DNA from: Rhodospirillales bacterium
GTDB taxonomy: Bacteria; Pseudomonadota; Alphaproteobacteria; Reyranellales; Reyranellaceae
Assembly (NCBI GenBank): GCA_016699855.1
Contig: CP064988.1
Coordinates: 1,496,988-1,528,987, forward strand
Length of the DNA: 32,000 bases
Reading direction: 5' to 3'
Part shown: positions 1 through 32,000 of the stretch, piece by piece
Layout: the number at the start of each line of letters is the position of its first letter
Position numbering within the stretch: the stretch's first letter is position 1
Notes under the pieces: generated by a model
The model's input: the letters and a program-made list of their open reading frames with translations, nothing else
Database searches by the model: none
What the model was told of the DNA's origin: nothing
Translations under genes and position numbers: made by a program

Positions 1-1284
1 CCGGAAGGATCGCTCGAAAAGCGCAATCACTGGGAGAAAACCAGTCACGCGCTGCTGGTCGGCGCGATCCTCCACGTCCTCTACGCTGAGGCCGACAAGA
101 CGCTAGCGGGCGTCGCCGCCTTCCTCTCCGATCCAAAGCGGCCGATCGAGTCGACGCTGGCCGCGATGATGAAGACCGCGCATCTCGGCGAAGCCGGTCC
201 GCATCCCGTCATCGCCAGCGCCGCGCGCGAGCTGCTCAACAAATCGGACAATGAGCGCAGCGGCGTGCTCTCGACGGCGATGTCGTTCCTCGGTCTTTAT
301 CGCGATCCCGTAGTCGCGGAAGTGACGCGGCGCTGCGACTGGCGCATCGCCGATATTGTCGGCGGCAAGCGGCCGTCGACGCTTTACCTCGTGGTGCCGC
401 CCTCGGACATCAATCGGACCAAGCCGCTGATACGCCTGATCCTCAATCAGGTCGGCCGGCGTCTCACCGAGGACTTGCAGGCGAAGGTCGGCCGGCACCG
501 GCTGCTTCTCATGCTGGACGAGTTTCCGGCGCTCGGCCGTCTCGACTTCTTCGAGTCCGCGCTGGCCTTCATGGCCGGCTACGGCCTCAAGAGCTTCCTG
601 ATCGCCCAGTCGCTCAACCAGATCGAAAAGGCCTACGGGCCGAATAACTCGATCCTCGACAACTGCCATGTCCGCGTCAGCTTCGCGACCAATGATGAGC
701 GGACGGCCAAGCGCGTCTCCGACGCGCTGGGCACCGCGACCGAGATGCGCGCGATGAAGAACTATGCCGGCCACCGGCTTTCGCCCTGGCTCGGCCACAT
801 GATGGTGTCGCGCTCGGAAACCGCCAGGCAATTGCTCACGCCCGGCGAGATCATGCAGCTTCCGCCGTCCGACGAGATCGTTATGGTCGCCGGCACGCCG
901 CCGATCCGGGCCAAGAAGGCGCGCTACTACGAGGACCGCCGGTTTCAGGAACGGGTGCTGCCGCCGCCCGCGGTCATCAAGCCGGATGAGGTTTCGTCTG
1001 ATGACTGGAGCCAACTGGCGTTGCCGCCGTCGCCGGAGGTCCTGCCAGCGGCGACGGGAGCCAATCCCGACGAGGAGGACACGACGGACTCCGAGCGCCG
1101 CCGCCAGCCCGAGCTGAGCCGAGTGCAGCCGATCGCCAAGGTGGCGCCGATCGAGAACGAGTTCGAGATCGACCCGGCGGACGACGCCGACGATGACGCC
1201 GCGCGTCTCAGCCGCATGAACCAGAACATGAGGCAGGTCGCGCGTCAGGCTTCGCTCGATCCCGGCGACGGCATCGAGCTGTAG
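1..1284 (+). CDS. traG: Conjugal transfer coupling protein TraG/VirD4 family, 5'-truncated by the window edge
   Basis: Frame 1 is open from nt 1 (PEGSLEKRNHWEKTSHALLVGAILHVLYAE...), so the listed M at 166 is internal. Contains LLMLDEFPALGRLDFFESALAFMAGYGLKSFLIAQSLNQIEKAYG (Walker-B-like DEF core of TraG/VirD4). The acidic C-terminal tail ends ...LDPGDGIEL, as in ICE TraG proteins. Confidence 0.9.
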   Translation, partial: PEGSLEKRNHWEKTSHALLVGAILHVLYAEADKTLAGVAAFLSDPKRPIESTLAAMMKTAHLGEAGPHPVIASAARELLNKSDNERSGVLSTAMSFLGLYRDPVVAEVTRRCDWRIADIVGGKRPSTLYLVVPPSDINRTKPLIRLILNQVGRRLTEDLQAKVGRHRLLLMLDEFPALGRLDFFESALAFMAGYGLKSFLIAQSLNQIEKAYGPNNSILDNCHVRVSFATNDERTAKRVSDALGTATEMRAMKNYAGHRLSPWLGHMMVSRSETARQLLTPGEIMQLPPSDEIVMVAGTPPIRAKKARYYEDRRFQERVLPPPAVIKPDEVSSDDWSQLALPPSPEVLPAATGANPDEEDTTDSERRRQPELSRVQPIAKVAPIENEFEIDPADDADDDAARLSRMNQNMRQVARQASLDPGDGIEL

Positions 1285-1294
1285 GAGGCCAGCG

Positions 1295-1726
1295 ATGACG
1301 AAATCGCCGAAGAAGCAGCGGCTCTCCGTCTATCTCGAGCCCGACGTCATGAAGGCCCTCTCAGCGTACGCCGCTCGGCGCGGCCACTCTCTGTCGCTCG
1401 TCGCCGAGGCCGGTATCGCGTCCTTACTTTCACCCGACGCGGCCGAGCGCCAGGAGGCGGTGATCACCAAGCGGCTCGACCAGCTCGACCGGCGCATGAC
1501 CCGCGTGGAGCGCGATGTCGGTATCTCGGTCGAAACGCTGGCGATCTTCGTCCGGTTCTGGCTCACCACGACGCCGGCCTTGCCTGAGCCCGCCGCTCAG
1601 GCCGCTCGCGCCAAGGCCGGCGAGCGGTACGAGGCGTGCATCGCAGCTTTGGGCCGTCGGCTCGCGAGCGGGCCGAAGCTCCGGCAGGAAATTTCGGAGG
1701 ACATCGGGCCTATGCGCGACGATTAG
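1295..1726 (+). CDS. Ribbon-helix-helix (CopG-family) protein typical of the traG-trbB interval of Trb-type ICEs
   Basis: N-terminus KKQRLSVYLEPDVMKALSAYAARRGHSLSLVAEAGI has the RHH beta-strand/helix pattern. It starts 11 nt after the traG stop, in the same orientation. Confidence 0.7.
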   Translation: MTKSPKKQRLSVYLEPDVMKALSAYAARRGHSLSLVAEAGIASLLSPDAAERQEAVITKRLDQLDRRMTRVERDVGISVETLAIFVRFWLTTTPALPEPAAQAARAKAGERYEACIAALGRRLASGPKLRQEISEDIGPMRDD

Positions 1727-1775
1727 GGGTCGCTGGCTGGGCACTGGATAGAGCCGCGGAACGTGTGCATCTCGC

Positions 1776-2652
1776 TCAACCTCCCGACAGGAGAATCACG
1801 CCGGCGACCAGTACCCCGCAGCCCGCGAACCGCCACGGCCCGACTTTCTCGCGCAGGATCACCATGCCCATGATCGCGCCGACCATCATCGACATTTCGC
1901 GCATGGGGGCGACCAGGCTGAGCGGTGCGCCCGACGTCAGTGCCGCCAGTACGAGAATGTAGGACAGAGGAGAGAGCAGTCCCACGCCGACCGCAATCCA
2001 CCAGTAGCCGCGCATGGCATCGATGGCGCGACGGGGGTTGGCGATCACGAGCGGCGCCAGAAGGAAGAACCGCAGCAGATTCGAGAACCAGTCCAGCACG
2101 ACCGGCGCGATTCCAAGTGCTTTGACGGCGTAGGCGTCAAAGCACCGTGTAGGATGCGATCAGGCCGCCCGTTGCGGTGCCCCAACGCACGCCCGATTGC
2201 CCGCCCGGACGCCGGAAGGCGGATAGATCGCCCTGGGTGGCGATAAGGCCGATCCCGACAACAACAAGGAGCAACCCTGCTAGCCCTTGCTCGGACGGCC
2301 GTTCTCCAAGGATCAGGAATGCGCCGAGCGTCGAGAGCATGGGGCCGGTGCCTCGGGCAACTGGATAGACTACCGACAGGTCAGCAACCTGATAACCGCG
2401 TTGCAGGCAGAGGCTATAGGCCAGATGAATGAGGCCGCTGAGCAGCAGGAAGACGATGCCGATCCATGACCAGTCAATGCCGTCGCCTTGTATGAGCAGG
2501 TAGAACACCCACGGCGCATAGGCGATGCAGGCGATCAGATTGTAGGCAAAAACGAAGATCGGGCCGACCGATGCGGCCCGTTTGGCGAGCAGATTCCAAC
2601 TTGCGTGAATGAGGGATGCAAGGACAACAAGCAGCAGCGAGGCGAACGCCAT
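1776..2652 (-). pseudogene. EamA/DMT-superfamily transporter, interrupted by a single-nucleotide frameshift near 2139-2145
   Basis: Two minus-strand ORFs (2652-2137, 171 aa; 2099-1776, 107 aa) are both highly hydrophobic. Together they give about 280 aa, the size of a two-repeat EamA protein. Frame A reads ...GGLIASYTVL-stop. Shifting one nt gives ...DAYAVKALGIAPVVLDWFSNLL..., which runs straight into the second ORF. AGGAGG lies 5 nt upstream of the ATG at 2652. Confidence 0.75.
2117..2145. repeat. Perfect 10-bp inverted repeat GTGCTTTGAC-N9-GTCAAAGCAC spanning the EamA frameshift and premature stop
   Basis: Read directly: 2117-2126 GTGCTTTGAC, 2136-2145 GTCAAAGCAC. The minus-strand TGA stop (2139-2137) lies inside the right arm. 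Confidence 0.9.
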
Positions 2653-2693
2653 CGAGACCTCCTAACGCGCCAACCGGCGCTGGTTGATCTCGA
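2652..2693 (-). promoter_or_regulatory. Possible expression platform: helix that sequesters the SD 3' end and the first nt of the start codon of the EamA gene
   Basis: RNA UCGAGAUC (2693-2686) can pair with GGUCUCGA (2659-2652): 8 bp with one G-U. The 3' strand covers the last two G of AGGAGG, the spacer and the A of AUG. An inner hairpin GCGCC-GGUU-GGCGC (2680-2667) is nested inside. Confidence 0.4.
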
Positions 2694-2696
2694 CTT

Positions 2697-2795
2697 CTCC
2701 GCCTCTGGGATTTTGCCCCTCGGGTGCAGCCGTGGAACTCCCACGGTTTCTGCAACGCTCGGTCCAGCGACGGATGTACCGTCCGGAACCCTAGT
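2697..2795 (-). promoter_or_regulatory. ykkC-class (guanidine-I-like) riboswitch aptamer in the 5' leader of the EamA gene; ligand subtype undetermined
   Basis: Minus strand reads A-CUAGGGUUCCGG-(GACGG UACAU CCGUC)-GCUGGACCGAGCG-UUGCAGAAA-(CCGUGG GAGUU CCACGG)-CUGCACCCGA-(GGGG CAAAA UCCC)-AGAGGCGGAG. The conserved blocks match the remembered ykkC-yxkD consensus in order, and the variable hairpins sit in the expected places. Confidence 0.7.
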
Positions 2796-2816
2796 TGCCA
2801 CTCGGTCGATGCGGCG

Positions 2817-2846
2817 ACTTTAGTTCATACTCGCGCCTGCAAGCAA
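2817..2846 (-). promoter_or_regulatory. Candidate sigma70-type promoter for the riboswitch-EamA transcript
   Basis: Minus strand TTGCTT (2846-2841), 18-nt spacer, TAAAGT (2822-2817). The predicted start is roughly 15-20 nt upstream of the aptamer. Weak match, read by eye only. Confidence 0.2.
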
Positions 2847-2949
2847 GCAGGTGAGGCATCAGTTCAGATGTCGTAACAGCACGACGGACGATCTTGTTGA
2901 TGCCGCGTTGTAGACCTGCGGCAAGGTGTACCGGCATTTGAGGTTAACT

Positions 2950-3396
2950 ATGCCTGCCCCATCTGCGCTTCGCATCCTGGTCATGACAGTCGCGTTCGTA
3001 CCGGCCCTGCTCAGCTGCAGGCCAGCAGAGGTGACTCCGGTTGCGGTTTCTCCGCTTGCCACACCGAATGTCGTCATGGCCGCCGATCCGCAGCCGCCAT
3101 TCACGTACTGGGCGCCTGAAAAATCGATAATCCGAAATCATCCGCGTCAGCCCGGTATCTGGATCGCGGAGTCCCCGGATGGCTCGCGCAAATATTATTA
3201 CGGCGACCAGTGCCGTGCGTCGGAATTCCAACGCTTCGTGGGTCAGAGCGTCGACGCGCTTCCGGAAAAGCCAGCCGATGCGACGTGGCGCCTGACTTGT
3301 TCGACATGCATGGTAACGTCCGACCTGGGTTGGAAGCGGATGAATGTTTCGTACGATCAGCAAACGAGAATGATCAACGACATCTCGTGCGGTTAG
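2950..3396 (+). CDS. Secreted lipoprotein with a C-terminal peptidase-inhibitor-I78-like domain
   Basis: GAGG lies 6 nt upstream of the ATG at 2950 (the track start at 2926 is a GTG further upstream). Signal peptide plus lipobox MPAPSALRILVMTVAFVPALLSC. The C-terminus CRASEFQRFVGQSVDALPEK...MVTSDLGWKRMNVSYDQQTRMINDISCG follows the I78 pattern C..a..q.lvGq ... vTmD....RlNv.yD....I..isCG as I remember it. Confidence 0.6.
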   Translation: MPAPSALRILVMTVAFVPALLSCRPAEVTPVAVSPLATPNVVMAADPQPPFTYWAPEKSIIRNHPRQPGIWIAESPDGSRKYYYGDQCRASEFQRFVGQSVDALPEKPADATWRLTCSTCMVTSDLGWKRMNVSYDQQTRMINDISCG

Positions 3397-3426
3397 CGCC
3401 AATACAATCGTCCTAGTATTCTGGCG
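3397..3426 (+). terminator. Weak candidate intrinsic terminator after the lipoprotein gene
   Basis: CGCCAATAC (3397-3405), 10-nt loop, GTATTCTGGCG (3416-3426), with a 2-nt bulge. Followed by a T-rich but interrupted tract (ttcccgccgtttccctgtctttgt). Confidence 0.25.
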
Positions 3427-3564
3427 TTCCCGCCGTTTCCCTGTCTTTGTACGCTACAGTACGACGACCACATTTCGGTTGTTGTAATGCCCTGAATTCT
3501 GCCTCTTCTACTCATCCCCGATCCAGGGCCGCTTTTCGCGGGCCCGCACGAGAACGGGGACGAC

Positions 3565-4548
3565 GTGGCGGCAACTCACCAGAAATCGGAGGCAATCCTT
3601 CGCGGCGCACGCATGCTGCGCACGGCCCTTGGGCCGGCGATCGCCCAATTTCTGGAAGATCCCGCGATCGTCGAGGTGATGCTCAACCCCGATGGGCGGC
3701 TCTGGGTCGACCGCCTGTCCGAGGGACTCTCCGACACGGGCGAACGGCTGTCGCCGGCCGACGGCGAACGCATCGTTCGCCTCGTCGCGCACCATGTCGG
3801 CGCCGAAGTTCATCCGGCCAGCCCCCGCGTCTCTGCCGAGTTGCCGGAAACGGGCGAGCGGTTCGAGGGGCTGCTTCCGCCGGTCGTCGCAGCTCCGGCC
3901 TTCGCGATCCGAAAGCCCGCCGTCGCCGTGTTCACGCTCGACGACTATGTATGGACCGGCGTGATGACCGCCAACCAGGCGGAGACGCTGCGGGTCGCCG
4001 TCGTCGAGCGCCGCAATATCCTAGTCGCCGGCGGCACCTCGACTGGAAAGACCACGCTCACCAACGCACTGCTCGCCGAGGTTTCAAAAACCTCCGATCG
4101 TGTGGTGCTGATCGAGGACACGCGCGAGCTCCAATGCGCCGCCCCGAACCTCGTCGCGATGCGGACGAAGGACGGCGTCGTCACGCTGTCCGATCTCGTC
4201 CGATCCTCGCTGCGCCTGCGCCCTGATCGCATCCCGATCGGCGAGGTGCGCGGCGCTGAAGCGCTCGATCTGCTCAAGGCCTGGGGCACCGGCCACCCCG
4301 GCGGCATCGGCACCATCCATGCGGGCACCGCCATCGGCGCGCTCCGCCGCCTCGAGCAGCTCATCCAGGAAGCTGTCGTCACGGTTCCCCGCGCCCTGAT
4401 CGCCGAGACGATCGATCTGGTCGCCGTGCTCTCAGGCCGCGGCGCCTCGCGCCGGCTCGCCGAACTCGCTCGCGTCGAAGGGCTCGGCCCCGACGGCGAC
4501 TACCGCGTCCTGCCCGCCAGCCAGCACCTCACAGGAGATCCGTCATGA
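3565..4548 (+). CDS. trbB: P-type conjugative transfer ATPase TrbB (VirB11 family)
   Basis: Walker [10 protein letters not shown]. Also has [41 protein letters not shown] and IHAGTA motifs. GTG start with GGGGA 4 nt upstream. Confidence 0.9.
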
Positions 4549-4877
4549 TCCAGCATGCCATGCGTATTCGCCGTCATATCGCGACGGCCGCCTCCGTCAC
4601 CTTCCTCACCCTGGCGCTCGCTCCCGCCGCCCACGCGTCGGGTTCATCGATGCCGTGGGAAGCGCCGCTGCAATCGATCCTTCAATCCATCGAGGGACCC
4701 GTCGCCAAGATCGTTGCGGTGATCATCATCATCGTGACTGGCCTCACGCTCGCCTTCGGCGACACCTCGGGCGGCTTCAGGCGCCTGATCCAGATTGTCT
4801 TCGGCCTGTCGATCGCCTTCGCCGCTTCCAGCTTCTTCCTGTCCTTCTTCTCGTTCGGCGGCGGAGCGCTAGTCTGA
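4545..4877 (+). CDS. trbC: Conjugative pilin precursor TrbC (VirB2 family)
   Basis: ATGA overlap with the trbB stop. Signal peptide ending ...APAAHASG, followed by two hydrophobic helices. Position between trbB and trbD. Confidence 0.85.
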   Translation: MIQHAMRIRRHIATAASVTFLTLALAPAAHASGSSMPWEAPLQSILQSIEGPVAKIVAVIIIIVTGLTLAFGDTSGGFRRLIQIVFGLSIAFAASSFFLSFFSFGGGALV

Positions 4878-5158
4878 TGACGACGTCGGCCGAGACGGCG
4901 AGCGAAGTGCCGGGCTTTTCGGTCCCCGTCCATCGCGCGCTGACCGAGCACATCCTGCTCGGCGGTGCGCCTCGCTCGATCGCCATCCTAAATGGGACGC
5001 TGGCGGCGGCGCTCGGGCTGGGCCTTCGCCTCTGGCTCGTTGGAATTGGCCTCTGGGCGATCGGTCACTTCGCCGCCGTCTGGGCCGCCAAACGCGATCC
5101 GCAGTTCGTCGACGTCGTGCGCAGGCATCTGCGCATCCCCGGCCATCTGTCGGTTTGA
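4877..5158 (+). CDS. trbD: Conjugal transfer protein TrbD (VirB3 family)
   Basis: ATG at 4877 overlaps the trbC TGA by 1 nt and is in frame with track ORF 4655-5158. MTTSAETASEVPGFSVPVHRALTEHILLGGAPR... is the usual TrbD N-terminus. 93 aa. Confidence 0.85.
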   Translation: MTTSAETASEVPGFSVPVHRALTEHILLGGAPRSIAILNGTLAAALGLGLRLWLVGIGLWAIGHFAAVWAAKRDPQFVDVVRRHLRIPGHLSV

Positions 5159-5174
5159 GGGGTGTGCCGCCGTG

Positions 5175-7610
5175 ATGAACCTTGCCGAATATCGCAACCG
5201 CAACGCCCGGCTCGCCGACTTCCTTCCCTGGGTCGCGCTGGTGGGCGAAGGCGTTGTCCTCAACAAGGACGGGAGCCTGCAACGCACCGCCCGATTTCGC
5301 GGCCCCGATCTCGACAGCGCCGTGCCGGCCGAGCTGATCGCCGTCGCCGGGCGGCTCAACAATGCCTTCCGCCGCCTCGGCTCCGGCTGGGCGATCTTCG
5401 TCGAGGCGCAGCGGCACGGCGCCGCCACCTATCCCGCCAGCATGTTCGCCGACAGCGCCTCCGCGCTGGTCGACGCCGAACGCAAGGCGGATTTCGAGGA
5501 AGCCGGCGCGCATTTCGAGTCGAGCTACTTCCTGACCTTCCTCTATCTGCCCCCAGCCGAAGATGCCGCCCGCGCCGAGACCTGGCTCTATGAGGGCCGC
5601 GACCACACCGGCGTCGACGCCCACGAAGTCCTGCGCGGCTTTGTCGATCGCACCGATCGCATCCTCCAGCTGATCGACGCCTTCATGCCGGAATGCGCCT
5701 GGCTCGATGACGCCGAGACGCTGACCTTCCTGCATTCGACGGTCTCGACGAAACGCCACCGCGTTCGCGTGCCCGAGACGCCGATCTATCTCGATGCACT
5801 GCTGGCCGATCAGCCGCTCACCGGCGGGCTCGAGCCGCGCCTTGGCGACACGCATCTCCGCATCCTTTCGATCGTTGGATTTCCGACCGCGACCACGCCC
5901 GGGATCCTCGACGAGTTGAATCGGCTCGCCTTTCCCTATCGCTGGTCGACCAGGGCCGTTCTCCTCGACAAGACCGACGCCACCAGGCTGCTGACCAAGA
6001 TCCGGCGGCAATGGTTCGCCAAGCGCAAGTCGATCGCGGCCATCCTGAAGGAGGTCATGACCAACGAGGCTTCGGCGCTGCTTGACACCGACGCCGCGAA
6101 CAAGGCGGCCGACGCAGACATGGCGTTGCAGGAGCTCGGCGCCGACTATGCTGGCCAAGCCTATGTCACCGCGACGATCACCGTCTGGGACGAGGATCCG
6201 CGCATCGCCGCAGAGAAGCTGCGCCTCGTCGAGAAGGTCATCCAGGGCCGCGACTTCACCGCCATGCCCGAGACCATCAACGCCGTCGACGCCTGGCTCG
6301 GCAGCCTGCCCGGCCACGCCTATGCCAATGTCCGGCAGCCGCCCATCAACACGCTCAATCTCGCCCACATGATCCCGCTGTCGGCGGTATGGGCGGGACC
6401 GGAACGGGACGAGCACTTCGCAGCACCCCCACTGCTGTTCGGCAAGACCGAAGGCTCGACCCCGTTCCGGCTTTCCATCCACGTCGGCGACGTCGGTCAC
6501 ACGCTGATCGTCGGACCGACCGGCGCCGGCAAGTCCGTGCTGCTGGCGCTTATGGCGCTGCAGTTTCGGCGCTACGAGCGGTCTCAGGTCTTCGCCTTCG
6601 ATTTCGGTGGGTCGATCCGGGCTGTGGCGCTCGCCATGCGCGGCGATTGGCACGACCTCGGCGGCGGACTCACCGAAGGCGCCGATGACAGCGTGTCGCT
6701 TCAGCCGCTTGCCCGGATCGACGATGTCGCGGAACGCGCCTGGGCGGCTGACTGGCTCACCGCCATGCTGGGACACGAGAGTGTGGCGATCACGCCCGAG
6801 GTGAAGGAGCATCTCTGGTCGGCGCTTTCGTCGCTCGCCTCCGCACCGATCGGCGAGCGCACACTGACGGGACTGTCGGTCCTGCTGCAGTCCAACGATC
6901 TCAAGCAGGCGCTTCGGCCCTACTGCGTTGGCGGTCCCTACGGGCGCCTGCTCGACGCCGAAGCCGAACATTTGGGCGAAGCCTCAGTGCAGGCATTCGA
7001 GACCGAGGGTCTCATCGGAACGGGCGCCGCCGCCGCGGTCCTGGCCTATCTCTTCCATCGCATCGAGGACCGCCTCGACGGGCGGCCGACGCTGCTGATC
7101 GTCGATGAAGGCTGGCTCGCCCTTGATGACGAGGGCTTCGCGGGTCAGCTTCGCGAATGGCTGAAGACGCTACGCAAGAAGAACGCCAGCGTCATCTTCG
7201 CCACCCAGTCGCTCTCTGACATCGATGGCTCGGCGATCGCGCCCGCCATTATCGAGAGCTGCCAGACCCGTATCCTGCTGCCGAACGAACGCGCGATCGA
7301 GCCGCAGATCACCGCGATCTATCGCCGCTTCGGGTTGAACGACCGCCAGATCGAGATTCTCGCCCGGGCGATTCCCAAGCGCGACTATTACTGCCAGTCG
7401 CGCAGCGGCAATCGCTTGTTTGAGCTCGGCCTGTCGGATGTGGCGCTCGCCCTCTGCGCAACGTCCTCAAAGACCGATCAGGCTGCGATCGCGCAGACGA
7501 TCGCAGCGCACGGGCGCGAGGACTTCCTGGCGGCCCGGCTGCGCCAGCGCGGCCTCGGCTGGGCCGCCGATCTCATCCCCAACCTCAACAACATGGAGAC
7601 GTCCTCATGA
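5175..7610 (+). CDS. trbE: Conjugal transfer ATPase TrbE (VirB4 family)
   Basis: In-frame ATG at 5175 (or GTG at 5172), 17 nt after the trbD stop: MNLAEYRNRNARLADFLPWVALV... Walker A GPTGAGKS, Walker B LLIVDEGW. About 811 aa. The track start at 4992 would overlap trbD. Confidence 0.92.
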   Translation: MNLAEYRNRNARLADFLPWVALVGEGVVLNKDGSLQRTARFRGPDLDSAVPAELIAVAGRLNNAFRRLGSGWAIFVEAQRHGAATYPASMFADSASALVDAERKADFEEAGAHFESSYFLTFLYLPPAEDAARAETWLYEGRDHTGVDAHEVLRGFVDRTDRILQLIDAFMPECAWLDDAETLTFLHSTVSTKRHRVRVPETPIYLDALLADQPLTGGLEPRLGDTHLRILSIVGFPTATTPGILDELNRLAFPYRWSTRAVLLDKTDATRLLTKIRRQWFAKRKSIAAILKEVMTNEASALLDTDAANKAADADMALQELGADYAGQAYVTATITVWDEDPRIAAEKLRLVEKVIQGRDFTAMPETINAVDAWLGSLPGHAYANVRQPPINTLNLAHMIPLSAVWAGPERDEHFAAPPLLFGKTEGSTPFRLSIHVGDVGHTLIVGPTGAGKSVLLALMALQFRRYERSQVFAFDFGGSIRAVALAMRGDWHDLGGGLTEGADDSVSLQPLARIDDVAERAWAADWLTAMLGHESVAITPEVKEHLWSALSSLASAPIGERTLTGLSVLLQSNDLKQALRPYCVGGPYGRLLDAEAEHLGEASVQAFETEGLIGTGAAAAVLAYLFHRIEDRLDGRPTLLIVDEGWLALDDEGFAGQLREWLKTLRKKNASVIFATQSLSDIDGSAIAPAIIESCQTRILLPNERAIEPQITAIYRRFGLNDRQIEILARAIPKRDYYCQSRSGNRLFELGLSDVALALCATSSKTDQAAIAQTIAAHGREDFLAARLRQRGLGWAADLIPNLNNMETSS

Positions 7611-8374
7611 ACCCGCGCCGTTCGCGCGGCGTGCGCCTTGCCGCCGCGCTGCTCACCGCTTCCACCGCATTGTCACCAATCTTCTGGGCGCCACCAGCGG
7701 CGGCGCAGTTGATCGTGAAGGATCCCACGAACTACGTGCAGAACGTGCTTCAGGCGGCCAGATCGCTGGAGCAGATCAACAACCAGATCAGTTCGCTTCA
7801 GAACGAGGCGACAATGCTCATCAACCAAGCTCGTAATCTCGCGAGCCTGCCGTACTCCTCGATCCAACAACTCCAGCAGTCCGTGCAACGCACCCAGCAG
7901 CTGCTGCAGCAGGCGCAGCGCATCGCCTACGATGTCCAAAACATCGATCAGGCGTTCCAGACCACCTACGGCAGCGCCTCGATTTCCGCATCCGATCAGG
8001 CGCTCGTGGCGCAGGCGCGAGAGCGCTGGCAGAACACCGTCGGCGGGCTGCAGGACGCCATGCGCGTGCAGGCCGGTGTCGTCGGCAACATCGACACCAA
8101 CCGGTCTGAGATGTCCTCTTTGATCGGCCGCAGCCAGGGAGCGACGGGCGCGCTGCAGGCGACGCAGGCCGGCAACCAGCTCCTTGCGCTTCAGGCGCAA
8201 CAACTCGCCGATCTCACCGCTGTCGTCGCCGCCAACGGTCGCGCACAGGCGCTCTCGGAGGCGGAGCGCGCAGCGGCCGCCGAGCAGGGCCGTGAGCAGC
8301 GCCGCCGCTTCCTCACGCCGGGTTCCGGCTACCAGGCGGGCAACGCCCGTATGTTCCCCAACAGCGGCAACTGA
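7607..8374 (+). CDS. trbJ: P-type conjugative transfer protein TrbJ (VirB5-like)
   Basis: ATGA overlap with trbE. Signal peptide (…APPAAAQ), then a Q/L-rich coiled-coil region. Position between trbE and trbL. Confidence 0.85.
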   Translation: MNPRRSRGVRLAAALLTASTALSPIFWAPPAAAQLIVKDPTNYVQNVLQAARSLEQINNQISSLQNEATMLINQARNLASLPYSSIQQLQQSVQRTQQLLQQAQRIAYDVQNIDQAFQTTYGSASISASDQALVAQARERWQNTVGGLQDAMRVQAGVVGNIDTNRSEMSSLIGRSQGATGALQATQAGNQLLALQAQQLADLTAVVAANGRAQALSEAERAAAAEQGREQRRRFLTPGSGYQAGNARMFPNSGN

Positions 8375-8384
8375 GGGCGTGGCA

Positions 8385-8747
8385 ATGGACGGCAAGATGC
8401 TCGCCCGACTTGGCGCGGTGGTGTTCGTCGCGGTGGCCGTCACCGCGACGGCGATCGAGTTAAGTCGGGATGAGGAGCCGGCGGAGAGCTGGGCTTCGTC
8501 ACGATCGAACACGGCCCCGTCCGACCCCTTGCGCGACGAGTTGTTCCGCTGCCAGGCTCTCGGCGAAGCCGGGCCCCGCGACGCGGCCTGCCTGCGCGCC
8601 TGGTCGGAAAACCGCCACCGCTTCCTCGCGCCGGGCGCTCGACCGGCAGAGCGGCTGCCGGAAGCGGCGCCGGCTCCCCATCCGCCAGCGGACCCGGCCA
8701 TGCCGACCCCTCCGGCGCCGGTGTCGCCGCCGGTCGAGACTCGGTAA
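8385..8747 (+). CDS. Putative entry-exclusion protein, TrbK-alt type
   Basis: GAGGG lies 7 nt upstream of the ATG at 8385, in frame with track ORF 8184-8747. N-terminal TM LARLGAVVFVAVAVTATAI. The motif LRDELFRCQALGEAGPRDAACLRAWSENRHRFL matches the remembered TrbK-alt signature. Located between trbJ and trbL. Confidence 0.6.
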   Translation: MDGKMLARLGAVVFVAVAVTATAIELSRDEEPAESWASSRSNTAPSDPLRDELFRCQALGEAGPRDAACLRAWSENRHRFLAPGARPAERLPEAAPAPHPPADPAMPTPPAPVSPPVETR

Positions 8748-8751
8748 CGTC

Positions 8752-10113
8752 ATGGGCAATACCGGCGTCATCGACCACTTCCTCGAAGTCTTCACCCGCT
8801 ACATCGATTCCGGCTTTGGCCTGCTGAGCGGCGAAGTCGCGTTCATCGCCACGACCCTGATCGTGATCGATGTGACGCTCGCGGCGTTGTTCTGGTCCTG
8901 GGGCGCGGACGACGACATCCTGGCGCGCCTGGTGAAGAAGACCCTCTTCGTCGGCGTGTTCGCCTACATCATCGGCAACTGGAACAACCTCGCGCGCATC
9001 GTCTTCGAGAGCTTCGCCGGCCTGGGCCTCAAGGCCAGCGGCACGGGCTTCACGACAGCCGATCTGCTGCGGCCCGGCAAGGTGGCGCAGACCGGCCTCG
9101 ACGCCGGACGGCCGCTCCTGGAGTCGATCTCTGGCCTGATGGGCTACTGGTCGTTCTTCGAGAACTTCATCCAGATCGCCTGCATGTTCCTGGCCTGGGC
9201 GCTGGTGTTGCTCGCCTTCTTCATCCTCGCCATCCAGCTCTTCGTCACCCTGATCGAATTCAAGCTCACCACGCTCGCCGGCTTCGTCCTCATTCCGTTC
9301 GGCCTGTTCGGCAAGTCCGCGTTCATGGCAGAACGGGTGCTCGGCAACGTCATCTCCTCAGGCATCAAGGTGTTGGTGCTGGCCGTTATCATCGGCATCG
9401 GCTCGACGCTGTTCTCCGAATTCACCGCTGGCTTTGGCGGCGCGACCCCATCCATCGACGAAGCCATGGCCATCGTGCTCGCCGCGCTGTCGCTCCTCGG
9501 CCTCGGCATCTTCGGTCCGGGCATCGCCAGCGGCATCGTCTCTGGCGGCCCGCAGCTCAGCGCCGGCGCGGCGGTGGGTACAGGCCTCGCCGCCGGCGGC
9601 ATGATCGCCGCCGGAGCCGGCGCGGTCGGCGCGGTTGCCTCCGGTGGCGCGGCGCTTGCCGGAGGCGCGGCAGCCGCGGCCCGGGGCGGCGCGGCGATGG
9701 CGGGCGGCGCATCCACGGCCTATAGCCTCGGCGCAGCCGGCCAGTCAGGCGCTAGTGGCGTCGCGTCAGGTCTCGGCGGTGTTGCTCGGGCCGGAGGCAG
9801 CGGCGCTGTCTCACCGCTCCGCCGCGCCGCCTCACGCGCCGCCGAGAGCATGCGCTCCAGCTTCAACGCCGGCGGCAAGGCTGCGTTCGAAGCCACTGGC
9901 GGCTCCTCGACGATGGGATCGGTCGGTGGCGACGCAGCGGGCGACGGCAGCGGCTCGGCCGCACCGGCAACCGGCAGACCGCCCGCATGGGCGCAGCGCA
10001 TGCGCCGCTCCCAACGCATGACCCACGCCGTCCAGGCGACAGCCCACGCCGTGCGCTCCGGTGATGCCCATGGCGGCGGCTCTTCCGTCAATCTCTCCGA
10101 AAGCGACCGCTGA
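8752..10113 (+). CDS. trbL: P-type conjugative transfer protein TrbL (VirB6 family)
   Basis: ATG at 8752, 4 nt after the preceding stop: MGNTGVIDHFLEVFTRYIDSGFGLLSGEV... Multiple TM helices, then a long Gly/Ala/Ser-rich tail. The track ORF start at 8470 overlaps trbK-alt. Confidence 0.9.
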   Translation: MGNTGVIDHFLEVFTRYIDSGFGLLSGEVAFIATTLIVIDVTLAALFWSWGADDDILARLVKKTLFVGVFAYIIGNWNNLARIVFESFAGLGLKASGTGFTTADLLRPGKVAQTGLDAGRPLLESISGLMGYWSFFENFIQIACMFLAWALVLLAFFILAIQLFVTLIEFKLTTLAGFVLIPFGLFGKSAFMAERVLGNVISSGIKVLVLAVIIGIGSTLFSEFTAGFGGATPSIDEAMAIVLAALSLLGLGIFGPGIASGIVSGGPQLSAGAAVGTGLAAGGMIAAGAGAVGAVASGGAALAGGAAAAARGGAAMAGGASTAYSLGAAGQSGASGVASGLGGVARAGGSGAVSPLRRAASRAAESMRSSFNAGGKAAFEATGGSSTMGSVGGDAAGDGSGSAAPATGRPPAWAQRMRRSQRMTHAVQATAHAVRSGDAHGGGSSVNLSESDR

Positions 10114-10796
10114 TGTTCAAACGACCCTCCACCCACTATGGCAAAGCCCCCGAACCTGAGACCCCCTATCAGCGCGCCGCCCAGGTCTGGGACGAACGGA
10201 TTGGCTCGTCACGGGTCCAGGCGAAGAACTGGCGGCTGATGGCCTTCGGTTCGCTGATCCTCTCCGCCGGCTTCGCCGCCGCGCTGGTCTGGCAATCGGC
10301 GCGCGGCACGATCGTGCCCTGGGTGGTGCAGGTCGACCGGCTCGGCCAGGCGCAGGCAGTGGCGCCGGCTGTTGCCGACTATCGCCCGACCGACCCCCAA
10401 ATCGCCTTCCACCTGGCACGATTCATCGAGCAGGTCCGCTCGATCCCGGCCGACGCCATCATCGTGCGGCAGAACTGGCTGCGCGCCTACGACTTCACGA
10501 CTGATCGCGGCGCGGCAGCGCTCAACGATTATGCGCGGGCCAACGACCCGTTCACCAAGGTCGGCCGCCAGCAGATCGCCGTCGAGGTCTCCAGCGTTAT
10601 CCGCGCGTCCCCCGACAGCTTCCGCGTGGCCTGGGTCGAGCGCCGCTACGAGAACGGCCAGCTCGCCACGACCGAACGCTGGACCGCGATCCTGACGATC
10701 GTCGTGCAGGTCCCGCGGAACGCCGATCGGCTCAGAGCGAACCCGCTCGGCATCTACGTCAACGCCATCAACTGGTCACGGGAGCTTGGGCAATGA
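10113..10796 (+). CDS. trbF: Conjugal transfer protein TrbF (VirB8-like)
   Basis: TGATG overlap with trbL. Single N-terminal TM (WRLMAFGSLILSAGFAAALVW) and a periplasmic domain, with ...FRVAWVERRYENGQ... typical of TrbF. Confidence 0.88.
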   Translation: MFKRPSTHYGKAPEPETPYQRAAQVWDERIGSSRVQAKNWRLMAFGSLILSAGFAAALVWQSARGTIVPWVVQVDRLGQAQAVAPAVADYRPTDPQIAFHLARFIEQVRSIPADAIIVRQNWLRAYDFTTDRGAAALNDYARANDPFTKVGRQQIAVEVSSVIRASPDSFRVAWVERRYENGQLATTERWTAILTIVVQVPRNADRLRANPLGIYVNAINWSRELGQ

Positions 10797-11842
10797 AGCC
10801 GTATTTCCGTAAAGCCGGAAACCCGGCTTCACACATTCTCGTATTTCCGGCTCTGCGCCGAGGCGCATTGCCGACCCTCCTGCTGGCCACCTCCGCACTT
10901 GCCGGCTGCGCCACCAGCACTCCGCCTCCGGAAATTTCCTACGACGCCGCTGCTCCGGCCGTGCAGACCGTCGATCCGCCGGCGCCCGTCACCGTCGTCG
11001 AGATCCCGCGACCGCTTCCGTTGCCTGGACAGATGCAGCGCGTCGAACCCTCTCGAACCACACCGGAGCCGACCGATCCGACCGCCCGGGTCAACCAGGC
11101 CAACGCCGCTGCGCGCATGCAGCCGATGCGCAACGGCTTCATCAACTCAATGCAGGTCTACCCATTCACGCAAGGCGCGCTCTATCAGGTTTACACCGCC
11201 GTCGGGCAGATCACCGACATCGCGTTGCAGCCGGGCGAGCAGCTCGTCGGTTCGGGCCCGGTCGCCGCTGGCGACACGGTGCGCTGGATCATCGGCGACA
11301 CGCAGAGCGGCGCCGGGCCCACCTTGCAGGTCCATATCCTCGTCAAACCCACTCGGCCCGACCTGATGACCAATCTCGTCATCAACACCAACTTGCGCAC
11401 CTACCATATGGAGCTTCGCTCTACCGAGCGGACCTACATGGCCTCGGTCTCCTGGCAATATCCGCAGGATCAGCTCATCGCGCTGCGTCGCCAGAACCAA
11501 CAGGCCGAAGCCGCGCAGCCGGTCGCATCCGGCGTCGATCTCGCCAATGTCAACTTCCGCTACGCGATCGATGGCGACCGCGCGCCGTGGCGGCCACTGC
11601 GCGCCTTCGACGACGGCCGCCAGGTCTTCATCGAATTCCCGCGCGGCATCGGCCAGGGAGAGATGCCGCCGCTGTTCGTGGTCGGTCCCGAGGGTAACAC
11701 CTCGGAACTGGTGAACTACCGGGTTCGCGGCCATCACATGATCGTCGATAGGCTCTTCGCCGCCGCCGAGTTGCGGTATGGCTCTGGCGATCGCCAGAAG
11801 CGCGTCCGCATCGTGCGTACCGATGGGAGGCCAGCGTCGTGA
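10793..11842 (+). CDS. trbG: P-type conjugative transfer protein TrbG (VirB9 family), lipoprotein
   Basis: ATGA overlap with trbF. Lipobox SALAGC. Has VYPFTQGALYQVYTAVGQITDIALQPGE and VNFRYAIDGDRAPWRPLRAFDDGRQVFIEFP motifs. Confidence 0.88.
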   Translation: MKPYFRKAGNPASHILVFPALRRGALPTLLLATSALAGCATSTPPPEISYDAAAPAVQTVDPPAPVTVVEIPRPLPLPGQMQRVEPSRTTPEPTDPTARVNQANAAARMQPMRNGFINSMQVYPFTQGALYQVYTAVGQITDIALQPGEQLVGSGPVAAGDTVRWIIGDTQSGAGPTLQVHILVKPTRPDLMTNLVINTNLRTYHMELRSTERTYMASVSWQYPQDQLIALRRQNQQAEAAQPVASGVDLANVNFRYAIDGDRAPWRPLRAFDDGRQVFIEFPRGIGQGEMPPLFVVGPEGNTSELVNYRVRGHHMIVDRLFAAAELRYGSGDRQKRVRIVRTDGRPAS

Positions 11843-13065
11843 GCGAGACGGATCCCCGGAAAGAGGAAGGTCCGGACGAGGAGGCACGGCCGTTGATCAG
11901 CGCGCCCGTCGGTCCCGCGCCGATGCGGCTGCGCGCCGAACCGCCGCGCGTCACCCGACTGTCGCGAAAGGTGCTGGCCGGTCTCGGCCTGGTCGCGAGC
12001 GTCGGGATTGGCGGGGCGCTAATCTATGCCCTTCAGACCCGCGACGGCGGTCGGCCGAACGAGGAACTCTACTCGACCGATAACCGCTCGACGGCCGATG
12101 GCATCGCGGGCCTGCCACGCGACTATAGCGGCGTACCTCAGCTAGGCCCGCCGCTTCCGGGCGACCTCGGACGCCCAATTCTCGGAGCCCAGAACCGCGG
12201 CCAGCCCGTACCGACGCCCGGCGTAGCCCCGCCCAACCCCGGCCTCAGTCCGGAAGAGCAACGGCGCATTCAGGAGCTTGAATCCGCACGCACGGCGCGC
12301 TTGTTCGCCGGCACCGAGACCCGCACTGCCAATCCGGCGCCCACGCCGCCGGCCGCTGCTGCGGTCCCGCCCATCCCGGATCTCACCGGTCTCGGTCTGG
12401 CGCCGCCGCCGGCGACGCCTACGGCCCAGGATCGCCAGAACGCCTTTCTCAACGCAGCCGCTGACCGCCGCACCGTTGCGCCCGATCGCGTCTCCGCTCC
12501 GGCTTCGCCCAACATCCTGCAGGCTGGCGCCATCATCCCGGCCGCGCTGATTACCGGTATCCGCTCCGATCTTCCTGGCCAGATCACCGCACAGGTCACC
12601 GAAAACATCTACGACAGCCCGACGGGTCGCATCCTCCTCGTGCCCCAAGGCACGCGCGTCATTGGCCAGTACGATAACAACGTCCAGTTCGGACAAAACC
12701 GCGTGCTGCTCGCCTGGAACCGGCTGATCTTCCCGAGCGGACGGTCGATCGTACTGGAGCGTCAGCCCGGCGCCGACGCCGAGGGCTATGCCGGCCTCCA
12801 GGACGGCGTCGATTATCACTGGTGGGAGCTCGCCAAGGCGGCGGGGCTCTCAACGCTGCTCAGCATCGGTTCGGAGCTGGCGGTCGATGATGAGGACCGG
12901 CTGCTCCGCGCCATCCGCGACGGCGGTCAGGACACCTTCAATCAGGCGGGACAGGAGATCGTCCGCCGACAACTCAACATCCCCCCGACGCTGACAATCC
13001 GTCCGGGCTTCCCAGTCAGGGTCATCGTCACGCGCGACATGATCCTCGAACCCTACGGAGGCTGA
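11839..13065 (+). CDS. trbI: Conjugal transfer protein TrbI (VirB10 family)
   Basis: GTGA overlap with trbG. N-terminal TM, Pro-rich linker, and C-terminal domain ...GTRVIGQYDNNVQFGQNRVLLAWNRLIFPSGRSIVL...GYAGLQDGVDYHWWE. Confidence 0.88.
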   Translation: MSETDPRKEEGPDEEARPLISAPVGPAPMRLRAEPPRVTRLSRKVLAGLGLVASVGIGGALIYALQTRDGGRPNEELYSTDNRSTADGIAGLPRDYSGVPQLGPPLPGDLGRPILGAQNRGQPVPTPGVAPPNPGLSPEEQRRIQELESARTARLFAGTETRTANPAPTPPAAAAVPPIPDLTGLGLAPPPATPTAQDRQNAFLNAAADRRTVAPDRVSAPASPNILQAGAIIPAALITGIRSDLPGQITAQVTENIYDSPTGRILLVPQGTRVIGQYDNNVQFGQNRVLLAWNRLIFPSGRSIVLERQPGADAEGYAGLQDGVDYHWWELAKAAGLSTLLSIGSELAVDDEDRLLRAIRDGGQDTFNQAGQEIVRRQLNIPPTLTIRPGFPVRVIVTRDMILEPYGG

Positions 13066-13067
13066 AC

Positions 13068-13316
13068 GTGACCAAACTGAAACTTGGCCCCATCGTCGAC
13101 GACAAGCCGGTCAAAGTGACCGTCGAGCTACCGGCCTCGCTCCACAGCAATTTGAAGGCTTACGCCGAGCTTCTTGCCCGCGAACAGCAGCAGGCCATTG
13201 GCGATCCCGTAAAGCTCATCGTCCCTATGCTCGAACGATTTATCGCGACGGATCGAGGGTTCGCCAAGGCTCGCAGGGACCAGAACCAGCTGAAGACGCC
13301 CCCACGAGAGGCATAG
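13068..13316 (+). CDS. DUF2274 domain protein (usual last gene of Trb-type ICE transfer modules)
   Basis: GGAGG lies 7 nt upstream of the GTG at 13068. MTKLKLGPIVDDKPVKVTVELPASLHSNLKAYAELLARE...FIATDRGFAKARR matches the remembered DUF2274 pattern. Located immediately after trbI. Confidence 0.75.
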   Translation: MTKLKLGPIVDDKPVKVTVELPASLHSNLKAYAELLAREQQQAIGDPVKLIVPMLERFIATDRGFAKARRDQNQLKTPPREA

Positions 13317-14253
13317 ATGCGGGTTCAGTTCTCGTATCAGCGCTACCTCGTAGCGATCTGCATCCGCTGCTTGCCAGCAGCTGCGCGGTCTGCAGGAAGC
13401 TCAGGAAGGCCGGATTGTCGTTCGCCCCTAACCAGACGACGCTGAACGGCACGATGTCGGCTCGAGCGGTCAGCGGCCGCAGCACCAGACCAGGGACCTT
13501 GACCGCGTTCCACGCTGCGGAGACCAGAGTGATGCCCTGGCCAAGGCTGACGAGGTTCATCAGCGTGTCTTGCAGTGCCGCCTTGTCTTCGACGTCAGGA
13601 TAGGTGCTGTAGTCAGCCGACCGACGAACGATATAGTCATGCACCTCCGGGCCAGGCTCGCCCCGGCTGACGATGAAGTGCTCCGCCTTGATATCGGGCC
13701 AGTCGAGCTTGGGCCTTCCCGCAAGCGGATGGCCGGCCCACAGCGCGACATGGACGCGCTCGCGCCACAACTCGCGTGTCTCGCATCCGGGAACGGGATC
13801 CGACCCTGTGATGATGGCAACATCCAGTCGCTGGGCCCGGACCGCCGCTAGGTGCTCGCGCCGGCCGCCGTCGCGCAGATCGATTCTGACCCGCGGGTGC
13901 CGCTCCGTATAGGCTTGGACCAGTTGGCGCAGGAATCCGCCAGCCAGCGAGGTCAGGATGCCGATGCGTACCAGGCCTGTTTCAGCACGGCGCGTCGCAC
14001 GGGCGGAACGTCTTGCCGACTCAAGTTGCTCAAGCGCTGGCGCGACCTCCGCCAGGAACCGCTCTCCCGCCGGTGTCAGCCGCACGCCGCAGCGTGTCCG
14101 CTCGAACAGTGTCACGCCGAGATGATCCTCGAGTTGCTTGAGGGCACGACTGATACTCGACTGGTCGACATCGCACATTTCCGCGGCGCGCCTGAAGCTG
14201 CCGACCTGGGCGGCGACGGTGAGGTAATGAAGTTGCCGAAGAGCATGCCTCAT
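13240..14253 (-). CDS. LysR-family transcriptional regulator with an unusually long 3' end
   Basis: N-terminal HTH LRQLHYLTVAAQVGSFRRAAEMCDVDQSSISRALKQLEDHLGVTLFERT, then a LysR substrate-binding domain. The recognisable domain ends near ...FLSFLQTAQLLA (about residue 294). The last 43 aa look non-homologous and overlap DUF2274. Confidence 0.85.
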   Translation of the reverse strand: MRHALRQLHYLTVAAQVGSFRRAAEMCDVDQSSISRALKQLEDHLGVTLFERTRCGVRLTPAGERFLAEVAPALEQLESARRSARATRRAETGLVRIGILTSLAGGFLRQLVQAYTERHPRVRIDLRDGGRREHLAAVRAQRLDVAIITGSDPVPGCETRELWRERVHVALWAGHPLAGRPKLDWPDIKAEHFIVSRGEPGPEVHDYIVRRSADYSTYPDVEDKAALQDTLMNLVSLGQGITLVSAAWNAVKVPGLVLRPLTARADIVPFSVVWLGANDNPAFLSFLQTAQLLASSGCRSLRGSADTRTEPASMPLVGASSAGSGPCEPWRTLDPSR

Positions 14254-14341
14254 GCCACCGCCCCGGCTAGGAATGCAGCGACTTTCTTCCTCAGCTCTGG
14301 CGCGATCCCTCTTGGGAAGTGCGAAGCGATCTCGGGCTTAT

Positions 14342-14626
14342 TCACTTCGCGTCCGTTCGTGCATCTGGGCGGAGCGTGAGCAGGCAAACTGCAGCCGTGA
14401 TCGTCGCGAGCAGCGCCAGGACGATGAGGAGGGTCACGAGGGCGTCCGTGGATCCGAAGCTGACTCCGAGCGCAGAGCCGCTGACGACCAACCCCGCCCG
14501 CAGCAGGTCGACACTAAAGTCATCGACAATCTGCGGCAGCACGTCGACGCTCGGATACTCGGTGGCACCGATGGCAAATCCGCCGACCATCATCGCCAAC
14601 AAGGCGGGCAGTCTGTTCGTACTCAT
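14342..14626 (-). pseudogene. N-terminal remnant (about 94 codons) of an MFS transporter
   Basis: From the internal ATG at 14626: MSTNRLPALLAMMVGGFAIGATEY...LPQIVDDF...AGLVVSGSALGV resembles the first two TM helices of DHA1-type MFS pumps. The ORF stops after 94 aa, only 88 nt before the LysR start. Confidence 0.45.
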
Positions 14627-14859
14627 ACTCAAAGTGAATCTGCCTTCTCGGGTTGGGCCGGATTGGCGATGAAGGGCTCGGTCGATGAGGATGCGCGGAG
14701 AAAGCCGTCCGCGCCGGATTTCACTCGACATGAAAGATATCACAAGGTATGTTTCTAGTCGAGCCGCTCTTACCGGCATCAACCCTCAGGTTCAAGCCTT
14801 TGGCCGTGTGGCTCGCCGGAGGGCGCGCTGCACATTGAACGAACGATGCGAAAGGCACG

Positions 14860-15585
14860 ATGGTCATGCGAAAAGTAGTCGTCATTTTTGGAGCCGGCCC
14901 CGGCCTAGGGGCCTCGGTCGCCAGGCGCTTCGGCAACGAAGGCTATCAAGTCGCGCTAGTGGGTCGCCGGCTCAAACCGTTGACAGCGCTCGCAGAAGAA
15001 CTCGGGCAGAGCGGCATCCCTGCGGTGGCATTCTCAGCGGACCTGGGGCACACGGATAACGCCAAGGCCGTAGCCATGAACATTCAGGACCGGCTGGGGC
15101 GGATCGATGCTGTCTATTATGCCCCCTCTGGAACGGAGGCATTTTTGCCTGCCGTCGAGATGACCGTCGAGATGACCCGCGAACGAACCGAACTCATGTT
15201 TCATGGCCTCGTCGCCATCATGAACGCGGTTCTGCCGCAGATGCGACAGCGCGGCGAGGGAGCTATCCTGGCGGGCTTCGGGGCCTCGGCTGTCGTTGGC
15301 GAGCCCTTTATGAGCGGGCCGGCACCAGCCCAGGCGGCGGCGCGAAACTACCTCTATTCACTTCATGGAGAAGTGCTCGGAGATGGTGTTCGCGTGGGCA
15401 TGGTGACTATCGCCGCCGTCATCAAGGAAAGCGCTTATTATCAATCCGTCTTAGCGGGCGCAGACGACGCGCCGGATGGCTTCGAAATGCCGCTCGTCGA
15501 TCCAGACGATCTCGCAGGCCAGCTTTGGGAGGTTGCTGCCGGGCGGGGCGAATTGGAGAAGGCTTTCCCCTCCGCAGAATCCTAG
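14860..15585 (+). CDS. SDR-fold (Rossmann) NAD(P)-binding protein, atypical
   Basis: N-terminal KVVVIFGAGPGLGASVARRFGNEGYQVALVGRR dinucleotide-binding motif, 241 aa. No Y-x-x-x-K is present anywhere in the translated protein. The start may be the ATG at 14866. Confidence 0.75.
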   Translation: MVMRKVVVIFGAGPGLGASVARRFGNEGYQVALVGRRLKPLTALAEELGQSGIPAVAFSADLGHTDNAKAVAMNIQDRLGRIDAVYYAPSGTEAFLPAVEMTVEMTRERTELMFHGLVAIMNAVLPQMRQRGEGAILAGFGASAVVGEPFMSGPAPAQAAARNYLYSLHGEVLGDGVRVGMVTIAAVIKESAYYQSVLAGADDAPDGFEMPLVDPDDLAGQLWEVAAGRGELEKAFPSAES

Positions 15586-15735
15586 CAAGCCCGAGGTCTC
15601 ACAAAGTGAATCCGGATGTAGTTAGACATTCCACTCCTTTGAAAAGCCTGGCGGTTCTCCGCGCGGCAAGCAACTCCTAGTTAGTTCACCCGTGCTGCAC
15701 CTCGCTCAACTTGTTGACTTGACGCCCGTTCGAAG

Positions 15736-15753
15736 ATACCGCCCGGTCGGTAT
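15736..15753. promoter_or_regulatory. Candidate operator palindrome upstream of the TetR-efflux operon
   Basis: ATACCG-CCCGGT-CGGTAT (6-bp arms), 90 bp upstream of the TetR GTG, in a 257-bp lower-GC intergenic region. Overlaps a TATGAT hexamer (15751-15756). Confidence 0.25.
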
Positions 15754-15842
15754 GATTCCCTGACCCCGCTTGGAAATTTCATGAGCTATGATTCGACATT
15801 AACGCGTCCCGGTGTGGCGAACCTCGCCTGGAGGATGGTCGC

Positions 15843-16412
15843 GTGACCGGACCGAACGCCTATGAGCGCAAGAAGGATCCCCAGGGCGTCCGGCGCGCGC
15901 TGCTGAACAAGGCGGCGCATCTCGCCGCCGAGCAGGGTCTCGCTGCCGTCACCGTGGAAGCGGTGGCACGCGCGGCGGGCGTCACCAAGGGTGGGCTGTT
16001 CCATCACTTCCCGAACAAGAGCGCCTTGATTCACGCCATGTTCGCCGACCTGCTGGCGCATTTCGACGCGGCGATCGATGCGCGCATGGCGCAAGATCCG
16101 GTCGCCCATGGACGCTTCACCCGCGCCTATTTGGAAGCGGTGTTTACCGATCAGGCGCTCGGCGACGACAACCCTTCGGCCGCCCTGTCAGTTTCGACGA
16201 TCGCCGATCCCGAGCTGCTGGGCGAATGGTCCACGTGGCTGGCGCAGCGCCTCGAACAGCATGCCGCAACCGATGACAACGCGCTCTGTGAAGTGGTGCG
16301 CTTAGCGGCCGATGGCGTCTGGCTGATCTCGATTTCTCCTGATCCCACGTCGCCAATCAACTTTGCCCGCGCCCGCGCAGCGATGCTCGCGCTGACAATG
16401 CTCGGTGCTTGA
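15843..16412 (+). CDS. TetR/AcrR-family transcriptional repressor
   Basis: GGAGGA is upstream of the GTG start. HTH VTVEAVARAAGVTKGGLFHHFPNKSALIHAMF. First gene of the efflux operon. Confidence 0.85.
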   Translation: MTGPNAYERKKDPQGVRRALLNKAAHLAAEQGLAAVTVEAVARAAGVTKGGLFHHFPNKSALIHAMFADLLAHFDAAIDARMAQDPVAHGRFTRAYLEAVFTDQALGDDNPSAALSVSTIADPELLGEWSTWLAQRLEQHAATDDNALCEVVRLAADGVWLISISPDPTSPINFARARAAMLALTMLGA

Positions 16413-16437
16413 TTCTCTCAGTTTCCGGCTTCGGCCG

Positions 16438-17634
16438 ATGGAGTTATGCCTTGTGACCCTGTTTCCTTCTCTTGGCCGTTTCGGCGTGCCTCTAGTCGCG
16501 TCGCTGATCCTTGCCGGTTGCGGAGATGCGGGTGGCGGCGCGCGAGGTGGAGGCGCGCAGGGCGCTAACCCGCCGCCGCTTGTCGAGGTGATCACGGTCC
16601 AATCGCAGGCGGTGCCGAACATTGTCGAACTGCCCGGCCGTATCCAGGCGGTGCGCTTGGCCGAGGTCCGCGCGCGCGTCGATGGGATCGTCGAGCGCCG
16701 CCTCTATCAGGAAGGCACCGACGTCGCCGCAGGGGATCCCCTCTTTCGGATTGATCCGCGTGATATGACGGCCCAGTCGGATCAGGCGCGGGCGGCGCTG
16801 CGTCGAGCGGAGGCGGCGAGGCTCAATGCCCGGCAGATCGTCAGCCGCTTTGGTCCGCTGGTGTCCGACAAGTCGGTCAGCGCGATGGAGTACGATCAGG
16901 CGCAGGCCAATCTGCGACAGGCGGAGGCGAGCGTCGATGATGCCCGCGCGACGCTCGCCCGCACGCAGCTTCAGCTTGGCTATACTCTCGTCCGAGCGCC
17001 GATCGCCGGTCGTGTCGGTAGCGCTCAGGTTACGGAAGGTGCGCTCGTCAGCGCGGGGTCGGCGACGCTGATGACGACCGTCGATCAACTCTCGCCGGTC
17101 TACGCGGTGTTTACCCAATCGAGCGCGGCAGTGCTCGACTTACTAGACGCGCAACGCACGGGCACGGTCGATGTGCCCGCACTTTCCCAGATAGAGGTAA
17201 AGCTGATCCTCGCCAACGGACGCGAGTACGGCCCGACCGGACGGCTCGATTTCGCCGCGCAGACGGTCGATCCCTCCACTGGCAGCCAGACGCTGCGCGC
17301 GGTCTTCCCGAATGACGCACGCCTTCTGCTACCCGGGCAGTTCGTCCGCGGCCGGATCTCCCTCGGCACGCTTCCACAGGGCATCATGATCCCAGCCCAG
17401 GCGGTGCAGATGGGACAGAACACCGCCGTCGTCTCAGTGGTCGGCCGTGACATGACCGTAGCGTCGCGCACCGTGCAGCTTGGCAACCAGTCCGGCGGCA
17501 ACTGGATCGTCCTATCCGGCCTCAAGCCCGGCGAGCGGGTGATCATCGCCGGATGGCAGAAGGTCCAGCCTGGCCAGCCGGTGCGGGTGAAGGGCGATGC
17601 CCGAGCCACGACAAAGCCGCAGGGCGGCCGCTAA
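16438..17634 (+). CDS. Efflux RND transporter periplasmic adaptor subunit (MFP, AcrA/MexA-like)
   Basis: Lipobox LILAGCG. ...ELPGRIQAVRLAEVRARVDGIVERRLYQEGTDVAAGDPLFRIDP..., coiled-coil hairpin, ...VRAPIAGRVG... The start is chosen at the ATG at 16438; the track GTG at 16405 overlaps the TetR end. Confidence 0.85.
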   Translation: MELCLVTLFPSLGRFGVPLVASLILAGCGDAGGGARGGGAQGANPPPLVEVITVQSQAVPNIVELPGRIQAVRLAEVRARVDGIVERRLYQEGTDVAAGDPLFRIDPRDMTAQSDQARAALRRAEAARLNARQIVSRFGPLVSDKSVSAMEYDQAQANLRQAEASVDDARATLARTQLQLGYTLVRAPIAGRVGSAQVTEGALVSAGSATLMTTVDQLSPVYAVFTQSSAAVLDLLDAQRTGTVDVPALSQIEVKLILANGREYGPTGRLDFAAQTVDPSTGSQTLRAVFPNDARLLLPGQFVRGRISLGTLPQGIMIPAQAVQMGQNTAVVSVVGRDMTVASRTVQLGNQSGGNWIVLSGLKPGERVIIAGWQKVQPGQPVRVKGDARATTKPQGGR

Positions 17635-17637
17635 CCC

Positions 17638-20600
17638 ATGGACAAGCTGTTCGTTCAGAAACCCGCCGTCGCGTGGGTGATCGCTCTCTTCATCACGCTG
17701 TTCGGCTCGATGGCGCTCGTCAACCTGCCGATCGAGCAATATCCCGCGGTGGCACCTCCGTCGCTGACGCTGAGCTACACCTATAACGGCGCTGACGCCG
17801 AGACCATGGACAAGAACGTCACCGCCGTACTGGAGCGCGAGCTCAATGGTGTGAAGCGGTTCCTCTACATGTCCTCGGTCAGCCGGGCCAACGGCACCGG
17901 CGAAGTCGTCGTCACGTTTCAATCGGGCACCAATCTCGATGTGGCGCGCACCCAGATTCAGGATCGTCTCAACCGGGCCGAACCGCGCCTGCCCGAGGAG
18001 GTCCGCCGCCTCGGCATCAGTATCCAGGACAACGCCTCGGGTTTCTTGCAGGTGGTCGCGATCAAATCGAAGACCGGCAAGACCTCGCCGCTCGAACTGG
18101 GCAATTTCGCCGGCACCAAGATCGTCAATGAGCTGCGTCGGGTCCCTGGTGTCGGCAACGTCAACATGTTCTCGTCGGAAAAGGCGATGCGCATCTGGCT
18201 CGATCCGGAAAAGCTAGCGGGTTACGGCTTGTCTTCGACCGAAGCGCTCGCCGCCGTGCAGGAGCAGAACAGCCAGACCGCCGGCGGAGGATTGGCTGAA
18301 CAGCCGCTCGCCAATGGCGCGGCTTTCAACGCGCGTATCGTCACCCAGAACCGCTTCACGACGCCCGAGCAGTTCCGCAACATCATCGTGCGTTCCAACC
18401 CCGATGGCTCCGCGGTGCGTCTGAGCGACGTCGCCCGCGTCGAGGTGGGCGCCGACAGCTATGCCTTCAAATCGACCCTCGACGGCAAGGAAGTGGCCGG
18501 GCTGGCGATCCAGCTGTCGTCGGGCGCTAACGCCATCGCCACCAAGAACGCTGTCGCGGCCAAACTGCGCGCGCTGGAAGCTACCTTCCCCGAGGACATC
18601 ACCTGGTCGGTGCCCTATGACACCACCCCATTCATCCAGGCCTCGATCGACAATGTCATCCAGACGCTGGTCGAGGCCATGGCGCTGGTGTTCCTCGTCA
18701 TGTTCCTGTTCCTGCAGAACTGGCGCGCGACGCTCATTCCCGCGGTCGTGGTGCCCGTGGCGCTGCTCGGCGGCAGTCTCGGTCTGTGGCTGTTCGGTTT
18801 CTCGTACAACCAGCTGACGTTGTTTGCGATGGTGGTGTCGATCGGCATCCTGGTCGATGACGCAATCGTCGTGGTCGAGAACGTTGAACGACTGATGGCC
18901 GAAGAAGGCCTTTCTCCCGCCGCCGCCACGATCAAGGCGATGGGCCAGATTCGCGGCGCGATCATCGGCATCACGCTGGTGCTGATCGCCGTGTTCATCC
19001 CCATGGCGTTCTTCCCCGGCTCCACCGGCGGTATTTACCGCCAGTTCTCGGTAACGCTCGCGGTCTCGATCTTCTTCTCCGCATTGCTCGCGCTCACGCT
19101 CACTCCAGCGCTGTGCGCGACGTTGCTCAAGCCGCATCCGCTGGGCGGGCATCAGGACGCGCCGGCCAGGCCTGGCTGGCGCGGATGGCCGCAGCGCTTC
19201 TTTGGCTGGTTCAACCGCATGTTCGCGCGTTCGACCGACAAATATGTCAGCGGCGTCGGAGCGATGCTGTCGCGCCCGCTACGCTGGCTGGCGGTTTTCG
19301 TCGCCATCTTCGGCGTGACGATCCTGCTGTTCGGACGCCTGCCGGGCGGTTTCCTGCCCGACGAGGATCAGGGCTATTTCGTCATCAGCTACGATGCGCC
19401 CGCTGGCTCGACCATGCAGCACACCTCGGCGGCGGTCGCGGCGACCGAAAAGGCGTTCCATCAACTGCCGCAGGCTCAGACGATCTTCTCGGTCGTCGGC
19501 TTCAACTTCTCGGGCCAGGGTCAGTCGGCGGCCCTTTCCTGGGGCATGCTCAAGCCCTATGCCGAGCGGCATGGCGCGCAGGGCTCGGCGGCCTCGACGA
19601 TCGGCGCGATCTTCGGCGCTGCCGGGGACATCCCGGGTGCCTCGCTCTTCGCCGTGAATCCGCCCGCGATCGACAGTCTGGGCAATGCGACCGGCTTCAC
19701 GATGAAGGTCGAAGACCGCAGCGGCAACGATCCCGCCGGCCTGCAGGCGGCGATGGGCCAAATACTGGGCGAGGCGGCGCAGAACCCAAAACTGATGGCG
19801 GTGCGCCCGGAAGGTCAGGGTACCTCGCCGCAGCTCTATGTCGACATCGACCGGGTCCAGGCGCGCGCACTCGGGCTCTCGATCGCTGACGTCAACGCCA
19901 CACTCTCGATCGCCTTCGGCTCCGCCTATGCCAACGACTTCTCCAACCAAGGTAGCGTGCAGCGGGTCTATTTGCAGGCCGACGCCAGTCAGCGGATGAC
20001 GCCCGAGGACGTGCTGAAGCTGCGGGTGCGGAGCCGCAACGGTCAGATGGCGCCATTCTCGGCCTTCACTCGCGTCACCTGGACGAACGGTCCGACGCAA
20101 CTCCAGCGCTACAACGGTTATCCCGCGTTGACGATCGCCGGCCAAGCCGCGCCCGGCCAGTCATCGGGCACCGCGCTGAAGGAAATGGAAGCTATTGCTG
20201 ACCGAGTGCTCAAGTCGCACCAGGCCTATGAATGGACCGGCACGGCGTTCGAGGAAAAGCAGGCGGGCGGTCAGATCGGCCTGCTGCTTGGCCTGTCGCT
20301 CGTCGTCGTCTTCCTGCTCCTGGTGGCGCTCTACAACAGCTGGGCGATCCCCTTCTCAGTGCTGCTGGTGGTGCCGTTCGGCGTGCTGGGCGCGGTGATC
20401 TTCACCATGCTGCGCGGACTGTCGGCCGACGTCTATTTCAACATCGGGCTCATCACCATCATCGGCCTAGCCGCCAAGAATGCGATCCTCGTCGTGGAGT
20501 TCGCGATCGACGACGAGGTGGGGGATCGCACGCCTCTTCAAGCGACACTGGAAGCGGCTCGACAGCGTCTGCGTCCGATCCTGATGACCAGCCTCGCCTT

Positions 20601-20847
20601 CATTCTCGGCATGGTGCCGTTGGTGATCGCGGGCGGCGCGGGCGCGGCCAGTCGGCATGCTGTCGGCACCGGGGTGATGGGCGGCATGATCGCAGCCACC
20701 GCGTTCGGCATCTTCTTCACGCCGCTCTTCTACTTCGCCGCGCGCAAATGGCTCGCGCGGCCGCGCCAGGATCACGGGGAGGATGCCGTGCAGACGCCAC
20801 CCATTTCCGGTCCGGACGAAAAGCGGGGAGTTCCGGCCGATGCGTAA
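17638..20847 (+). CDS. RND permease, HAE1 family (AcrB/MexB-like), 1069 aa
   Basis: N-terminus FVQKPAVAWVIALFITLFGSMALVNLPIEQYPAVAPPSLTLSYTYNGADAETMDKNVT, 12-TM architecture with two large periplasmic loops. Starts 3 nt after the MFP stop. Confidence 0.93.
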   Translation: MDKLFVQKPAVAWVIALFITLFGSMALVNLPIEQYPAVAPPSLTLSYTYNGADAETMDKNVTAVLERELNGVKRFLYMSSVSRANGTGEVVVTFQSGTNLDVARTQIQDRLNRAEPRLPEEVRRLGISIQDNASGFLQVVAIKSKTGKTSPLELGNFAGTKIVNELRRVPGVGNVNMFSSEKAMRIWLDPEKLAGYGLSSTEALAAVQEQNSQTAGGGLAEQPLANGAAFNARIVTQNRFTTPEQFRNIIVRSNPDGSAVRLSDVARVEVGADSYAFKSTLDGKEVAGLAIQLSSGANAIATKNAVAAKLRALEATFPEDITWSVPYDTTPFIQASIDNVIQTLVEAMALVFLVMFLFLQNWRATLIPAVVVPVALLGGSLGLWLFGFSYNQLTLFAMVVSIGILVDDAIVVVENVERLMAEEGLSPAAATIKAMGQIRGAIIGITLVLIAVFIPMAFFPGSTGGIYRQFSVTLAVSIFFSALLALTLTPALCATLLKPHPLGGHQDAPARPGWRGWPQRFFGWFNRMFARSTDKYVSGVGAMLSRPLRWLAVFVAIFGVTILLFGRLPGGFLPDEDQGYFVISYDAPAGSTMQHTSAAVAATEKAFHQLPQAQTIFSVVGFNFSGQGQSAALSWGMLKPYAERHGAQGSAASTIGAIFGAAGDIPGASLFAVNPPAIDSLGNATGFTMKVEDRSGNDPAGLQAAMGQILGEAAQNPKLMAVRPEGQGTSPQLYVDIDRVQARALGLSIADVNATLSIAFGSAYANDFSNQGSVQRVYLQADASQRMTPEDVLKLRVRSRNGQMAPFSAFTRVTWTNGPTQLQRYNGYPALTIAGQAAPGQSSGTALKEMEAIADRVLKSHQAYEWTGTAFEEKQAGGQIGLLLGLSLVVVFLLLVALYNSWAIPFSVLLVVPFGVLGAVIFTMLRGLSADVYFNIGLITIIGLAAKNAILVVEFAIDDEVGDRTPLQATLEAARQRLRPILMTSLAFILGMVPLVIAGGAGAASRHAVGTGVMGGMIAATAFGIFFTPLFYFAARKWLARPRQDHGEDAVQTPPISGPDEKRGVPADA

Positions 20848-22291
20848 GCTCGTGATCCTCGCCAGCGCGGCGACCTTGTCCGCCTGCAACCTCGCCCCGC
20901 GCTATCATCAACCAATCGCACCGGTTTCCGCGGCCTTTCCCGAAGTGCAGGCCGGAGCCCGCGCGGCGAACGAGATCGGCTGGCGCGAGTTCTTCGGCGA
21001 TCCCAGGCTCCAGGCCTATCTCGCCGCGGCGCTCGCCAACAATCGCGATCTCGCCCAGTCGGTCGCCCGAGTGGCGCAGGCGCGGGCGCAATACCGCATC
21101 CAAGATGCTGAGCGCCTACCGCAGCTCAACCTGCAGGCCGGCGCCTCACGCACGCGCCAGCCCGCCAACTTGCCGGCTCTTGGCAGTACGCCGTCGCCCG
21201 GCGGTCCGGCCGCCATTACCTTCGAGCAGTATAATCTGGGTGTTCAGGTACCGAGCTTCGAGCTCGATTTCTGGGGCCGAGTGCGCAACCTGTCCGAAGC
21301 GCAGCGGCATCAATATCTGGCGACGGTCGAGGCCGAGCGCGCTTTCCGCCTCTCGCTGGTCGGCCAGGTCGCAGCGACCTATCTCCAGATACGTGCGGGC
21401 GAAGAGCAGATCGCGCTCGCTGAGCGTACTCTGGCGAGCCGCCAGGAGGGCGAGCGGATTGCGCGGCGCCGGCTGGAGGCGGGCGTCACCTCCACAGTCG
21501 ACCATGATCAGGCGGTGCTGCTGGTCACCCAAGCTGAAGCCGAACGCGCGGAGCTGCGTCGCACCACCTCCCAGGCGGAGAACCTGCTGACGGTGCTGGT
21601 CGGCGGCCCCATTGATCAGACTCTTCCGTCACCGCGGCCCTTGGCGGACCAAGGTCAGTTCGCGAGCATCGAACCGGGCCTGCCGTCATCGCTCCTCGCC
21701 AACCGGCCCGACATTCTGCAGGTCGAGCAGCAGTTGCGCGGGGCCAACGCCGACATCGGCGCCGCGCGTGCCGCTTTCCTGCCGTCCATATCCCTGACTG
21801 GGTTGGCAGGGGTCGTATCGCCACAGCTGGGCGAGTTGCTAAATTCGGGATCGCGCCAGCATCAAGCGTCGTCTGCGGCCCTGCTCCCGATCTTCGATTG
21901 GGGTCGGCGCGACGCGCTGCTCAAGCTCAGCCGGGCTCGCGCCGACGAGCTGGTGGCGGCTTATCAGCGCGTAGCGCAGGGTGCTTTCCGCGAGGTCGCC
22001 GACGCACTGATCGCGCGGCAGCGGTACGCCGAGCAGATCGACGCCCAAACCCGTGCCGTTGTCGTCCAGCGTCACCTCGCCCAGACCGCGCGCCGACGGT
22101 ACGATAATGGCATTGCCATCTATCTCGAGGTGGCCGACGCCGAGCGGAACCTGTTCGCGGCCGAGCAGCAATTGCTCGCTCTGCGCAGCGCCGAACTGCA
22201 AAACGGCGTCTCGCTCTATGTCGCGCTCGGTGGCGGCCTGACCGAGACCTCCCATGTCGCTGCCCAAGCAGCAAACTCGACTAGCTATTAG
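20840..22291 (+). CDS. Efflux outer-membrane factor lipoprotein (NodT/OprM family)
   Basis: ATG at 20840 overlaps the RND stop by 8 nt. MRKLVILASAATLSACNLAPRY lipobox. Shows ...WREFFGDPRLQAYLAAALANNRDL... and a repeated TolC-like alpha/beta pattern. Confidence 0.88.
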   Translation: MRKLVILASAATLSACNLAPRYHQPIAPVSAAFPEVQAGARAANEIGWREFFGDPRLQAYLAAALANNRDLAQSVARVAQARAQYRIQDAERLPQLNLQAGASRTRQPANLPALGSTPSPGGPAAITFEQYNLGVQVPSFELDFWGRVRNLSEAQRHQYLATVEAERAFRLSLVGQVAATYLQIRAGEEQIALAERTLASRQEGERIARRRLEAGVTSTVDHDQAVLLVTQAEAERAELRRTTSQAENLLTVLVGGPIDQTLPSPRPLADQGQFASIEPGLPSSLLANRPDILQVEQQLRGANADIGAARAAFLPSISLTGLAGVVSPQLGELLNSGSRQHQASSAALLPIFDWGRRDALLKLSRARADELVAAYQRVAQGAFREVADALIARQRYAEQIDAQTRAVVVQRHLAQTARRRYDNGIAIYLEVADAERNLFAAEQQLLALRSAELQNGVSLYVALGGGLTETSHVAAQAANSTSY

Positions 22292-22303
22292 GAAGGCAAC
22301 GGT

Positions 22304-23812
22304 ATGACTGCCTCGCATTCGAACAGGTGGATGTTGCTGGTGACGGTGGCGGCGGGACTGCTGCTGATCACCCTCGACAATTCCGTGCTCTACACCGCGC
22401 TTCCGACGCTCACCCGCGAGCTGGACGCCTCATCGACACAAGGGCTGTGGATCATCAATGCCTATCCGCTGGTGATGGCTGGGCTGTTGCTTGGAACCGG
22501 CACGCTGGGCGACCGCATCGGCCACCGACAGATGTTCCTGATCGGCCTGGTGCTGTTCGGCATCGCCTCGCTCGTCGCGGCGTTTTCACCTTCCGCCAAT
22601 ATCCTGATCGCGGCGCGGGCGTTCCTGGCCGTTGGCGCGGCAGCGATGATGCCGGCGACGCTGGCCCTGGTGCGGGTCACCTTCACGGTCGAACGGGAGC
22701 GCAATTTCGCGATCGCGGTCTGGGGATCGTTGGCGGTCGTGGGCGCCGCGCTCGGACCGATCCTCGGCGGCTTCCTGTTGGAGCATTTCTGGTGGGGATC
22801 GGTGTTCCTGATCAACGTCCCGGTGGTCATCGCCGCCTTCGTCTCGACCCTGATCGTCGCGCCGAAGGGCGAGAAGGATCATTCAAAGCCGTGGGACCTC
22901 GTCTCCTCGCTACAGGCGCTTGTCGCGCTGTCGGCTCTCGTGATCGCGATCAAGGAATCGGCGCATGCTGGCCAGTCCTGGCTGGTTCCGGCGGGAGCCC
23001 TGGTCGTCGCCGTCGCGGCAAGCACCCTGTTCGTCCGCCGCCAGTCGCGGCTAGCCTTTCCGCTGCTCGACTTCGCCATCTTCCGCAACGCCGCCTTTAC
23101 CTCGGGCGTGATGGCGGCCGCCTTCGCCATGTTCGCGATCGGCGGCATCCAGCTTGTCACCACGCAACGCTTCCAGCTCGTCGCCGGCTTCTCGCCGCTC
23201 GAGGCGGGCCTTCTCGTCTCGGCGGCTGCGGTGGGCTCGCTGCCAACCGCGCTGCTGGGCGGGGCGTTCCTGCACCGGATCGGGCTTCGCTTCCTGATCT
23301 CAGGGGGGCTCGCGGCCGCTACCCTTGCCGTCCTGCTCGCGACCTGGGGCCTGACGCACGGTCTCGGCTGGCTAATCGCCGGCATGGCTTTGACGGGGGC
23401 TGGCGTCGGTGCGGCGATGTCGGTCGCCTCGACGGCGATCGTCGGCAACGCGCCTGTCCATCGCGCCGGCATGGCCGCATCGATGGAGGAAGTCTCCTAT
23501 GAGTTCGGCAGCCTGCTCGCCGTTGCCTTCCTCGGCAGCCTGCTGTCGGCGATCTACACGTTCAGCATCGCGCTGCCGCCAGGCGCTCCCGAAGCGGCCC
23601 GCGACAGCATGAGCGCGGCTCTCGAACTTGCCGCACAGGCTGGAGCTGGCGGCCAGCCCGTGCTGGAGGCCGCGAGCCAGGCCTTCGACCGCGGCTATCA
23701 AACGGTAATGTATGTGATCGCCGCCGTGCTTGCAGCGGGCTCGATCAGCACCGGCGTGCTGCTTCGCAAGTACGGCCCCGGCTCGCAATCCTCGACCTAT
23801 CCCTCGCATTGA
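22304..23812 (+). CDS. MFS transporter, DHA2 (EmrB/QacA-like, 14-TMS) drug:H+ antiporter family
   Basis: AGGAAGG is upstream of the ATG. WMLLVTVAAGLLLITLDNSVLYTALPTLTRELDAS...LWIINAYPLVMAGLLLGTGTLGDRIGHRQMF is the DHA2 N-terminal signature. 502 aa. Confidence 0.85.
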   Translation: MTASHSNRWMLLVTVAAGLLLITLDNSVLYTALPTLTRELDASSTQGLWIINAYPLVMAGLLLGTGTLGDRIGHRQMFLIGLVLFGIASLVAAFSPSANILIAARAFLAVGAAAMMPATLALVRVTFTVERERNFAIAVWGSLAVVGAALGPILGGFLLEHFWWGSVFLINVPVVIAAFVSTLIVAPKGEKDHSKPWDLVSSLQALVALSALVIAIKESAHAGQSWLVPAGALVVAVAASTLFVRRQSRLAFPLLDFAIFRNAAFTSGVMAAAFAMFAIGGIQLVTTQRFQLVAGFSPLEAGLLVSAAAVGSLPTALLGGAFLHRIGLRFLISGGLAAATLAVLLATWGLTHGLGWLIAGMALTGAGVGAAMSVASTAIVGNAPVHRAGMAASMEEVSYEFGSLLAVAFLGSLLSAIYTFSIALPPGAPEAARDSMSAALELAAQAGAGGQPVLEAASQAFDRGYQTVMYVIAAVLAAGSISTGVLLRKYGPGSQSSTYPSH

Positions 23813-23825
23813 CAGGGACGTTCTT

Positions 23826-23900
23826 ATGCGAACCAGCAAGCGCACGCAGATCCTCGACGCCATCGTCGACATCATCCAGCGCGACGGCGTCACCGCCCTC
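23826..23900 (+). pseudogene. 5' stub (about 25 codons) of a second TetR-family regulator
   Basis: MRTSKRTQILDAIVDIIQRDGVTAL is a typical TetR N-terminus up to the start of the HTH. After about 23900 the frame reads non-homologous sequence (RTSQQSPITTGIRG...) and runs out of frame across the DUF3817 gene. Confidence 0.45.
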
Positions 23901-23947
23901 AGGACCAGTCAGCAGTCACCAATAACGACAGGAATTCGAGGACTTTC

Positions 23948-24244
23948 ATGCTGCTGCAACTGTTTCGCGGGATCGCCGTCATCGAAGGCATCACGACGCT
24001 CGCTCTCGTCCTCATCGCGATGCCACCCAAATATCTGGCCGGCAACGAGGCGATCATGCCGCTCGCCGGCTGGGGGCATGGCTATGCCTTCGTCGCCTAC
24101 ATGCTCGCGATCATACCCGCACTCTGGGGCAAGGGGTTCACCGCCTGGGAATGGACGCAAACCGTTCTCGCGTCGCTGGTCCCGTTCGGAACCTTCCTCA
24201 ACGACCCGATGCTGAAACGCAAACTGCCGAACCGGGAGGCCTGA
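23948..24244 (+). CDS. DUF3817 integral membrane protein
   Basis: GAGGA lies 6 nt upstream. LFRGIAVIEGITTLALVLIAMPPKYLAGN...GWGHGYAFVAYML...LASLVPFGTF matches the remembered DUF3817 pattern. Confidence 0.75.
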   Translation: MLLQLFRGIAVIEGITTLALVLIAMPPKYLAGNEAIMPLAGWGHGYAFVAYMLAIIPALWGKGFTAWEWTQTVLASLVPFGTFLNDPMLKRKLPNREA

Positions 24245-24269
24245 ACCCATGTGGAACTCCCGCACATCC

Positions 24270-24525
24270 AATTTCGGTCGGGGAGAGCGCGGTCCTTGGG
24301 TGTGAAGGTGGCGATCGAGGCCGGACCGACATCATCGGCCGGGTTTGCTACCTTCTCGCCGTGAGAATGGCGAAACCGTAGATCTGCTTCAGGATATCGC
24401 GCACATGGATCGCCGTCGCCGGTGCGCCCCGTTCCACGATCTTGGCGCAATGGGCTCGGAGATCATCGGGGGTGATCTCAATCAGCAGACGGTTTCGCCA
24501 GATCGGCATAAGCTCCCGTTTCGAT
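24270..24525 (-). pseudogene. Relic of a tyrosine recombinase (P4/DUF4102-type integrase): central SAM-like region only, frameshifted, no catalytic domain
   Basis: Minus strand from 24509: MPIWRNRLLIEITPDDLRAHCAKIVERGAPATAIHVRDILKQIYGFAIL, then a frameshift near 24360, then HGEKVANPADDVGPASIATFTPKDRAL (track ORF 24097-24450). A second shift near 24285 would restore SPTEI. Similarity is lost below about 24270 and above about 24525. Confidence 0.6.
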
Positions 24526-24584
24526 TTTGAGGGAGCAAAGAACGGAAGCGGCCGTTATCCAGCAAAGTCGAAACGGAGGCTGTA

Positions 24585-24962
24585 GTGATCCACCATGTCT
24601 CGATAGGGACGAATGATATCGGGCGTTCGAAGCGCTTCTACGATGCCGTTTTGCCCCTCGTGGGCATATTGCCCATGGCTGAGGACGAGGGTGGACTGGG
24701 TTACGGAAGCGGTACGTTTCACTTCAGCGTCCAAGTTCCAATCGATGGCAAAGCTGCGACGGTGGGCAATGGCACGCATATCGCCTTTGCCGTCGAGGAC
24801 CGTTCCATGGTCGATCGATTTTACGCCGCAGCATTGAGATATGGCGGCAGCGACGATGGCGCTCCGGGGCTGCGGCCGGCCTATGATGCCAACTATTATG
24901 GGGCGTTCGTCCGCGATCCCGATGGTCACAAAATCGAGGCGGTGACCTACTCGGCAAAATAG
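24585..24962 (+). CDS. VOC-family protein (glyoxalase/bleomycin-resistance/dioxygenase fold)
   Basis: GGAGG is upstream of the GTG. IHHVSIGTNDIGRSKRFYDAVL ... GTHIAFAVEDRSMVDRFY ... YGAFVRDPDGHKIEAV are the paired beta-alpha-beta-beta-beta module signatures. Confidence 0.8.
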   Translation: MIHHVSIGTNDIGRSKRFYDAVLPLVGILPMAEDEGGLGYGSGTFHFSVQVPIDGKAATVGNGTHIAFAVEDRSMVDRFYAAALRYGGSDDGAPGLRPAYDANYYGAFVRDPDGHKIEAVTYSAK

Positions 24963-24968
24963 TCGCTA

Positions 24969-25874
24969 ATGGAGCCGCCCATGCCGACCCGTTCCTACGC
25001 AATTCTCGAAGCCCCTTCCACATTGGGCCTGGCGACCTATGGAGTGGAGCGTTTGCCCGAGCAGCTGCTGGATTTCGGCCTTGCGGTGCGCATCCATGCG
25101 CGCCGCGCCGTGCGGCTGGCCGTGCCTCCAAAGGATCCTGTGCCCGATCCCGAGACCGGTATCCTGAACACCAAGGCAATTGCGACGTGGTCGCCCAAGC
25201 TCGCCGACGCGGTGGAAGCGGTGCTCGACGCGGGCGAGTTTCCGGTAGTGCTAGGTGGCGATTGCACGATCGTGCTGGGCTCGATGCTCGCGTTTCGACG
25301 GCGCGGTCGCTACGGCCTGTTCTTTATCGACGGCAACGCCGATTTCTTCCAGCCCGAGGCAGAACCGAATGGTGAGGGCGCCTCGATGGATCTTGCCCTC
25401 GTCACCGGCTTCGGCCCGTCGCACCTAACCGACATTGAAGGTCTCTGTCCTCTGGTCCGTCCCGAAGACGCTGTCGCGTTCGCGTATCGCGATCATGAGG
25501 ATCAGGAGGAATATGGTAGCCAGCCGCTCCCTAAAGAGCTCAAGGCGATTGACTTTCCCGCCGCGCGCGCGGCGGGCATCGAGGCCGCTGCGCGCGAAGC
25601 GGTCGACCACCTGACGCGAGAGGAACTGGACGGCTTCTTGATTCATCTCGACGCCGATTGCCTCGACGACGCCATTATGCCAGCTGTCGATTTCCGCGTG
25701 CCGGGTGGGTTATCGTGGGACGAGCTAGGGGTCGCGCTTCGGGTTGCCTTGGCGAGCGGCAAGGCAGTCGGCATCGAGATCACCATCTACAATCCGCGCC
25801 TTGATAAGGACGGCAGCGCCGGGCGCGGCCTGGCCGACGTATTAGCCGTAGCGCTCGGAACGGCAGCGCCCTGA
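24969..25874 (+). CDS. Arginase/agmatinase/formimidoylglutamase (ureohydrolase)-fold protein with non-canonical metal-ligand residues
   Basis: Three family motifs are recognisable but altered: VVLGGDCT (canonical GGDHS), FFIDGNADF (canonical DAHxD) and IHLDADCLDD...VPGGLSWDEL (canonical DxDxxDP...GGLS). Starts 6 nt after the VOC stop. The start may instead be the ATG at 24981. Confidence 0.8.
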   Translation: MEPPMPTRSYAILEAPSTLGLATYGVERLPEQLLDFGLAVRIHARRAVRLAVPPKDPVPDPETGILNTKAIATWSPKLADAVEAVLDAGEFPVVLGGDCTIVLGSMLAFRRRGRYGLFFIDGNADFFQPEAEPNGEGASMDLALVTGFGPSHLTDIEGLCPLVRPEDAVAFAYRDHEDQEEYGSQPLPKELKAIDFPAARAAGIEAAAREAVDHLTREELDGFLIHLDADCLDDAIMPAVDFRVPGGLSWDELGVALRVALASGKAVGIEITIYNPRLDKDGSAGRGLADVLAVALGTAAP

Positions 25875-26240
25875 ACGCGGCGAGCAACGTATGCTTTCCG
25901 GCGCGCTTTGGCCCGAGGCCGAGCAGAACAGCACGATGATGCTCCCAGCCTTTCTTGGTCAGTATCAGGCCGTCAGAGTCTGCCGAAGCGGACTCGGCGG
26001 CATGGATCGCCCTGAGCGCAAGGCCGGCCAAACGCGGTGCGGAACGAGCAGTATCGATACTACTCACCGTCCGCCTCCGATGCTGCGGTAGACGACGATC
26101 GCCGCGTCGAGCTGGGCATGTGCATCGGCCTTAGCCACCAGGCCGCAACAATCAGGACGGCGCGCGCAATCGCGACGGCGCCCCAAAGACGCCGATCGCG
26201 CAGTGCGCCGGGCCGGAAGGAAAGAACGTTCATGGGCGGC

Positions 26241-26972
26241 CTAGCGAATGAAGAATTCGACAGGCACGACGAATTCGATCGTGTCGCCCACGATATCGAC
26301 CGGCGGTTTCGGCAGGGGCTGCGCCCGACGCGGCAGGTTCACGGCTTCGGAATCGAGCGCAGCGGAGCCGGAGGATCGTTCGAGACGCGACGAAAGCACC
26401 CGGCCGTTCCGGTCGATGACGAAGCGGATGTAGGGCACGCCCTGCTGGCGGCGTGACTGCGCCGACGATGGGTAGCGCTTCACCTTGTTCAGCGCGCCGA
26501 GCACCAGTCCCTGCCAGGTCGGGACACCGCTCGACAGCGTCGGGGCCGGCGGCGCGGGGCGCGCGGGCGGCGCTGTCGTCTCCGCTGCCGGAGCCTTTGC
26601 CTCCATCTTCGGCTCGGGCGGTTGAACCGGCAGCGCCACGGCCGGGGTCAGCGCCTGCGGCGTCTTCACCATCTCGCGCTGCACGACGGGCTTGGACAGG
26701 TCGGCCTTGTCCTGCTTCGGTCCTGGCGGCCGCTCGGTCGGCGGAGCCGGAGGTGCGGCCAGCGGCATCATGTCGATGACGATCGCCGGTTCGGGCGCGG
26801 GCGTGCTTATCGTCGGGCCCAGCCAATAGGCCGCGACGAGCGCCGGAACGGCATGGACGCCGACCACGACGGCGAGCGCGATGGCCCAGCGCCGGACCTC
26901 ACGCGGATCAGCGAGTGGATCGGCAGAAGGGACGATCTCAGGCCGCGGCGCGATCTGATTCATCGCATTCAC
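26241..26972 (-). CDS. tonB: Energy transducer TonB
   Basis: GTGA overlap with the exbD stop. N-terminal TM (WAIALAVVVGVHAVPALVAAYWL), Pro-rich spacer, and C-terminal domain ...YPSSAQSRRQQGVPYIRFVIDRNGRVLSSRLERSSGSAALDSEA... Confidence 0.85.
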   Translation of the reverse strand: MNAMNQIAPRPEIVPSADPLADPREVRRWAIALAVVVGVHAVPALVAAYWLGPTISTPAPEPAIVIDMMPLAAPPAPPTERPPGPKQDKADLSKPVVQREMVKTPQALTPAVALPVQPPEPKMEAKAPAAETTAPPARPAPPAPTLSSGVPTWQGLVLGALNKVKRYPSSAQSRRQQGVPYIRFVIDRNGRVLSSRLERSSGSAALDSEAVNLPRRAQPLPKPPVDIVGDTIEFVVPVEFFIR

Positions 26973-27391
26973 TGGCCCGCCGTCTCTTCCATGCCGACCA
27001 ATGCGACCTTGAGATAGCCCGCTCCGCGAAGCTCGTTCATCGCCTTCATCAGCGTGTCGTAGTCGACTGTCTTGTCGGCGCGCAGGAACACGCGCTGTTC
27101 CTTGTCGTTTCCGGTGCGGCGGTCGAGTTCGGCCGGCAATGCTTCATGACTGACCGGCGTATTGTCGAGCGCGAGGGTGCGGTCGGCCTTGATGGTCAGG
27201 AATATCTGCTTGTCCGGTTTAGGCTGCGGCTGCGCGGTGGACGCCGGCAGGTCGACCTTCACGTCCACTGTCGCCAAGGGTGCCGCGACCATTAAGATGA
27301 TGAGCAGGACGAGCATCACGTCGATGAACGGCGTGACGTTGATCTCATGGGTTTCTTCCATGTCGTCGTCATGGTGAAGCTTGGCGGCCAT
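26969..27391 (-). CDS. exbD: Biopolymer transport protein ExbD/TolR
   Basis: Internal ATG at 27391 with AGAGGA upstream. ...EINVTPFIDVMLVLLIILMVAAP...VFLRADKTVDYDTLMKAMNELRGAGY. The longer track ORF (to 27667) overlaps exbB. Confidence 0.88.
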   Translation of the reverse strand: MAAKLHHDDDMEETHEINVTPFIDVMLVLLIILMVAAPLATVDVKVDLPASTAQPQPKPDKQIFLTIKADRTLALDNTPVSHEALPAELDRRTGNDKEQRVFLRADKTVDYDTLMKAMNELRGAGYLKVALVGMEETAGQ

Positions 27392-27396
27392 CCTCT

Positions 27397-28188
27397 TTAC
27401 TCCGCCACATGCAGTTCGGGCTTGCCGACGATCCCACGCGAATGATCGCGGGACACAAGGCGCAGCACGGCGGCAGAGGTATCGCTGATCAACGCCTTGT
27501 AGGCAGCGATCTGGCGGGCGAAATGATTGTAGATCACGACGGCTGGGATAGCCGCGACCAGGCCCATCGCCGTCGCCAGCAACGCCTCGGCGATGCCGGG
27601 CGCGACCACGGCGAGGTTGGTCGTCTGCGAGGCGGAGATGCCGATAAAGCTGTTCATGATGCCCCACACCGTGCCGAACAGACCGACGAAGGGCGCGGTC
27701 GCGCCGATCGTCGCCAGCACACTAGTTCCTCGCGTCATGCGCCTTCCCGCCGCTGCCTCGATGCGGTCCAGCCGCGAGGCGACGCGCTCTTTCAAGCCCT
27801 CGCCGTCGTGCAGGGCGTCGGCCGACTGCCTGATCTCCGTTGCCGCCACGCCCAACAGCGTCACGGATACGACCGCGTCCTTGCCAACCGTCTGCGTCGC
27901 CTCGCTGAGAGAGCGTGCGCCCTCGATCTTCTCGAACGCGGTCCGCTGCGCCGCTAACACCTTCTTGAGTTCCACCGATTTGGCGACCAGTACGGTCCAT
28001 GTGATGACCGAAGCGATTGCGAGGCCGATCATCACAGCCTTCACCACCCAATCGGCAGAAACGAACATCCCCCAAGCGGTGAGGCCTTCCGGCAGAGTCC
28101 CGGTCATCGGTTGAGCAAGGGCTGGGGTTGCCGCACTGGCAAGAGCGACGGCAAACGCGGCCCACCGGCGGAATGTGCTTGTAGTCAT
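27397..28188 (-). CDS. exbB: TonB-system energizer ExbB (MotA/TolQ/ExbB channel) with N-terminal signal peptide
   Basis: Start chosen at the ATG at 28188: MTTSTFRRWAAFAVALASAATPALAQP, then ...TIGATAPFVGLFGTVWGIMNSF...PGIAEALLATAMGLVAAIPAVVIYN. An alternative ATG at 28248 forms an ATGA overlap with the upstream gene. The 484-aa track ORF is an artefact of the open frame. Confidence 0.85.
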   Translation of the reverse strand: MTTSTFRRWAAFAVALASAATPALAQPMTGTLPEGLTAWGMFVSADWVVKAVMIGLAIASVITWTVLVAKSVELKKVLAAQRTAFEKIEGARSLSEATQTVGKDAVVSVTLLGVAATEIRQSADALHDGEGLKERVASRLDRIEAAAGRRMTRGTSVLATIGATAPFVGLFGTVWGIMNSFIGISASQTTNLAVVAPGIAEALLATAMGLVAAIPAVVIYNHFARQIAAYKALISDTSAAVLRLVSRDHSRGIVGKPELHVAE

Positions 28189-28244
28189 GATCGGGGCTTT
28201 CTGTCGGTAGCCGCGTAGCGGCAGGGTTAGGAAGGCCGGAGTGC

Positions 28245-28838
28245 TCATGGGAGGATCCCGGCGGGCAGTTGCCAAGCGAGCGCAAGCAACACGCTGCCGA
28301 CTGCCAGCCATGCCCAGGTCCGCGTCAGGTTGCGGGCATGGAACACAACCATGGCGATGACAGCGAAGATGGCGAAGCTCGCCAGCGTGGCGGCATGGAC
28401 GGCTTCGACCCGATTCATGCCGAGCGCCGCCAGTGCGAGGGACAAGGCGACGGTGACTAGCGCGGCCAGGCCATAAGCGCCGAGCGTTCCGGCAAGAACG
28501 CGAACGGCGACCGCCCAGCGGGCACGGGCCGGATCGCCCAACCGCATCATCGCCGAACCTTTCCGATGAATGCGCGCTCGGTTGATGTTGACCGCCACGA
28601 CAAGCGCGGCCGCGATGGTCAGCCATCCGAACCACGCGACCACGCCATAACCATAGCCAAGACCGATCTCCGCGACGGCGAACGCAAGCGCCAGCAGCAC
28701 GAATCCCGTTGCGCGCAGAATCCGATCGCCAGATGGTGGCAGCCTGCGGCCAAGCCAGTCCCGCTGGTGCCGGGGCATCGCCAGCAGCAGCAGTGCGAAC
28801 CCGGCGAACGACAACAAAAAGATCGGGGCGTCGATCAC
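28245..28838 (-). CDS. Membrane protein: DUF3325-like N-terminal half fused in frame to a DUF3649-like (small iron-uptake membrane protein) C-terminal half
   Basis: GTGA overlap with the PepSY stop. The first ~100 aa (IFLLSFAGFALLLLAMPRHQRDWLGRRL...LRATGFVLLALAFAV...) fit DUF3325. Residues ~105-197 (ARWAVAVRVLAGTLGAYGLAALV...MNRVEAVHAATLASFAIFAVIAMVVFHARN..) fit my memory of DUF3649. There is no stop between them. Confidence 0.6.
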   Translation of the reverse strand: MIDAPIFLLSFAGFALLLLAMPRHQRDWLGRRLPPSGDRILRATGFVLLALAFAVAEIGLGYGYGVVAWFGWLTIAAALVVAVNINRARIHRKGSAMMRLGDPARARWAVAVRVLAGTLGAYGLAALVTVALSLALAALGMNRVEAVHAATLASFAIFAVIAMVVFHARNLTRTWAWLAVGSVLLALAWQLPAGILP

Positions 28839-30430
28839 AGGATGGCCTCAACCGACGCGCATGTGCGCCGCTCGGCGGCGGCGTTCGGTTTGCGCGCCGC
28901 GACCTTTCCTGCTGCGAACGCCAGCGCGGCCGCCATCACCAGCACGGTCAGGTCGAAGCCGACGAAGATCCAATCGCGCGCGATCAGGCTGGGGATCAGG
29001 CCGCGCTCGGTGGTGCAGGCATTGACGACGGGAACCAGCGCATAGAGCAGCGCACCCGCCGCCAGCGTCTCGATCCATGCTCGCTTCGCCGGACGCCCGA
29101 TCGACCAGACGAATAGCGCGCCCCAGGCGATGAACAGGCTGTTGATTTCCCAATCGGCCCGGTGTGCCATGCCGATGGGCAACAGGCGGTTGGCGAGGAA
29201 ATAGACGGCGATCGCGGCGGTTGCTCCAGCGACGACACCGATGTTCAGCCGCCCGACCAGCTTGAACCCGATGTGCGGGCGATCAGGATCGGAGAGCTTG
29301 GCGCGGCGCTTCACCGTCCAGAGGACAAGTCCGCTGGCGATCATCGCCGTACCGCCAGCGCCGGCCAGAAAGTAAAGCCAGCGCAATACCGGGTCGGCGA
29401 AGCGGGCAGCATGGAGGTCGATCATCACGCCATTCGTGGCGATTGCCGGGCCTTGCGCCTGCGGAGCTTGAAGCACCTCGCCGGTGACGCCGTTCAGGTG
29501 GACGGCGCCGTGCGGACTGGGAAGTCGGTCGCGTTGCGGCAATATCTCCACGACGGCATTGGCATCGCCGGGGTGCTCGACCACGATATAACCGGGAACG
29601 AAATCAACACCGACTCTCGTCGCACGGGCGACGAGGTCGCTCAGCGGCAAAAGGGGCGCGGATCGGCCGCTGGCCTCGACATGCGGATGCGGAGCGACCG
29701 CATCGAAAAAGGCATCGCGAACCGGATAGGCGGCGCTGATCGCCCAGGGCATGGCGACGAACATCAGCGTGACCAGGCCGGTATAGGTAATCATGAGGTG
29801 AAACGGCAGCGCCAGCACACCCGCGACATTGTGTGCGTCAAGCCAGCTTCGCTGCCCCTTGCCGAAGCGCAGCGTGAAGAAATCGGCGAACATCTTCTTG
29901 TGCGTGACGACGCCCGAAAGGATTGCAACCAGCATCGCCAGCGACGCCGCTATAACAATGTAGCGCGCCCAGAGCGCCGGCATGTAATACAGATTGTAAT
30001 GGAAGAGATAGAGGAAGGTGCCGCCTTGCGTCTCGCGGATCGTGACCGGCTCACCAGTGATCGGGTCGAGCGTGGCCTGCTCCCGCTGGGACGGTGTTAC
30101 GCCTTTCGGCAGCCATGACACATAGAATCCGTCGCCCCGCTCGGCTCCCTCGAACGACAGGGTCCAGCCATCCGCACCCGCTGCTCTTGTCGCCAGCAGC
30201 GCGCCCGCCGCATCAAGCGCCCGAGCGGATACCGGCGCGACTCGGGCCTCAGGCCGCATCCAGCGGTTGATCTCCAAGTGGAAAAATGCCGTCGTTCCGA
30301 ACATGAATATGAGGAACAGCACCCAGCCGGGCAACAGTCCTGCCCAAGTGTGCAGCCACGCCATCGACTGACGAAAACTACTGTTCGACGGCGCATCCGT
30401 CGTCTGCTGATCGTTTTCTTTACATGGCAT
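28835..30430 (-). CDS. PepSY-associated TM-helix protein (PiuB-like, siderophore/iron uptake accessory)
   Basis: FRQSMAWLHTWAGLLPGWVLFLIFMFGTTAFF..., ...KKMFADFFTLRFGKGQRSWLDAHNVAGVLALPFHLMITYTG..., DLHAARF. 531 aa. Starts 23 nt downstream of the receptor gene. Confidence 0.8.
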   Translation of the reverse strand: MPCKENDQQTTDAPSNSSFRQSMAWLHTWAGLLPGWVLFLIFMFGTTAFFHLEINRWMRPEARVAPVSARALDAAGALLATRAAGADGWTLSFEGAERGDGFYVSWLPKGVTPSQREQATLDPITGEPVTIRETQGGTFLYLFHYNLYYMPALWARYIVIAASLAMLVAILSGVVTHKKMFADFFTLRFGKGQRSWLDAHNVAGVLALPFHLMITYTGLVTLMFVAMPWAISAAYPVRDAFFDAVAPHPHVEASGRSAPLLPLSDLVARATRVGVDFVPGYIVVEHPGDANAVVEILPQRDRLPSPHGAVHLNGVTGEVLQAPQAQGPAIATNGVMIDLHAARFADPVLRWLYFLAGAGGTAMIASGLVLWTVKRRAKLSDPDRPHIGFKLVGRLNIGVVAGATAAIAVYFLANRLLPIGMAHRADWEINSLFIAWGALFVWSIGRPAKRAWIETLAAGALLYALVPVVNACTTERGLIPSLIARDWIFVGFDLTVLVMAAALAFAAGKVAARKPNAAAERRTCASVEAIL

Positions 30431-30453
30431 CTCAGATCGCCCCGAGCGCCAGT

Positions 30454-32000
30454 TTAAAACTTGGCGTTTACACTGAACAGGACGCTGCGCGGTTCGCCGT
30501 AATAGCCGAAGGACGTGTCCGTATAATATGACTTGTCGAACAGGTTGTTGGCATTGAATGCGACCGAAAGCCGGTCGGTGACGTCGAAGCGCGCCAACAG
30601 GCTTACCAAAGCATAGGCGCCCTGTTCGACCCTGAGGTCGATATCGATGTCATCATGCGCGCCATTTTGCCAGACGATACCACCACCAATGGTCAACCGA
30701 TCGTTCAGGACCGATGGTTTCCATGTGGTCTGCAACTTGGCACTCTTCCGTGGCGTATAAGTATTGACGAGTTGGCCGGCAGGATTCCTCGTTACGTTCT
30801 GGCTATAGCCCGTATAGAGGTTCCAGCGATCAGTGACGGCGCCGCTTAGCTCGATCTCCCAGCCGCGTGTCTTGTTACCTTTCCCCGTCGATCGATAGGC
30901 GCTGTCGCCGTTCGGCAGGATGAACTCCGGCACGACCAGTCTGGCTTCATTGTCACGCTTGGCCTCGTAGATTGCCGCGTTAATGGTTAGGCGCTCGTCC
31001 AGCAAGGCCGCCTTGAGGCCGATCTCCTTGTTGCTGCCCACAATCGGATCAATGATGCTGTTGTTCACATCGCGTAGGCTCTGCGGAGTGAAGAGATCGG
31101 CATAGCTGGCATAAACGGTCAGTTCCGGAATGATGTCGAACGTCGCTGCATAGAATGGCGTGAACACCTTGCCCGGTTTGGTTTCCTCGAACGTCGCGGT
31201 GCCGGCTATTCTGTTCTCGACACGTTGCGAGGTCCGCCAGGCCGTCAGGCGGCCGCCGATGATGACATGAAGCGGGTCGGCGAGTGACAGGCGGACGCTT
31301 CCGAAGATGCCGTCCATCTTCTCCTTCGCGGTGTCGAAGACGGTTCGCGCGCCGCGTGCCGGTTTCGGCACGATGCCTGTGAAGGTGAAGATGTTCGTGT
31401 CGACCCCATCCAGATTAAGCGGCGCTATGCCCCCGGATTGCCGATCATCCCGCCGACGGTAGCCATTGACGCCGAACATGAGCATGTGCTCACGGCCAAA
31501 CAGCCCGAAGCTGCCGTTGAGATGGGCGTCATAGGTCCATTGGTCGCGCCTTCCGTCCGCGTCGAAGAACCAGAAGGACCGGCCATTTCCCGCCCGGTCA
31601 GGCACGCCCCTGCCGAGGAAATAGGCTCTTGGATCAGATAGGGTTCGCGTCCAGCCGAGCGCGGCCACCAACTTCCAGTCCTCGCCGATCTGTTGTTCCA
31701 GCGTGATATCGGCCCGGTTCTCGGTCTTGTCCCAACGCGCCCATGTGGTGGCTAGATTGGTCGAACGTGGCATGTCGAGCCGGCCACCGTCGCTATAATA
31801 ACGCGGCAAGCCGCCATGGGTCGCCCCGCGCGAATTAGTATCCTGCCAGACATTGGCGATACGCAGCAGAGTCGACGGACCAACATCCACCTCCAGCATT
31901 CCGGAAAGGAGCAGGCGGTCATCGGACGCGCGGACGCGCCAGGAATCACCCGTATGGTACAGGCCGATCAACCTAGCTCGCACCCCTCCATTGGCGGCAA
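30454..32000 (-). CDS. TonB-dependent siderophore receptor, N-terminus outside the window
   Basis: The minus-strand frame stays open to nt 32000 (…AANGGVRARLIGLYHTGDSW…). Beta-barrel repeat pattern, with C-terminal ...YYGEPRSVLFSVNAKF ending in the terminal Phe typical of TBDRs. Confidence 0.88.
   Translation of the reverse strand, partial: AANGGVRARLIGLYHTGDSWRVRASDDRLLLSGMLEVDVGPSTLLRIANVWQDTNSRGATHGGLPRYYSDGGRLDMPRSTNLATTWARWDKTENRADITLEQQIGEDWKLVAALGWTRTLSDPRAYFLGRGVPDRAGNGRSFWFFDADGRRDQWTYDAHLNGSFGLFGREHMLMFGVNGYRRRDDRQSGGIAPLNLDGVDTNIFTFTGIVPKPARGARTVFDTAKEKMDGIFGSVRLSLADPLHVIIGGRLTAWRTSQRVENRIAGTATFEETKPGKVFTPFYAATFDIIPELTVYASYADLFTPQSLRDVNNSIIDPIVGSNKEIGLKAALLDERLTINAAIYEAKRDNEARLVVPEFILPNGDSAYRSTGKGNKTRGWEIELSGAVTDRWNLYTGYSQNVTRNPAGQLVNTYTPRKSAKLQTTWKPSVLNDRLTIGGGIVWQNGAHDDIDIDLRVEQGAYALVSLLARFDVTDRLSVAFNANNLFDKSYYTDTSFGYYGEPRSVLFSVNAKF

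Follow-up and report, generated by a model that had tools for sequence, protein, structure and literature searches.

An orphan ykkC subtype 2d riboswitch candidate with a remodelled pocket upstream of a stand-alone EamA transporter gene

Introduction

The 32,000-nucleotide stretch of Rhodospirillales DNA analysed here (hereafter, the window) encodes on its minus strand a structured RNA which is, with high probability, an orphan ykkC subtype 2d riboswitch candidate that has a remodelled pocket and controls a stand-alone DMT/EamA transporter. The aptamer occupies positions 2809–2690 and, together with its expression platform, the element spans 2809–2650. It is a new example of the already described orphan 2d kind, and the guanidine-I implication of the first-pass annotation of this DNA is wrong. 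Subtype 2d candidates are reportedly dealt with in the work of Nelson in 2017 and of Sherlock in 2018 and 2019.

The RNAs of ykkC subtype 2 have been sorted by their downstream gene into 2a, which binds ppGpp, 2b, which binds PRPP, 2c and 2d (PMC5912903). For subtype 2c, binding of ADP/CDP was established later. Subtype 2d is the one found upstream of the genes for EamA (phn_DUF6) and TauE/SafE transporters (PMC5912903; PMC7266159), and has been described as the subtype closest to guanidine-I, with its ligand undiscovered (PMC5912903). In papers of 2020, 2021 and 2023 it is still an orphan and without a structure, and no later ligand assignment for 2d was found in the literature searched.

Extent of the RNA and its match to Rfam

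The first-pass annotation had recognised a ykkC-type element from a series of blocks on the minus strand, running from 2795 to 2697. These blocks are present as transcribed, except that one G was doubled at the junction of CUAGGGUUCCGG with the next hairpin. Here, the G of CUAGGGUUCCG-G was entered both in the 12-mer and in the hairpin 'GACGG', and the true reading is ...UUCCGGACGGUACAUCCGUCG.... The ribosome-binding site was read correctly, with AGGAGG at 2663–2658 followed by five nucleotides and the AUG at 2652–2650, so that 45 nt separate position 2697 from the start codon. The accompanying remark that an open reading frame track cannot reveal the RNA is also correct. The extent given to the element, 2653–2797, overlaps it and is too small, as the true element starts at approximately 2810: in an alignment of homologous leaders, conservation runs from this point through the start codon. 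When the region 1700–3000 was compared to plasmids using megablast, conservation at the DNA level was seen to begin at approximately 2810–2814, where the RNA has its 5′ edge. In Thioclava, conservation at the DNA level is confined to a piece the size of the RNA, and the transporter behind it is 57% identical. In each replicon examined, the module has different genes around it.

An alignment of eight leaders showed that conservation exceeds the Rfam model on both sides. On the 5′ side it comprises AUCGACCGAGUGGCAA, and on the 3′ side GAGGMGGAGAnGUCGAGAUCAACC, which is followed by a variable hairpin and then by GG-GGUCUC-AUG, a sequence that is invariant in the eight leaders despite the diverged proteins encoded behind it. 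In the same leaders, a semi-conserved CTAnnnT box precedes the first conserved base of the RNA by about 8 nt. In the window, a tentative −10 box, CTAAAG, is present at 2818–2823, and a tentative −35 box, CTTGCT, lies 18 nt upstream of it at 2842–2847; together they might act as the promoter of the leader. The promoter consensus of Alphaproteobacteria is CTTGAC-N17-CTATAT, and the box at 2842–2847 resembles its −35 element. A promoter scan of the E. coli type found no promoter.

The region 2550–2950 was compared to all 4227 families of Rfam 15 in a permissive cmscan (E ≤ 10). RF00442 (Guanidine-I) matched positions 2701–2805 of the minus strand over model positions 1–107 of 107, with a score of 47.0 bits and E = 1.8e-7, and the sole other match was noise (IS1222_FSE, E = 1.6). 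The gathering score of RF00442 is 63 bits, and at gathering thresholds the entire window yields zero Rfam 15 matches. A full-length match with E = 1.8e-7 means that the resemblance is real and beyond chance. Yet the first-pass annotation had offered the RF00442 threshold as the check on its own reading, with a score below it as grounds for refutation, and the score lies below it.

Homologous RNAs

Homologues were collected using a pattern scan of one genome per species (CTAGGGTTCCGN{8,38}CCGAGCGN{15,45}CACCC), which returned at least 120 loci from many phyla, and the genes downstream of these loci were identified by tblastn. Among the matches listed, the window-like group A comprises 75 RNAs, with a transporter homologue of 52–94% identity located directly downstream in 72; of the remaining three, two lie at the end of the sequence and one is disrupted. 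Among the matches listed there are also 19 RNAs of group B, which come mostly from marine Rhodobacterales and have the transporter downstream in 18 cases (32–40% identity), and 16 other RNAs with a P3-like element, 11 of which are followed by the transporter (28–47% identity). This last set includes an A-like outlier, L113, the transporter of which is 84% identical.

The pattern matches that lack a transporter include the leaders of natA-type ABC ATPase and ilvE genes, which are the known ppGpp associations, and the tandem guanine and ykkC leader of xpt, a published guanine-PRPP gate that Rfam recognises as RF00167 plus RF00442, with 65.6 bits. As the natA, ilvE and xpt leaders were recovered by the same pattern, the combination of GAGCG and CACCC marks subtype 2 in general, and the RNAs linked to EamA make up the 2d set. 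No Rfam 15 family captures an EamA-linked RNA at its gathering threshold, either in the window or at 38 further loci, 20 of them window-like, plus 18 others.

In this first sample GAGCG and CACCC were fixed in advance by the pattern, so that their invariance there proves nothing, and a protein-anchored sample was therefore collected. This consists of 80 metagenomic loci found via the protein alone, which were searched using a covariance model built from an alignment of 104 leaders. The RNA is present directly upstream of the gene in 25 of the 80. The C of (G/A)AGCG, at the position of A38 in guanidine-I, is found in 25/25 of these RNAs, which were unselected on that base, and the 22 strong matches carry CACCC or CACCU, that is, C or U at the G67 position. 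Among homologues that have upstream sequence and are at least 55% identical, the RNA is present in 18 and absent in 8 (approximately 70% present), and for the distant homologues (37–49% identity) it is present in only 7 of about 52. The RNA is thus an optional regulatory add-on to one transporter subfamily. Some of the eight close homologues that lack the RNA stand behind another gene.

Helices of the leader and their covariation

To assess covariation, 104 distinct leaders were aligned by MAFFT alone, with no fitting to any structure. For P0-P1-P1a-P1b-P2-P3, 92.7% of cells are paired, as compared to 25–46% when the partners are slid by 1–3 columns. The covariation score is 0.363 versus 0.146 for shuffled alignments, with none of 500 shuffles attaining the observed value, and two-sided changes are found in 22 of the 29 pairs. 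The ykkC fold claimed by the first-pass annotation is thereby upheld: P1, P1a, P1b, P2 and P3 are all backed by covariation, and the CUAGGGUUCCG and CCGAG cores and the A-rich P3 loop are all present. The RNA of the window agrees with the family consensus at all conserved positions and retains all helices.

The outermost helix, P0, forms from the two ends of the aptamer, with UCGAC (2805–2809) as its 5′ strand and GUCGA (2690–2694) as its 3′ strand, giving the pairs U2809-A2690, C2808-G2691, G2807-C2692, A2806-U2693 and C2805-G2694. In 104 sequences, compensatory changes are seen at 5/5 of these pairs and 92.5% of cells are paired, and co-varying strands can be recognised by eye (UCAACC/GGUUGA, UCCAU/AUGGA, CCAUCUAU/AUAGAUGG and CCGACC/GGUCGG); P0 is nearly invariant inside the subgroup of the window, and the covariation comes mostly from other subgroups. 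A tail helix is a trait of PRPP and ppGpp aptamers, where P0 likewise forms from the two ends and is stacked on P3, and where it both enlarges the pocket and joins the expression platform (PMC6031431). In the window this helix is 5 bp long.

P0 is connected to P1 by a 5′ linker, CGAGUG (2799–2804), which is near-invariant as nGAGUG in the window-like group. The 5′ strand of P1 (GGCAAC) and the ykkC core CUAGGGUUCCGG follow at 2783–2798, and the 12-mer here is identical to the Rfam consensus. P1 is 99.6% paired in the 104 sequences, with 4/5 pairs covarying. The P1b hairpin (CCGGACGG-UACAU-CCGUCGCUGG) is located at 2764–2786; its upper five pairs covary and its lower three are conserved. Next, GACCGAGCG and the 3′ strand of P1 occupy 2752–2764, a segment that holds C2757, the equivalent of guanidine-I A38. 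The P2 hairpin CCGUGG-GAGUU-CCACGG spans 2730–2746, with compensatory changes at 6/6 pairs and 92.3% of cells paired. P3 and the pocket region, CACCCGAGGGGCAAAAUCCCAGAGG, lie at 2702–2726 within the cmscan match, and contain the A-rich loop, the S-turn G at 2705 and the purines at 2721 and 2704. Finally, a purine-rich 3′ linker, CGGAGAA (2695–2701), leads from P3 back to P0. This linker reads MGGAGAn in the window-like group, and is missing or just 2 nt long in group B.

The ligand pocket

The 5′ two-thirds of the RNA follows the RF00442 consensus almost base for base, and the departures from it cluster at three sites: GAGAG is replaced by GAGCG, CACGGag by CACCCGA and CCcGGGAG by CCCAGAGG. 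The blocks that had been listed as matching the ykkC motif do occur, but they contain exactly those positions that diverge from guanidine-I. In the crystal structure of the D. dadantii guanidine-I riboswitch, the three altered blocks hold the pocket positions A38, G67, G84 and G85 (PMC5340920). There, A38 is part of the AG bulge; G67 provides a cation-π floor, and the G67A mutation lowers the affinity for guanidine approximately 200-fold; G84 is the flipped-out S-turn G, which pairs with C64; the Hoogsteen edge of G85 contacts the guanidinium; and G84A and G85A each abolish measurable binding (PMC5340920). In the window, the equivalent of A38 is C2757, that of G67 is a C (2722–2723), that of G84 is retained as G2705 and that of G85 is A2704. 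The set of guanidinium contacts (the G37/A38 bulge, the G67 floor, G84 and G85) is therefore not conserved in this RNA. A hallmark of the subtype 2 RNAs of the ykkC family is a pyrimidine at each of the G67 and A38 positions (PMC5340920), and the A38 equivalent is a pyrimidine in every subtype 2 RNA reported (PMC8457001). The window has a C at both.

The S-turn G, G2705, is invariant in 104/104 sequences. It lies 21 nt from C2726, which equals the spacing of C75 and G96 in the PRPP aptamer, as inferred from PMC6031431. An alignment given by cmscan, in which the S-turn G is deleted, was rejected because the 21-nt C...G spacing agrees with the PRPP aptamer. The spacing and the invariant G together indicate that the best alignment is one with a 1-nt insertion in the 5′ strand of P3 and the S-turn G kept. 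This G is also kept in PRPP aptamers, whereas ppGpp aptamers have no G there.

Under this preferred alignment, the G68·G85 pair of D. dadantii, which forms the wall of the guanidine pocket, corresponds to G2721 and A2704. Across the 104 sequences, positions 2721/2704 are G/A in 60, A/G in 35, A/A in 7 and C/A in 2, with G/G in none, and both main states are present in each sub-group. This non-Watson–Crick covariation, seen at the level of aligned sequences, suggests a direct purine–purine contact unlike that of guanidine-I. An isosteric G·A or A·G pair of this kind may read out the wall of the pocket.

These findings bear on the reading proposed in the first-pass annotation, namely that of a functional guanidine-I riboswitch turning on a guanidinium exporter, and leave it with scarcely any probability. 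The RNA shares with guanidine-I the P1/P1a/P1b/P2/P3 architecture, both cores (CUAGGGUUCCGG and GNCCGAG), an A-rich loop on P3 and the S-turn G, and it too is linked to efflux proteins. RF00442 is its best and sole meaningful Rfam match, and the downstream DMT-superfamily gene has weak SMR-like similarity. However, the match scores 47 bits against a threshold of 63 and the entire window-like group lies under that threshold. Relative to guanidine-I, A38 and G67 have each become C, G68·G85 has become G·A or A·G and the P3 5′ strand has gained 1 nt, and changes at such contact positions (G67A, G84A and G85A) cripple binding in D. dadantii (PMC5340920). Moreover, failure to recognise guanidine is what defines the subtype 2 variants of ykkC (PMC6031431). 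The RNA also has conserved tails and a P0 helix, neither of which guanidine-I needs and the latter of which it lacks, and its platform appears translational, in contrast to the terminator of D. dadantii guanidine-I (PMC5340920).

Assignment to subtype 2d

The preferred identity of the RNA, that of a subtype 2d candidate, rests on gene association together with the subtype 2 marker bases, and was made from the published description of 2d. The placement of the RNA in the 5′ leader of an EamA/DMT transporter gene, as originally annotated, was confirmed using Pfam EamA and homologues. The element is located directly upstream of this gene, for which the best NCBIfam match is TIGR03340. It thus has in common with 2d the ykkC fold, the pyrimidine at the A38 equivalent, an altered pocket and an EamA (formerly phn_DUF6) gene next to it. 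The gene associations that define 2a (branched-chain amino acid, glutamate synthase or natA genes) and 2b (genes of purine biosynthesis or salvage) are not seen, as the downstream gene is an EamA transporter.

It is conceivable, although unlikely, that the RNA senses one of the ligands already known for subtype 2, that is, PRPP, ppGpp/pppGpp or ADP/CDP, and couples the transporter to nucleotide or stringent-response status. With the PRPP (2b) and ppGpp (2a) aptamers it shares an end-formed P0 that participates in the platform, a P3 of the CACCC...CCCAGAGG type and the logic of an ON switch. The CACCCGAGGG...AAAAGCCCAGAGG motif and the P0 helix are common to it and L085, a PRPP-type aptamer, the equivalent of PRPP G96 is the invariant S-turn G at the same 21-nt spacing, and the search pattern recovered natA-, ilvE- and xpt-linked RNAs as well. 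On the other hand, the gene association is very tight and different: a single, lone transporter lies downstream in place of purine or branched-chain amino acid genes, and no purine, branched-chain or NUDIX genes are nearby. The linkers that flank P0 differ in sequence and length, with CGAGUG and MGGAGAn here versus GA and GACAGG in L085, and in PRPP aptamers these linkers help to form the pocket. In addition, the literature keeps 2d separate, and an orphan, after the ligands of 2a–2c were identified.

A further reading, in which the conserved leader is bound by a protein or acts as a small RNA and is not a small-molecule sensor, is very improbable. It would account for the fact that no ligand has been reported since the 2018 split into 2a–2d. 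Against it, the RNA keeps the full tertiary-contact core of a fold that serves as a small-molecule aptamer in four validated classes, its variation is concentrated at pocket positions, as expected of a riboswitch variant, and no co-occurring protein gene was found.

Taken as subtype 2d candidates, the window-like RNAs probably constitute a riboswitch class for a ligand that no RNA is yet known to sense. The scaffold may be nearer to the enlarged, P0-bearing pocket of the PRPP type than to the small guanidine pocket, and a ligand bigger than guanidinium would then be expected, perhaps an anionic one or one bridged by metal.

The expression platform

Downstream of the pocket, the strand GUCGAGAUC (2694–2686) is predicted to pair with GGUCUCGAU (2659–2651) in an alternative helix of 9 bp and −13.6 kcal/mol, which is present in the minimum free energy fold of the free leader. 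Its first strand acts as an anti-Shine–Dalgarno and anti-start sequence. Its partner lies in the segment 2663–2650, which comprises the Shine–Dalgarno sequence AGGAGG (2663–2658), the spacer UCUCG and the AUG (2652–2650), and the helix covers the last two G residues of the Shine–Dalgarno sequence, the spacer and the first two bases (AU) of the start codon. The distance from the P0 3′ strand to the AUG is 38 nt. Enclosed by the helix is a variable spacer hairpin, GCGCC-GGUU-GGCGC (2667–2680), also predicted in the minimum free energy fold, which varies in sequence and length among homologues and is missing in L076 and L094.

In 67 distinct window-like leaders, the mean duplex energy of the alternative helix is −9.4 kcal/mol, as compared to −4.9 ± 2.3 kcal/mol for shuffled strands. 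The variants that occur naturally are consistent with a genuine pairing. The majority form is GAGAUC·GGUCUC. In the variants GAGACC/GGUCUC and GAGAUC/GAUCUC, a wobble is exchanged for a Watson–Crick pair, and in CGAGUC/GACUCG and UCGAG/CUCGA the register is shifted. Only a weak alternative helix, of −3.1 kcal/mol, is present in L034 and L088. The helix is nearly invariant in the subgroup of the window, and its support consists of these few wobble and register variants and the energy controls.

The five bases GUCGA are common to P0 and the alternative helix, which are consequently mutually exclusive, and no terminator-like site was found between the aptamer and the AUG. From this mutual exclusion, the simplest model is a translational ON switch whose ribosome-binding site would be freed once the ligand stabilises P0, and on the predicted structures such a switch for an efflux protein is the most likely arrangement. 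We infer that the mRNA starts just upstream of 2809, that the switch depends on a ligand and has ON polarity, and that the ligand is exported by the transporter. In the ligand-free state, the pairing of 2694–2686 with 2659–2651 would bury part of the Shine–Dalgarno sequence, the spacer and the AU, and translation would be off. Ligand bound in a pocket made up of P3, the AG-bulge region and the P0/P3 junction would stabilise P0 (2809–2805/2694–2690), GUCGA would then leave the occluding helix, the ribosome-binding site would be freed and the transporter would be made. The proposed polarity agrees with that of the characterised ykkC classes (PMC6031431) and with the control of an efflux protein.

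In group B and the other RNAs, P0 is strong (−6 to −20 kcal/mol), and here too an alternative stem takes up its 3′ strand. The occlusion model was not extended to these RNAs, since the Shine–Dalgarno sequence is not consistently occluded and some of the platforms look terminator-like. These differing platforms restrict the model to window-like leaders.

The transporter gene

The transporter gene occupies 1776–2652 on the minus strand and is interrupted in this window, where a 1-nt insertion at approximately 2143 creates a TGA at 2139–2137 and the frameshift truncates the protein after 171 amino acids. Two open reading frames, 2652–2137 and 2099–1776, lie downstream of the RNA on the same strand. 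Pfam EamA is found on each, and the best NCBIfam match of both is TIGR03340 (phn_DUF6), at profile positions 2–161 and 201–280, respectively. They are the halves of one gene, the frames of which join at ...IASYTV|FDAYAVK.... At the site where six close homologues have ACGGT-CGTCGAC, the window has ACGGTGCTTTGAC, and the 1-nt insertion is thus specific to the window.

When repaired, the protein is 291 amino acids long and aligns end to end with hundreds of DMT/EamA proteins of 291 amino acids, with identities of up to 94%. It matches TIGR03340 end to end with 117.9 bits, below the equivalog cutoff of 288, and the group B and Burkholderiales versions also match end to end, with 100.7 and 120 bits. 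With scores below the cutoff, these proteins are relatives of phn_DUF6 and not equivalogs. There is weak SMR-like similarity to EbrB, MdtJ and MdtI (E of about 1e-3 to 1e-4), and no relative of solved structure was found by sequence. The module is comparable to the SMR/Gdx guanidinium exporters in that a riboswitch gates a small DMT-superfamily efflux protein in a single-gene unit, but the protein is of the 10-TM EamA type related to TIGR03340 and not a 4-TM SMR protein.

As the transporter is frameshifted here, the switch may currently control a broken gene, and the RNA in this window could be a decaying relic without present function. This is a real possibility, if the lesser one. In its favour are the window-specific insertion near 2143 that ends the protein after 171 amino acids, the position of the module as cargo in a conjugative element and the fact that at L002, L006 and L089 the RNA stands beside a gene that is truncated or disrupted. 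Against it, the RNA keeps the consensus at every conserved position along with every helix, and the insertion could be an assembly error. Moreover, decay would address present-day function in one genome and not the identity of the element.

Genomic context

Positions 1–12000 of the window are a P-type Trb conjugative-transfer region with TraG, a CopG-like gene, trbB, trbE and further trb genes. In Sphingobium pCHQ1 approximately 260 nt separate the CopG-like gene from trbB, and in Paracoccus pFER4 the space between the two holds a different gene. In the window the same gap measures 1.84 kb and holds the RNA–transporter module, on the opposite strand, and a small divergent ORF. The module that fills this gap is thus cargo of the conjugative region. 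It was found on only 16 of 72,556 plasmids, 8 of the 16 being conjugative Agrobacterium plasmids, several labelled pTi, and it is not mainly plasmid-borne.

Across 99 loci there is no recurrent neighbour gene, apart from SDR and LysR genes, which are generic and were seen at just a few of the loci, and purine, branched-chain amino acid, glutamate synthase, natA and NUDIX genes do not recur nearby. Without recurrent neighbours or a solved relative of the transporter, genomic context gives no clue to the ligand.

Implications

For a single fold retuned to guanidine, ppGpp, PRPP and ADP/CDP, the ykkC scaffold is the textbook example, and 2d is its last member to lack a ligand and a structure. The correct label averts the annotation as a guanidine sensor that a permissive Rfam match would suggest. 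Several handles for de-orphanising 2d follow from the element. A minimal construct must include P0 (2809–2690), the translational platform lends itself to a simple reporter design, the purine–purine covariation in the pocket is diagnostic, and the transporter should have as its substrate either the ligand itself or a closely related compound. The EamA-linked RNAs may comprise two or more architectural classes, with long linkers in group A and 2-nt linkers in group B, and these could differ in ligand.

For this genome the finding is an ordinary one, namely one copy of a widespread cargo module with a frameshifted gene. If the proposed model is true, the RNA and its EamA exporter would make up a self-contained, ligand-inducible efflux cassette that is sometimes carried on conjugative plasmids or ICEs.

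Genomic surroundings of the module

The ykkC-fold RNA and the EamA transporter gene directly downstream of it form a module that lies within a P-type Trb conjugative-transfer region (window positions 1-12000), which includes TraG, a CopG-like gene, trbB, trbE, trbJ and trbL, among others. Here the CopG-like gene and trbB stand 1.84 kb apart, and the module occupies this gap. In pCHQ1 the corresponding gap is only ~260 nt, whereas in pFER4 it contains a gene different from the module of the window, and the gap is therefore a variable cargo site. The same inserted segment carries a 156-aa ORF (2926-3396, plus strand), which is divergent from the riboswitch and whose N-terminus resembles a signal peptide or lipobox (…LLSCRP…).

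Possible transcription signals

Just 5' of the first conserved base of the RNA is the motif CTTGCT-N18-CTAAAG (2818-2847, minus strand), a putative promoter resembling the alphaproteobacterial sigma-70 type. A CTAnnnT box is semi-conserved across eight leaders. Separately, a GC-rich, terminator-like hairpin followed by a U-rich tract is found at 2557-2580 (minus strand), ~70-95 nt within the transporter coding sequence; this may be an intragenic attenuator or a chance occurrence.

Related RNAs at other loci

EamA-linked ykkC variants also come in a second architecture, mostly in marine Rhodobacterales, at loci among L018-L116 (e.g. L020:412-542 and L031:1974-2102). Here, the linkers are 2 nt and P0, the extra helix closing the RNA ends, reaches up to 9 bp; there is also a GC hairpin, which in some cases runs into UUUU and so looks like a terminator. 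The transporters behind these RNAs share only 32-40% identity with that of the window, and this second type could be a separate class.

Other riboswitches were also encountered. In Brevibacillus sp. TJ4 (L085:2718-2904), two aptamers stand in tandem upstream of xpt, one a purine riboswitch (RF00167, 82.9 bits) and the other of the ykkC type (RF00442, 65.6 bits); this is the guanine-PRPP two-input gate known from the literature. As this PRPP aptamer is matched by RF00442, the Rfam guanidine-I model captures PRPP aptamers too. At L023:7022-7081, L024:4782-4842 and L105 (Kitasatospora), a ykkC-like 5' half, CUAGGGUUCCG…CCGAGCG…ACACCC, is followed by a conserved GCACCGAUACGCGUAUCUGAUGAUCCGUCGA that does not resemble P3, the pocket-side hairpin; the ORF downstream is cNMP-binding-like. 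Rfam also places a Sernc350 antisense at L023:7231-7736. On one metagenomic contig, a TPP riboswitch (RF00059, 84.5 bits; L134:366-469, minus strand) lies ~1 kb from the RNA-transporter module, which is probably a coincidence.

Apparent decay of the module

The transporter gene carries a window-specific 1-nt insertion at 2137-2143 (minus strand), where it reads ACGGTGCTTTGAC as opposed to ACGGT-CGTCGAC in six homologues, and this creates a premature TGA. Since the site is not a homopolymer, the gene may be a real pseudogene or the frameshift may be an assembly error. As in the window, the RNA is intact at L002:4001-4257, L006:3001-4026 and L089, but the transporter gene behind it is truncated or disrupted. 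The RNA-transporter module thus appears to decay repeatedly.
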